This document shows positions 1 to 55,395 of a stretch of DNA of 55,395 nucleotides, one piece after another (positions within the stretch are counted from its first letter, which is position 1; every line of letters starts with the position of its first letter). Location of the stretch: the NCBI GenBank assembly GCA_964361785.1, contig CAYIBX010000005.1:1-55395 (forward strand), read 5' to 3'. The notes beneath the pieces are model-generated. The model did no database searches, had not been told where the DNA came from, and saw only the letters and a list, made by a program, of their open reading frames with translations. This stretch comes from an uncultured Gammaproteobacteria bacterium (lineage in GTDB: Bacteria > Patescibacteriota > Microgenomatia > UBA10105 > UBA927). Position numbers and translations under genes: made by a program.

Positions 1-855
1 GAAGTTATCCAATATGGCTATAACAAAAAAGATGAGAACGTTCGCTATGTCTTTGCCGAAAACGGCGGGTGGGTAAAGTATGTAGACCTGTCCCCAAGCA
101 CGGTTGAAAACCTGATTGAGATTCCCTGGGCATTGGCTGAAAACGGATACGCCCAAAACGCCATGTGTGCTCTAAACTATGCAGAAAACCCAAAGATATC
201 TCCCGATGCGGTTGTCCCTCATTATGGAGTAAATGTTTTTAAAAATAATATTTTCATGACTTTTCAAACTCGTGGAACAGAAGAGACAACAACATCTAAT
301 GAGGAATTATTGCAAACAAAATTTGATATAGCGACTCAGCCTTTTGCTTGGACGGGATTTATGAAGACAACCGATCCCCAGGGGCAGGAATTCGTGATTT
401 TATGCCAAACTAGGAAAAATCCAACAAAAGAAAAGAAAGATCAATTAATTAATATGTTTTTTTGGATGAGTAAATCTCGATATGATGAACTTGTAAATTT
501 GCCAGATAATTACATGATGGATATGAGCAATATGATCAACAATAACACGTTTGATATTGCCCCCGTCCTAACTCCAACCTCAGTGATTGATGGCATAGAT
601 ATACCTTGGAATTCAAATGCTTGGCAAGATACGGGTGAGCGGAATGATTCTGCAGTTGCCAAAATGCAAAAAAGAGGTGAATTAATAGATTTATTTACCC
701 CTGAAGAAAAAATTCAAATAGAAAAAATAATAGCAGCCTTCTATACAAATAATGTAAAATGGATAGGAGTATCAATTGATCATATTCCAGAAGAATTTGC
801 ACTTGAACCTCTTCTTACAAACTTTGAGTCATGGATTTATCCCCCTGGGAAGTAA
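1..855 (+). CDS. Hypothetical protein, 5'-truncated by the window
   Basis: The frame of ORF 133..855 is open back to position 1 (EVIQYGYNKKDENVRY...); no recognisable motif. Confidence 0.6.
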   Translation, partial: EVIQYGYNKKDENVRYVFAENGGWVKYVDLSPSTVENLIEIPWALAENGYAQNAMCALNYAENPKISPDAVVPHYGVNVFKNNIFMTFQTRGTEETTTSNEELLQTKFDIATQPFAWTGFMKTTDPQGQEFVILCQTRKNPTKEKKDQLINMFFWMSKSRYDELVNLPDNYMMDMSNMINNNTFDIAPVLTPTSVIDGIDIPWNSNAWQDTGERNDSAVAKMQKRGELIDLFTPEEKIQIEKIIAAFYTNNVKWIGVSIDHIPEEFALEPLLTNFESWIYPPGK

Positions 856-906
856 TAGTCCGGCTTCGTCATTGTTTTACCTCTCCTTTTTTGTTATTCT
901 TTTTAC

Positions 907-3462
907 ATGAGGCGGTTTTTCAATGCATGGGTTACATGGGGAGTATTGATCGGATTGGTAGTATTTGTTTACGCTCTCCAACCTTCTCCTATCCAAGCGG
1001 CAGTGTGTAATTCCTGCATTAGAAATAATTGTTGCGGGGACGTTTGTGGGGCTGGTTACTCATGTGGTGGTGGGAGTGGAATAATGAATGAATGTTATTG
1101 TGTGGCAAACGCACCTACTTCTCCTCCTGAACCTACTGATCCACCGCCAGAAACATGCCCTAGTTATACAAATTTATGTACTGGTACAAAAGATTGTAGT
1201 CAATTTGGTTCAGGAAGCTTTGCAGTGTGTAAGACCTATGGTTATCCTCAGTGTAAATATGATTGGGTTTGTACTCAATCAGATCCAAATAATAACTGTA
1301 CAAGTTGGTCTGCATGGTCACCTTCCATATGCTATGCGCCAGATTTGCAAACGAGGTATTGTACAGCCCCAGCAGGTGTAAATATAGGTCAGGCTCAGAC
1401 GTGTCCGCCTAATCCCGGCGGCGGGAATAATCCACCCACAGGGTCGCTTAGTTGTCCGTCTCAAATTACGTTAGGGCAAAGCGGTAGTTTTACGATAAAC
1501 GGCAGTGATGTAGATGGTAATCTCGCTTCTGCTGGTTTATATTATTCTTCCACAAGCTCTCAGCATTGGTATCGCAATGATGGTAGTGACTGTAATATAT
1601 CTCCGTACTGCCCTGCTAATATCAGTTGCACCGGTGCTAGTTGTACATCTTCCCATAATTGGACGCCACTTGCAGTCGGAACGTATTATATGGCGGTAAA
1701 TTATTATGATAGCGCGGGCGGAAAATGCAGTGGGAATCCTTTTGGTATACCCGCCGGTTGGGGCGATTGTGGACCAAATGATTATTGTACGGTGACGGTA
1801 AATCCTGTTCCTACCCCTACTCCTACTACCGCGCCAAAGAGCTACACGATAAATAGCCAAATAGTGTGTACGACAGGTGTGCTAGATTCGAGCGTTGCTA
1901 CACGGCAATGGGGCGTGGTATATTTTCCCAGTGTATCTTCCGTCGGTACATTGTCTACAGGCGTGCATACCAAGACATTTACCAGTAACATCACCGGTCA
2001 GCGCGTGGATGTGGGGATGGATGATGGTACGGATACGGGCAATCTAAATTTATATGGTTCGCCGCCCAATGCAGCTATTACGTACGGTACGTATTTTGGC
2101 GCGCCGGGAGCCAACTGGAGCCGAGACGTATTGCCAGCCGGCACGTATACCATAAATTTTCAAGCACCGGCATCTGCGTGTTTTCAACCGATAACTGGCG
2201 CTTGTTCTAGTCCAGCTGCCCATTACACCTGTAGTTCTCTAGCGGCAAGTACCAACAATGTCAATGGGGCGACTTCTTACACCTGGTACTGTCCGGGTTC
2301 GTACGGCGGAGCAACGAGTCCACAATGTATAGAATACAAACCAGTTACTATACAAGTACGTGGCGTGAGCTTGTCATCCACTCCGCAAACATGTAGTGAA
2401 ATAACCAGTGGCACATCATATCGTTCTGGTTCTGTATTTGATGTTACCAAAAACGGTACGTCTATCGGACAACAAACCCAGTCTGGATCTTCGTATCTGA
2501 CATGGACAAATACTGCTGCCACGTATGTCGCTTCGTCTGTAGAAGCGCCTACGTCGATAGTACAGTATTGCCGTACGCAAAATGGAACGAGCGTCTTTGG
2601 ATCTTCAAGTGTGACTGCTGCCTCTGGATCTACCACGACGTTTGATGTCTCGTTTAGTCCGTATGGACCATGGTTTCAAGCAAAAGGCGGTGGAGATGTG
2701 TATGCTGGGGGTAGGCTTGTCTCCAGCATCCCAGCATCTGCCACTACGCGGCGGTTTATCCTCGATGACGGCCCCGTAGGCGCTCTTTTTCCGAGCATGG
2801 CAATATATGGGTCAACCGGCGTAATCCCGTATGATTTTGATCAGGCATCCACAAATCAGGGAGAGACCATCGTTTCCAGTAAAAATTGGCTTGTACAGCA
2901 TCAAAATAGTACGTTAGATTTGTATAGCATGTTTTATGCCAAATTTGGTTCTCCAACGACTGCTGACTACACCAACCCACCCTCCCCTATTACAAAACCA
3001 GCCAGTCGTGCGACACCGTATTATGTTTCTGGAGATGTCACGACGACTGGTGATTGGAGTGTGGGAAATGGTGAGCAATTGATCCTTCTTGTGGATGGCA
3101 GTATAACTATTGGGGGTGAAATGCACACGTCAGGCACAGGGGTCATCGTCGTAATCGCAAAAAATGATATCTCGTTTGCGCCGGCAGTTGGTGTGGCTGT
3201 GGCAAGCTCTACTCCATCAGTAGAAGGCGTGTATATAGCGGGAGTTACGTTACATACAGGGACAAGTGTTGCAGGGTCAGAACGGTTTGTAGGCAGCGGC
3301 ATGTTTTTTGGCAATACCATATCATTAGAACGAAATTTATTAGCAGCTGGGGGAAACCAGCTTATGCCGGCGGAAACTTTTATGTATGATCCATCGTTTT
3401 TAGTGAATTTGCCTGAAGATATGAAAGATACGCCAGTAAGTTGGCAAGAGGTGGCACCATGA
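907..3462 (+). CDS. Large secreted Cys-rich surface protein, pilus-associated adhesin candidate
   Basis: N-terminal hydrophobic signal, many Cys-rich modules, Pro/Thr linkers, beta-rich C-terminus ending WQEVAP; ATGA overlap with the pilX-like gene. Confidence 0.65.
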   Translation: MRRFFNAWVTWGVLIGLVVFVYALQPSPIQAAVCNSCIRNNCCGDVCGAGYSCGGGSGIMNECYCVANAPTSPPEPTDPPPETCPSYTNLCTGTKDCSQFGSGSFAVCKTYGYPQCKYDWVCTQSDPNNNCTSWSAWSPSICYAPDLQTRYCTAPAGVNIGQAQTCPPNPGGGNNPPTGSLSCPSQITLGQSGSFTINGSDVDGNLASAGLYYSSTSSQHWYRNDGSDCNISPYCPANISCTGASCTSSHNWTPLAVGTYYMAVNYYDSAGGKCSGNPFGIPAGWGDCGPNDYCTVTVNPVPTPTPTTAPKSYTINSQIVCTTGVLDSSVATRQWGVVYFPSVSSVGTLSTGVHTKTFTSNITGQRVDVGMDDGTDTGNLNLYGSPPNAAITYGTYFGAPGANWSRDVLPAGTYTINFQAPASACFQPITGACSSPAAHYTCSSLAASTNNVNGATSYTWYCPGSYGGATSPQCIEYKPVTIQVRGVSLSSTPQTCSEITSGTSYRSGSVFDVTKNGTSIGQQTQSGSSYLTWTNTAATYVASSVEAPTSIVQYCRTQNGTSVFGSSSVTAASGSTTTFDVSFSPYGPWFQAKGGGDVYAGGRLVSSIPASATTRRFILDDGPVGALFPSMAIYGSTGVIPYDFDQASTNQGETIVSSKNWLVQHQNSTLDLYSMFYAKFGSPTTADYTNPPSPITKPASRATPYYVSGDVTTTGDWSVGNGEQLILLVDGSITIGGEMHTSGTGVIVVIAKNDISFAPAVGVAVASSTPSVEGVYIAGVTLHTGTSVAGSERFVGSGMFFGNTISLERNLLAAGGNQLMPAETFMYDPSFLVNLPEDMKDTPVSWQEVAP

Positions 3463-4274
3463 AAAAACAAAATGGTCAGATCGTGTTGATGACGCTTCTG
3501 GTGCTTACAGTGGCGATTACATTGGTACTAGCTTTTATCGGGCGTACAACCGTCAATACTGCGATTAGCTCGCAACTAGAGGATTCTGCCCGCGCGTTTA
3601 ATGCTGCTGAGGCAGGCATTGAGTCATCGCTGAAAAGTGGTATTGGATCGTCTCTGGTGTTATCAAGCGGCGCAAAGGTTGACACCGTTGTTACTACTAT
3701 CGGTGGAGCCGCAAATGTTTATACCTTCCCCAAACAAACGTCGACTACAACTACCGAGACGCTTTGGTTGGTAGATCATAATGCGGATGGGAGTCTAAAT
3801 GAGGCCAGTTCGTTTAACACTAATCTTGTCACACTTTGCTGGACACAAGAAGCGACCGTCCCTGCTCTTTCGGTAGCAGTCATCTATAAAAGAAGTGGTA
3901 CGTATTATGTGGCGCGCGGCGGCTATGATCAGAGTGCGGCTAGTCGAGCAAATAATTTTTCGTCCCCTACTTTAGCAGGTTCTGGCTGTGGAACATCGAA
4001 TGTGTACGCAAAGTCGATAAATTTTAGTACGGATTTTGGGATAAACGTCGCGACAGATACATTGCTGATGCTTCGTGTGAGGCCCTATTATAGCGGTACG
4101 ACTATTTCTTTTGATCCGGGAGCCGGGAGTTTGCCTTTACAAGCCAAACGCATAGAGTCGTCAGGATCTGTATCCTCAGGGACGACGAGAAAAATAGAAG
4201 TGTATCAACAATATAAATCTCCATCTTCATTATTTGATGCGGTGCTTTATAGTCAGTCGGATATTATTCAGTAA
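3459..4274 (+). CDS. PilX-like minor pilin / pilus assembly protein
   Basis: Prepilin-like MKKQNG|QIVLMTLLVL start and AFNAAEAGIE PilX-N motif; ATG at 3459 overlaps the upstream TGA. Confidence 0.75.
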   Translation: MKKQNGQIVLMTLLVLTVAITLVLAFIGRTTVNTAISSQLEDSARAFNAAEAGIESSLKSGIGSSLVLSSGAKVDTVVTTIGGAANVYTFPKQTSTTTTETLWLVDHNADGSLNEASSFNTNLVTLCWTQEATVPALSVAVIYKRSGTYYVARGGYDQSAASRANNFSSPTLAGSGCGTSNVYAKSINFSTDFGINVATDTLLMLRVRPYYSGTTISFDPGAGSLPLQAKRIESSGSVSSGTTRKIEVYQQYKSPSSLFDAVLYSQSDIIQ

Positions 4275-4345
4275 GAACAGATTCTCTATTCCCCTTGATA
4301 GTTTTTTGCGAATATCCCATACTTAAAGTGCAAGGAGTAATACAT

Positions 4346-5377
4346 ATGGCAAAGTCACTCTTAGGGTTAGACATCGGCTCTCATAGCATAAAGCTTATCG
4401 AGATAGCACAAGAAGGTGGCAAAAAAGTGCTGCTGGCCGCAGGATCTATCCCGACACCTCCCAAAGCGCTTGCGTCTCCCCTTTCTGGAGATCATCAAGC
4501 GATCGCTACCGTTATTCGGCAACTTATAAAAGAAACAGGCGTAAAAACGAGCTCAGTAGCGCTTGCCCTCCCTGAATCGCAAGTATTTACCCGTGTCATA
4601 GAAGTGCCAGCACTCTCGACTCGCGAGTTATCCTCTGCCATTAGCTGGGAGGCTGAGCAGTATATACCGCTTCCCCTTGATCAAGTAAATATAGATTACT
4701 CGATTCTTCGTGACGCCAAAGAAACAGGGACTGACAAGATGGATGTCTTGCTTGTAGCATGTCCTAAAACGTTACTCGAAAAATATCTCTCTATAGTGGA
4801 ACTCTCAGAGCTTATCCCAGTAGTCGCTGAGACAGAAATTATTGCCGCATCGCGATCTATTGTCGCTTCTGTGTCTAACATAAAGGGGGCGGTACTTGTG
4901 GCATCACTTGGGGCGCAGACGACTGATTTAGCAATTCTTCGAAATGGCGTCATCGCATTTACCCGCTCTATCGCCGCAGGCGGAGAGGCGCTATCTCGGG
5001 CATTGGTCTCAGGACTTGATTTTAATGCTTCACAGGCAGAAGAATTTAAGCGCACGTATGGTGTGGAGCAAAACATACTACAAGGGAAAATTGTGACTGC
5101 CGTCAAGCCCATTATGGACACAATCGTTGGCGAAATGAAACGCGCTGTAGCATTTTATACGCAAAAATATACGGGTGAAAAAATAGAAGCGGCTGTGTTG
5201 TCTGGCGGCACCGCAAAATTGCCCGGTATGGTCGTCTACATGGCGCAGAGTTTAGGGGTGGAAGTGCAGCTTGCTAATCCATGGGCAGGGGTTACACGCG
5301 ACGCGCGGTTTACCGTGCTTGATAATGAGGGAACCACGTTTGCCGTCGCTACAGGACTCGCGCTTCGGGATCAGTAG
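4346..5377 (+). CDS. pilM: Type IV pilus assembly protein PilM
   Basis: LGLDIGSHSIK, WEAEQYIP and LSGGTAKLPG actin-like motifs; SD AAGGAG before ATG 4346. Confidence 0.92.
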   Translation: MAKSLLGLDIGSHSIKLIEIAQEGGKKVLLAAGSIPTPPKALASPLSGDHQAIATVIRQLIKETGVKTSSVALALPESQVFTRVIEVPALSTRELSSAISWEAEQYIPLPLDQVNIDYSILRDAKETGTDKMDVLLVACPKTLLEKYLSIVELSELIPVVAETEIIAASRSIVASVSNIKGAVLVASLGAQTTDLAILRNGVIAFTRSIAAGGEALSRALVSGLDFNASQAEEFKRTYGVEQNILQGKIVTAVKPIMDTIVGEMKRAVAFYTQKYTGEKIEAAVLSGGTAKLPGMVVYMAQSLGVEVQLANPWAGVTRDARFTVLDNEGTTFAVATGLALRDQ

Positions 5378-5388
5378 GAGTGAACGAT

Positions 5389-5931
5389 ATGGCCAAATCA
5401 GAAATTAATCTTCTAAGTAAAGCATCAGGAAATCAGGCAACGGTTGTCATACTGGAAAAAATCCTTTCAAAGCTGACATGGGGATTTCTTACAGTACTTT
5501 GTGTTTTGGGGGTGATTATAGGATCGTTGTATCTTTACGCCTCTACCCAGCAAAAACGACAAGATGTGCGCAAAGCACAGCTTGTAGCGTCTATAAAAGA
5601 ATTGGCCTCGAAAGAAGGAATTCTCGTTTCGTTAAAACAGCGTTCAGCAATTGCAGCCAAAGCCTTAAGCGCCGCTCGACCGTATGGCGAGTTGTTTCCG
5701 CTCCTTACGCGCATAGGCCCGCCAGAGTATTTTACAAATCTTTCTATAGACGAGGTGGGTAGGTCAACGGTCACGTTAACTCTGCCATCTGTGGATGAGG
5801 CGGTAACCGTCATTTCGAATGTATTGGTGCAATTTGATGAGAAAAAGATACGAAGTCCTCAATTATCATCATTTTCGCTGAAGGAAACAGGGATTGTACA
5901 ACTTTCATTATCGTTTTTAGCTAATTTATAA
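5389..5931 (+). CDS. PilN-like protein
   Basis: N-terminal INLL motif, TM helix, coiled coil; follows pilM; SD AGGAG at 5376-5380. Confidence 0.7.
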   Translation: MAKSEINLLSKASGNQATVVILEKILSKLTWGFLTVLCVLGVIIGSLYLYASTQQKRQDVRKAQLVASIKELASKEGILVSLKQRSAIAAKALSAARPYGELFPLLTRIGPPEYFTNLSIDEVGRSTVTLTLPSVDEAVTVISNVLVQFDEKKIRSPQLSSFSLKETGIVQLSLSFLANL

Positions 5932-5939
5932 AGATATCT

Positions 5940-6677
5940 ATGGATGTAAAACATATACTACGTACATATCAGGCAGTAGCAATCTCGATAGCCATACTAT
6001 TGTTTTGTGTCATAGCGTTATTGTATGGAGTCATCCCCTCTTTTAAAAACGTCGGTGAACTCATTGTATCCATGCAGGTATTGGAAAAAGATAATGCATC
6101 GCTTACCAACAAAATTGAAATCCTCGATAGATATGACGAAACTGACCTGAAAGAAAAGCTCGGCGTGGTGCTTTCGGCAGTTCCGGGAGATAAGGGGTTG
6201 CCAGCGCTTTTTGGTACAGTAGAAGAAGTAGCAGGTCAAGCAGGAGTAACGCTTGCAGATATGAATGTCTCCGGTGGATTAGTGTCTACAGCGTCAGCGA
6301 CGAAACAATCACCACTTGAAAAACAATTAGGGACAAGGGCGTTGCCATTTACCGTCACAGTGGTAGGTGGCTTATCAAACATGCAAGAGTTTATTACTAA
6401 AGTGGCGTTGGTACGTAGACTTATGAGAATTCGAGCGTTTTCCATAACATTTCCCAAAAATGATAAACCGCTTACTATTTCGCTGTCTCTGGATGCATTT
6501 TACGAGCCGTATATTACGTCTCTTGGCGGTGTAACTGCGGTGATTTCGCCTCTTAGCGATGAAGAATTAAGTACTATAGATACGCTTACGAGTTTCCCAC
6601 TTATGGCGTCTTCAACAGAAGCTGTGCCTCTTTCTCCTATCACGGGCACGACAAAAGCAAATCCGTTTGTCCGTTAA
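5940..6677 (+). CDS. PilO-like protein
   Basis: TM plus coiled coil, RRLMRI segment, C-terminal NPF; position after pilMN. Confidence 0.7.
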   Translation: MDVKHILRTYQAVAISIAILLFCVIALLYGVIPSFKNVGELIVSMQVLEKDNASLTNKIEILDRYDETDLKEKLGVVLSAVPGDKGLPALFGTVEEVAGQAGVTLADMNVSGGLVSTASATKQSPLEKQLGTRALPFTVTVVGGLSNMQEFITKVALVRRLMRIRAFSITFPKNDKPLTISLSLDAFYEPYITSLGGVTAVISPLSDEELSTIDTLTSFPLMASSTEAVPLSPITGTTKANPFVR

Positions 6678-7357
6678 AGGAGGTCTGGTCGTTTTCTTTT
6701 CGTTTTATGAAGAGCTTGCCATTGTTGCCATGCTGCAATTTTTTTGTGATCGCCTGATCGTAACACCTCTGGCACTGATTTGTCGTTGTACATTTCTGGC
6801 TTTGTGTATTGCGGATATTCAAGAAGATTGTTTGTGAACGATTCATGTGTTGTGGCTTCCGGTTTTGAGAGTACGCCGGAAACTAGCCGTGTGACGCTAT
6901 CAACGATAACCATTGCAGGAATTTCGCCTCCTGTCAGTACATAGTCACCAATTGAAATTTCTTCGTCGACTAATGATCGCACGCGTTCATCTACCCCTTT
7001 ATAATGTGCACAAAGTAAGATTATGTGATCATAATTTTTCGCGAGATTATGTGCGATTGATTGTTTGTATGGTGTGCCCTGAGGGTCAAGTAATATCGTT
7101 TTTGTTTGGGTCTTGGGTTTTGTGATTTGAGATTTGACGTGCTTTAAAGCACGGTCTACGATATCTACTCGAAGTATCATGCCGATTCCCCCGCCGTACG
7201 GTCTGTCATCGACTGATTTATAAGCGTCAGTAGCAAAATCTCTCAGGTTGATGAGGTCAATTTCTATGAGTTGTTTAGAAACAGCACGCTTAATGATTGA
7301 ATACTCAAACGGACCAGTAAACATGTCCGGAAAGAGAGTGATGATGGAGAATTTCAT
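6674..7357 (-). CDS. trmD: tRNA (guanine37-N1)-methyltransferase
   Basis: VDDRPYGGG, SIGDYVLTGGE and LEYPQYTKP motifs. Confidence 0.97.
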   Translation of the reverse strand: MKFSIITLFPDMFTGPFEYSIIKRAVSKQLIEIDLINLRDFATDAYKSVDDRPYGGGIGMILRVDIVDRALKHVKSQITKPKTQTKTILLDPQGTPYKQSIAHNLAKNYDHIILLCAHYKGVDERVRSLVDEEISIGDYVLTGGEIPAMVIVDSVTRLVSGVLSKPEATTHESFTNNLLEYPQYTKPEMYNDKSVPEVLRSGDHKKIAAWQQWQALHKTKRKRPDLL

Positions 7358-7609
7358 TTAAGACGCAGGAACTTTGTTGTCTTCTGCGATTTCGACATCG
7401 ACGTACAAATTCTTCTTGGCTGCCAAGATTTTGATCAGATCGCGGATTGCACGGATGATTCTCCCGCTTTTCCCGATTATTTTTCCCATATCTTCCTGAT
7501 GGACATGGATGGTAAATACGATCATATCCTCGACGTTTCGTTCATCTATAACGACATCGTCTGGGTGATCAACGATTGCTCTGACAAGGTAGTCAAGTGT
7601 GTCTTTCAT
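7358..7609 (-). CDS. khpA: KH-domain RNA-binding protein
   Basis: DMGKIIGKSG KH motif; lies between rpsP and trmD. Confidence 0.88.
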   Translation of the reverse strand: MKDTLDYLVRAIVDHPDDVVIDERNVEDMIVFTIHVHQEDMGKIIGKSGRIIRAIRDLIKILAAKKNLYVDVEIAEDNKVPAS

Positions 7610-7839
7610 GAGGGGTGGGTAAGAAGTTTTGAAACGCCTATTGTGATGACAGCCCCTTGAGATTTCCAGTATTTGAGGCGGTCTTCATCTATTTTAAATT
7701 GCGCGGGTTTTACGAGTGGATTGTAAAATCCTAAGATTTCAACAGGTTTGCCATTGCGGCGTTTATTTTCGTCCATAGCCACTATGCGAAACGTTCGTCT
7801 ATTTTTGGAGCCGTATTGCGCGAGTCTAATCTTTAACAT
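7606..7839 (-). CDS. rpsP: 30S ribosomal protein S16
   Basis: MLKIRL...FRIVA...EILGFYNP. Confidence 0.95.
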   Translation of the reverse strand: MLKIRLAQYGSKNRRTFRIVAMDENKRRNGKPVEILGFYNPLVKPAQFKIDEDRLKYWKSQGAVITIGVSKLLTHPS

Positions 7840-7851
7840 GATCCTATTCTA

Positions 7852-8538
7852 TCATTTCTTGTTTCTCTTCTCAAGAGCTGTCGTGGCTGCATCCTGTTCT
7901 GCTTCTTGTTTGGACTTCCCTTTTCCTTGTGCAAGTGGAGTCTCCCCCATCATAACCGCTACATAAAATGTTTTGTCATGGTCCGGTCCTTCGCTTTTTA
8001 TCACGGTATACGTTGGAGATATTTTGGTTTCTTCTTGAACGAGTTCTTGCAACAAGCTTTTGTAATCGATGTAGCTTTTATTTTTTATGATGCTTTCCGT
8101 TTTATACAGCAATACTTTTTCTACAAATTGCTTGGCTATTTCTATCCCTTGATCTAAAAATATGGCGCCGAGTAACGCCTCAAAGCTATCAGCTAACAGT
8201 GATTGGTTTGTCCTGCCTCCAGAGCTTTCCTCTCCGCGTGAGAGAAGAAGGAGTTGTCCTAATGCTAGTTCTGTTCCTGTGATAGCTAAACTTGTGGTTT
8301 TGACCAGTGTTGAGCGGATATTGGTAAGCGTGCCTTCAGGGTATTGGGGGTATGTTCGGAAAAGATACTGCGACGTAATAAATGATAATATAGCATCCCC
8401 CAAAAATTCTAACCGTTCGTTTGACTCAGGAAATTCTTTGGATTCATTAAGGTATGATCTATGGACGAACGCTTGTTTTAACAGTTTTTGATCGTTAAAC
8501 GATACGCCGATATTTTTTTGAAGTGAATCTAAAGTCAT
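7852..8538 (-). CDS. rnc: Ribonuclease III
   Basis: NERLEFLGDA signature plus C-terminal dsRBD. Confidence 0.97.
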   Translation of the reverse strand: MTLDSLQKNIGVSFNDQKLLKQAFVHRSYLNESKEFPESNERLEFLGDAILSFITSQYLFRTYPQYPEGTLTNIRSTLVKTTSLAITGTELALGQLLLLSRGEESSGGRTNQSLLADSFEALLGAIFLDQGIEIAKQFVEKVLLYKTESIIKNKSYIDYKSLLQELVQEETKISPTYTVIKSEGPDHDKTFYVAVMMGETPLAQGKGKSKQEAEQDAATTALEKRNKK

Positions 8539-8547
8539 ATACGTGTA

Positions 8548-8901
8548 TTATGTTCCTTCCTTTACTATAGTACCAAGAACGCCGTTTACAAATTTTGCAC
8601 TTTGGTCGTTGCCAAACTCTTTGGCTAGCTCAACAGCTTCATCTATAATTACTTTCATGGGTGCTTGTTTTTTATAGAGAAGTTCAAAGACTGCAAGTCG
8701 CAAGATGGCCGTATCAATTTTGGCAATTTTTGCGATTGGCCATTCCGGTGCGGCTTTTTCTATCTTTTGATCTATTTCAGATATTTTTTCTAGAATTGGG
8801 TCTATCGTTTTGTGGTTGCGTTGGTCATTGAAGCTGTAGGAAAATAGTGCTTGCATCAAATTGATGCGATGCTGATGACGTGGATCTTGCGAAGTTTTCA
8901 T
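8548..8901 (-). CDS. nusB: Transcription antitermination factor NusB
   Basis: ILRLAVFEL, IDEAVELAKEFG, FVNGVL. Confidence 0.93.
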   Translation of the reverse strand: MKTSQDPRHQHRINLMQALFSYSFNDQRNHKTIDPILEKISEIDQKIEKAAPEWPIAKIAKIDTAILRLAVFELLYKKQAPMKVIIDEAVELAKEFGNDQSAKFVNGVLGTIVKEGT

Positions 8902-9095
8902 TTCTTCACTTTTTTTGTTTTAGGTGCTACGACTACTCTATCATTGTAGTATCCGCAATAGCGGCACATGCGGTGAGGCATGCGACCCTTGCCGCATTGT
9001 GGGCATGCTGAAATCTTTAATAAAGATACGAATAAAGCGGCTCGTCGTTTGCCTTTTCTTCGTGTTGAATGTTTGCGTTTTGGTAGTGGTGCCAT
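8898..9095 (-). CDS. rpmF: 50S ribosomal protein L32
   Basis: PKRKHS start; CPQCG...HRMCRYCGYY zinc ribbon. Confidence 0.95.
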   Translation of the reverse strand: MAPLPKRKHSTRRKGKRRAALFVSLLKISACPQCGKGRMPHRMCRYCGYYNDRVVVAPKTKKVKK

Positions 9096-9098
9096 ACG

Positions 9099-11150
9099 TT
9101 AATCTTTAATAGATTCAATTTTACTCTCTTTGCGTATTTCACTCAAGAGGGGAATAGTAGCATGATCAACTTGCGATGCAAAAAGTATGTCTACCTCCGT
9201 TTTCGCAGCGTGTACAAGTGAGGCATTCGTATACGAGGCAATTTTTAGGTCCGGCAACCCGTGTTGACGTGTCCCGAAGAGTTGGCCGGGCCCACGAAGA
9301 GTCAAATCGAGCTCTGCAAGCTCTGGTCCGCTGTGGGTAGTTTCCAGTGCTTTTAATCGTTTGATGGAGAGTTCTTGTATACTCTCTGTAAATAGTAAAC
9401 AATATGAAGACAAATCGTTTCTTCCTACGCGACCTCGTAGTTGATGAAGTTGCGATAATCCAAATCGATCTGCAGCCTCAATAACCATGATGGTGGCATT
9501 GGGGATATCGATACCCACTTCTACCACTGGGGTGGAGACGAGAATATCGATTTTTTTGGCACGAAAGTCAGCTAAAAGCGTATCTTTTTCTTTCGGTTTC
9601 ATCCGGCCGTGCAAAAGTCCCACGCGAAAATCTTTAAATTCATGAGCTTTCAAGTGTTCATATTCAGATGTAGCAGCTTTGACCGTGACTAAGGTATCGG
9701 ATTCTTCTATAAGCGGACACACGATAAACGCTTGTGTTTTATGTGTCGCAAGCTCTTTTCGTATCCATTCGTATCCCGCCATTCGCTTCTCTTCTGGCAC
9801 CACCCACGTGGTCACAGGTTTTCTTCCTGATGGCATGTGTGTGAGCGTTGAGAGATCCATTTCGCCATACACCACGCGCGCGAGGGTGCGCGGTATTGGT
9901 GTGGCTGTCATGGTGAGCAAATGCGGTGTGGATTTGGCTTTGCTAGTACCTAATAAAATATTGCGTTGTGACACGCCAAAGCGTTGTTGTTCATCAATCA
10001 CGACGAGTCCTACGTTGTTGATACTTTCATTCGTAGAAAGGAGTGCGTGTGTGCCAATCGTAATATGGGCAATGTTTATCCCTTCGTAATTTTTTTGTTC
10101 TTTTTTTTGTCCTGTAATTAATCGGATGTGAATAAGGAGTTTTTCAAAAAGCTTTGTGATCGTTTGATAATGTTGGCTAGCGAGTATTTGCGTGGGTGCC
10201 ATCAGGATTGAGGGAAATCCACTCGTGTGAGCTATATACATAGCTATTGCTGCGACCACCGTTTTCCCTGATCCCACGTCTCCCTCAAGAAGTCTATTCA
10301 TGGGAATATTTTTGCCTATATCCTGTCGTATTTCTTTGATCGACTGTAATTGATCGTCAGTTAAGCCAAATGGTAATCGTGTGATAATCGTTTCAAGTGG
10401 TGCATCATGTATTGTTAATATTGGTGCGTGGGTAAGAAGCTCACGTTGCTTCTTTCTGTATGCTGATTTGGCGATAAGAAGAAACATTTCATCAAATGCG
10501 AGTCTTGCTTTGGCTGTTTGCGCCTCGTCAAGTGTTGTTGGAAAATGGACATTTTGTAATGCTCTCGTAAGTGGTATGAGTTTTTGACGAGTAAGAATAT
10601 CTTGTGAGAGTGATTCTTCTAACTTTGGGAGACACGTTTGCAATATAAAATTTACGCGACCCCGCAGCCATTTGGATGTGACGCCTGCGGTCTCTGGATA
10701 TATCGGTACAAGGCGACCAGTGTGTAGATGTGCATCTATTCCGTCCATCGGTTCATAGACTGGGGATTCTAATACGAGTTTGGACGCAAACCAATTGGCT
10801 TTGCCAGAAACACTCACGGTAGTTTGTGGTTTGAGTATTTTGGTGAGAAACATTTGGTTGTACCATACGCATTCTATGTGTCCCGTCTCATCTGATAACA
10901 CTGCTCTCTGCATGCGTTTGCCTGATTTGGTGAAAATGTTAACGATCGATTCGATCGTCCCGACGACGGTCACCGAATCCTGCGGACGTATGCCACTAAT
11001 GTTGGTTGTGTGGCGATAATCGTCGTAGCGAAATGGAATATGGTAGAGAAGATCACGTACCGTGTATATGCCAAGTTTTTCTAACTTCTCTGCCATCGCA
11101 GGACCGACGCGCGGGATATATTGTGCAGGAGATGAAAGTTCTAGTTGCAT
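9099..11150 (-). CDS. recG: ATP-dependent DNA helicase RecG
   Basis: GDVGSGKT, DEQQRFG, MTATPIPRT, QLRGRVGR motifs; wedge OB domain. Confidence 0.96.
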   Translation of the reverse strand: MQLELSSPAQYIPRVGPAMAEKLEKLGIYTVRDLLYHIPFRYDDYRHTTNISGIRPQDSVTVVGTIESIVNIFTKSGKRMQRAVLSDETGHIECVWYNQMFLTKILKPQTTVSVSGKANWFASKLVLESPVYEPMDGIDAHLHTGRLVPIYPETAGVTSKWLRGRVNFILQTCLPKLEESLSQDILTRQKLIPLTRALQNVHFPTTLDEAQTAKARLAFDEMFLLIAKSAYRKKQRELLTHAPILTIHDAPLETIITRLPFGLTDDQLQSIKEIRQDIGKNIPMNRLLEGDVGSGKTVVAAIAMYIAHTSGFPSILMAPTQILASQHYQTITKLFEKLLIHIRLITGQKKEQKNYEGINIAHITIGTHALLSTNESINNVGLVVIDEQQRFGVSQRNILLGTSKAKSTPHLLTMTATPIPRTLARVVYGEMDLSTLTHMPSGRKPVTTWVVPEEKRMAGYEWIRKELATHKTQAFIVCPLIEESDTLVTVKAATSEYEHLKAHEFKDFRVGLLHGRMKPKEKDTLLADFRAKKIDILVSTPVVEVGIDIPNATIMVIEAADRFGLSQLHQLRGRVGRNDLSSYCLLFTESIQELSIKRLKALETTHSGPELAELDLTLRGPGQLFGTRQHGLPDLKIASYTNASLVHAAKTEVDILFASQVDHATIPLLSEIRKESKIESIKD

Positions 11151-11160
11151 GATTTGTTTT

Positions 11161-11307
11161 CTATCTTGGTGTAAGTGCTTCGGTAAGTGCGTGGCTCATG
11201 AGATTTTCTAATTGAGCATAGTCGCCAGCGTCAGCGGCTTGCATCGCAGTAAGATCAGTTTCTTTGTATGAGGTTGCGCCCTTGGGTTTTGTGCTAGATC
11301 GTTTCAT
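11161..11307 (-). pseudogene. 48-aa ORF, probable internally deleted Fic-family toxin remnant
   Basis: Hand translation MKRSSTKPKGATSYKETDLTAMQAADAGDYAQLENLMSHALTEALTPR; ATGA-coupled to the upstream antitoxin-like ORF; no HPFxxGNGR motif. Confidence 0.45.
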
Positions 11308-11489
11308 CGTTTAACTAAAAGAGAGCGAATGGACTTGCAGGTAACCGATTCTCCCTCAAGTTTTGTAGTTCGGAATATGAGTTCCGGCATAAATGCACGA
11401 AATAGGGATAAAAGAGATTGTTTACTCTGCTTTGCTTTTCGAAAGCTCTTATATCGTCTCTGTAACGTAGTTCGTTGCTTGACTGTCAT
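11304..11489 (-). CDS. Small protein, candidate VbhA-like Fic antitoxin
   Basis: 61 aa containing TTKLEG, which fits the (S/T)xxxE(G/N) Fic-inhibitory motif; TATACT -10 just upstream. Confidence 0.5.
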   Translation of the reverse strand: MTVKQRTTLQRRYKSFRKAKQSKQSLLSLFRAFMPELIFRTTKLEGESVTCKSIRSLLVKR

Positions 11490-11524
11490 ACGTGAGGTTT
11501 AGTATAGCACAAAGTTGTTGAAAT

Positions 11525-11635
11525 TTACTTCAATCCGCCGGAGAGAAGTGGGATAAACGATGTCGCAACGAGTGCAAGTGATGCAATAACCACAATCACT
11601 TTCCAAATCATTTCATGTTTTCGAAAAAAGTTCAT
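11525..11635 (-). CDS. 36-aa single-TM small protein
   Basis: MNFFRKHEMIWKVIVVIASLALVATSFIPLLSGGLK; ATG 1 nt after the tyrS stop; below the ORF-track cutoff. Confidence 0.55.
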   Translation of the reverse strand: MNFFRKHEMIWKVIVVIASLALVATSFIPLLSGGLK

Positions 11636-11636
11636 A

Positions 11637-12845
11637 TTACTTTTTAATAACTTTAAGAATCGTATGGGGTCCAATATTTATTATATCATTATTATTTAGG
11701 AGAGTGCCATCATTTTCTCTTAGCAATGTTGAGTTGTTTATGTCTATGCTTCCTGATGTAATCAAACGTTTCACTTCAGACTTGCTTTTGTTGTATGGAG
11801 CAGCCCCGAGTGCTTCATATATGGTTGCATTGCTTATTAATACAACAGGTTTTGCAATAGCTGCTTTTGCTGATACGGTTTGTTGCGTGGTGTGTGAGAA
11901 GGCTTGTTCAAACGAACATTGTGCTCTTTCAGCATCCATTTCTGAATTAAATGATTTCGTAAGCTCAAAGGCTAAGCGTTTTTTCCATACCATAGGGTTA
12001 TCCCCTGCTTTTATTTTCTTTTTCATCGTATCTATGGCGTCCATGGGTGTATCAGTAAGTAACGTAAAACATGGGATGATTGCGTCGTCTCCCAAAGACA
12101 TAATTTTGCCATAAAAATCCGTTGGCTCGTCTGCAAGTCCTATGACGTTTCCCTCCGTTTTGCCAATTTTTGTACCCTTGCTATCAGTCAGAAGTGGCAC
12201 AGTCATTACAAATTTTTCTCTGTGTTGAATTTGAGAAACCAATTTTCTTCCCGCGATCATGTTAAACATTTGATCAGTCCCACCGAGTTCTAGATCGATG
12301 TTCATAGCCACTGAGTCGTACCCCACCATAAGGGGGTATAAAAATTCGTGAAGTCCGATTTGATCAGAGCGTTTGATTCTGGCTTGGAACATATCGCGTT
12401 CGATCATTTGTTGTACGGTGAAGTGTGACGCCAAGCGTATGACATCTGCAAATGATAGTTTTGATAACCATTCGTTATTAAACAATACTTCGACAGGATT
12501 ATCTCCATCAAATTTAAGTATTTTTGACGCTTGCCTTTGATATTCTTTTGCGTTTTCTAACACTTGCTCATGGGTAAGGATTGGTCGAGCATCTGCTTTC
12601 CCAGATGGATCGCCAATAGTTGCAGTAAAATCTCCAATAAGAAATATGACTTTGTGTCCTAATTCTTGGAATTTGCGTAATTTACGCATGGCGACGGAGT
12701 GTCCTATATGAAGTCGCGCGCCAGTAGGATCAAATCCTTGGTAGAGGCGAAGTTTTTGGTCGCTTCTTAAAACTTTTTCCAGCGCTTCTTTGCTTGGCAA
12801 TATTGTGTCTACGCCTCGAGATAATAAATGATCTATAGCATCCAT
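11637..12845 (-). CDS. tyrS: Tyrosine--tRNA ligase
   Basis: GFDPTGARLHIGH, GDFTATIGDPSGK, GGTDQMFN, KIGKT motifs; C-terminal S4-like domain. Confidence 0.96.
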   Translation of the reverse strand: MDAIDHLLSRGVDTILPSKEALEKVLRSDQKLRLYQGFDPTGARLHIGHSVAMRKLRKFQELGHKVIFLIGDFTATIGDPSGKADARPILTHEQVLENAKEYQRQASKILKFDGDNPVEVLFNNEWLSKLSFADVIRLASHFTVQQMIERDMFQARIKRSDQIGLHEFLYPLMVGYDSVAMNIDLELGGTDQMFNMIAGRKLVSQIQHREKFVMTVPLLTDSKGTKIGKTEGNVIGLADEPTDFYGKIMSLGDDAIIPCFTLLTDTPMDAIDTMKKKIKAGDNPMVWKKRLAFELTKSFNSEMDAERAQCSFEQAFSHTTQQTVSAKAAIAKPVVLISNATIYEALGAAPYNKSKSEVKRLITSGSIDINNSTLLRENDGTLLNNNDIINIGPHTILKVIKK

Positions 12846-12874
12846 AATTTTCTCCTTTACTATACCATAGTTAT

Positions 12875-13756
12875 TTAGCTATGAGTAGAAAGATCAATAA
12901 TAAATTGTATTTTCTCCGCGAGTGTTTCTTTTGGAATACGAATAAAGAGTGATTCAAACAGTCGCACGATGCTTCCCATATGATTGAGTGCCGCGCGAGC
13001 CATCTCATCATCTTTTCGTGTAGAGAAGAGATCGAGTTTTTCTTTCACATTTTCATTAGGTGATAAAAGTATTCGGGACTCCCCTTCTATAGAAATGTAG
13101 GGTGATGCTTTTGGACGATTACTATCAAAAGTTTTACCAGCTTTACAATGCAAAAATGATAACGGCAATGCATGAGCGTCACGAATTTGTGAGTCAAAAA
13201 ATCGTTCATCATGACCCTGCGGAATTGGATCATTATTGATGGACCAGCCAAGTTTGAGTCTGACATTTTTGACGTTCGTAAACCATGTCATATCTGCGAT
13301 TTCTTTTTGTAGGTATTGATTTGGCATATTTGGCATAGTTTCTAAGATGGTTTGAAATTGAGGGTCCGTATGAATATCAGAGCTTAAGATAACGGTAAAA
13401 TTTTTAAGACGCAGATTTCTTATAACTTTTATACAGGTAGATTTCATTTCGTTTGTGCGTTTTTGTATTATTTCATCGGTCATGAATGTATTTGTTCTCG
13501 CATGCTCATCTGCGATAAGTACAAAGATAGTATCGAGTGAGAGTTCTCGTTGCAATTTTTCGGCTAAAAAGAAAAAGGAAAGAATGTCAAAAGGGATGGC
13601 GGTAGCTGGCTCTTTACTGGTGCAGAGTCCGATGCCAAAAAATAATGATGGATTCACAGTGGACAAAAGCAAGTCCCAATCTATGAAATCCGACGAAAGA
13701 CCCTCTATAAAAAGTGGCTCTTCCTTTAGGATCGATAAAAGTTTTTCTTTTTTCAT
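12875..13756 (-). CDS. Uncharacterised class Ic aaRS-like (TyrRS/TrpRS-fold) protein with no HIGH motif
   Basis: FVLIADEHA, YLQKEIAD (YxxxQ/ExxD spacing), GHDE and KASPY occur in the same order as the TyrRS core motifs. Confidence 0.55.
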   Translation of the reverse strand: MKKEKLLSILKEEPLFIEGLSSDFIDWDLLLSTVNPSLFFGIGLCTSKEPATAIPFDILSFFFLAEKLQRELSLDTIFVLIADEHARTNTFMTDEIIQKRTNEMKSTCIKVIRNLRLKNFTVILSSDIHTDPQFQTILETMPNMPNQYLQKEIADMTWFTNVKNVRLKLGWSINNDPIPQGHDERFFDSQIRDAHALPLSFLHCKAGKTFDSNRPKASPYISIEGESRILLSPNENVKEKLDLFSTRKDDEMARAALNHMGSIVRLFESLFIRIPKETLAEKIQFIIDLSTHS

Positions 13757-13759
13757 AGG

Positions 13760-13844
13760 TGCTGAGACTAGGATTCGAACCTAGGAAGCTCTTTCGAGCG
13801 ACAGATTTACAGTCTGTAGCGATTGACCACTCCGCCATCTCAGC
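13760..13844 (-). tRNA. tRNA-Tyr(GTA)
   Basis: Cloverleaf with GCTGAGA/TCTCAGC acceptor stem, anticodon loop CTGTAAA, long variable arm, GTTCGAATC; CCA not encoded. Confidence 0.96.
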
Positions 13845-13852
13845 TTTTTAAC

Positions 13853-13910
13853 AAAAAAAACACCCGTGTACGTCCCCTTCAATAAAGAAAGAGATATACA
13901 AGGGTGTTTT
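13853..13910 (-). terminator. Intrinsic terminator of the Tyr T-box
   Basis: AAAACACCCTTGTATATCTCTTTC...GAAGGGGACGTACACGGGTGTTTTTTTT. Confidence 0.85.
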
Positions 13911-14185
13911 AGACAAACACGGTACCACCTTGTTTTACTAGGAGTTATGGATTTTTAGCCATAAAAAATCCCGCCGAGACGGGATAACCTAGTCTCATTT
14001 GTATGCTCCGCTTATGGCGACACATACATTCTGCTATTACGGGCGTATCCGGATTGACTTACTTTTATTTTCAGTCTTTCAGCTCGTGGAGGGTATTTCA
14101 AAAAATAAAATTCGGCAAGTCTTGCATCACCCGCTTGCTTTCTTTTTGTCACTTTTATCTTTTTACTTCAGTCTCCGTCAGTGCT
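13853..14185 (-). promoter_or_regulatory. Tyr T-box riboswitch
   Basis: Stem I with TGACGGAG...CTCCACGAG, AGTA and GAAA-TAC specifier (14093-14095); stem II; CAAGGTGGTACCGTG T-box (13918-13932); U-tailed terminator. Confidence 0.92.
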
Positions 14186-14207
14186 TTTCGTATTAACTTG
14201 TCGTTAG

Positions 14208-14249
14208 TTTATAGCACACGTTGTCATCGTTGTCAAACGACAGTACAAT
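14208..14249. promoter_or_regulatory. Overlapping divergent sigma70 promoters for the T-box leader and the PBP gene
   Basis: Minus strand TTGACA(14236-14231)-17 nt-TATAAA(14213-14208); plus strand TTGTCA(14221)-17 nt-TACAAT(14244-14249). Confidence 0.7.
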
Positions 14250-14257
14250 AGTGTTGT

Positions 14258-16810
14258 ATGTATCAATTGTATTTAGAACGTCAACAAAGAAAGTTATTTG
14301 GGTCGCGATCGGCAAGAATTAAAACGATGAGTATTGTCGCATTTGGGAGTTTTTTTCTTCTTATTTTTGGACTCCTGTGTGTCGCTATATTATTTGCGTG
14401 GTATGCTAAAGATCTACCTCGTCCGGATAAAGTACAGCGGAAAGATGGCTTATCTACCATTATTCTCGATCGGAATGGAGAGAAATTGTATGACATATTT
14501 GCCGATGCTAATAGGATTCCTGCTAAATGGGAAGAAGTGCCACAGTGCTTAAAGGATGCCACAGTGGCTGTAGAAGATAAAGATTTTTATAAACATCAGG
14601 GATTATCGACCACTGGAATTTTGCGCGCTCTTATCCGCACAGTCCTTTTTCATGATACACAAGGTGGATCGACACTGACACAGCAATTGGTGAAAAATGT
14701 TTTACTCTCTACCGAGCAAACATTGCCTCGTAAAATGAAGGAAGCAATTCTTTCTATCCAAATAGAACGAAAGTACTCAAAAAACGATATTCTTCTCATG
14801 TATTTAAATGAAGTGCCATATGGCGGTACGGCTATAGGAGTAAAAGCTGCAGCGGAACACTACTTTAGTAAAGACGTCAAAAATTTGTCTATGCCAGAAT
14901 GCGTGATGCTTGCGGGTCTGCCACAGTCCCCTACGACCTATTCGCCATTTACCGGTGAGCCCAAAGCGTATATCAGTCGCACTACCCAAGTATTGCGACG
15001 TATGAGAGAGGACGGATATCTTACCGTAGTTTCAGAAGGAGAAATACGAAAGGCTCTGGATACAGTTGTATTTTCTGCAGGTGATGGTAATTTACGCGCT
15101 CCGCACTTTGTCGCATATGTCAAAGATTTGTTGGTACAAAAATTTGGTGAAAAAATGGTAGAAACAGGCGGGCTCAAGGTGACGACCACGCTCGATTGGA
15201 AACTGCAGGAAACCAGCCAGATAGCTGTGAAAGAGGAGGTAGATAAAGCAAAAAAGTTAAAAGTAGGAAACGGTGCAGCTGTTGTTTTGGATCCAAATAC
15301 AGGTGAAATTCTTACCATGGTAGGAAGCAAAGATTATGGCGCGACGGAAAGTTCTGGATTTAAGTTTAACGTCGTAACGCAAAGCTTACGGCAACCCGGT
15401 TCTGCGATAAAGCCATTTGTCTATGCTGCAGCGTTTACTAAGGGGTATACACCTTCATCGCTTCTTCTAGATGTAGATACCAAGTATCCTTCAGGAGATG
15501 TAAACAAGCCCGAATATAATCCAAAAAATTATGATAGTAAGTATAGAGGTCCTGTGCAACTTCGGTACGCACTCGGCAATTCCATAAACACTATAGCAGT
15601 AAAGACGACAGCACTGGCAGGGGTAAAGGAAGTATTACGACTGAGCTTTGCATTAGGACTTACGACGCTAGAGCCTACCAATGATAATCTCAAACGATTA
15701 GGTCTGTCACTGGCTCTCGGTGGTGGCGAGGTACACATGCTTGATCTGGCTAGTGCTTATGGCGTCTTTGCGACAGGCGGCAAACGCGCGGACCCTGTGG
15801 CAATACTTAGGGTAGAAAATAGTACAGGAAAGGTTATCTTTGAACAAAAATTTGCAACGCTACGTGAAGAACTTGATCCACCTGTCGCATTTCTTATCTC
15901 ATCAATTCTTTCGGACAATGAAGCGCGCAAAGATACGTTTGGATTGAAGTCTTATCTTTTTATCTCAGGGAAAACGGTAGCCGCCAAGACCGGAACAACG
16001 GATGACAAGCGGGACAACTGGACCGCAGGATACACGCCCAAACGCGTGGTCGTGACGTGGGTTGGAAATAATGATAATACGCCCATGCATCCGTCACTTG
16101 CATCTGGTATCACGGGGGCAGCTCCTATCTGGAATCGCATTGTGCGCGAAGCATTGAAGGATTTGCCTGACGAGAATTTTTTGCGCCCAGATGAAATAAT
16201 TGAAATGGACATAGACGGTTTTGGTGGTGGTACGCCTGTAGATGGACAGCCAACGCGAAAAGAGTTTTTTGTGAAAGGCACAGAACCGACTGGCCCTTCA
16301 GCAATTTATCAAAAGTTAAAAATTTCTCGTAAAGACAATTCTAAATTAGCAAATAGTGTAGAGGTCGCCACAGGCGATTATGAAGAAAAACTCTATATTG
16401 TCTTTGCTGAAGACGATCCGGTCTCCGGAGATGGCAAAAATAGATGGCAAGAAGGGATCAATGGATGGATAGTGGGACAAGATAGTAAATATAGGCCGCC
16501 CACAGAGACCCAATCAGGGACAGATCAGGTAGTCGTGAGCATTAAAAAGCCACAGGATGGGGAGAGAATAGATGATAATACCGTTACTATTGAGATAGAA
16601 ACATTTACCACAGAAGATATCGAACGGGTAGAAATCTTTGTGGATGGAGACAAAAAGAAAGAGCGACAGGAGAAATCATTTAGTGAAACTATCACAGTAT
16701 CAAATGGATCACATACGATAACGGTAAAGGCGACGAATAAAAAAGGAAGAACGGATGAGCGAACGATTCATGTGGGGATCAAAGAACCCTACGCGACCCC
16801 TACCCCTTGA
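14258..16810 (+). CDS. Class A bifunctional penicillin-binding protein (PBP1A family)
   Basis: EDKDFYKHQG and GGSTLTQQLVKN (GT51); SAIK, SIN, KTGT transpeptidase motifs; C-terminal Ig-like domain. Confidence 0.95.
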   Translation: MYQLYLERQQRKLFGSRSARIKTMSIVAFGSFFLLIFGLLCVAILFAWYAKDLPRPDKVQRKDGLSTIILDRNGEKLYDIFADANRIPAKWEEVPQCLKDATVAVEDKDFYKHQGLSTTGILRALIRTVLFHDTQGGSTLTQQLVKNVLLSTEQTLPRKMKEAILSIQIERKYSKNDILLMYLNEVPYGGTAIGVKAAAEHYFSKDVKNLSMPECVMLAGLPQSPTTYSPFTGEPKAYISRTTQVLRRMREDGYLTVVSEGEIRKALDTVVFSAGDGNLRAPHFVAYVKDLLVQKFGEKMVETGGLKVTTTLDWKLQETSQIAVKEEVDKAKKLKVGNGAAVVLDPNTGEILTMVGSKDYGATESSGFKFNVVTQSLRQPGSAIKPFVYAAAFTKGYTPSSLLLDVDTKYPSGDVNKPEYNPKNYDSKYRGPVQLRYALGNSINTIAVKTTALAGVKEVLRLSFALGLTTLEPTNDNLKRLGLSLALGGGEVHMLDLASAYGVFATGGKRADPVAILRVENSTGKVIFEQKFATLREELDPPVAFLISSILSDNEARKDTFGLKSYLFISGKTVAAKTGTTDDKRDNWTAGYTPKRVVVTWVGNNDNTPMHPSLASGITGAAPIWNRIVREALKDLPDENFLRPDEIIEMDIDGFGGGTPVDGQPTRKEFFVKGTEPTGPSAIYQKLKISRKDNSKLANSVEVATGDYEEKLYIVFAEDDPVSGDGKNRWQEGINGWIVGQDSKYRPPTETQSGTDQVVVSIKKPQDGERIDDNTVTIEIETFTTEDIERVEIFVDGDKKKERQEKSFSETITVSNGSHTITVKATNKKGRTDERTIHVGIKEPYATPTP

Positions 16811-18743
16811 GGGTCACACCAAATGATTGTTTTGCCAGAGTGATGAGTTTATTGCGAATAGGTGTTACATCCTCTGATGTCAGATTTTTTTCTCTATCTT
16901 GATACACAATATGAAGCGTTCGTACGTTTTCATGGACATCGAGAAGGGTTACTGATTGTATCAAAGAATCTGTAGATTTTAATGCCGCCATAAGAGGACC
17001 TATCGCAAACTTTTCCGGCACTATAAATGCCAGATCTTCCATAATGCTTGGATATTTTGGCATGGGAGTATAAGAACGTTTTGCCGAAGCAGTGTTTACT
17101 AAGCGATCGATATATAAATTAAGAATGGTTATGGATTGGTCGTGTATTTCGTTTATAGAGCCATATGTCTCAAGTGTTTCAGGAAATGAAATGCCAAAAA
17201 TATCAAAGATGGCTTGTGCTAATCCTTTTGCTTCCAAAAATTTATGACCTGACCATGCGACGCATAATACTGGTCGTTCTAAAGGCAAGTTTTGTTCTCT
17301 ATATTCATAAATTATACTGAGTTCAAAAAGTTTAAGCGATTCTTTATGGTACATATTTTGTTTTACACTTGATATCACGCTTGGGACTAGAGTCGGACGC
17401 ATATAAACCCACTCGTTGGATAATGGATTTTCGATTTTGTATGCTTTTGTACAATCAAGTTGCCACTGGTCCATCTGTTGTTTGGACAGCATGGAGTATG
17501 TATACGTTTCTGTATATCCCCAATCGCGAAGTCTTACTTTGATTTCTTCTTCCCAATGAAGCGTGGGATTTTCAATCACGACGGGCATTTCACCATCTGG
17601 TAATCTATTTTTGATGGTATGATATCCATAAATACGAGCAACTTCTTCGATGATATCGACATCTATTTCTATATCACGCCGGAAGCTTGGTACGATGACT
17701 TCGATTGTTGAATCTTTAATCGTGGGCATAAGCCCTAAAGATACGAGAATGTCTTTGATTTGTTTGGTTTCAAGTGATGTGCCTAAATATGTGTTTAATT
17801 TTGTTCGAGTACACAAAATCGTAATTGGTTTGTATGGTTTAGGATAGATGTCTGTAATTAAACTCGCGATTTTTCCACCAGCAATTTCTTGTAATAATTC
17901 AATTCCAAGAAGAAGGGCTGGCAATACAAGTTCACTGTCTATCCCCTTTTCAAATAACGATCCGGCATCGGTTCTATGAGAGAGTTTCATCATCGTCTTT
18001 CGGATATGCACAGGTTCATAGTTTTGGGTAAAAAGAACAATCGTTTTTGTATTGTTTGTTATAGAAGAACTCTCACCTCCCATGATGCCGCAAAGATCCA
18101 TAAGTTTGCCGGTTCCATCCTCTATAACGATGTCATCTTCCCACAGAGTGTGTGATTTGCCATCCAGTGTTTTGAGTTTTTCACCTTTCTTGGAGGCGCG
18201 AAGTTTCATCCATGGAATACCGTTTTTTTTACCAATTCGGTCATAATCAAACGCGTGACAAGGTTGTCCAAAAGCTATCATCAGATAGTTTGTCACATCG
18301 ACAATCGTATTTATTGGCCGAACACCAGCTTTGTTTAGAAGATCCTGCAGCCAAATTGGCGAATCAGTCGCGTACACATTGTCTACAATAATACTTGTCC
18401 ATCGTGGGTTAAGATCTGAATTTGTTTCTATGTGAATTTGTTTGATATCTGTTGGCCGTAAATGTTTTGTTTCGAGTTTGGTATCTATCTTATGTGGGTC
18501 ATCAATAAGCTCTGCTTTGATTCCAAAACGCGGTAAGATGACCGATGCCTCACGAGCTATTCCAAACACAGACATGGCGTCAGGCCTGTTGGTGGTAATT
18601 TCTACATCGTAGACAGGATCTAAATCTTTTGATACACGTTCGATAGATGGTCCACAAAGTGATAAATATTTTATTAATTGCTCAGGAGTGGCCTTTGTAA
18701 TCAAAAATTTTTTCAGCCAACTGTCAGGTATTAGGATATTCAT
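16800..18743 (-). CDS. pheT: Phenylalanine--tRNA ligase beta subunit (short form)
   Basis: EITTNRPD, INTIVDVTNY...GQPCHAFD, DIIEEVARIYGY; the B2 OB domain appears absent. Confidence 0.93.
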   Translation of the reverse strand: MNILIPDSWLKKFLITKATPEQLIKYLSLCGPSIERVSKDLDPVYDVEITTNRPDAMSVFGIAREASVILPRFGIKAELIDDPHKIDTKLETKHLRPTDIKQIHIETNSDLNPRWTSIIVDNVYATDSPIWLQDLLNKAGVRPINTIVDVTNYLMIAFGQPCHAFDYDRIGKKNGIPWMKLRASKKGEKLKTLDGKSHTLWEDDIVIEDGTGKLMDLCGIMGGESSSITNNTKTIVLFTQNYEPVHIRKTMMKLSHRTDAGSLFEKGIDSELVLPALLLGIELLQEIAGGKIASLITDIYPKPYKPITILCTRTKLNTYLGTSLETKQIKDILVSLGLMPTIKDSTIEVIVPSFRRDIEIDVDIIEEVARIYGYHTIKNRLPDGEMPVVIENPTLHWEEEIKVRLRDWGYTETYTYSMLSKQQMDQWQLDCTKAYKIENPLSNEWVYMRPTLVPSVISSVKQNMYHKESLKLFELSIIYEYREQNLPLERPVLCVAWSGHKFLEAKGLAQAIFDIFGISFPETLETYGSINEIHDQSITILNLYIDRLVNTASAKRSYTPMPKYPSIMEDLAFIVPEKFAIGPLMAALKSTDSLIQSVTLLDVHENVRTLHIVYQDREKNLTSEDVTPIRNKLITLAKQSFGVTLKG

Positions 18744-18744
18744 A

Positions 18745-19839
18745 TTAAAATTGTTCTAAAAATCGAATGTCATTATTATAAATCAGTCGAATGTCATCAA
18801 TTTTTGTATTGTTTTTCATCATATATGCCCGTTCTACTCCCCATCCAAATGCAAATCCTGAGTATACATTTGGATCTATGCCTCCTGCCTTCAAAACATT
18901 TGGATGCACCATGCCGCTTCCTGCCATTTCTAGCCATCCTGATTTACAGAGTCTACATTTTTGGCCGTTTGGTAACATACTTTTTCCAAGACAAATACCG
19001 CAGTTTATATCTACCTCAAATGATGGTTCAGTAAACTGAAAATGAAAAGGCCGCAACCGAATAGTTCTGTCAGGACCGTAAAATTGTTTTACAAAATAGT
19101 CAAACACACCCTTGAGATGTGAAATAGAGACATCTTTATCAATATAGAGTCCTTCAAATTGATGAAACATTGGGGTATGAGAGACGTCGATTTGTCTTCT
19201 GTAGCACTTGGCAATGTTTATCATACGGATTGGAAGTTTACCTTTCTCCATTTCTCGTACCTGACCGTTAGAGGTGTGAGGTGTCAATACGATTTTGCCT
19301 CGCCTCGCCGAAGCCTTGGCGAAGGAGGGTTTCCCCGGATAATCAATAAAAAACGTTTCCCATTCATCTCTTGCTGGATGATTGGCTGGCATATTGAGTG
19401 ATTCAAATGCATAATAATCCCAATCGACTTCTGGGTGTCGTACGCGTGTAAATCCAATTTTGTTAAATATATCGGTAATTTCCATAATCGCTTGCGTCAC
19501 TATATGCAGGTGCCCCACGGGCGGCAAAATGCCCGGCATCGTGACATCAAACCATGGTGAGTTCTGAGTGCCAAGTTCTGGGTGCCGAGTTTGTACGAGT
19601 GCTTCTTCTATCGCATTTTTTACTTCATTTATCACGACTCCCACGGCTTGCCTATCGGCCGGTGCTATGGATTTCATTTGTTTGGTGAAATTGGCGAAGT
19701 CGCTTTTGGGACCAAGTACTTCTATGCGGAGAAGATCAATCGGTTTATCACTTTCGGCAATTGTCGTTATCGCATCATCTTTGGCAGATAAGAGTGCACC
19801 GATAAGTTGTGATGATGCTGAAGCGATTGTGTCTGTCAT
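18745..19839 (-). CDS. pheS: Phenylalanine--tRNA ligase alpha subunit
   Basis: HPARD, HTPMFHQFEG, FQFTEPS, GFAFGWGVER. Confidence 0.96.
   Translation of the reverse strand: MTDTIASASSQLIGALLSAKDDAITTIAESDKPIDLLRIEVLGPKSDFANFTKQMKSIAPADRQAVGVVINEVKNAIEEALVQTRHPELGTQNSPWFDVTMPGILPPVGHLHIVTQAIMEITDIFNKIGFTRVRHPEVDWDYYAFESLNMPANHPARDEWETFFIDYPGKPSFAKASARRGKIVLTPHTSNGQVREMEKGKLPIRMINIAKCYRRQIDVSHTPMFHQFEGLYIDKDVSISHLKGVFDYFVKQFYGPDRTIRLRPFHFQFTEPSFEVDINCGICLGKSMLPNGQKCRLCKSGWLEMAGSGMVHPNVLKAGGIDPNVYSGFAFGWGVERAYMMKNNTKIDDIRLIYNNDIRFLEQF
19298..19328. repeat. Palindromic insert read in-frame in pheS (PSFAKASARR)
   Basis: GC-rich imperfect hairpin CCTCCTTCGCCAAGGCTTCGGCGAGGCGAGG (minus strand) in the loop between ETFF and VLTPHTS. 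Confidence 0.65.
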
Positions 19840-19878
19840 ATCTTACTCCATTGTAATTTTTTTGTATAATGTTGGCAA

Positions 19879-19912
19879 GAAGAGACCCGCCTGCAGGCAG
19901 ACAGGTCTCTTC
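19879..19912. repeat. Hairpin containing a CCTGTCTGCCTGCAGGCGGG palindromic element; possible terminator
   Basis: GAAGAGACC / GGTCTCTTC 9-bp stem. Confidence 0.5.
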
Positions 19913-19920
19913 ATAATTTT

Positions 19921-20133
19921 CTACCTACTTAGTCTCTGCAATGTTATCTTTTGATTTTGTCTTGCTCGTCGATGATTCCCGCTCCACAATGCAACCTTTT
20001 GTTCGTTAATCATTTGTTGTAATGATGGCCTGAGAGATTCATCAATTGATTGATGAATTTTTCTACCGATTGAAATTAATTCGATTCTGGTTCGGGCCGC
20101 ATTAAGCTTGTCTTTAATGGTCATATTTTTCAT
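19921..20133 (-). CDS. Hypothetical basic protein of about 70 aa
   Basis: ORF with AAGGAG SD, between the Phe attenuator and pheS. Confidence 0.45.
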   Translation of the reverse strand: MKNMTIKDKLNAARTRIELISIGRKIHQSIDESLRPSLQQMINEQKVALWSGNHRRARQNQKITLQRLSR

Positions 20134-20195
20134 CTCCTTTCAAAATATTCCGTTAAGCGGAATTATTGTGATTGGAGATGTTTACTTCATAGCAC

Positions 20196-20219
20196 AAAAA
20201 ATCCCGCTTTTGGCGGGAT
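20196..20219 (-). terminator. Attenuator terminator
   Basis: ATCCCGCCAAAAGCGGGAT followed by a T run on the minus strand. Confidence 0.8.
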
Positions 20220-20264
20220 CTTGGTGCTTATTTTTAAATAGGTTTATGCATCCAAAGATACCCG

Positions 20265-20312
20265 CTAGAGCGAGGTAAAGTTGAATGCAAAAAATTGTAC
20301 TTGGTTTATCAT
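20265..20312 (-). CDS. Phe-rich leader peptide (pheM-like)
   Basis: MINQVQFFAFNFTSL* has 4 Phe in 6 codons and is followed by antiterminator and terminator sequences upstream of pheST. Confidence 0.75.
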   Translation of the reverse strand: MINQVQFFAFNFTSL

Positions 20313-20343
20313 ATTTATATTATTTTATCACTTTATGATTTAT

Positions 20344-20526
20344 TTACAATAGCTTTTTCGAGTCCTTTTGTTTTATAAGATTTGAATGGATTGTTTTCCA
20401 ATTTGTTTTATTTTGAAAACAATGAATACAATACACTGAAGATTGAATTTTAAACCAACCAGATACGCTAATTGTATTTTCGTAGGAAATTTCTTTATGA
20501 CACATGTCACAGAAGTGCTTTGTCAT
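20344..20526 (-). CDS. Small zinc-ribbon hypothetical protein
   Basis: CDMC...CIHC, 60 aa. Confidence 0.55.
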   Translation of the reverse strand: MTKHFCDMCHKEISYENTISVSGWFKIQSSVYCIHCFQNKTNWKTIHSNLIKQKDSKKLL

Positions 20527-20535
20527 GAACTCATC

Positions 20536-20886
20536 TTAATTCACAGTCCTTATTTCGTCAACGACAGCAGTGAAGGCTTCCGGATGCTCCGTCACTAAGT
20601 AGGATAATGATTTTCTATCAAGCTCAATATTGTTTTCTTTGAGTTTGTGGATAAAACCGTTGTAGTTTAAGCCTCGAAGTTTAATAGCCTCACCGATACG
20701 CGTGATCCAAAGTTGACGAAAATTTCTTTTCCGATTTTTGCGACCTGCAAACGCGTATTCTCCTGCATGAAGATGTGCTTCTATAGCGACCGAAATTAAT
20801 CGGCGCTTTGTCATCCGATAGCCTTTGTTGTCTTTAAAAATTTTATTGTGCTTGGCTTTGCTGGTAACGCCTCGTGTAACTCTCAT
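20536..20886 (-). CDS. rplT: 50S ribosomal protein L20
   Basis: MRVTRG, KRNFRQLWITRI, LDRKSL. Confidence 0.96.
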   Translation of the reverse strand: MRVTRGVTSKAKHNKIFKDNKGYRMTKRRLISVAIEAHLHAGEYAFAGRKNRKRNFRQLWITRIGEAIKLRGLNYNGFIHKLKENNIELDRKSLSYLVTEHPEAFTAVVDEIRTVN

Positions 20887-20895
20887 AGAATCTCC

Positions 20896-21096
20896 TTATC
20901 CACTGTATGGCAAAAATGATTTGATATTTTGTACAAAATTTTGGGCTAGTTGTTTGGGATTGTCTTGTCTCCGTTGTCTTACCTTACTTTTTTTGCGGCG
21001 TAAGTGCCGAGACCCCTGTACGCGGTGCATGAGTTTGCCGGTTGGAGTTACCCGAAACCGTTTGGCCACCATTTTTTTTGTTTTCATTTTCGGCAT
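20896..21096 (-). CDS. rpmI: 50S ribosomal protein L35
   Basis: MPKMKT...KRFRVTPTGK. Confidence 0.95.
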   Translation of the reverse strand: MPKMKTKKMVAKRFRVTPTGKLMHRVQGSRHLRRKKSKVRQRRQDNPKQLAQNFVQNIKSFLPYSG

Positions 21097-21126
21097 AGTA
21101 TTGTATACGTAATGTTTTTCTATGAA

Positions 21127-21684
21127 CTATTCACTGGCCTTACTGTTTTCTATCTCCACGTCAGTCTTCTTCTCATGTACCACCATCGCGGCTAAACTTC
21201 TGCCTTCCATGCGTGGTTCTCGTACTAATTTTACGACTCCTAAATCTTTTATAAATCGGTTCAGCACTTCAAATCCGAATTGTTTTCGTCCCAATTCTCG
21301 GCCTTTGTACAGAACAGTAATTTTGACTTGATTCCCATCAGCGAGAAATTCGTTGGCTCTTTTGAGTCTCGTGTCAAAATCATGCTGACCTATGAATGGA
21401 CGCAATCGAATTTCTTTTACCCCGACGTTTTTTTGCGTTTTTTTACTTTCCCGCTCTTTTCTAGCCTCTTGGTACTTAAATTTTTTGTAATCAATAAGTT
21501 TTGCTACCGGCGGCTTCGCGCTTGCGGATATTTCTACCACATCAAGCCCCAGCTCTTTGGCTTTCTGCAGTGCTTCAATTTTTGAAACGATGCCGATTTG
21601 TGCACCTTTATCATCCAGTAGCCGAATCGTCGGACTTTGGATCTGATAATTGATTTTATAAAATTTAAGTTGTTTTCCTTTCAA
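21127..21684 (-). CDS. infC: Translation initiation factor IF-3
   Basis: PPVAKLIDYKKFKY and KEIRLRP; non-ATG (TTG) start overlapping the thrS end. Confidence 0.95.
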   Translation of the reverse strand: MKGKQLKFYKINYQIQSPTIRLLDDKGAQIGIVSKIEALQKAKELGLDVVEISASAKPPVAKLIDYKKFKYQEARKERESKKTQKNVGVKEIRLRPFIGQHDFDTRLKRANEFLADGNQVKITVLYKGRELGRKQFGFEVLNRFIKDLGVVKLVREPRMEGRSLAAMVVHEKKTDVEIENSKASE

Positions 21685-23455
21685 TCTCGTCGGTTAACTT
21701 GGTGATAAATGTACTAAGGGGCATGCCCTTTAGCTCTTCACCACTTCTTGTACGCACAGAAACAGTGTTTGATTCTATTTCCGTATCCCCAATTATAGCC
21801 ATGTATGGCGTCTTTTGCAATGTGTGATATCGTATTTTAGCTCCCATTGGCTCACCTTTCGTATCTGCCTCCGCACGAATTTCTACTTTTTTTAATTCAT
21901 CTACTATTTGTTCTGCCTGCTTATTATGACGTTCGGCAATTGGGATTACAGCTACTTGTAAAGGTGAAAGCCAAAGAGGAAAAGCTCCGGTATAGAATTC
22001 GATAAGAAACGCTATGGTTCGTTCTATGGCTCCAACAGATGATCTATGGATGACGATAGGTTCTTGTTTGACACCGGTTTCGTTGGTGTATTCCAATGCA
22101 AAACGTTTTGGCATGACAAAGTCATATTGGACCGTAAAGGCAGTTTCTTCTTTCCCGTGAATGTTTTTCATTTGCACATCAATTTTCGGTCCATAAAAAG
22201 CTGCTTCGTTTGGTGCTTCATAATATTCTGCATTGCGGTCAATGAGCACCTTTCGTAATACCTGTTCAGCCCTGTCCCATGACGTATCGTCTGGAAAATA
22301 TTTTTTATCATCCTTTCTGTCTCCTAGAGATAGTCTATATCGGTAGTGTGTCCCCTGTTTCAGTCCAAAGGTATTAGATGCAAAATCTATAAGATCCAAA
22401 ACGCCATTGATTTCGTCAGTAGCCTGCTCCTTTGTCGCGATGATATGTGCATCTGCTAGACAGAAACTGCGGACACGCATGAGGCCTGATAGTTCGCCTG
22501 ATTTTTCAAAGCGATACAGTTTTGCTACTTCTGCTATTCGCATTGGTAATTCGCGATAACTCCTCGGTTGACTTCGATAGAGTTCAAAATGATGTGGACA
22601 TGTCATTGGGCGAAGCATGTATTCTTCATCCTCAATGTTAATAGGCGCATACATTGTATCTTTGTAATATGGATAATGACCGCTCGTTTTGTAAAGTGCT
22701 AGATTTGCTATATCTGGGGTGTATACGTGGCTATATCCTCGTTTTATTTCTTCATCGATAATAAATCGTTCTAAAATCCGACGAATAGTTGCTCCTTTTG
22801 CGGTCCAGAGGGGTAATCCTTTGCCAACAAGATCAGAAAAGACAAATAATCCAAGCTCAGTGCCTAGTTTTCGATGATCGCGTTTTTTGGCCTCTTCTTG
22901 CTGCAAGAGATATGTATCGAGTTCTGTTTTTTTCGGGAAGCACGTGCCGTAAATACGCGTCAGCATTTTGTTTTTCTCACTTCCCCGCCAATATGCTCCT
23001 GCAACAGAGAGGAGCTTAAAGTGTTTCAAATCATTATTGGGATGTGGACAATGGCCCCCTCGACAAAGATCCGTGTAGTCGCCAGATTTATAGAGCGTCA
23101 ATGTTTGACCTTCTAAACTAAATTCTTCTATAAGTTCTTTTTTGTACTCATTGTCTTTGAAAAATTTCATTGCTTCAGTTTTATTTGCTTCTATTCGTTC
23201 AAATCCTTTCCAAGACTTCACGAGTTCATGCATTTTTTGTTCAATTTTTTCAAAGTCTGCTTCTGAAACTTTTGTATCACCTCGGCCAGAGGCTGATCGT
23301 CCTTTGGACGAGAAGTCGAAATCATAATAAAAGCCGTGCTCTATTGCCGGCCCAATCGTTCGTTTGGCATCAGGATACAACTCCATTATTGCTGCTGCCA
23401 AAAGATGCGCACAGGAATGGCGAAGACATTCTAATTTTTTGTTATTATCTTCCAT
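21665..23455 (-). CDS. thrS: Threonine--tRNA ligase
   Basis: RHSCAHLLA, DLCRGGH, RDHRKLG, PMTCPHH, AFYGPKID; start 23455 has an AAGGAG SD. Confidence 0.97.
   Translation of the reverse strand: MEDNNKKLECLRHSCAHLLAAAIMELYPDAKRTIGPAIEHGFYYDFDFSSKGRSASGRGDTKVSEADFEKIEQKMHELVKSWKGFERIEANKTEAMKFFKDNEYKKELIEEFSLEGQTLTLYKSGDYTDLCRGGHCPHPNNDLKHFKLLSVAGAYWRGSEKNKMLTRIYGTCFPKKTELDTYLLQQEEAKKRDHRKLGTELGLFVFSDLVGKGLPLWTAKGATIRRILERFIIDEEIKRGYSHVYTPDIANLALYKTSGHYPYYKDTMYAPINIEDEEYMLRPMTCPHHFELYRSQPRSYRELPMRIAEVAKLYRFEKSGELSGLMRVRSFCLADAHIIATKEQATDEINGVLDLIDFASNTFGLKQGTHYRYRLSLGDRKDDKKYFPDDTSWDRAEQVLRKVLIDRNAEYYEAPNEAAFYGPKIDVQMKNIHGKEETAFTVQYDFVMPKRFALEYTNETGVKQEPIVIHRSSVGAIERTIAFLIEFYTGAFPLWLSPLQVAVIPIAERHNKQAEQIVDELKKVEIRAEADTKGEPMGAKIRYHTLQKTPYMAIIGDTEIESNTVSVRTRSGEELKGMPLSTFITKLTDEIERKTT
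23282..23311. repeat. 30-nt double-hairpin element read in-frame in thrS (SSKGRSASGR)
   Basis: TCGGCC-AGA-GGCTGA TCGTCC-TTT-GGACGA; near-identical copy at 49597-49626. Confidence 0.85.
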
Positions 23456-23471
23456 AAGTCTCCTTTGCAAT

Positions 23472-23610
23472 AAAAAAGTCACCCGTTCTTGTTGGAGCCC
23501 TTCAATTTCTCTAAAGGACGGTTCCATCCAACTTTGGTGACTTACTTTTCTATACTTCGCAATAGTGGCGCTCAGCTTTAGAGTTGGTTAGTCCCTATAC
23601 AAACGTTGAG
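23472..23610 (-). promoter_or_regulatory. Atypical compact Thr T-box leader
   Basis: TTGGATGGAACCGTCC T-box-like bulge with complementary GGGCTCCAAC; short 5' stem-loop whose loop ACTAACCAA holds Thr codons; U tract; TTGACA promoter at 23644-23649. Confidence 0.65.
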
Positions 23611-23645
23611 ATTAAAATTATTTTATAGTCAGTGTGGTATATCTG

Positions 23646-23852
23646 TCAAGCAAAAGACGGAAAACCACCCACATTCTTTTCGAGCTGATCAAGTCGTTTT
23701 TCGTGCAGGTTTAAAAGTGGAATAACATTATCTTGCATATAATCGGCAATATTATTGACTATTTCTTTTTTAAGTCTTTTTTCCATCGTCCCTAAATCCT
23801 CTTTTGTGGCGAATACCGCTTTTAATTTTTTAATATCTGCATCGGTAATCAT
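23646..23852 (-). CDS. Small coiled-coil hypothetical protein
   Basis: MITDADIKKLKAVFATKEDL, an ATKxD-type small protein. Confidence 0.6.
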   Translation of the reverse strand: MITDADIKKLKAVFATKEDLGTMEKRLKKEIVNNIADYMQDNVIPLLNLHEKRLDQLEKNVGGFPSFA

Positions 23853-23932
23853 GATAATGAGTGTAGCTTTCGAAAAATAATTTGTCAACTTCCCTCTTTC
23901 ACTTTTCTTTTCCACATCGGGATTCGTTGGAA

Positions 23933-24454
23933 TTATTTTTTTGGAATGCGGAAGGCGTAGATATGGTTGATTTCGTCTTTATCAACGATTTTCCAGTTGG
24001 GGAATATAAAGCTGTTGGAGACGATCAAAGTCCCTACTTTTAATTCAGACGATAGTTTTTTGGCCAGCTCCTCCATTCGCCACGGTAATAGATAGATAAA
24101 TACGACATCAGCATCTGAAATTCGTGCTTTCCAAAGATTGGTCCAAGAGACTGAAACAGAGCCCCTGTAATGGCCAAATAACGCCCTCAATTGGGTGAGG
24201 AGCACTAAGTAGGGATTGATCTCAAAACCAGTAGCACTTGCTCCTTGTTTGGCTGCTAAAAAGAGAAGTCTCCCGTCCCCGCTCCCTAAGTCTATTACTC
24301 TGGTGTCTTTTTTAAGTTTTGAAAGCCGTATCATCGCTTCTGCTGCTCTTTTATTGGATGGGACATACGGTGCGCCTGATACAAATGCTAGGCAAAGGAA
24401 GAAAAATAAACTTGCAAAGAGAAGCTGAATACCAATAAAATAAATCCCTGACAT
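23933..24454 (-). CDS. Membrane-anchored class I SAM-dependent methyltransferase
   Basis: GAPYVPS, DLGSGDGR, GFEINP, DVVFIYL. Confidence 0.85.
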   Translation of the reverse strand: MSGIYFIGIQLLFASLFFFLCLAFVSGAPYVPSNKRAAEAMIRLSKLKKDTRVIDLGSGDGRLLFLAAKQGASATGFEINPYLVLLTQLRALFGHYRGSVSVSWTNLWKARISDADVVFIYLLPWRMEELAKKLSSELKVGTLIVSNSFIFPNWKIVDKDEINHIYAFRIPKK

Positions 24455-24464
24455 GATTATTACA

Positions 24465-25022
24465 TTATACTGATTTTTTGGGGAGAGAAGAAACAGTGTT
24501 TGGATCCACAATCGCTGTGACGACAAACCGTTTGGAGTCAAAAAATCCTGTACAGGTGTAAATTGTCAGTCTTATGTCATTGGTGTTTTGTTGGACATGC
24601 GTCTCGTTTGCGGAAACTACATTGATAAACGCGACAGTAAATCTGGTGATCTTGTTGCCTTGCTCGACAACGATCAAATCTCCTGTTTTTATTTTTGGCA
24701 AATCGCCAAGTAGGTTTGGCCAATTATGTCCGTACATCACACTGTTTCCGATGGTACCAGGAAGAGGGGTCGACGCTAAATATGACACGCCATCGTTGGT
24801 TGTTTGAAATTGATTGTTTGTAAACTGAGAAGGAATAATAGGCAATTTTACTCCAATGGATGGGATGCGGATACTTGTGGGATATATTGCGTGTGTAGCA
24901 CTACTTTCTGACAGAAGTGGACGAGGTGCATAGCGCTGCCACACTAATATGCTAGAAAGTATAAGAAATACAAATCCAGAAGCTATAAGAATGCCATTTA
25001 TACTTCTATTTAGGCCTTCCAT
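24465..25022 (-). CDS. Sortase
   Basis: N-terminal TM, IRIPSIG, GNSVMYGH, LTIYTC, RFVV (His/Cys/Arg triad). Confidence 0.88.
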   Translation of the reverse strand: MEGLNRSINGILIASGFVFLILSSILVWQRYAPRPLLSESSATHAIYPTSIRIPSIGVKLPIIPSQFTNNQFQTTNDGVSYLASTPLPGTIGNSVMYGHNWPNLLGDLPKIKTGDLIVVEQGNKITRFTVAFINVVSANETHVQQNTNDIRLTIYTCTGFFDSKRFVVTAIVDPNTVSSLPKKSV

Positions 25023-25645
25023 GAGGCAAGACTCCTTCGAATTCCTAAAATGAGCAAAGAGAGCGCCAAGAAGAATGTACCGGCGATTACCGGCATATTA
25101 CCAGTAGTTGCTAGCCCCAGTACTTGTCCTGTGGATGCGCCGAGAATTTCTCCTCCACCAATTCCTCCACGTCCATCACTTCTTCCGTCACTTCTTCCGT
25201 CACTTCTGCCATCCCCTGGCCCCCCTGTATTTGTCGTTGTTGATAAACAGCTATAGGTAGAATTGCTAGCAACGTACGGATCTTCCTCTAGGCCCCAAAG
25301 GCTACCTGTAGGCACATAAAACCATCCTTCTTTTTTCAGTGTATTCACTTGATCCTCAGAAAGAGAAAAAGCATTCCACCAATTGGTTTGTATGCCATTG
25401 CCATCTGTCGAACAAAAACACTGTGTCAATGTATCTTGACTTAATGTGTACACAGCGTCACGGCCAGTGTATGTTTCTGTACTCCCTACGATACCATGCG
25501 TTCCTTCTGAGTAAGATACTTTGATATCACCCTGAGGACTAGTACAAACAGGAAAACTTGGGATAGTTACTGCATGCACGGGGTTACCTGTAGCAAATAA
25601 CAGAGTGAGGATAAGTACGCCAGTCCAAAAAGTATTTTTCATCAT
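25010..25645 (-). CDS. Secreted protein with a sortase-type C-terminal sorting signal
   Basis: Signal peptide, (DGRS)n linker, VLGLATTG followed by TM and RR tail; overlaps the sortase gene. Confidence 0.7.
   Translation of the reverse strand: MMKNTFWTGVLILTLLFATGNPVHAVTIPSFPVCTSPQGDIKVSYSEGTHGIVGSTETYTGRDAVYTLSQDTLTQCFCSTDGNGIQTNWWNAFSLSEDQVNTLKKEGWFYVPTGSLWGLEEDPYVASNSTYSCLSTTTNTGGPGDGRSDGRSDGRSDGRGGIGGGEILGASTGQVLGLATTGNMPVIAGTFFLALSLLILGIRRSLASWKA
25173..25212. repeat. 12-bp coding tandem repeat, about 3 copies (DGRS)
   Basis: CCGTCACTTCTT repeated. Confidence 0.7.
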
Positions 25646-25723
25646 AAAAATAGGTGTTCGACAGAACAAAAAGTTATAGGATGAAATATACCACAACTAT
25701 GGGTTGTTATGCAAGTAGAGAGT

Positions 25724-26974
25724 TTAGAGGAATAGACTGTTGATGTAATCTATAGCTGCTTGGAGAAATGAACTATGAGATTTTTGTATAATTATTTTTG
25801 TAGTATCGGTAAAATTAGCAATTTGCGTCGTCGTATCAGCGTAATCAGGTGACGACACATAAAGGGTGTTATCTTGTAAATATATAGGCAATGCGAAGCG
25901 TCCTGACGTGTCAGTAGTCGTTTCTCTATACATCGATTTCACTTTTGCTTTTGTTATAGGTTTACTAAACTGATTTACTACGCTTCCCTGCACCTGTTTC
26001 GGAGTATAAAAATCAGTGATTGTTTTCACTGCAGGTCTTGCAGTAGTTTCATTCCAAAGTTCTGTAGAACCCCCGACGTTTACCCAGTAATTAACACCGA
26101 TAAGTGACGGTTCTTTGATAAGATTTTCGAGTGCATCACGTATCCATGCGGATTGCTGATCTGCAGATAATTTTCCATGAATATCAGGAATCGGAACGCC
26201 AAATTCTCCTAAAAATACCTTGCCTCCAGACGATGCTGCAATAGACGCTATATCAGACGCGAGCCTTTTCGGGCTTTTGACATAGTGATCTATGGCGACG
26301 ATCCCGCCTAATGCTTTGGTTGTCGGTTTATCCATAATGAGTTTGGCGACATCGTAGTTCATAGAATGGAGAGCCGGGGATACCTTTTTATTAATTTTGG
26401 CAAATGAAGAAATCGCGACATTGTACTCGCGTATCAAAAATTGTCGATGTCCTTCTGTGTCTCCTGTTTGTCGAGGATCTCCAAGTCCACCATTTTCGCA
26501 CTCCGGACATGCAGTAAAGAAATCACCATCTTCAAACAATTCTTTGTGGTTTACAATAAATTTTTCTAACAGAGCTGTGTGCTCCTCACGCGTAATCGCT
26601 TTATGGTCAAACCATTTCTCCCACCCAGAAAAGTTACCACGAAACCATACATGGAGGTTGTGTTTCCTTGCCGCTAGTACCCACCGCGTAAGCATTGGGA
26701 CAAATTCTTCATCGTATGGCGTGGCAATTGCTACATGAGTCGAGCCAAGTGTTGCAATGTCACTGATTTGCTTGTCTATAACCGTATCAAAGGATGGATT
26801 GTCCATCATTTGTGCAGTCATATCTCTTGAGTACTTCATCGTATCGACAGACTGTATAGACCACCATGTGGGAGAGGAAAGTAAAGAAGCATTTTGCTGA
26901 TACGAACGCACCCAAAATTGTATAAGAATAATGAAGAATATACATGCGATGATGATAAAAGCTAAACGTTTCAT
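25724..26974 (-). CDS. Secreted glycoside hydrolase-like (clan GH-A TIM barrel) protein with a C-terminal carboxypeptidase-regulatory-like domain
   Basis: ACPECE acid/base-like and FLGEFG nucleophile-like motifs; TTTDTSGRF beta-sandwich. Confidence 0.55.
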   Translation of the reverse strand: MKRLAFIIIACIFFIILIQFWVRSYQQNASLLSSPTWWSIQSVDTMKYSRDMTAQMMDNPSFDTVIDKQISDIATLGSTHVAIATPYDEEFVPMLTRWVLAARKHNLHVWFRGNFSGWEKWFDHKAITREEHTALLEKFIVNHKELFEDGDFFTACPECENGGLGDPRQTGDTEGHRQFLIREYNVAISSFAKINKKVSPALHSMNYDVAKLIMDKPTTKALGGIVAIDHYVKSPKRLASDIASIAASSGGKVFLGEFGVPIPDIHGKLSADQQSAWIRDALENLIKEPSLIGVNYWVNVGGSTELWNETTARPAVKTITDFYTPKQVQGSVVNQFSKPITKAKVKSMYRETTTDTSGRFALPIYLQDNTLYVSSPDYADTTTQIANFTDTTKIIIQKSHSSFLQAAIDYINSLFL

Positions 26975-26975
26975 A

Positions 26976-28604
26976 TTATTTTTGTTTCCCTAAATTTGCT
27001 TCAAGGTTTAGGTTTCCGGACATCGACGCTTGGAGCTGATAGACATCAGCAAAGGGATATGCTGCCACTTTATCATAAAACTGAAATCCTTTGGTTTTGC
27101 TCACTCCTCTCCACGTAAGATCACCATCGTCGTACGTGCGCATCACGATCCATTTGGCCCAGCGGTCAGGAAGGGCTAGTGCATTTTCCCAATACAGTCC
27201 TGTACCTTCATGGATGAAGCGCTTCATGGGAAGGAGAGAAGAAAAAATAATTGCGTCATGCGAAGCGGCAGAGATCAAGATAAATCCTTTTTCATTTTTG
27301 GCATGTTGGTTAAGATATCCGGAAACTTCTGATACGTTTTTTTGGCTACTTCCCACTCGGGCATCATCAATGGCAACCGCATCGCCGTTGGCGAATGCAA
27401 AAAATAAAACAAACAGCAGCGACCCAATTAACAACATGCGAAATTCTTTTGCGCGATCGACCAGATATCCGATAAATATAGCGATAGTGGGGGCCAACAT
27501 GACGCCGTAGCGGATATTAAACCACGTATCGCCTGAGATTCCTTGTACATAAATGACAGAAAATCCAAGGTATAGTGCCAAGATATTAAAAAATAAAGGA
27601 GCCAATAATGCCACTGTCCCCCATTTGGTAAAGCGTAATAGCGCTTGGTCACGCCAAAGTACGATAGCGCCAATAGCTGCGAGGATGGCAGGATACGTAT
27701 AGGTGTTATAGAGAAGTGAATATAGGTATACCTTGATGGATAATAATAGATTGTGTTTGGTGGGTAAGGCTCCCGCAGCCTCCATGATAAGCTGTTGTGT
27801 GTGAGCGGAAAATGGCCCGAGCGCAAAATAGAGTGCATCACCAAAGATAAGTTGATTCCATACAAACCACCCTAATATGCCCAGAGTTGCTAGGGAGGCA
27901 AAAAGAATAGTCACGCCCTCTACCTTGCTCCATCCGGTTTTCCACCCTTCCACGCGCACGTGGCGAGCCCACACTTGTCGAATCACCAGAAGTCCCGCGA
28001 GTCCCAAAAGAAACCAACCGTCATATCGTACGAGTGTCGCCAGCATGATCCAAAACGCGGATTTAATCAGATCCAGCATGGTGTCTTCCGAATGCCATAT
28101 AAGCAGGTAGTAGCACCCCATGGTCATGGTAAAAAGCAAAATGATTTCCGTCATGGCTGTGGATTGGAGGTACAATACATTCAAGTTTGCAGCAAAGATA
28201 ACGACTCCCGTAATTCGTCCCAATAGTCCCACATGCAGTTTCCGTAAAAACGCATAGATAACAAGTCCTGTGCCCACAAACGAGATCATGTTCCAAATAG
28301 CTCCGGCAAAACCTGTATGCCAAGCCCAATCATTCCAAACAAGCGGGATCATGAGTATATGGTTTAAGGGAAGCCATACAGAGCCTAATTGAGCAAGGCC
28401 AGGTTTGAGCCCTTCTACGACACGCCGCCCGATGTCCAGATGGCTTCGCGCGTCGTTATAGCTTAAACCAAGACCATTATTTAAATAGTACATGTAGTAA
28501 TAAAGTGAAATAATAGAGAGAATCAGCGTCACAAAAGATAGAGTGTGACGAGTCAGCCACTCTCTAAGCTTAGGGTTACTTGGAAAAGTAATAGACCAAA
28601 TCAT
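26976..28604 (-). CDS. GT-C fold (GT39/ArnT-like) membrane glycosyltransferase
   Basis: Polytopic membrane protein; YNDARSHL, VWLPL, MTE, RYDGW. Confidence 0.75.
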   Translation of the reverse strand: MIWSITFPSNPKLREWLTRHTLSFVTLILSIISLYYYMYYLNNGLGLSYNDARSHLDIGRRVVEGLKPGLAQLGSVWLPLNHILMIPLVWNDWAWHTGFAGAIWNMISFVGTGLVIYAFLRKLHVGLLGRITGVVIFAANLNVLYLQSTAMTEIILLFTMTMGCYYLLIWHSEDTMLDLIKSAFWIMLATLVRYDGWFLLGLAGLLVIRQVWARHVRVEGWKTGWSKVEGVTILFASLATLGILGWFVWNQLIFGDALYFALGPFSAHTQQLIMEAAGALPTKHNLLLSIKVYLYSLLYNTYTYPAILAAIGAIVLWRDQALLRFTKWGTVALLAPLFFNILALYLGFSVIYVQGISGDTWFNIRYGVMLAPTIAIFIGYLVDRAKEFRMLLIGSLLFVLFFAFANGDAVAIDDARVGSSQKNVSEVSGYLNQHAKNEKGFILISAASHDAIIFSSLLPMKRFIHEGTGLYWENALALPDRWAKWIVMRTYDDGDLTWRGVSKTKGFQFYDKVAAYPFADVYQLQASMSGNLNLEANLGKQK

Positions 28605-29506
28605 TTGATGCCTTTCATATATTGCAAAAAGTTTTTAACTGCTTGGGTTGATATCACTACGTCTGCTTCGTGAGTATACCCTGCAATATGAGGGGTGATT
28701 ATTAGATTTTTAAGTGTAAAAAGTCGCGAATTGATGTTTGGTTCTCCAATAACCACATCAATCGCTGCTCCCATGATTTGGTTATGAGACAAAGCTCGAA
28801 TTAAAGATTTTTCATCAATTATTTCACCTCTTGAAACATTTATTAGATAGCAAGTTGTTTTCATTAGCGAAAATTGCTTATCTCCTATCATGTTAATTGT
28901 CTCTTTCGTTAATGGGATTTGGATTGAAACAACATCAGAAGTAGAGAGAAGTGAATCAAGAGAACTATGAATAATACCATTGCTCTCAAATTTATTTAAA
29001 TCGGGGTTTTTTGTAAATCCAAGAATTTTGACATCAAACGCTTGTAATAATTTGGACAAAGCTAGACCTACCGCTCCACATCCGACCAATCCAATAGTTT
29101 TTCCAGAAAGTTCAGAACCGAGTAGAGATCGTTCACGCCAACGTCCTAGCATTAAATTAGAGTTGTGGCCTTTTATATTTTTAAGAAGCATAAGCATTAA
29201 AGTGAGTGCGTGTTCTGCAACCGAAATGGCGTTAGCGCCAGGAGAATTAAATACTTTAATGTTACGACTATTGCATTCATTTAAATCAATATTGTCCAGC
29301 CCTGAACCTGCCCTCATGATCACTGAAAGCGACGGGAATTGATCTAAATATTTATTGTCTACTTTTGTATAGGTACGGATAAATAGACCACGAATTGAAG
29401 AGTCTTTGTCGCCTGAAAATTTTGTTACGAGTTCATGTCCATTCACTTTGAGAAGTTCAAGGGATTCCGTTGATATTTCTTGTGGTTCAGATAGAAAAAT
29501 TTTCAT
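28601..29506 (-). CDS. D-isomer-specific 2-hydroxyacid dehydrogenase (SerA-like, no ACT domain)
   Basis: RAGSGLDNID, GLVGCGAVG, INVSRG, ITPHIAG. Confidence 0.88.
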   Translation of the reverse strand: MKIFLSEPQEISTESLELLKVNGHELVTKFSGDKDSSIRGLFIRTYTKVDNKYLDQFPSLSVIMRAGSGLDNIDLNECNSRNIKVFNSPGANAISVAEHALTLMLMLLKNIKGHNSNLMLGRWRERSLLGSELSGKTIGLVGCGAVGLALSKLLQAFDVKILGFTKNPDLNKFESNGIIHSSLDSLLSTSDVVSIQIPLTKETINMIGDKQFSLMKTTCYLINVSRGEIIDEKSLIRALSHNQIMGAAIDVVIGEPNINSRLFTLKNLIITPHIAGYTHEADVVISTQAVKNFLQYMKGIK

Positions 29507-31059
29507 ATTTTCCTCCGAGAAAATTCTACTGTACAAAGAACAACCAAAACCCCCGTGATAACACTTGAAACATATATATAATATTGCCAAGGTGTCAATG
29601 TATTTTGAAGATATGTTTCGTAGATAAATGATTTGGATTTACCGTTTTGCAATAATTCTATATTGCGATCGAAACTATATCGCTCGCGGCGACCAGTCAA
29701 AGCCTCCAAGCCCAATACTTCTACTTGAGGAGGATTGGCAATTGAACTTACTGCACCCGCTGTATTTACATAAATTGAGTAACCGCCAAAAATAAGAATG
29801 GCAGATAAGAATAGAATGCTACGACGGTAATGAGTTGTGGCTATGCCTATTAGGATGGATAGAATTGAAAACGCGGGAATTAGATAACGTGGTCCAAATG
29901 CCCATCCTCCCCACGGATCGCTTCGCATCGAATATAGTAAAATATTTAGACAAATAACTGCGAGCAAAGTTTGAGTTAGATGACGGTTCGTGCGATAGAG
30001 AACCACCAGTCCTACAATGCCAAGGAGCATTACCGGGGTAAAAACAAATACTCCACGATCGGGGCTAACACTAAAGGCATATACGCCGTTTAGTAAATGA
30101 CGAGTTTTGAAAAAATTGAAAGCGTTACGCTTTCGTGCTCCTAGGTTTTGCGCATCACTTATAGCTCGCTCATCTGCTCCTCGACCTGCTACCGGGGTGC
30201 CTTGATCGTCGAGCGCTTGGATATGAGAAACAGTATTGCTTAGCTGGAGCACGTTCCCATACGAGAAGTAATTAATCGCCAAATATAGGGAAAGCGGGAT
30301 AGTAATAGCGAGCGCGGAAATAAAGACCAAAGGGTTCAGTATTAACATCAAATTATTTTTGTTTTTGATCACAGATAAAAATGGTAATGAAGAATAAATA
30401 ATTATCGGTGACATGAAAAATGCATTCGGATAATCGATGATGATTGAAAATCCGAATAAGAAATAAATGACAGCTAGCCTCCATAATTTTGGAGGCAATA
30501 CTGCAACTAAAACAGAAAACAAGATGACAAATGTTGAGAGGTGGTGCTGATAAATAACTCCAGCATAAGTAAAGGCTGGGGTTGAAGCCAGAAAAATTAG
30601 CGACCCAATGAGTCCAGCAATATGTGAGCCGCCAAGACGTTTAATAATTAAATATATCAACCAAGTATTAAGCAGGGCAAAAAATCCAATGGTGAGCGTT
30701 GCTCCTAGATGGGATGCGCCATATATCTTGCCGAGTAAATATCCAGGAATCATAATGAGTGAAGTGCCTGGGGCAAAGAGAGAGACAAAATGACCGTTTT
30801 TGTATCCCAAATCTGGAGTGGCTAAACGAGCGACATCGGTGCTGAACTGGAATGATTTGTTCTCGACAATCGAGTAAAGCAAAGCATAACGAGCACGCTC
30901 TGGAGAAAGCTCGAGTGGGCCAGACTCGAGCCACGCTGATGTATTTAACTCACCAATGGTTGGATTACCCAGTTGTGATTTCGTACCCACCAAAATAACA
31001 GCTATAATAAAAAGACTGGCTGCTATGGTGGAGAAAAATAATTTAAATATTTTTGGCAT
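29503..31059 (-). CDS. Polytopic GT-C-like membrane protein
   Basis: Multiple TM segments; WGGWAFGPRYLIP. Confidence 0.65.
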   Translation of the reverse strand: MPKIFKLFFSTIAASLFIIAVILVGTKSQLGNPTIGELNTSAWLESGPLELSPERARYALLYSIVENKSFQFSTDVARLATPDLGYKNGHFVSLFAPGTSLIMIPGYLLGKIYGASHLGATLTIGFFALLNTWLIYLIIKRLGGSHIAGLIGSLIFLASTPAFTYAGVIYQHHLSTFVILFSVLVAVLPPKLWRLAVIYFLFGFSIIIDYPNAFFMSPIIIYSSLPFLSVIKNKNNLMLILNPLVFISALAITIPLSLYLAINYFSYGNVLQLSNTVSHIQALDDQGTPVAGRGADERAISDAQNLGARKRNAFNFFKTRHLLNGVYAFSVSPDRGVFVFTPVMLLGIVGLVVLYRTNRHLTQTLLAVICLNILLYSMRSDPWGGWAFGPRYLIPAFSILSILIGIATTHYRRSILFLSAILIFGGYSIYVNTAGAVSSIANPPQVEVLGLEALTGRRERYSFDRNIELLQNGKSKSFIYETYLQNTLTPWQYYIYVSSVITGVLVVLCTVEFSRRKI

Positions 31060-32233
31060 ATGATTGAACTATCTGTAGATACGTATAGTGCATAGCTTTG
31101 GCGGTTTCGGTCCAACTAGGAAAGTGCATAGTATGCAAATTGGTTTGGATAATTTTGATAATCTTTGTTGATTTGCCTTTGTGTATCGACGTTAATATAT
31201 GTGCTAGTTTCACCGAATCAAAAGTAGGCGTACTGATCCCTGTTTTATTATTTTTTATGAGTGAGCTAAGGGCGGTATTATCTGCTACAACACAGATTTT
31301 ACCAAGACTCATGGCTTCGTATACTACATTACAAAAACTTTCCCATTTCGCCATATGGATAAATAGTAATGCTTGGGTAACTAAATAGTATTTGTCTGAT
31401 CCCCTGATTACTCCTAAGAATATTACTCGATCCGAAACGCTCAACTTTCGTGCAAGATGCTCGAGTGAGGCTCGATACTTTTCGTTCTGAACGGGACCTA
31501 TAATGACGAGTTTGAGTTTTGAGGGAATCAGGCTAATCGCTTTGATTATAGTTTCGTAGTTTTTAATCGGGGCGATGCGCCCAATACTAATAATATACGT
31601 TTTCAAGTCATGGGTTAAATGTTTGATTTTGGGAGATACGAGACTCGAATGGGGTAGACGCGCACTTGGATCTAGTCCATTTTCAATCAGGACAATTTTT
31701 CTCGATTTTACACAGACTTTGGCTAAGGCTTGTTTTTCCCAATTTGATATCGCTCTTACTCCGTCTGTCATTTGGTTGATCATGATTAAACCAAATGTTG
31801 AATGATATAACCACTTCAGTACCCGAGATAGTAAAGAGAATGTAGGCCATTCGGGAGTGAATCCCCCATGGGGGGTGAGGAATATCCCATAAGATTTTGT
31901 ACTAGTTAGTTGATGAAATGTTGCTCTCAATAAAATGAATAAGTGCGGGAAAATATCAAAGTTGTGTAAGCAAATTAAATTGGTTTTGCGATAATCAATA
32001 ATGGGTGTAAAACCAAAATAGTGGGAAGGATAGCGCATTATTTTAATCCCCCTATTCATTTCGTTACTTCTTAAAATATTAACTTCGTTTAACGTAGACT
32101 TTGTCGTGTGAACTGTCACTGACCAACCCATTTTTGCGAGCACGCTATACGTTTCGATAATATTACTTTCTATCCCAGCAGTTACGGGGTAAAAGTATTT
32201 TGTAATGACATCAATATGTCTTCGGTTTTTCAT
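31043..32233 (-). CDS. Glycosyltransferase family 4
   Basis: IGRIAPIKN and ESFCNVVYEAM (Ex7E). Confidence 0.88.
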   Translation of the reverse strand: MKNRRHIDVITKYFYPVTAGIESNIIETYSVLAKMGWSVTVHTTKSTLNEVNILRSNEMNRGIKIMRYPSHYFGFTPIIDYRKTNLICLHNFDIFPHLFILLRATFHQLTSTKSYGIFLTPHGGFTPEWPTFSLLSRVLKWLYHSTFGLIMINQMTDGVRAISNWEKQALAKVCVKSRKIVLIENGLDPSARLPHSSLVSPKIKHLTHDLKTYIISIGRIAPIKNYETIIKAISLIPSKLKLVIIGPVQNEKYRASLEHLARKLSVSDRVIFLGVIRGSDKYYLVTQALLFIHMAKWESFCNVVYEAMSLGKICVVADNTALSSLIKNNKTGISTPTFDSVKLAHILTSIHKGKSTKIIKIIQTNLHTMHFPSWTETAKAMHYTYLQIVQSYAKNI

Positions 32234-33129
32234 AAACTTTTAGTACTTTCACTTGGACGCCACACCGCTTGTGTGTGTTGTTCATGATATCGCAGAGTAA
32301 TAGCCGAAATGATATGTATGGATAGGTATGCTGCGGCGTACACCGGATGTGCTGCGGCAGCAGCAAGCCATAAGGTGAGTGCGCCGTGGTCCGGGAGACG
32401 ATAGGCAGACTTGAGGGTCGCTGGATTGAAATACAATGCAAGCTCACGCTTGCCGCGGATAAACCGCTGGCTTTGCAGGAAATGATCTCGAAGTGTTGCC
32501 GGTGACCGGAAATATACGCGTGCATCTAAGGCGTAGGCAAAACGGTATTTCAGCGCTTTAGCGCGAAGATAGGAGTACGCGTCTTCTGCGATTATTTTGG
32601 GGAACGCCAGTTGGGTATAGAGTTTTTTGGAGAAAATTCTCGCCCGTCCATGACACAGATAAATCGAATGCAAATTTTTTTCATACATGCTGGTTTTGAC
32701 CATATGGCTCCAGTTAATGGTTTTTTCTATGAATGTTGTAGCGGGAAGCGGGATAACGCGTGCCGATACCAGCCCGACGTTAAGCGAGGAACGAAACGGC
32801 ATGAGTGTAGCATCGATAAAATCCGCATCTTTGATGCGGACATCCGCGTTGAGGAGAAGTAAATAATCAGAGGATGTCCGCTTGATAATCAGATTTTGTG
32901 CGTATGCTTGCCCATATCGCTTAGGTGTATGGACCAGGAGCACGTTTTCATTCGCAAATTTATTAACTAGCCGCGGGGTGGCATCGGTGCTACCGTCAGA
33001 AATAACAATGATTTTTTCTAATCGATAAGTCGATTGCCTGTTATGTAGAAGATCCGTCAAAAGACGCACGATATTTTTTTCTTCGTTGTATGCCGGGATG
33101 CCGATGGTGAGCGTTGGTCGTTTTTTCAT
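32230..33129 (-). CDS. Glycosyltransferase family 2
   Basis: IGIPAYNEE, SDGSTD, LNADV, AED. Confidence 0.88.
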   Translation of the reverse strand: MKKRPTLTIGIPAYNEEKNIVRLLTDLLHNRQSTYRLEKIIVISDGSTDATPRLVNKFANENVLLVHTPKRYGQAYAQNLIIKRTSSDYLLLLNADVRIKDADFIDATLMPFRSSLNVGLVSARVIPLPATTFIEKTINWSHMVKTSMYEKNLHSIYLCHGRARIFSKKLYTQLAFPKIIAEDAYSYLRAKALKYRFAYALDARVYFRSPATLRDHFLQSQRFIRGKRELALYFNPATLKSAYRLPDHGALTLWLAAAAAHPVYAAAYLSIHIISAITLRYHEQHTQAVWRPSESTKSL

Positions 33130-36100
33130 AATCTGTTTGCGGTTTTGAGTATGTAGATAAAGTCACTCACGCGCGTCGGATGATATTTCGGATCGGTTAA
33201 GCCCAATAAGATGTAATAGATAGAAAGCGACTTAAATTGCGCCCAGGAAAGCGCATCCCACTGATGGGTATTTTTTATGTGCTTAAGAAATGAAGATCCT
33301 AAGTGCCGGTCGCGGCTCAGACTTCTCCAGGCTCCGACTAATTCGTACACCGGGAGGGTAAGCGCGACATATTGCCAATCAATAAGATATATATACTTTG
33401 ATGTGACAATAATATTGTCCGCCCCCAAATCCCGATGTGCCAGCTTGAGTTTGCCCCGCAGCAAATTCACGGAATTCATGGCGAAATGAAACGCTGATGT
33501 GAGAAAGAGTAATGCGAATTTTGGACGCAACTTAGCGGCTTTAACTAGAATATACGGAAATGTCGCAAGCAAATAACTGCCTGGCCGTTTGACCGTCGAG
33601 TGCTTCGGCATGTCGGTTTGTTCAAGAGCAGAGAGCACCTGCTTATATACCGCAAGTTGTTTTGTTTCCTTAAAGCCGTTCAACGTCTTTCCCTCAATGT
33701 ATTCCAGCCCAACGTTTAGGGTTTGTCCCACCCTGTCGACAAACAAGAGTTTTGGCAAACGCACTTTACCGGTAAGATTCGTTGCAAGATTGCGGTACGC
33801 ATGCACCTCATTAAATGCAGACTGCGGCGGGTTTACCCACGACTTAACAAATATGGTTTTCCCCTGATAGTCGGCGGTGCCGAGCGTCAGGTGCTTGGGA
33901 TAACTTGGACTTTTGGCGCTTTTTATCCACGTAAATTCATGTTGCATGCCCTGCGTATCTTTCAGCGCTTTCATGGTGGCTGCCGCACTCGTATCCCAAT
34001 CAAATTTAGATGCCCATAGGCATGATTCTTGAGACATTTTCATACGTACATTTTTGTCGGTAAGCAGATGCTGAATCTTGGCGGTAAATTCTCGAACGTT
34101 ACTGTATGGAACAAGAAAACCAGAGTGTTCGTCATATACGGCATCCCGTAAACCGGCAACATTGCTTGCGACTACTGGTGTGCCGGAGGCATTGGCTTCT
34201 ATGGTCGTAATCCCCCATCCTTCGATCAGGGATGGATTTACAAATACCCATGTATTTTGATAGAGTCGTATTTTTTCCTGTTCGCTTACACGTCCGACAA
34301 AGGTAATAATATGATCCAAATTAAGTTTTTTGGTTAAGCGCTCGAGTGATTTTTTAGCGGGTCCGTCCCCTGCTATAGTGACCTGTATATCGGGTATCGA
34401 TGCGATAAGCGATTTGACCGAATGAATGAGAACGTGAACGCTTTTTGCAGGTGAAAGCCTTCCGAGATAAAGAATGGATGGAGTATTAGATTTTGTGCCT
34501 GGTACGTATATTGAACGATCCACCCCGTTATAAATAACGTGCGGATCACGTACCGTCAGTTTGTTTAGGAGAATATCGTGTTTACTGCTCGGGCTTACGG
34601 TTATGACATCCGTATGACGGTATACGATCGGCATGACCCGGCGTTCCAAAAATAATGCCAACCAGGAAAATGGCGGTATTAGGCTTCTTCTGAATACTTC
34701 CTGATGAACGTGGTGGATAAGCAATAATACCGGTTCGCTGACATAGAGCGGTGTAAAAAATGGAATGCCGTTTTCACTGTCGATGATGACATCGTAGCGC
34801 CCTCTTAGCCTTAGAAAATAATAAAGGAATGCCCACAGGTACACGAGATAGAATCCGCCGCGTCGGATTAGGCGTACCCCATCGATGCGCTCAAAACGAG
34901 CGCTTTGTCCGTCATTACCGGAGAATATGGTTACTTCGTGGCCCTGACTGACCCAACGTTTGGCAAGTTCATGAATATACACTTCTGCTCCCCCCGCCCA
35001 TTTGTGACGCAAATCGCGCCAGTTGAAAATAAGTATCCGGAGCGTACCGTCTGTATTCGGACTTATCGGCGGAAGCGGTTTGAATAAACCGATGAAGTCT
35101 ATGAATGCATGGAATACATCGACGACCACGCCATAGAATCTTGTAAGCAATAGCACACCAACTAGAGAGATGACGCTTGCGATAGAAACGACAAGCACTA
35201 TCTCCCCGATTGAATGATGTTCAAGATACATGCCAACGATCATAAGCAGGGCCAATAGGAACGCCATAATCGGGAAGAAGTGGCGGCCACGGATTTGTTG
35301 ATAGGTGATGATTACCGATGTCGTGGAAAAGAGTGCCATGGCAAGTGCGTAGGCCGGCAGATACCGGATGATGAGGATAGCCTTGCTGCCCCACAATAAC
35401 GGTGCGGTGATATAACCGAATGCGCCGAAAATAAGGAATGCCGCAAGATTGACCAGCGATATAAGAATCAGTAGCCGCCGAAACGATTGTTTGGGCGATG
35501 TTCCAGCCCCCAAATCGCGGCTGACATATGGAATCAGAAACTGACTCACTGTAGAGCTCAGGAAATAGACCATTTTACCCGCGAGCGACAAGTAGCTATA
35601 TGCCCCCGCTTCGACCGGTGTTAAAAAGTGTTTGGCCAGAATTAGATCAAGGCTTAAGTACGTCGCTTTCGTAAGGGATGTCAGAATTGAAGTGAAATAG
35701 AATTTTCGTGATAGCAGCAGATCTCCTGCCTTGGGGGATTTTGCCGGATTATTATTGGGAAGACGGCTTATAGACCACCATTCCACAAGCATAACCAGGA
35801 GCAGTGACAATGGGATTGAGGCGTAGACATACTGATGAAGATTAGTGCCGACAAACCCCGCGGTAAATGCGAATTTAGTAGCAGATTCGAGTACTGCGGT
35901 GATGGCGGTTGTGGTAAACAACAGATTGCCGTTTAAGAAACCTCCATTTATCGCATTGAACGACCCGATGACCCAAACTGGCGTAAATATAATAAAGGGC
36001 AAGGCGCTATCTATGCGGAAGAACCGCATGAGGAGTGGGGTGATCACTAGCCAAAGGAGTGAAACGCCGATTGAATACACCAATGTCCGTTGTTTGAGAG

Positions 36101-38585
36101 ATGCCCAGAACGGTTTCACCGGCAAGCCAAATTTCCCCAAGAGAAACGCGCTGGTATGGGTAACCGTACGGGAAAGTGCGGATAGCGGGACGGCGGATAA
36201 CGAGAGCAAGCTTCCGAACAAGCTTATTTCCCCGAAATCTTCGAGGGTGAGATGTCTTCCCAAATAAGTGTTGTAGAGGAAGTTCATGACGTTGCCGATC
36301 ATGGACGATGCGACCAGTAGTCCTCCGCCCAGAATTTGTTTTGATTGGATCAGATCAGCGAGGCGTTGTAACCGGTTTGCACGATTCGTAGAAGCAGCCA
36401 GGCGCAATAGTTCTTTTTCCTTCTTGGCTTCTTCGTGAGCCAAATGCAGTCCGTGGATGGTTTTTTCCCAATAATGCGGTTTGAATACAAGCTGATAGAC
36501 GGCGATAACTGCACCCCAACTCATCATGAGCCAGTAAAACGGAATGAAAAAAGTATATTTTATCAAGTCCCAGTGTCCCCGCTTGGCACAGCCGATCATG
36601 TAGTTATATAAATAGATGAAGTTTCCGAATACGAGCGATGAGACGGCCATGTAGAACACCACCGTGGGATACAAAGATTCAATCGTCGGACCGACTAACC
36701 AATACAGCGTAAAGTACGAGATGGTGATCGCCCACAAAATTGGGTTTATCAACATAAACGAAATTCTTCCACCCACGATTAACTGAAAGATCAAGGCATG
36801 GACGCCGTGGGAACGGAAAAAAAGAACTGGATCGCGCATTTGCACCAAATACGTTTGGATGTATCCTTTGATCCAGCGGGATCGCTGGCGGAACCAGTTT
36901 TTGGCGTTACCATTGGCTTCTTCCAGTGTCGTCGAATCGATAATGGCGGTCTTGTACCCGCTGGCAAAAAGTCTGGCGCCCAAATCACAATCTTCTGTCA
37001 CATTAAACGGATCCCAACCTTGTAACTCTATAAGTTTTGCCGCACGGAAATGATTACTCGTGCCCCCAAGCGGGATCGTCGTATTGATAGATTGCAATCC
37101 CGGAAGAATCACATCAAACCACAACGAATACTCTGCGGTAAAAAGTCGGGTCAGCAGATTGTCATGCGGGTTGTAGTAATTCAGCTTGGCTTGCAGACAG
37201 ACGACATGTTCTTTCTGTTTTGAAAATGCGATATACGCGATTTTTAGCTGTTTGGGATCCGGTTTATCTTCTGCATCATAGACGACTACATATTCACCTT
37301 TTGCTATAGCCAGACCATAATTGCTGGCTTTTGGTTTGGTTTTGGGTTCGCTGTGCGGCACCACGACCACTTTGACATACTCGGGCAATTGCATGGTGCG
37401 GGCGGCATCTATCGTGTGCTGGTCATCCTCCTCCAACAGAAGTAACACATCGAGATTGGCTTTGGGCCAATCCATTTGACTCATAGCATCCACGAACTGC
37501 GGAAGTACTTTGGCCTCGCGGTACAATGGGCACAATATGGTGTAGATAGGTAGCTCTGAGTCTCTGAGTTTGGCTATAGCGTCATCCTCGATTTGAATTT
37601 CCGGAGGAAAATGCAGACTTTTTAAAACCACATAGAGATTAAACAGCACATCCAGAAAGTATATGGAACTTAATATGCCGATAAAAATTATTGCAGTCTG
37701 CATCCAGTTCGTCGCGACCCCATAGAAAAGACCGGCCACAATGATGATAAGAAGCGCTTGTTGCCAACCAATCATGGTAACCATGGCTGATTTATGATGC
37801 GGCAGAGATGTGTGGGTCGTAAACCGCTTGCGTTTGTACGCAAATCCGCTCCCAAGCATAGACGTATCAGAAGAAGGTTTATATACGTGCACCCTTGTAT
37901 GAAAGAGCTTCGTCTTTATGGCCCCTTTTGCAATTTCCCAGGAAGTTTTCAAAAGATCTACTTTGCTTTCTCCCCCGTCCCGTGGTTGAAAATCAATATC
38001 GACGTGTCCCGGCTTTAGTCCCAGTTCATAGGCCATGTGAATAAGCGGGATATCGATAGCCCATGAAGAAATAAGTTTAGGATTAAGATGCTCAAAAACT
38101 TCGTGTGGAAAAATTTTCATTCCTGATTGGACGTCTGTTGTAAGATTCAATAATAATTTGCCAAAGACAAATGCGTTCGCACGAGAAAGAATACGGCGTA
38201 GGGTATTGTTTGCGTATGTTTTGCGGTTCGCGACGCCAAATCCAAACTTTTTCGCTTGTTTGTAAAGTTCTGGCAATATTTCTGGTGGATATTGTAGATC
38301 TGCATCAAGCATTGCTATGTAGTCATACGTCGTGTGCCTGAATCCCTCCAGAAGTGAATATCCTTTGCCCTTTTTGCCCTGTTTGATAAGTACGGATACG
38401 GGGTGAGCGTTTGAAAGATTTATTGCTATACGTCGTGTAGCATCAGTAGAGTTATCATCGACGAAGATAATTTCAAATGGTGTGTTCGTCAGCTCCATTG
38501 CGTTGGAAATACGTGTGACAAGTTCTTCGACAGATTCAGCTTCGTTATAGGTAGGCACGATGATAGAGAGGCCGTGTAATGTCAT
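33126..38585 (-). CDS. 1819-aa fusion: GT2 + processive GT2 + flippase + GT4 + kinase-like domain
   Basis: IVPTYNE/DADLQYPP; YDAED/TED/QRSRW; multi-TM MOP-like block; EGWGITTIEA; HRDLGADNI...LIDW. Confidence 0.85.
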   Translation of the reverse strand: MTLHGLSIIVPTYNEAESVEELVTRISNAMELTNTPFEIIFVDDNSTDATRRIAINLSNAHPVSVLIKQGKKGKGYSLLEGFRHTTYDYIAMLDADLQYPPEILPELYKQAKKFGFGVANRKTYANNTLRRILSRANAFVFGKLLLNLTTDVQSGMKIFPHEVFEHLNPKLISSWAIDIPLIHMAYELGLKPGHVDIDFQPRDGGESKVDLLKTSWEIAKGAIKTKLFHTRVHVYKPSSDTSMLGSGFAYKRKRFTTHTSLPHHKSAMVTMIGWQQALLIIIVAGLFYGVATNWMQTAIIFIGILSSIYFLDVLFNLYVVLKSLHFPPEIQIEDDAIAKLRDSELPIYTILCPLYREAKVLPQFVDAMSQMDWPKANLDVLLLLEEDDQHTIDAARTMQLPEYVKVVVVPHSEPKTKPKASNYGLAIAKGEYVVVYDAEDKPDPKQLKIAYIAFSKQKEHVVCLQAKLNYYNPHDNLLTRLFTAEYSLWFDVILPGLQSINTTIPLGGTSNHFRAAKLIELQGWDPFNVTEDCDLGARLFASGYKTAIIDSTTLEEANGNAKNWFRQRSRWIKGYIQTYLVQMRDPVLFFRSHGVHALIFQLIVGGRISFMLINPILWAITISYFTLYWLVGPTIESLYPTVVFYMAVSSLVFGNFIYLYNYMIGCAKRGHWDLIKYTFFIPFYWLMMSWGAVIAVYQLVFKPHYWEKTIHGLHLAHEEAKKEKELLRLAASTNRANRLQRLADLIQSKQILGGGLLVASSMIGNVMNFLYNTYLGRHLTLEDFGEISLFGSLLSLSAVPLSALSRTVTHTSAFLLGKFGLPVKPFWASLKQRTLVYSIGVSLLWLVITPLLMRFFRIDSALPFIIFTPVWVIGSFNAINGGFLNGNLLFTTTAITAVLESATKFAFTAGFVGTNLHQYVYASIPLSLLLVMLVEWWSISRLPNNNPAKSPKAGDLLLSRKFYFTSILTSLTKATYLSLDLILAKHFLTPVEAGAYSYLSLAGKMVYFLSSTVSQFLIPYVSRDLGAGTSPKQSFRRLLILISLVNLAAFLIFGAFGYITAPLLWGSKAILIIRYLPAYALAMALFSTTSVIITYQQIRGRHFFPIMAFLLALLMIVGMYLEHHSIGEIVLVVSIASVISLVGVLLLTRFYGVVVDVFHAFIDFIGLFKPLPPISPNTDGTLRILIFNWRDLRHKWAGGAEVYIHELAKRWVSQGHEVTIFSGNDGQSARFERIDGVRLIRRGGFYLVYLWAFLYYFLRLRGRYDVIIDSENGIPFFTPLYVSEPVLLLIHHVHQEVFRRSLIPPFSWLALFLERRVMPIVYRHTDVITVSPSSKHDILLNKLTVRDPHVIYNGVDRSIYVPGTKSNTPSILYLGRLSPAKSVHVLIHSVKSLIASIPDIQVTIAGDGPAKKSLERLTKKLNLDHIITFVGRVSEQEKIRLYQNTWVFVNPSLIEGWGITTIEANASGTPVVASNVAGLRDAVYDEHSGFLVPYSNVREFTAKIQHLLTDKNVRMKMSQESCLWASKFDWDTSAAATMKALKDTQGMQHEFTWIKSAKSPSYPKHLTLGTADYQGKTIFVKSWVNPPQSAFNEVHAYRNLATNLTGKVRLPKLLFVDRVGQTLNVGLEYIEGKTLNGFKETKQLAVYKQVLSALEQTDMPKHSTVKRPGSYLLATFPYILVKAAKLRPKFALLFLTSAFHFAMNSVNLLRGKLKLAHRDLGADNIIVTSKYIYLIDWQYVALTLPVYELVGAWRSLSRDRHLGSSFLKHIKNTHQWDALSWAQFKSLSIYYILLGLTDPKYHPTRVSDFIYILKTANRL

Positions 38586-38770
38586 ATGATAGTTTGAGTA
38601 GAATGCTCCAGCATAAATTGGGTAAGGTCTTCCTGCTTAATGCGATAGTAGCGACCTAATTTGATCGCTTTGAGCGTTTTGAGACGAATGTAGTCATACA
38701 CCGTAATGGGATTTAATTTAAGATAGTCGGCAGTTTCTCTGACGGTGAGAAGATGATCCAGTGCATTCAT
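38582..38770 (-). CDS. Excisionase-like (HTH_17) DNA-binding protein
   Basis: LLTVRETADYLKLNPITVYDYI...LKAIKLGRYYRI; ATGA overlap with the fusion gene. Confidence 0.85.
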   Translation of the reverse strand: MNALDHLLTVRETADYLKLNPITVYDYIRLKTLKAIKLGRYYRIKQEDLTQFMLEHSTQTII

Positions 38771-38939
38771 AACAATAATTTCTAAAATAATGAAAAAAAC
38801 GAGCATACGCTCGTTTTATGCCATCCGTTTGTGATATGCACAGACAGAGGTGTTGTGTATTCTATATGTCCTATAACTAATTGTCAATGGACATGAGTGG
38901 TTTAGTCTAGTTGAGTATAGGTGTCTTTTGACCGAGAGG

Positions 38940-40079
38940 TTAGAGAAGTTTGGTAAGCTCTTTTATAATGTGATCTTGTTCTAAACGTGTAATATCAGCA
39001 AATAACGGCAATCGTAAGAGCTGTTGGCTTATAGAAGTGGTCACTGGCAACGCTTCTTTATCACCACCGGATTTTTTGCCTTGCGGGCTCGAGTGGAGCG
39101 GAATGTAATGAAATGATGCGCCTATGCCGTTTTTTCGTAAGGAGGCTAGTACCTCATCACGTTTTTTAGCCGTTGGCAAGAGAATATAGAAAATATGGGC
39201 ATTGTGTTTGGCCCCTTTGGGAATAGTGGGAAGTTGAAAGAGCCCCTTTTTCTCATAGGGCGATAGTTTCTTCCTATAATACTCATACGCTTTTTTGCGA
39301 AGAGACGTAATTTTATCGATCTTTTCCAGTTGCGCGTAGAGGTACGCCGCTAGCAGGTCACTTGGCAGGTAGCTACTCCCCACATCCATCCATGTATATT
39401 TGTCTACGAGTCCTCGAAAAAATTTGCTTCTATTCGTCCCCTTTTCGCGTATGATTTCTGCTTGTTCTATAATCTTTACATTTTTCGTATTGATAAAGAG
39501 TGCGCCACCTTCACCACACGTGATATTTTTCGTGTCATGAAAACTCAGGCATCCAAAATCGCCAAACGTACCAAGCTGCTTTCTTTTGTATGTGCTCTCT
39601 ATAGCTTGTGCTGCGTCCTCAACGACTTTTAGTTTGTGCTCTCTTGCGATTTTCATTATTGCGTCCATGTCACAAGCGACGCCTGCATAGTGGACGACCA
39701 GTAACGCTTTTGTCTGTGGAGTAATTTTCCGTTTGATATCGTTGGGATCTATGTTTAGCGTATGTGGGTCTACGTCTGCAAATACTGCTTTTAATCCGTG
39801 TTGAAGAAGTATGGCATTGGCAGTTGAGGAGAATGTAAATGATGGCACGATCACCTCGTCGCCCTCGTTTAGATTAAGGAGTCTTACTGCCATCTCAAGC
39901 GCAGTCGTGCCAGACGTGGTCAGAAGTACTTTGGGTACTCCATAGCGTTTTTCAAACCATGCATGAACTTTTTTTGTGTACTCTCCATCTCCCGCCATAT
40001 CCTTCCGGTTATCAACAATATTTCTGATATATTTTATTTCGTTGCCTGTGATGTAGGGCTTGAAAAATGGAATGTTCAT
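38940..40079 (-). CDS. wecE: dTDP-4-amino-4,6-dideoxygalactose transaminase (DegT/DnrJ family)
   Basis: VEDAAQ, SFHDTKN, GEGG, REKGTNRSKFFRG.VDKYTW. Confidence 0.88.
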   Translation of the reverse strand: MNIPFFKPYITGNEIKYIRNIVDNRKDMAGDGEYTKKVHAWFEKRYGVPKVLLTTSGTTALEMAVRLLNLNEGDEVIVPSFTFSSTANAILLQHGLKAVFADVDPHTLNIDPNDIKRKITPQTKALLVVHYAGVACDMDAIMKIAREHKLKVVEDAAQAIESTYKRKQLGTFGDFGCLSFHDTKNITCGEGGALFINTKNVKIIEQAEIIREKGTNRSKFFRGLVDKYTWMDVGSSYLPSDLLAAYLYAQLEKIDKITSLRKKAYEYYRKKLSPYEKKGLFQLPTIPKGAKHNAHIFYILLPTAKKRDEVLASLRKNGIGASFHYIPLHSSPQGKKSGGDKEALPVTTSISQQLLRLPLFADITRLEQDHIIKELTKLL

Positions 40080-40081
40080 AT

Positions 40082-40108
40082 GTGGATCGTGTAGGATTTG
40101 AACCTACA
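40082..40108 (-). pseudogene. Isolated tRNA 3' fragment (T-arm plus acceptor strand)
   Basis: GTAGGTTCAAATCCTAC-ACGATCCA, about 18 nt downstream of tRNA-Val. Confidence 0.7.
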
Positions 40109-40126
40109 TTATATAAGATCCTTAAG

Positions 40127-40198
40127 TGGTCGGTGCAGGATTTGAACCTGCGACATCTGCAATGTGAATGCAGCGCTCTACCGCTGAGCTAACCGACC
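40127..40198 (-). tRNA. tRNA-Val(CAC)
   Basis: GGTCGGT/ACCGACC acceptor; CTGCA-TTCACAT-TGCAG anticodon arm. Confidence 0.95.
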
Positions 40199-40206
40199 AT
40201 ATCTTT

Positions 40207-40294
40207 ATGTGAATACAATGCTCTTCACCCGCGCCCGAACAAATTTGTTTTCAAATTTGCGCGGGTTCGGGTAAACCACTTCAGCTAGACGTCC
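40207..40294 (-). repeat. Degenerate tRNA-Val 5' half with a 50-nt palindromic insert in the D-loop
   Basis: GGACGTCTAGCTGAAGTGGT[TTACCCG...CGGGTGA]AGAGCATTGTATTCACAT. Confidence 0.75.
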
Positions 40295-40551
40295 TTCAAA
40301 TAATTTTTTAGTACTCTCTGTAAATAATTTCGTCCCCACTGCGTTTTAAAGAATTGTTCTCTACTCGTAGCATCTTGTTGATGCAAATACGCTTCGTAAT
40401 AGATTAGAATAAATGGCTTTCTATGTTTAGTACTTTCCACTTTGCCAGAGTTGTGATCTTGAAACCGACGCTTAAGGTTATCTGTATACCCTGAATAGTG
40501 TTTGTTATCGATTAAACTTCGTAAAATATATGTATAGTACACAGAATGCAA
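40285..40551 (-). CDS. Small GIY-YIG endonuclease
   Basis: YYTYIL...HYSGYT.NL.RR...HN.G...ST, ILIYYE, A..RE...K; start TTG 40551 or GTG 40542. Confidence 0.9.
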   Translation of the reverse strand: MHSVYYTYILRSLIDNKHYSGYTDNLKRRFQDHNSGKVESTKHRKPFILIYYEAYLHQQDATSREQFFKTQWGRNYLQRVLKNYLKDV

Positions 40552-40619
40552 CGCTCTTCACCCGTTCAAATTTTTGCATAGCAAAAACTTGTTCGGGTAA
40601 ACCACTGAGCTACAAGTCC
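40544..40619 (-). repeat. Degenerate tRNA-Val 5' half with a 43-nt palindromic insert in the D-loop
   Basis: GGACTTGTAGCTCAGTGGT[TTACCCG...CGGGTGA]AGAGCGTTGCATTC. Confidence 0.75.
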
Positions 40620-40651
40620 TCTAGAGCGTATTATATAAGGAAGATTTATAC

Positions 40652-41251
40652 TTATCCAGCTGCTGTAGCGAGAGAACGTTCATTGGAGAGTCCGAATGTG
40701 GTGCCGTGTTTTTTAAACATGCCCCAGTAGCCTAATTTCTTTTTGCGCCCCACACTCATATTGAGCCACACGCGACTGTCTTCAATTTGCTGGCGAAGAA
40801 CATGGATAAATGTACGCAGTTGATCGTAGTAGTTTATGTGATATATGCCCGGTGCCACAGGCGTTTGTTCTATAGCAGATTGCACGTCTTGACTTAGGTT
40901 TTTCAGAGACTGGGAAAGCGCCTTTAATTCTTGGCGTACTGCCTCAAGCTGTTGTCTAGTTTGTTCGGTGATAGCGTCGATAGATGTATTAGATACTTCC
41001 ATTTTTGGTGCTTCCATTTGCGGTTTGGCTACTTCCTGTACTTGAACGCCTAGTTCTATCGTTTGATTGGGCTGAAGCTCTCCTGATACTGGTAGAGCGC
41101 CACCAACTAGAGAAGAAAATATAGTTTCGCCGATAGTTGTAGCCATAGTTGCCGTATTGATTGCCACGTCAGAACTTACGCCGCGAAGCTGCTCGAGCAC
41201 ATTATCGTTTTTGAAATTGACAGGCTTATTTTTTGGAGTCGTTTTGGTCAT
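40652..41251 (-). CDS. DUF5660-like protein
   Basis: GIYHINYY...IEDSRVWL...YWGMFKKHGTTFGLSNER C-terminus (family recalled, not searched). Confidence 0.65.
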   Translation of the reverse strand: MTKTTPKNKPVNFKNDNVLEQLRGVSSDVAINTATMATTIGETIFSSLVGGALPVSGELQPNQTIELGVQVQEVAKPQMEAPKMEVSNTSIDAITEQTRQQLEAVRQELKALSQSLKNLSQDVQSAIEQTPVAPGIYHINYYDQLRTFIHVLRQQIEDSRVWLNMSVGRKKKLGYWGMFKKHGTTFGLSNERSLATAAG

Positions 41252-41312
41252 GTGGCGCAATTATACTACATGAGCGCAAATAAAACAAAAAAATTTAACG
41301 CGAATAAATTTC

Positions 41313-42161
41313 CTAGAGGGTCGAGAGGAAATCAAGTGTTTTTTGGCGTCGCAGCATATTCACGAGGTAATATTTTTGCTCCTCAAATTGTTTCTTTTCG
41401 GCATCTGTTTTGGCTGTAGCTAACATTTTTGCAAGATCTGCATCTTCTACCGTGATTTTTTCTTTATCAGCCACAACTTCAAGAGTAAATTCGAGAGTGA
41501 GTGCTCGCGTCGCATTTGCTGCATATTCTTGGCGTACTGACTCGGCGGTACGGTTGGTAGAAGCCAAGTACTGCTCGACCGTAAGGCCAAGTTTTTTGGT
41601 TTGATCGACGAGTTGCGAGAGCTGATGGGTAACTTCGTGCTCGATAAGAATAGAGGGAATAGTAGCTTTCGTGACCTGTATAAGCTTGGTGATGATCTCA
41701 TCAAGTGTCGCTTTTTTATCTTCGGGTTTCAACTCTTCTTTTCCAGGGAGTATAAGTGTATTTTCTTTTTCACGCTTTAGTTCTTGGATGACTTTTTTGT
41801 ACTCCCCCACTTCTACTATTGGTTTTTCACAAGTTTTAGCTAAGACAATCCAATCTGATTGTTCTTTCGCTTCCTTAAGCTCGATTTGGGGCATGAGGAT
41901 TGGTTTTATGTTGTGTTTTTCTACCGCATCTGCATATACTTTAGGAATCAAGCGTTTGATTGCTTCCTCGTAAACCGTATTTTTATTCAGGCTGTCTTCT
42001 ACCATTTTTCTTGGAGCCTTGCCTTTTCTAAATCCAGCAAGTTCTGCATCTTTCACAAAATCATCCACCACCATTTCATACGTGGATTGTATCGTGTTCC
42101 ACGGGATTATAAACGTAAGCTCAATTGTGCCATCAGAGGTAATTGTTTTGGTAGAATTCAT
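41313..42161 (-). CDS. tig: Trigger factor, apparently lacking the PPIase domain
   Basis: GFRKGKAP ribosome-binding loop; only about 282 aa. Confidence 0.85.
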   Translation of the reverse strand: MNSTKTITSDGTIELTFIIPWNTIQSTYEMVVDDFVKDAELAGFRKGKAPRKMVEDSLNKNTVYEEAIKRLIPKVYADAVEKHNIKPILMPQIELKEAKEQSDWIVLAKTCEKPIVEVGEYKKVIQELKREKENTLILPGKEELKPEDKKATLDEIITKLIQVTKATIPSILIEHEVTHQLSQLVDQTKKLGLTVEQYLASTNRTAESVRQEYAANATRALTLEFTLEVVADKEKITVEDADLAKMLATAKTDAEKKQFEEQKYYLVNMLRRQKTLDFLSTL

Positions 42162-42205
42162 TCCCAAAGTGTATCACATGAAGCTATGTGTAGCCAAGTC
42201 CTGTA

Positions 42206-42619
42206 TTAATCGTTTATTCCAAGATCCAAATCAAGGGTTGGTGGCGTAAAAAGACCTTCCTGAAACGTAAAGTTGCTGATCTCTGCAGAAAATGATGCAT
42301 TTTTAATGCTAAACGCTATAAATGCATCAGTAGTAGACAGAGCTGATGGCTTACGAATTGGTGTCGGGGTGGGAGCAGCGGTAGGAGTGACGATGACTTG
42401 TTCTGTCGGCGCATTTTCCTTTCTGTTTTGAAGAAATACTGCGATCAGCGTAATGATGAGAATAAGAATAATACTTACGAGTATCACAAGTATCGGCAAA
42501 GGCTTTTTTGTGATTGTATTGGTAGGTGGAGACACTGGTGGCAGCGTGATATTAGGAGTTTCTGGTCCTTTAGTCGGTGGCGTTGGTATCGTTTGTGTAT
42601 CTTCCATATTAGTCATCAT
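42206..42619 (-). CDS. Hypothetical single-TM Pro/Thr-rich protein
   Basis: ORF composition. Confidence 0.6.
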   Translation of the reverse strand: MMTNMEDTQTIPTPPTKGPETPNITLPPVSPPTNTITKKPLPILVILVSIILILIITLIAVFLQNRKENAPTEQVIVTPTAAPTPTPIRKPSALSTTDAFIAFSIKNASFSAEISNFTFQEGLFTPPTLDLDLGIND

Positions 42620-43415
42620 ACGTTAACGCTTTTTCAATTTCTGTAATAAATGATGAGCCCTCTCCCAAATACTGCCGAGCAGAAGAAAGATCTTGTAAAA
42701 GTACGACAAATTTACGATCCTGGTCAGCGACGTCTCCGGTAAGTTTAAATGTACCGGTTCTGACGCCATCGACTTTTTGTTGATATAAGCTGCGCTTATT
42801 AGAAAGAGCTAAGATGAAGCGATCGAGTGTCGCTCGTTTGGTGTCTGTCATAGAAGAGCGATTTGCATTGACTATTGCTTGCGCTTGACTGGCAAGTGTA
42901 TCAAACTGCTTGGCAAAATAGCGTAAGTAGCCGAGTTGGACTGCTATGATAGTTTGTCGGTAAGAAGACTGCAGTATGGGATAGTGTTTGATAAATTCAC
43001 TAGACATTTTTTCTACATCAGCCAAAGAGGAGAGTGATGGCGCCATAGATGTTTCTTGATCAAGGAATGCGATTTCATTGGTAATAATTTTTTGATAAAG
43101 ATCAAGTTCAGCAGGAGGCATGGATGGACTTTCCGTAAGCATTTCGTTTAAAAACAAAAAGTACGTGCGTGCAACTTGATTTCGTTGGCCCACAGCAGTT
43201 TTTACCTTTTCTAGGGCGTCTTGCTCACTGGAGAGTGAGCCATATTTTTTAAATTCTCCGAGTGCGACGCGGTAGTCACCAAATATCTGACGATAGATAT
43301 CGAATTGAAATTGGAAGTCTTGATATGCCTGTACAGACGTTGCCTTTACGCTAGAGGTAAAAGACAACCCCAGAATAAAGAGTGCCGCATATATAAAAAT
43401 TCGTTTGAAAACCAT
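42609..43415 (-). CDS. Hypothetical secreted helical protein
   Basis: Signal peptide from MVFKRIF; the longer upstream ORF extension overlaps a tRNA. Confidence 0.65.
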   Translation of the reverse strand: MVFKRIFIYAALFILGLSFTSSVKATSVQAYQDFQFQFDIYRQIFGDYRVALGEFKKYGSLSSEQDALEKVKTAVGQRNQVARTYFLFLNEMLTESPSMPPAELDLYQKIITNEIAFLDQETSMAPSLSSLADVEKMSSEFIKHYPILQSSYRQTIIAVQLGYLRYFAKQFDTLASQAQAIVNANRSSMTDTKRATLDRFILALSNKRSLYQQKVDGVRTGTFKLTGDVADQDRKFVVLLQDLSSARQYLGEGSSFITEIEKALTYDD

Positions 43416-43466
43416 ACTTTTATAGTACGAAGTGTGGGGGAAAAGAGCAAGCGAGCATCTTATTTG

Positions 43467-43548
43467 TGCCGGGAAGAGGAATCGAACCTCCAAGAGTTGC
43501 CTCACAGGTTCCTAAAACCTGCGCGTCTACCAATTTCGCCATCCCGGC
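43467..43548 (-). tRNA. tRNA-Leu(TAG)
   Basis: CAGGT-TTTAGGA-ACCTG anticodon arm; long variable arm. Confidence 0.95.
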
Positions 43549-43575
43549 ATAATACCCGCTTGTATTATATCGTGG

Positions 43576-44124
43576 TTAGATAGTAACTGCTAGATCGCCG
43601 ACTGCTTTTGGCGCAAAGCCATCGATGGCATTTAAAAAGAAATGTACGTTTGTGGCCCATCGAGGGGAAGCTGCATAAATACGGCCTATTTGTTCGATAG
43701 TAGTAGCACCTTTGTCCATATACTTATAACGCAGGCCTTCAGATACGGTGGTAATGCCATCTTTCCATGAGACAAAATGTTTGCCGTCATTATGTCCCGT
43801 GAATATAGCCCACCCCCACGCGTTGTAGGAATTTGAGGGTATACGTTTGCCAAACGTCGATTCAGTGCCAGCTATGGCAGCTACAAGCTTCCAATCAAGA
43901 TTTAGCCGATCTGCTTCCTTGATGAGAAAGCCAGCTTCACTTGCCAGAGGAGAATTGTGTGAACGAAGATAGGCTTCTAGTTGGACTGCTCGCTGGTCGA
44001 TTGTAATCATAGCAAAGCTCGCAATAGCAGATGTCCCAGCGACTTGTGAAAAATGCGCATGAATAGCTTTGGCAGATGCCAAAAGCATGAGAGTAAGTGC
44101 AATAATGGTTAGGGCGTTTTTCAT
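43576..44124 (-). CDS. Secreted lysozyme-like / glucosaminidase-family protein
   Basis: LVAAIAGTESTFG, YNAWGW, IGRIYA. Confidence 0.7.
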   Translation of the reverse strand: MKNALTIIALTLMLLASAKAIHAHFSQVAGTSAIASFAMITIDQRAVQLEAYLRSHNSPLASEAGFLIKEADRLNLDWKLVAAIAGTESTFGKRIPSNSYNAWGWAIFTGHNDGKHFVSWKDGITTVSEGLRYKYMDKGATTIEQIGRIYAASPRWATNVHFFLNAIDGFAPKAVGDLAVTI

Positions 44125-44292
44125 AAAACAAAAAATCCTAAAGCAAACTAATAAATTAGTAAACCTTAGGATCTAGAAGAGAATATACCCTATAATTAAT
44201 CGTTTGTCAAGTATTATGGGCTTATCGTGGTAGAAAAGAAGCACTTCTATAGTAGTCTATATGAGGCTAATTGGCAGTTCTATGGGCTATAT

Positions 44293-44892
44293 TTAGAGCA
44301 TTTCATTCATGAAAAAATGCACACAGTTTGCCCAAGAGTTGCCGTTCTGGACAGATGGTGGAGCCCATTTGGCACCAATATCGGTAAGCTCTGTAAGTCC
44401 ATGCTCATAATATTTTTCTTTGATGTATTTGCTGACCCAATCAATAGCATACATCCAATTTATAAATTTAGCTCCTGTAAGCTGACCCGTGTAGACAGAA
44501 ATACCCCATGCGTTATAGGAATCTTTTGTCGGAATTCGTTTGCCGCCCCCAGATTCACACATTGCGATAGCGGGCACTAGGCGATAGTCGAGGCCGTACT
44601 GCTCTGCTCGGTCAATGATATAGGGAGCATACGCACTCAGTGGCGATTCTTGTTTAGAAAGGTATGAGGCAAGAAGGAGTGCTCGAGCGTCCCCTGCCTG
44701 TATTGTGGCGCCCAAGACTTGCTCGCTTCCATCAATTGTCGATGCAGCCACTGGAGAATGATAGAGATGATTAGTAGTGTTTGAGTACTTGGTCGTGTTT
44801 TTGTTTATGGAGGAAAGGGCTAAAAGGTTACAAATCAATAACCCAAGTGTAAGCGGAAACCACAACAATACTAACGAGATTTTTGAACCCAT
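44293..44892 (-). CDS. Secreted lysozyme-like protein, paralog of its neighbour
   Basis: LVPAIAMCESGGG, YNAWG, IGAKWAP. Confidence 0.7.
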   Translation of the reverse strand: MGSKISLVLLWFPLTLGLLICNLLALSSINKNTTKYSNTTNHLYHSPVAASTIDGSEQVLGATIQAGDARALLLASYLSKQESPLSAYAPYIIDRAEQYGLDYRLVPAIAMCESGGGKRIPTKDSYNAWGISVYTGQLTGAKFINWMYAIDWVSKYIKEKYYEHGLTELTDIGAKWAPPSVQNGNSWANCVHFFMNEML

Positions 44893-44948
44893 GTATCCAT
44901 AGTGGCATAGGGATGGTTTTGTGTCAATGTAAAAAGTGAAGCAGCTTG

Positions 44949-45686
44949 TCAGAGGCGGAAAAACGTTCCGACAAAATAGGCGACACTTGCAGAAATTCCA
45001 CCGACAAATAGTGTTTCCATTATAGCCCTGACAGATTTTTGCTGTGAGACAATTCCTCGAAGGATGCCTAAAAGAAGGAGTGCCGCCAAGGTAGAGAAAA
45101 GAGATGCTTTAAAGAGATACTCTTTAGGCAAAGGCGTTATATACGGAAGAAGCGGTATAATTCCGAAAATTACGAAAGAAATGAAGGTTGCCATTGCGAC
45201 GTAGATGGGATGTTCTGTTTCAGGGTCTTTCATTTCCAGTTCATCCTTCATCATAAATTCGAGCCAATACGAAGGATTTAATCGATAGAGGCGTGCTATG
45301 GTGCGCGCGTCTGGTTTTGTAAATTTTTTGCGCAACAGTATCTCTACTGTTTCACTAAATTCATTGTCAGGGTCATGTATGATTTCGTGTTGCTCCTTAC
45401 TCTTGTTCATTTTATATACATCTTTATCAGCCCGGAGAGAAAGAAAGCTTCCGAGCCCCATGGATATGCCGTCTGCCAGTAAATTTGCTAATCCAAACAA
45501 TAAGACTGATAAAATTGGGACAGCTGAGGAGGTAGGGCTCGTTTGTGCGCCGGCAAATCCGGCAACCACTGCAAATGTGGTGACAATTCCATCGTTGCCG
45601 CCATAGACAATCTCCCGCAAGTATTCACTAAGCGCTGTTTTTTTGTGTTCTACCGCTAGATGTCTTTCAAGGTTAAATCTGTGCAT
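44949..45686 (-). CDS. VIT1/CCC1 family transporter
   Basis: VYGGNDGIVTTFAVVAG, ANLLADGISMG. Confidence 0.92.
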   Translation of the reverse strand: MHRFNLERHLAVEHKKTALSEYLREIVYGGNDGIVTTFAVVAGFAGAQTSPTSSAVPILSVLLFGLANLLADGISMGLGSFLSLRADKDVYKMNKSKEQHEIIHDPDNEFSETVEILLRKKFTKPDARTIARLYRLNPSYWLEFMMKDELEMKDPETEHPIYVAMATFISFVIFGIIPLLPYITPLPKEYLFKASLFSTLAALLLLGILRGIVSQQKSVRAIMETLFVGGISASVAYFVGTFFRL

Positions 45687-45698
45687 ATTTTAATTTAG

Positions 45699-45770
45699 TG
45701 GGCGCGCTGGGATTTGAACCCAGGACCAATTGCTTAAGAGGCAACTGCTCTACCGCTGAGCTACACGCCC
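45699..45770 (-). tRNA. tRNA-Lys(CTT)
   Basis: GTTGC-CTCTTAA-GCAAT anticodon arm. Confidence 0.95.
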
Positions 45771-45774
45771 TTTG

Positions 45775-45846
45775 CGCCCTCGGGAGGAATCGAACCTCCA
45801 TCACTTGTTCCGAAGACAAGCACTTTATCCGTTAAGCTACGAGGGC
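45775..45846 (-). tRNA. tRNA-Arg(TCG)
   Basis: CTTGT-CTTCGGA-ACAAG anticodon arm. Confidence 0.95.
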
Positions 45847-45847
45847 T

Positions 45848-45926
45848 TGGGGTGACTGAAGGGATTCGAACCCTCGACATCCTTCTCCACAGGAAGGCGC
45901 TCTAACCAGACTGAGCTACAGCCACC
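45848..45926 (-). tRNA. tRNA-His(GTG)
   Basis: CCTTC-CTGTGGA-GAAGG anticodon arm; encoded G-1, C73 and CCA. Confidence 0.95.
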
Positions 45927-45936
45927 ATACTACCTA

Positions 45937-47652
45937 TTATATCGTAATAAATAGTCGGAGTATATCGCGAGGCGGCAAGGTGAGCATGGTCACGATGTCA
46001 GAAAGTGTAAATGCGCCGTCGCCGTTTACGTCGATTGGATACATTCTGGGCATGAGAATCGTTGACCCCTCTACCTTAATTGTTGCGATCGTTTGTCTTG
46101 GTAGGTACTGAGGAACGAGTAATACAACACGATAGGAATTGTTTGGCATGACATTTGTTAAATCAGAGATGATACCGATGCCATTTGCTATCAAGACTCC
46201 GTGTATTTTATGAATAACCTCGTCTTTATCGTAAATCAATACCGTGGCGTCTTTTGTATCGGTTCTTTTCTTCCATCCCAGTTGTACATGAAGTTTCACC
46301 GATGGCGGTGGAATGAGTGTTATTGTGCCAGTTTGCAGAGTGACGCCTCGGTTATAGTGAGTGATGGAGAGAGTGTAGGGGAAAGTCCCTTCAATATTTG
46401 GTACGCGAAGATGAAGGCGAACTTCGCCAGTTTCCCCTGGTTCTATGGTTGGCAATGAGTCAGTAATTGAGATAAATTCCTTTGGGCCATCAATCTGTAG
46501 TGTATATCCATCTTTATGCGAAATGATAGATTGTCCTGTGTTTGAAATTTTTGACGTGAGAGTGACGGATGAATTTTTGACAAGTGCGTCAGGTATCATA
46601 GGATAATCGAGTTTGTACGATTCTCTCTGAAACGGTGTGCCGCGTGTTTTTGGTATCGTTTGATACGCAAAGTAGTGTGCGTAAAAATCGTTTGAATCTA
46701 ATTTTTTCCAAGAAAAATGATCAAACGGTAATCCTTGGTAGTTAAAGATAAATGGGGTGATTGCGACAATGGATTTATCTGCCCACGCAAAGGCAGCGGC
46801 TTGCTTGAGTGCTTCCCCTACTGCATCTGGCGACAAGAGTCCATAATTTGATGAAACACCAAACGAGTGAACCCACCCAGTTTCAGTGATGAAGATAGGA
46901 TACGCTTTAGTTACACCGAGAGATCGAAGATACGCTTGTTCCCATGCGAAGGATTGCACTGTGCCTTTTCCTGAAGCATATGCTGAACCAGAAAAGGCAG
47001 GGTTAGGATAGGAGTGAGACGTCCATCCATCCAATACTTTAAATAGCTCTGGTGTAGTGGTAAACATTGTTTTCAAATACGTTGATGCTTCAAGGGATTT
47101 ATCATCAGATGCTGCTGAGACATCAAGACCTGCTGGTAAAACGAAATAATCCTCAGAAGCACGATGAAGCGCTATTGTAAATGCGAGTGCAATTTCTGCA
47201 TATCCTTGAGGATCAATTTTTCTTCCCCACTCGTTGGCATGATTCGGTTCATTAAACAAGATTATATATCTGTTTTCTATTGGCCAATTTAGTGAGTTGA
47301 GAAATGATACCCAATCTTTTATGCCATCAACACCCGGTTTTTTCCATGCATCGCCATCTATCGTTGTTGCAAGCCGTATAATTGGAATAAGGTGATCTCG
47401 ACGCATGGTGTTAAAGACGGCCTGCCATTTTTCTTTGTTTCTATCATCTTCTTGAATAACGAGCGTCACGTATCCCCAATCACCTTCATTGCTATTTACC
47501 AACGAACTGATTTCAGAGATATCGTTTGGATCGACGATGTGTATTCCGAATTTATTATTTGGCGTATCTGAGGGATTAAACTTAGCGTTAGCTACTGGTG
47601 AAATGAAGAAAAATAGTATGAGCAGGATAAAATAATTAGCGATGCATTGCAT
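45937..47652 (-). CDS. Secreted GH-A-like glycoside hydrolase with Ig-like and dockerin/EF-hand-like tail
   Basis: FNEPN, SHSYP, FITETGW, DVNGDG. Confidence 0.7.
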   Translation of the reverse strand: MQCIANYFILLILFFFISPVANAKFNPSDTPNNKFGIHIVDPNDISEISSLVNSNEGDWGYVTLVIQEDDRNKEKWQAVFNTMRRDHLIPIIRLATTIDGDAWKKPGVDGIKDWVSFLNSLNWPIENRYIILFNEPNHANEWGRKIDPQGYAEIALAFTIALHRASEDYFVLPAGLDVSAASDDKSLEASTYLKTMFTTTPELFKVLDGWTSHSYPNPAFSGSAYASGKGTVQSFAWEQAYLRSLGVTKAYPIFITETGWVHSFGVSSNYGLLSPDAVGEALKQAAAFAWADKSIVAITPFIFNYQGLPFDHFSWKKLDSNDFYAHYFAYQTIPKTRGTPFQRESYKLDYPMIPDALVKNSSVTLTSKISNTGQSIISHKDGYTLQIDGPKEFISITDSLPTIEPGETGEVRLHLRVPNIEGTFPYTLSITHYNRGVTLQTGTITLIPPPSVKLHVQLGWKKRTDTKDATVLIYDKDEVIHKIHGVLIANGIGIISDLTNVMPNNSYRVVLLVPQYLPRQTIATIKVEGSTILMPRMYPIDVNGDGAFTLSDIVTMLTLPPRDILRLFITI

Positions 47653-47668
47653 GATAAAAACTATTCTG

Positions 47669-47740
47669 CGCTCCCAGAAGGAATCGGACCTTCATCTACT
47701 CTTTAGAAGAGAGTTGCTCTATCCATTGAGCTATGAGAGC
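47669..47740 (-). tRNA. tRNA-Arg(TCT)
   Basis: ACTCT-CTTCTAA-AGAGT anticodon arm; T-loop reads TCCGATT. Confidence 0.9.
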
Positions 47741-47771
47741 AGTATTTGTATTATACTGTATTAGTAGGTAT

Positions 47772-49484
47772 TTAATGAAGATCAGCCCTTCGTTCTTTAA
47801 GATATTTGCTCCAACTTTCAATAAAATCAAGAATTACCACCATCGGTGTTTCAATCAAAAAGGTAAAGAGTATTGCTACAATATTATATTCTTTCCATTT
47901 GGCTGCTAAAAATGAGCCTACGCGGGCAATAGGCACAGAAAGCATGTCCATAAAAAATTCAAAGATGCTAGACGAGTCATCTACTGTAAGTTCTTTGGAT
48001 TTGTTTCGGATTAAGACTGCAGCAAAAAATGTGAGTGCTATGGTAAACGTATCAAAGATGACTGATGTGATAGGAAGTTTGGCGATATAGAATATATATC
48101 CAGCACCTCCCAATACCCCAAACATCATAAACGTATAGAGTATACTAGCAAAAAGATTGAAGAATTTGTTTCTTCGCTTTTTAAGATAGACGTCATAAAG
48201 CATCATCTTTTCTCCAGAATATGTGCTTTGTGTCACTGCGGTAAGTACGCTTTTTATATTCTCGGCTCCGGGTGCTTTGATGATTGAAACTAAAAGCGCC
48301 ATGACGACAGTGGGAACGACGAAATCAATCGTTGCAGTAAACCAATTAAAGCCTTCGTAAAATATGGACGCTAGTGGTATCTCAACGATAAAAAATGTAG
48401 CCCAATTGGATAAAAACACGGAAAGTGTCGAGAAAATTGCAAGCCGCATAAGCCGAGACTTCAAGGAATGATAGCGTTTATCATAGGCAGTAGTTATTTC
48501 TTCTAGGTATCGTTCTTTGTTGCCAAATAATTTTTGTAGCTCCTCTGTCTTATCTTTATAGGTATCCAAAAGATCACCGATAAGCATATAGACAGTGTCC
48601 ATACGCTCACAAATCGCGTAAAATTGTCGAGCGAGAGGGTGTTCGAGTACATGGCTCGATCCTTCCCAAAGTGCCGGTATGTCTTTCGTATAGAGAGCGA
48701 GGTCTTCTTCTGATGGCATACTCCACGATTTGTAGGAAAATTTAATGAGTTGCGCCATGATAAATGTATCATCCAAATCAAAAAGTGTGCGGCAGACTGC
48801 TATGTAGACCTGAGTTTTTTTCTCATCGTCATTCATAGTTCCGTCTGGTCGTACTCGAATCCTGTCACTCATCATTTTCGTCATTGTTTCTAGAAGTACG
48901 CGTTCTTTGACTGGCGTGGTAAGGATTTCCTCAATTTCGCACGCGGCAAGTTCAATAATAAACATGGCAAAATTGATTTGCTGTTTTAATGGGATGTGCT
49001 CAAATTTTGTAAATTTGGCATGCGCGAGGATGTATAAATATTTTTTGAGAGCAGTCTCAATTACAACGACACTTTCTTCCGGTATTTCATCGTTTAGAAG
49101 ATGTCCGCCGCGAATAAGGTCAGCTGTGATGGTATAGGCTACTCGATAGGTATCCACGTTTGGGGTGAGGGTGAGTTTAGAAAGTTTGGGAAACAATGTG
49201 CGCTTAAGGACTCTCTCTGTAGCACTTCGACGGAGTGCGTTATCCTCTTTCCAGTCGACAACCTTTCGTATCATTTCGTAAAATTTGGCGACACGAAGGG
49301 CAATATCATCTATATGGATTGGTGTAACTGCTTTTTTTGCCAAATTTAGCCCCGAGATGTAGTCATCAAGCATTTTCTGAATATGGGGAAGGAGCTCACG
49401 TATAGGCGCACCTTCTTCAACTGCAACAAGGGGCAAAATTTCGCGGGTCTCTCCTTTTTCTTCGTGGTCTTTTGTGTCTGACAT
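47772..49484 (-). CDS. Hypothetical membrane protein
   Basis: Long ORF with helical N-terminal part and several C-terminal TM segments. Confidence 0.7.
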   Translation of the reverse strand: MSDTKDHEEKGETREILPLVAVEEGAPIRELLPHIQKMLDDYISGLNLAKKAVTPIHIDDIALRVAKFYEMIRKVVDWKEDNALRRSATERVLKRTLFPKLSKLTLTPNVDTYRVAYTITADLIRGGHLLNDEIPEESVVVIETALKKYLYILAHAKFTKFEHIPLKQQINFAMFIIELAACEIEEILTTPVKERVLLETMTKMMSDRIRVRPDGTMNDDEKKTQVYIAVCRTLFDLDDTFIMAQLIKFSYKSWSMPSEEDLALYTKDIPALWEGSSHVLEHPLARQFYAICERMDTVYMLIGDLLDTYKDKTEELQKLFGNKERYLEEITTAYDKRYHSLKSRLMRLAIFSTLSVFLSNWATFFIVEIPLASIFYEGFNWFTATIDFVVPTVVMALLVSIIKAPGAENIKSVLTAVTQSTYSGEKMMLYDVYLKKRRNKFFNLFASILYTFMMFGVLGGAGYIFYIAKLPITSVIFDTFTIALTFFAAVLIRNKSKELTVDDSSSIFEFFMDMLSVPIARVGSFLAAKWKEYNIVAILFTFLIETPMVVILDFIESWSKYLKERRADLH

Positions 49485-49512
49485 AGAGTACTCTTTAAAA
49501 GAAAATCTTGTG

Positions 49513-49583
49513 AGCGGATGAAGGGAATCGAACCCTCGTCACCAGTTTGGAAAACTGGCGCTCTACCATTGAGCTACACCCGC
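49513..49583 (-). tRNA. tRNA-Gly(TCC)
   Basis: CCAGT-TTTCCAA-ACTGG anticodon arm; U73. Confidence 0.95.
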
Positions 49584-49586
49584 AAT

Positions 49587-49638
49587 TCTACCATTGTCAG
49601 CCCAAGGCTGATCGTCCTTTGGACGAAGCTACACCCGC
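49587..49638 (-). repeat. Duplicated tRNA-Gly 5' end interrupted by the 30-nt double-hairpin element
   Basis: GCGGGTGTAGCT[TCGTCCAAAGGACGATCAGCCTTGGGCTGA]CAATGGTAGA, 3 nt upstream of the intact GCGGGTGTAGCTCAATGGTAGA. Confidence 0.9.
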
Positions 49639-49686
49639 TGAGTGTCTTAGGTATTATATCTTGTTTTTCCATCCTTGTCTTTTTCA

Positions 49687-50124
49687 CTACCGATCGAGAA
49701 ATTGCACCGAATCTCCTATGTTGATGCCCGTTGATTGGATAATTCCTGCATTTACTTCAAGTATTTTATCAGCTACTGTATCGGGCTTAACGATAGCTGG
49801 CAAAAGGCCTGTGGGGGCAGGTATATTTTCGCGCAAGTCAACCACTGTATTATCTTTTATCCAGATAAAATCGAGAGGAAACTTCATGCCTTTCATCCAA
49901 AACTCATATTTTTCTTTGTGATCGTACACAAAAAGCATGCCATGATTTGAAGCGAGACTGTCCCTACCGCCTAAACCTTTCATTTTTTCAAAAGAAGTCA
50001 CGGCAACATCGACAGAGAATGTGTGTGTGCCTATGCGTACTTTTGCTATCAATGGATTTTTTCGATAGTAGAGCCCGTAAAGCAAAAGAATACTTACGAT
50101 AATAACGATTACATAGAGTTTCAT
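49687..50124 (-). CDS. DUF192 family protein
   Basis: GLGGR...GMLFVY...FWMKGMKFPLDFIWI...LEVNAG. Confidence 0.9.
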   Translation of the reverse strand: MKLYVIVIIVSILLLYGLYYRKNPLIAKVRIGTHTFSVDVAVTSFEKMKGLGGRDSLASNHGMLFVYDHKEKYEFWMKGMKFPLDFIWIKDNTVVDLRENIPAPTGLLPAIVKPDTVADKILEVNAGIIQSTGINIGDSVQFLDR

Positions 50125-50128
50125 ATGA

Positions 50129-51094
50129 TTATTCCTCCCGCATGCCGCAAAATTCGATAAGTTCTTTTAATGTTTGTTTGTAGATATTCTCGATTGGCAG
50201 TTTCTGGAGAGTTTGTTTCGCCAGATCTTCATAATGCTTCATTATTTTTTGAATTAGAATAAATGCAGTACTCTTCGGATAGTCTGCTGAATTTTCTTCT
50301 TGAAGAAATAAGCGGATAAGGGTTTGCTTCTTATTTTTTTCATCTGATCCAATTGGTTTACCGGTCTTTATAATGTCCCCCATGACGCTGAGCTCATCGT
50401 CACGAATTTGAAAGAGTATACCTATAGACTGTCCGAGTGATTCTAAGATTTTAAGTGTAGATACGTCAGTGTTTGCTAATAGTCCTCCCATAATAAGAGG
50501 CAAAGAAAATGTGTATCGTGCTGTTTTGGTGCGATATAACGAAATAATTTCTTCTTCGGTTGATTTATACGGAAGATATGATGACGCGACATCAAACTGT
50601 TGTGCGACCGTTACAGTCGCAAATTCTTGACTTGCGAGAGAAATAAGGTAAGACGAATTTGGTGAAGTTATTTTGGAAAACTGTTCAAATGCCAAAAAGA
50701 AACACAAATCACCTATATTTATCGCCATACCTTCACCAAAGTGTTTGTCAGTAGAAAACTGATCAAATTGTCTGTGCATCGATTTTAGATGACGTCTCAT
50801 GTCATCTTGATCCATAATGTCGTCGTGGATAAGAGCGCCAGCGTGAATGAATTCGAGACCCGCTGCTAAGGGGAGAGCAATCTTTATCTGGTTACTTTTT
50901 GCAAACATATTGTAGGAGAAAAGCGCCAAACACCCTCTTACACTTTTACCTGCGGTAATAAAGGGCAATAGTCGAGTAATACTTTCTTTTCCCCATGAGT
51001 TTATGCCACCCAGTGCTGTTTTTTTTTCGGTAAGAAATGCAGTGAGATACTCGTCTAGGACTTTTTTATGGGCAAATAGATTATCAAGAACCAT
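50129..51094 (-). CDS. Polyprenyl diphosphate synthase
   Basis: GKSVR, LIHDDIMDQDDMRR, KTA.Y, FQIRDD. Confidence 0.92.
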   Translation of the reverse strand: MVLDNLFAHKKVLDEYLTAFLTEKKTALGGINSWGKESITRLLPFITAGKSVRGCLALFSYNMFAKSNQIKIALPLAAGLEFIHAGALIHDDIMDQDDMRRHLKSMHRQFDQFSTDKHFGEGMAINIGDLCFFLAFEQFSKITSPNSSYLISLASQEFATVTVAQQFDVASSYLPYKSTEEEIISLYRTKTARYTFSLPLIMGGLLANTDVSTLKILESLGQSIGILFQIRDDELSVMGDIIKTGKPIGSDEKNKKQTLIRLFLQEENSADYPKSTAFILIQKIMKHYEDLAKQTLQKLPIENIYKQTLKELIEFCGMREE

Positions 51095-51153
51095 AGTACC
51101 GTTATTGTATAAGGTTTGGTACAATAATGCAGTACGCGGGACAAAAAATATTT

Positions 51154-51218
51154 CGGGACGCAAGTTTCTTCCAGAGGGCTATCAACCTTTGGTTGAAGCC
51201 TATGGTTGACAGTTGGTA
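51154..51218 (+). repeat. Duplicated tRNA-Pro 5' end interrupted by a 43-nt triple-hairpin insert
   Basis: CGGGACGCAAGTT[TCTTCCAGAGGGCTA TCAACCTTTGGTTGA AGCCTATGGTTGA]CAGTTGGTA versus intact CGGGACGTAGTTCAGTTGGTA. Confidence 0.75.
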
Positions 51219-51227
51219 CATATATAT

Positions 51228-51303
51228 CGGGACGTAGTTCAGTTGGTAGAATGCGCGCTTTGGGAGCGTGAGGTCGAGAGTTCGAATCTCTCCGTCCCGA
51301 CCA
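51228..51303 (+). tRNA. tRNA-Pro(TGG)
   Basis: CGCGC-TTTGGGA-GCGTG anticodon arm; CCA encoded. Confidence 0.95.
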
Positions 51304-51312
51304 AACACCAAA

Positions 51313-51630
51313 TCAAACGAAATGATAGAGCTGTGCTGATAAATCTACCTTGTTTGATGAAATAAAGGTTATGCCTTCAAGTTCCAATCGATTTTTCTGT
51401 TCATCTGGTCCCCCAAATACGTATCCAGATGCAAGTCTGCCATCGGAAAATACGACGCGATGACAGGGCACAGTCGTAGCGTCAGTATTTGCATGCAGCG
51501 CATGACCCACGCGCCGAGCGTCTTTAGTTCCCATTGCCTTTGCTATTTCTCCGTACGTGGTGACATACCCCACAGGAACACGTTTCACGAGTGTATAGAC
51601 GCGTTGGAAAAATGGCAACGTTGTATCCAT
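51313..51630 (-). CDS. O6-alkylguanine DNA alkyltransferase-family (MGMT) protein
   Basis: TTYGEIA, ARRVG, VPCHRVV. Confidence 0.88.
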   Translation of the reverse strand: MDTTLPFFQRVYTLVKRVPVGYVTTYGEIAKAMGTKDARRVGHALHANTDATTVPCHRVVFSDGRLASGYVFGGPDEQKNRLELEGITFISSNKVDLSAQLYHFV

Positions 51631-51640
51631 GAACGTATTG

Positions 51641-52315
51641 TTATACTAACGTATTACCAAATGCAAACATTTTATCGACCAACTGTTGTTTTAGATCCAT
51701 ATCAGCCTTGCCAGGTATTTCTGGATTGAGAACCCGATCTGATTTATGATCCATGATAAGCCAACGCATAGAAAATCCTGTGTCGTGATGCCCAAGTATT
51801 GGTGTGTGGATATATCCTTTTTCTACGTGCAGGGCCAATTTTTTGTCGGCTGGATCATCAATACCGGTAAAAAGGCTCGCGTTGGTTTGCGTAACCAAAT
51901 TTCGATATACTTGTAATTGCTCGTGAGACAAACTGTGAGAATCATACATATAAAATGACGTACGTCGGTCAGGATCTTCGTGAAACGCAATACAGAGTGA
52001 GAATGCAAACGGTTCTAAAATTTTTATGGCCGTTATAACTTCTGGATCAGTTGGGTTATGGACGAATTCACGATTCAAATCGTGTCCGAACATATTGCGT
52101 CTCGTTTTTAACCTTACTGCGGAGGGGCTTAATTTAGGAATATAGACGTAATCAGGGAGTGAAGGTTGATGCGAGTCTATGTACTCTGTCACACAGCCAG
52201 TCACTTCCAATTCATCACCATGAGTGCCGGACAATATCAACAGTTTTGGATGAGCGCCGCGAACATGGTATGAAGTTTGTTTTAAAGTGCGCGTGACAAT
52301 TGGCATGGTTGACAT
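51641..52315 (-). CDS. M14-type metallopeptidase / succinylglutamate desuccinylase-aspartoacylase family protein
   Basis: GTHGDE, RRN...DLNR, FHED; real start lies downstream of tRNA-Leu. Confidence 0.75.
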   Translation of the reverse strand: MSTMPIVTRTLKQTSYHVRGAHPKLLILSGTHGDELEVTGCVTEYIDSHQPSLPDYVYIPKLSPSAVRLKTRRNMFGHDLNREFVHNPTDPEVITAIKILEPFAFSLCIAFHEDPDRRTSFYMYDSHSLSHEQLQVYRNLVTQTNASLFTGIDDPADKKLALHVEKGYIHTPILGHHDTGFSMRWLIMDHKSDRVLNPEIPGKADMDLKQQLVDKMFAFGNTLV

Positions 52316-52322
52316 ATTTTTG

Positions 52323-52407
52323 TGCCGGGGGTGGGACTCGAACCCACACGAGGGTTTAATCTCACAAGATTTTAAGTCTTGCGCGTATACCATTTCGCCA
52401 CCTCGGC
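52323..52407 (-). tRNA. tRNA-Leu(TAA)
   Basis: CAAGA-CTTAAAA-TCTTG anticodon arm; no intron. Confidence 0.95.
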
Positions 52408-52434
52408 ATTAGCTTTCGCTATTATACCAATAAA

Positions 52435-53421
52435 CTACTCTTGTGTAAGTATCTTTGGAATTGATGAGTGAATTTTCGTTAATTTGCCGATATAAAACCC
52501 TTCCATAGTAGGACTTGGGGTTACTCGTTTCGTTTGGACAATTGATTTATGATATTTTTTATCTCCCCAATTCACAAGCCCTTGTGTGAGCGGAGCGTTT
52601 TGAAGATCTATGGGGACAACTTGCACATTCCCCTTTTCTTTTTTAAGCACCCAATCTATGACTTGTTCGTTTTCTTCTGGAGAGAGTGTACAGGTTGAAT
52701 ACACAATGGTGCCGCCAGCTTTTGTGGCACTTATGGCTGAGCGTAATATCCATTTTTGCAAAGACATCATGTCTTTTATCTTTTTCAGAGACCAATCTTT
52801 ATAGGAGTCAGGTTGGTCACATGAAAACCTAGCTTCCATGCTACAAGGTACATCCGCGAGCGTGCAATCGAAGAATTCTGGATATTTTTGCCAGATACTT
52901 CTCGCATCATTTTCGACTATTCGTACGCTTCGGGCATCTTGACGTTCTCTATTGGCTTGTAATCGGTAAATTCTAATTCTACTTGAATCATTTGCCGTAA
53001 TACGACCACGATTTTTCATATAAACGGCGAGTTGTGTAGCTTTACTTCCGGGTGCTGCGCAAATATCCAACACCTTATCCGTGTCTTTGGGCGCGAGTAC
53101 AAGAGCGGGAATCATGCTTGATAAATTTTGAATATAAATTTGTCCTTTGGTATATTGCACAGTGTCAGTAAGTTCTCGAAGTGTTTTTGATTTGAGAATA
53201 AACGCTTCGTAGTACCATGCAACGGGTTCGGTTTCAAATCCTTGCGCATTAAGAGCTAGGATAACTTCATTTACCGATAATTTAATGGTATTTACACGAA
53301 ACGTCGTAGGCTTTGGCGCCTTGAATGTATCTAAGATTTGGTTGGTGCTATTTCCATAGAGCTGTGTGAGTCTTCGAATAAATTCTACAGGAAGTGGTGA
53401 TATGAGGTTTTGATCTGTCAT
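52435..53421 (-). CDS. RsmB/RsmF (NOL1/NOP2) RNA m5C methyltransferase
   Basis: YIQNLSSM, DICAAPGSK, DVPCS, YSTCTLSPEENE. Confidence 0.92.
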   Translation of the reverse strand: MTDQNLISPLPVEFIRRLTQLYGNSTNQILDTFKAPKPTTFRVNTIKLSVNEVILALNAQGFETEPVAWYYEAFILKSKTLRELTDTVQYTKGQIYIQNLSSMIPALVLAPKDTDKVLDICAAPGSKATQLAVYMKNRGRITANDSSRIRIYRLQANRERQDARSVRIVENDARSIWQKYPEFFDCTLADVPCSMEARFSCDQPDSYKDWSLKKIKDMMSLQKWILRSAISATKAGGTIVYSTCTLSPEENEQVIDWVLKKEKGNVQVVPIDLQNAPLTQGLVNWGDKKYHKSIVQTKRVTPSPTMEGFYIGKLTKIHSSIPKILTQE

Positions 53422-53479
53422 AGGTACTTCTATTGTACCGCGTTCGGATAGCGCGTTGCTATGGTATACTTTCGTCATA

Positions 53480-53561
53480 GCCGAAGTGGCGAAACTGGTA
53501 GACGCGCACGCTTCAGGTGCGTGTGGGGCAACCTTTGGAGGTTCGAGTCCTCTCTTCGGCA
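53480..53561 (+). tRNA. tRNA-Leu(CAG)
   Basis: CACGC-TTCAGGT-GCGTG anticodon arm. Confidence 0.95.
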
Positions 53562-53593
53562 CAAGGATTTTAAATGATATAATGCAAAATATT

Positions 53594-53664
53594 GCGGTTG
53601 TGGTTCAATGGTAGAACACGTCCTTGCCAAGGATGAGGCGGGAGTTCGATTCTCCTCAGCCGCT
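53594..53664 (+). tRNA. tRNA-Gly(GCC)
   Basis: CGTCC-TTGCCAA-GGATG anticodon arm. Confidence 0.95.
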
Positions 53665-53683
53665 CATGAAGTTGTATAAAAAA

Positions 53684-53759
53684 TGCCGAGTGGTGTAACG
53701 GTAACACGCCTGACTTTGGATCAGCGCGACTCTAGGTTCGAATCCTAGCTCGGCAGCCA
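53684..53759 (+). tRNA. tRNA-Gln(TTG)
   Basis: TGCCGAG/CTCGGCA acceptor; CTGA-CTTTGGA-TCAG; CCA encoded. Confidence 0.92.
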
Positions 53760-55253
53760 GTAAGAATTGGAAAGAGGTCGGGAGGTAGCGCTTTCCGCGC
53801 CCGCCTCCGCGGAAAGCGCGTCAAATCCGCCTTTTTTGAAACTTGCGGACAGCCGCCGATCCTTTAAAAAGAAGTTCGAGCCGACAGTTTTTGCCATGAT
53901 CGATAAATCATGGCAACTATTTTTTGCGCGCGCGAGTTTGTGCGCTGTAAGCGCACTATTTACGAATTCGGCAAAAGGTTCGAGCCATTCAACGCCGTTT
54001 TGAGAAATTTCCTTAATTTTGGAGTTAAGAAGCGATTTTGTTTCGACTAATTCATTTTTCTTTTTTTGATAATCCTCGGGAGAAATAATTTTATCTAAAT
54101 AACCCTCAAGCAAACGGTCTGTCTTTTCTTCTGTTTCTTTGAGTTGGAGTTGATAAGTTGAAACAATTCCCGATGATTTTTCTTTTTCTAGGCCTGCATC
54201 TTTACCTGCCCACTCAAGAAACTTTTTTGCGGCGGGCGGCGGCAAAGATGCTCGCAAAACAATATCCTTTAATTGTTTCTCAATCTCTTCTTTATCAATA
54301 TATTTTTGCGGGCAAGCACCCATTTTCTTAGAGCAACGGTAGTAGATATACTCGACTTTTCTATTTGTTCGTTTGTAATACTTGGTGTGCTTTTCTGCGG
54401 TGATTGCGCCGCAACACTCGCCACACTTAGCTAAACCCAGAAAATCAAACAAGTGTTTGTTATTCTTCACTTTGCGGCTTTTCAGCTTGACTACTTCCTG
54501 GCATTTATCAAAAAGTTTCTTGCTTATTAGGGGCGGATGTTGTCCCTCGTAAAGTTCGCCGCAAAATTTCATCACTCCGTAGTAAAACGGATCAGTCAAC
54601 ATTCTTTTGACTTTATCAAGGTGAAGTTCATGACCGGACTTGTTGAAAATTTTGTTTTGGTTGAAAAATTTGCGGATATCCGCATAGCCGTAGCCGCCGG
54701 TAGCAAAAAGCTGAAAAGCTTTTTGCACATACTTGGTTCGCTTCTTATCAACCTCTATTTTCTTGTTGATGTTTAAGTAGCCAAATGGCGCTTGATTCGG
54801 CCACTCGCCGCGGCGGAGTTTTTGGCGATTGCCCCGCTTTACATTTTCGGAAAGATTATCAACATAATATTTTGACTGACCAAAAGCGATATTAAGCATA
54901 AATTTCCCTTGAGGCGTATTTTCAAACCAAAAGGATGGAAATTTCAAGTCAAGTAATTTTCCAGTGTCCAATAAGTAGATAATCTTTCCGCCATCAACAG
55001 AATTTCTGGCCAAACGGTCGGGATGCCACGATAAAATTCCATCAGCTTTTCCGTCCTCAATTTCTTTTAGTACTTCTGCAAATTTTTCCCGACCGGGTTC
55101 TTTAGCGGTTTTGCTCTCGGTAATAAAAGAAACAATTTTCAAATTTTCTTTTGCGGCGAATTCTTCTAATTCTGCAACTTGAGCTTCAATAGACAAAATT
55201 TGTCTGTCAGGTTCATCGGTTGATTTTCTGTAATACGCAATATATTTGATCAT
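53745..55253 (-). mobile_element. Large serine recombinase of an element integrated at tRNA-Gln
   Basis: YYRKST catalytic Ser, DRLARN, recombinase domain, CGEC...YYRC zinc ribbon, coiled coil; stop codon lies inside the tRNA-Gln 3' end. Confidence 0.92.
53809..53858. repeat. Left arm of a perfect 50-bp inverted repeat
   Basis: GCGGAAAGCGCGTCAAATCCGCCTTTTTTGAAACTTGCGGACAGCCGCCG is the reverse complement of 55346-55395. Confidence 0.9.
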
Positions 55254-55345
55254 GTTTATATTTAATCTCTAAAAGTTCTTTAACGAACGATAGTGAGTGC
55301 CTTTCTTTCAAGAAAGGCTAATTTTTGCGTTTTTTCTTCTTTTTC

Positions 55346-55395
55346 CGGCGGCTGTCCGCAAGTTTCAAAAAAGGCGGATTTGACGCGCTTTCCGC
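55346..55395. repeat. Right arm of the inverted repeat (runs to the window end)
   Basis: Exact reverse complement of 53809-53858. Confidence 0.9.

Follow-up and report, generated by a model that had tools for sequence, protein, structure and literature searches.

A hairpin-split 5′ copy of the tRNA-Pro(UGG) gene in a CPR bacterium: a probable gene-less remnant of a tRNA-nested GIY-YIG nuclease cassette

Results and Discussion

The tRNA-Pro(UGG) locus

The window (the whole stretch of DNA that was analysed, 55,395 nt) belongs to the genome under study, G000, and the tRNA-Pro locus is numbered on it. The locus is flanked by a polyprenyl synthetase gene and, at its other end, by a gene with a methylguanine methyltransferase domain (both by Pfam). 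The following features were located between them:

51117..51125, + strand: extended −10-like box TGGTACAAT, putative promoter of the ancestral tRNA-Pro gene
51137..51142, + strand: mini-stump CGGGAC, equal to tRNA nt 1–6, at the ancestral gene start
51143..51153, + strand: A/T-rich spacer AAAAAATATTT, without counterpart in the related genome G006
51154..51166, + strand: left part of the stump, CGGGACGCAAGTT, equal to tRNA-Pro nt 1–12 with T8>C and one extra A
51167..51209, either strand: palindromic GC-rich insert, 43 nt, at nt 12/13
51182..51196: perfect 15-nt 6-3-6 hairpin TCAACC-TTT-GGTTGA (TCAACCTTTGGTTGA), the only one in the insert
51210..51218, + strand: right part of the stump, CAGTTGGTA, equal to tRNA-Pro nt 13–21, 9/9 identical
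51219..51227, + strand: spacer CATATATAT, 9 nt, new 5′ leader of the intact gene
51228..51303, + strand: intact tRNA-Pro(UGG), CCA encoded (ARAGORN; Rfam tRNA, 67.8 bits)
51304..51310, + strand: seven bases extra relative to the sister genomes, giving ACCAAAC-ACCAAAT (alignment gap)

A partial 5′ copy (nt 1–12 and 13–21, 51154–51218) is thus present upstream of tRNA-Pro and on the same strand; the strings of stump, insert and intact tRNA that the original prediction had read from the letters were all found in place. A further copy of the tRNA start, the 6-nt CGGGAC at 51137–51142, had been overlooked there; its position is that of the tRNA start in G006 and of the stump start in G011. Stump and tRNA-Pro are separated by 9 nt only, a GIY-YIG ORF being absent from this interval, and the spacer CATATATAT is presumably too short to hold a promoter of its own. 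The seven extra bases at 51304–51310 may possibly mark the right-hand junction. The tRNA-Pro(UGG) of G000 is 100% identical to those of G011 and G006, and the fold of leader plus tRNA retains the tRNA-Pro cloverleaf.

A promoter role is inferred by us for TGGTACAAT from its conservation and from a −10 box read by eye; the consensus promoter and terminator scan of 50950–51400 gave zero matches and no two-hexamer promoter. The segment GGTTTGGTACAATAATGCAGTA is identical across G000, G011 and G006 in the alignment, and the tRNA of G006 begins 11 nt downstream of it. In the Rfam 15 scan of 47000–55395 (E up to 1) tRNAs only were obtained, and the stump/hairpin region matched no family; one sub-threshold plastid match fell on a different tRNA.

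Comparison with chance and with independent contigs

Exact-word test: nt 1–7 of each tRNA had to occur exactly in the 400 nt upstream, with an exact 7-mer of nt 10–26 no more than 100 nt after it. It was passed by 2 of the 46 tRNAs of G000 (Gly-UCC and Pro-UGG); 500 shuffles of the upstream regions gave a mean of 0.024 and a maximum of 1, and permuted tRNA/upstream pairs gave a mean of 0.14. The stump match is thus better than in shuffled controls (2/46 against a mean of 0.024) and not a product of chance. With the stricter test (10-mer plus 8-mer, ≤1 mismatch each) 1/46 was obtained, namely Gly, the extra base hiding Pro. Search of G000 with the 46 tRNAs (blastn-short) returned mostly noise of 13–15 nt, and the sole clear fragment was a 26-nt 3′ piece of tRNA-Val; a 20-nt D-arm-like piece on contig C12 was noticed in the same search.

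Independent data consisted of contigs only. An RNA-library contig from another study (163 nt) spans 51178–51340 with zero differences, and contigs of probable source runs contain the tRNA-Pro allele; one joint in X8 (51305 to 51440) came from the contig of another organism and was ignored. The RNA-library contig gives a weak hint that leader and tRNA-Pro are co-transcribed, DNA carry-over being possible.

Integrase islands and prophages leave partial tRNA copies at their ends, the inserted DNA restoring the gene, and the direct repeat of a partial tRNA beside an intact one is the same here; tRNA genes are, moreover, well-known targets of integration, with islands bordered by partial tRNA copies. 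It is nevertheless hardly credible that the repeat is an integrase-type attachment-site scar or an assembly artefact. The repeated part is the 5′ and not the 3′ part of the tRNA, the copies are tens to about 300 bp apart, the repeat is interrupted by a palindrome and an integrase is absent; at Pro the 91 bp in total leave no room for an element, and the neighbours are housekeeping genes in conserved order. An artefact is ruled out by the identical allele in the contigs of the other study, and dozens of genomes have the same layout.

Empty and filled sites in related genomes

The tRNA-Pro loci were fetched from 40 relatives and the three closest were aligned; the flanking genes are identical in order across the three closest genomes (syntenic). 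Nine of the 11 genus-level Pro(UGG) loci (G006 and eight others) are empty, the tRNA standing directly behind the conserved promoter; in G006 it follows directly after GGTACAATAATGCAGTATA. Insertions are present in G000 and in G011. The G011 locus has the same promoter, then CGGGACGTAGTT (nt 1–12), TCTCGCGAAGCGAGA TCAGGCTTCGCCTGA, CAGTTGG (nt 13–19), a 52-nt spacer and the tRNA. Its hairpin pair occupies the same nt 12/13 site as the insert of G000, the pair and the spacer being different; the two inserts are unalignable, whereas the flanks align (493/629 columns identical).

From the empty loci and the shared promoter it follows that the stump is the old gene start and that the live tRNA-Pro has moved 91 nt downstream; the 91 bp are an insertion. 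The additional CGGGAC in G000 suggests two successive events. A nuclease gene or a recognisable remnant of one was found at none of the 11 genus-level Pro(UGG) loci, and comparison of the 52-nt spacer of G011 with the nuclease cassettes described below, with all loci and with G000 gave no informative match and no sign of a decayed ORF.

The 43-nt insert

The insert folds as a single extended imperfect hairpin on either strand (−9.5 and −8.5 kcal/mol, DNA; z-scores −3.6 and −3.2 for the two strands). Three hairpin units had been described at this site; only the middle one (51182–51196) is a hairpin, and the 43 nt form one nested stem. The parts around the middle unit, 15 and 13 nt, are both degenerate, the final 13 nt being similar to the unit TCAGCCTATGGCTGA from G035. 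The loops are AGA and then TTT, in the order seen in 127 of the 129 twin hairpins treated below. With a single perfect unit and a length of 43 nt the insert fails the search for the twin pattern (two 6-3-6 units), and it is taken for a degenerate or nested, probably nested, member of the twin-hairpin family. Copying of tRNA nt 10–12 by the last hairpin arm (GCT in Gly, GTT in Pro) was considered and rejected as coincidence; it fails in G011 and in an Arg-like stump.

The twin-hairpin 30-mer

A twin was defined as two adjoining 6-3-6 hairpins, YCNNSC-NNN-GSNNGR ×2, with a purine-rich loop followed by a pyrimidine-rich loop. Perfect tandem hairpin pairs numbered 12 in G000, two shuffles giving 0 and 2; the doubled YCNNSCNNNGSNNGR pattern was found in 29 of 41 relatives (0–32 copies per genome) and the reversed-pattern control in 0 of 41. 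The purine-rich loop comes first and the pyrimidine-rich loop second in 127 of 129 twins, and this constant order shows that the element inserts as a 30-mer. As a whole it is palindromic (11 of 15 positions on average), and its sameness on both strands points to a DNA-level role. Between copies the stem positions vary but pairing is maintained, a finding in support of a recurrent process.

Copy in the threonyl-tRNA synthetase gene (gene identity by Pfam): 23282..23311, 27/30 identical to the copy at tRNA-Gly(UCC); a clean in-frame insertion of 30 nt without target duplication, missing in 5/5 relatives. The canonical form is a discrete, mobile twin hairpin with a fixed length of 30 nt.

The original prediction, in which 15-nt units are added or expanded site-specifically at nt 12/13 and their number varies among tRNAs, has in its favour the lengths of the inserts (43 nt at Pro, 30 nt at Gly), the flanking of the perfect Pro unit by two degenerate ones, and the fact that insertion of a hairpin within a hairpin does happen. 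Such an expansion of single units is very improbable. G000 and all fetched loci together yielded 142 two-unit arrays and three apparent three-unit arrays, the latter being AT-rich chance extensions and not true triplets; the loop order is the same in 127 of 129 twins, the Pro insert is one nested stem and the 30-mer inserts whole. Strains with differing unit number at one site were not seen.

Positions of the twins

From 129 distinct twin sites the 30-mer was removed, and the joined flanks were aligned to 146 tRNAs. Above the 99th percentile of 300 random joins were 15 of the 129 joined sites, and three more were clear by eye, so that 18 of 129 lie in tRNA-like DNA and 111 of 129 elsewhere; these sites were sampled from the whole of G000 and from the fetched loci of relatives and were pattern-chosen, and the fractions are not unbiased rates. 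The loci of the survey were those picked up by the hairpin pattern or by the nuclease, and genome-wide rates are those of G000 only. The 18 tRNA-like sites are distributed over the tRNA as follows:

junction 12/13: 10 of 18
junction 17: 2 of 18
junction 33: 2 of 18
junction 36: 2 of 18
junction 53: 1 of 18
junction 9: 1 of 18

An intact tRNA lies on the same strand, 10–283 nt away, at 16 of the 18. Read outward, the twin flanks are C in 44% (background 20%), A in 68% (29%) and A in 49%; the sequence GYT^CAR at tRNA nt 12/13 matches this preference. Of the site specificity claimed at the outset, recurrence and position specificity stand (10/18 at junction 12/13, and the same site in G011), but junctions 9, 17, 33, 36 and 53 are used as well.

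A functional 5′ leader, that is, an acceptor/D-arm decoy regulating the processing, stability or expression of pre-tRNA-Pro, would agree with the position between promoter and tRNA, which implies transcription, with the RNA-library contig, which covers hairpin, tRNA and trailer, and with a hairpin fold better than that of shuffles. It is improbable, since the insert lacks both conservation and strand specificity: it is missing at 9 of 11 genus-level orthologous loci, and the inserts of G000 and G011 are wholly different; the element is alike on both strands (127/129 loop order), pointing to DNA and not to RNA, and the same element is translated within a protein gene. The Pro copy is, in addition, degenerate, and Rfam family matches were zero.

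Modules at other tRNA genes

The stump and hairpin architecture was found at 7 tRNA loci of G000, with a GIY-YIG ORF at 3 of them. Besides Pro, the modules at Gly(UCC) and Val(CAC) in the window are built as follows:

49584..49638, − strand: Gly(UCC) module; nt 1–12, 30-nt twin (49597–49626), nt 13–22, ATT (the tRNA follows)
40082..40619, − strand: Val(CAC) full cassette; stump 1, ORF, stump 2, tRNA, 3′ fragment
Val(CAC) stump 1: nt 1–18, 45-nt hairpin, nt 22–40
40285–40551, − strand: Val(CAC) GIY-YIG ORF (PF01541, 54 bits)
Val(CAC) stump 2: nt 1–19, 52-nt hairpin, nt 22–37
40126–40198, − strand: tRNA-Val(CAC)
40082–40107: 26-nt 3′ fragment of another tRNA-Val

Gly(UCC): Both 15-nt hairpins of the insert are perfect, and the insert (−10 kcal/mol, z −5.6) fits the twin-hairpin definition in full. 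The distance from the TATAAT box is 12 nt to the tRNA in G006 and 14 nt to the stump in G000. The earlier observation of a second tRNA species with an insert at the same position was correct, both Pro and Gly being hit at nt 12/13.

Val(CAC): The stop codon of the ORF is the TAG of stump 2 nt 8–10. The locus is without insertion in G006 and G011.

Leu(UAA): This tRNA gene lies 1 kb from the Pro stump and has three states among G000, G011 and G006. It is empty in G000; in G011 a full cassette is present (stump, 40-nt hairpin, 80-aa GIY-YIG ORF, tRNA); in G006 the ORF is missing, and the stump hairpin is of the G011 type in opposite orientation, split by a 37-nt insert, with a twin hairpin additionally at the 12/13-equivalent site. 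The full, gene-less and empty states are the best support for the Pro and Gly modules being gene-less derivatives, and the nested hairpins of G006 are the best support for the odd 43-nt Pro insert being a nested or degenerate element.

tRNA-Cys of G029: A nuclease gene plus a new tRNA-Cys stand between the two parts of an old, split tRNA-Cys. Lying to either side of the live gene, the 5′ and 3′ fragments have hairpins in the D, anticodon and T loops.

An ORF by the tRNA-Gly position of G011 appeared LAGLIDADG-like by eye; Pfam assigned it to no family, and it was set aside.

GIY-YIG nuclease cassettes

G000 contains six small GIY-YIG ORFs (PF01541), five of them beside tRNAs; three lie between a hairpin-split stump and the tRNA (Leu-GAG, Gly-CCC, Val-CAC), two downstream of tRNA-Ser genes and one elsewhere. 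The proteins are single-domain, 82–88 aa. The original prediction did not include a link to these genes. The ORF ends in the TAG of tRNA nt 8–10 in the Val and Gly-CCC cassettes of G000 and in the tRNA-Ile cassettes of G015 and G014. At 5 of the 18 tRNA-like twin sites the gap to the tRNA is 254–283 nt, and translation of each gap (four of relatives and that of Leu-GAG in G000) gave such an ORF, one of them broken.

The nuclease family is present in 113 of 151 genomes of the class. The context of 30 hits was examined up to 250 nt downstream and 400 nt upstream:

13/30: tRNA start 0–16 nt past the ORF, hairpin-split stumps upstream
7/30: tRNA end 64–157 nt ahead of the ORF
1/30: tRNA 172 nt downstream of the ORF
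9/30: tRNA not found in the stretches checked

The module layout of promoter, hairpin-split 5′ stump, single-domain GIY-YIG gene and intact tRNA is common in this CPR class. Several hairpin families occur among the cassette stumps; a CCCCGC-N4-GCGGGG type is present in all five Trp cassettes, and the long TTTACCCG... type in the Val cassettes of G000 and of the distant genome G049. These shared types suggest that the parts of a cassette, from stump and hairpin to ORF and tRNA, are retained or move as one; hairpin family against nuclease clade or tRNA identity appeared mixed by eye in about 12 cassettes. The nearest solved relatives of the nuclease in the window are the UPF0213 proteins 1ywl (E 8e-7) and 1zg2; in NCBIfam the nucleases match a group I intron endonuclease family at sub-threshold level only.

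Interpretation

The Pro stump is a real, non-random and recently mobile feature. Insertion polymorphism, recurrence of the site, mobility of the 30-mer, full-cassette homologues and turnover between sister genomes are observed; a nuclease as the driving agent, homing through repair and the sequence of steps set out here are proposed. The 91 bp between promoter and tRNA-Pro are best read as insertion debris with no working tRNA part, and the stump is rather likely to be a gene-less remnant of a tRNA-nested nuclease cassette together with a palindromic mini-element, by a mechanism put together from the layouts compared; a decayed cassette at Pro is suggested by its likeness to Leu(UAA).

Insertion events would have struck the 5′ part of the tRNA-Pro gene. 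The original gene start would have been left behind the promoter as a dead stump (CGGGAC, then nt 1–12 and nt 13–21), with an intact tRNA-Pro gene regenerated downstream of it. The putative nuclease would break the tRNA gene in the D-arm region, and repair would proceed from a cassette-bearing copy, the donor stump serving as the left homology arm and the donor tRNA as the right one, so that all in between would be copied and the essential tRNA restored; the nuclease gene would have been deleted afterwards. The stump would be interrupted at nt 12/13 by a copy of the dispersed palindromic mini-element that is degenerate and probably nested. Such palindromes would insert preferentially before CA(A) steps, e.g., GYT^CAR at nt 12/13, and would survive only in the dead copy, where they might also interrupt the direct repeat (or the target). 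The tRNA-Pro would be transcribed from the old promoter through the stump, with a leader of about 95 nt to be removed by RNase P.

Several points stand against the reading as a cassette remnant. Neither a nuclease gene nor a remnant is present at any of the 11 genus-level Pro(UGG) loci, and the G011 spacer matches nothing in the cassettes; the regenerated tRNA would keep the presumed target, so that a simple homing model demands an immunity; the cassette must first gain a stump fitting a new tRNA species; and twins insert without duplication too, 111 of the 129 sites being outside tRNA-like DNA. Hairpin and duplication may be separate processes.

Two independent processes would dispense with a nuclease cassette at Pro altogether: slippage or faulty break repair would duplicate the leader and nt 1–21, and a trans-mobilised twin would insert into the dead copy at the preferred T^CA of nt 12/13, hits in the live tRNA being lethal and hence unseen. 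Such a course is regarded as unlikely, although it agrees with the clean insertion of the 30-mer into the threonyl-tRNA synthetase gene without duplication, with the hairpins nested within hairpins in the Leu stump of G006, with the dead tRNA-Cys fragments of G029 that hold hairpins in the D, anticodon and T loops, with the CA(A) preference of the flanks and with the lack of an ORF remnant at Pro. Against it, hairpin-free stumps are nearly absent (in G000 the 6-nt CGGGAC and a single 3′ fragment of 26 nt were the sole examples), and very high insertion rates into targets of about 20 nt would therefore be needed; the nuclease ORF exactly fills the 254–283-nt gap in 5 of the 18 tRNA-like sites, with identical layouts; and Leu(UAA) has full and gene-less forms in sister genomes.

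More tentatively, and with considerable doubt, the cassette-remnant reading may be extended: the twins, the other hairpin families and the 82–88-aa nucleases could form one self-repairing homing system between tRNA promoter and tRNA. The putative nuclease would then recognise a DNA hairpin (D arm or palindrome) in ssDNA and cut near nt 12/13; repair would supply a new 5′ end along with palindrome and nuclease gene and so restore the essential target, the old copy becoming a hairpin-blocked stump. Gene-less stumps such as that at Pro would be non-autonomous or decayed forms, and tRNA genes throughout the CPR bacteria might thereby be turned over rapidly and replaced horizontally.

Comparison with known systems

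Dispersed GC-rich palindromes, some in-frame and some nested, are known from REP/REPIN sequences with RAYT, from Rickettsia palindromic elements and from the tiny repeats of cyanobacteria. Unlike these, the present elements are 30-nt twins of 6-3-6 hairpins with a strong association with tRNA stumps. Two Y1-transposase-like genes of G000 (PF01797) are flanked by a different repeat, CCTACNAGGAGAGTCCTTGTAGG, without twin hairpins; identity with REP/RAYT was rejected, as the Y1 genes carry another repeat and no twin in their flanks. GTAG (tRNA nt 7–10) plus hairpin as a Y1 substrate was likewise rejected, the twin flanks preferring CAA/AAA and the Y1 genes being associated with the other repeat.

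T4 SegB: This free-standing GIY-YIG gene is reported to have tRNA genes as neighbours and, once the rival allele has been cleaved, to be passed on preferentially together with the tRNA region around it (PMC2330249). With SegB as described there, the present cassettes share a nuclease gene beside tRNA genes and a mobile unit that is a gene without an intron. They differ from it in that SegB is larger, multi-domain and of phage origin, whereas the proteins here are single-domain, without a DNA-binding domain and of a cellular CPR host; the gene here is nested between tRNA promoter and tRNA and is known from its sequence alone, and a hairpin-split target stump is left behind.

Ssn: According to Chenal et al. 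(2025), these are single-domain GIY-YIG ssDNA nucleases flanked by hairpin repeats NTS/SRM (PMC11893778). The very small stand-alone GIY-YIG proteins with dispersed hairpin repeats of 20–50 nt are, as far as that account goes, the same here, and the order hairpin, gene, hairpin recalls an insertion sequence. Ssn proteins are defined by clade cd10448 and by site-specific cleavage of ssDNA, and those of G000 have the Pfam GIY-YIG domain; the word tRNA occurs nowhere in the main text of that paper. The SRM motif HGTCWY..RNCYNB gave one match in G000 against 0, 2, 3, 6 and 0 in five shuffles and is not enriched; near the nuclease genes or stumps of G000 it gave none.

Hairpin-split tRNA stumps or tRNA-nested GIY-YIG genes in CPR were not found described in the literature searched, which included few subscription journals. 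Although tRNA genes rank among the most conserved genes, gains and losses between sister species are here concentrated at their 5′ ends, the Pro, Gly, Val and Leu loci each varying among G000, G011 and G006. If the link between nuclease and hairpin is true, a new way for a selfish gene to reside inside an essential gene without killing would be at hand, together with a likely source of tiny DNA nucleases directed to hairpins or tRNA and, like the Ssn family, of interest for biotechnology. In annotation, such stumps break contigs and could pass for tRNA pseudogenes or leader elements; in coding sequence, the 30-nt palindromes lengthen essential proteins by 10 residues.

Twin hairpin in the threonyl-tRNA synthetase gene

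Location of the gene: minus strand of the window, positions 21665-23527.

A twin hairpin (dispersed 30-nt palindromic mini-element of two adjacent 6-3-6 hairpins) lies in frame in this gene at window 23282-23311 and encodes the extra residues SSKGRSASGR; it was missing in all five relatives.

Other hairpins and palindromes

Elsewhere in the genome of the window (G000), a twin hairpin at C8:25767-25796 follows a TATAAT box and stands directly against the first base of tRNA-Glu(CUC), without any stump (dead, hairpin-split 5' copy of a tRNA gene); a similar case was observed in genome G002 (L022), 5' of tRNA-Pro(CGG). Immediately 5' of several tRNA genes of relatives (L033, L034, L035, L013 and L029), a different conserved hairpin, GTTGGGRAAAAACCGTWAGGTTTYNCCCAG, was found.

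Copies of the palindrome CCTACNAGGAGAGTCCTTGTAGG flank a Y1-transposase-like (PF01797) gene at C11:13853-14549 and C32:5641 of G000; four full copies and one partial copy were counted in this genome, and the partial one adjoins an Arg-like stump on contig C16.

Nuclease-like ORFs at RNA genes

tRNA-Val(CAC) module (window 40082-40619): a GIY-YIG ORF is placed between two stacked hairpin-split stumps, the TAG of the second stump being the stop codon of the ORF; the live gene is followed by a 26-nt 3' fragment of a Val(GAC)-like tRNA.

tRNA-Ser loci of G000: two related GIY-YIG ORFs (C3:74940-75334 and C42:914-1294), each downstream of a tRNA-Ser gene, are preceded by a common GC-rich structured spacer of ~130 nt; the order tRNA-Ser or tRNA-Glu, then GIY-YIG ORF, was found for 7 of the 30 class-wide hits. 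At C42:1295-1380, ARAGORN predicted a tRNA-Ser with the unusual anticodon ACT.

16S rRNA gene of genome G175 (contig C8; L204, about 491-742): the 3' end region contains a GIY-YIG ORF, both flanks of which are conserved 16S sequence.

tRNA-Gly(UCC) of the sister genome G011: a 220-aa ORF (contig C38; L036:4317-4976) lies upstream of the tRNA position, in the place of the Gly stump of G000; contig C38 breaks off within this ORF, and the next contig begins in the last bases of tRNA-Gly(UCC). No family match was obtained for the ORF in Pfam; by eye, a helix-turn-helix-like start and a LAGLIDADG-like motif were recognized.
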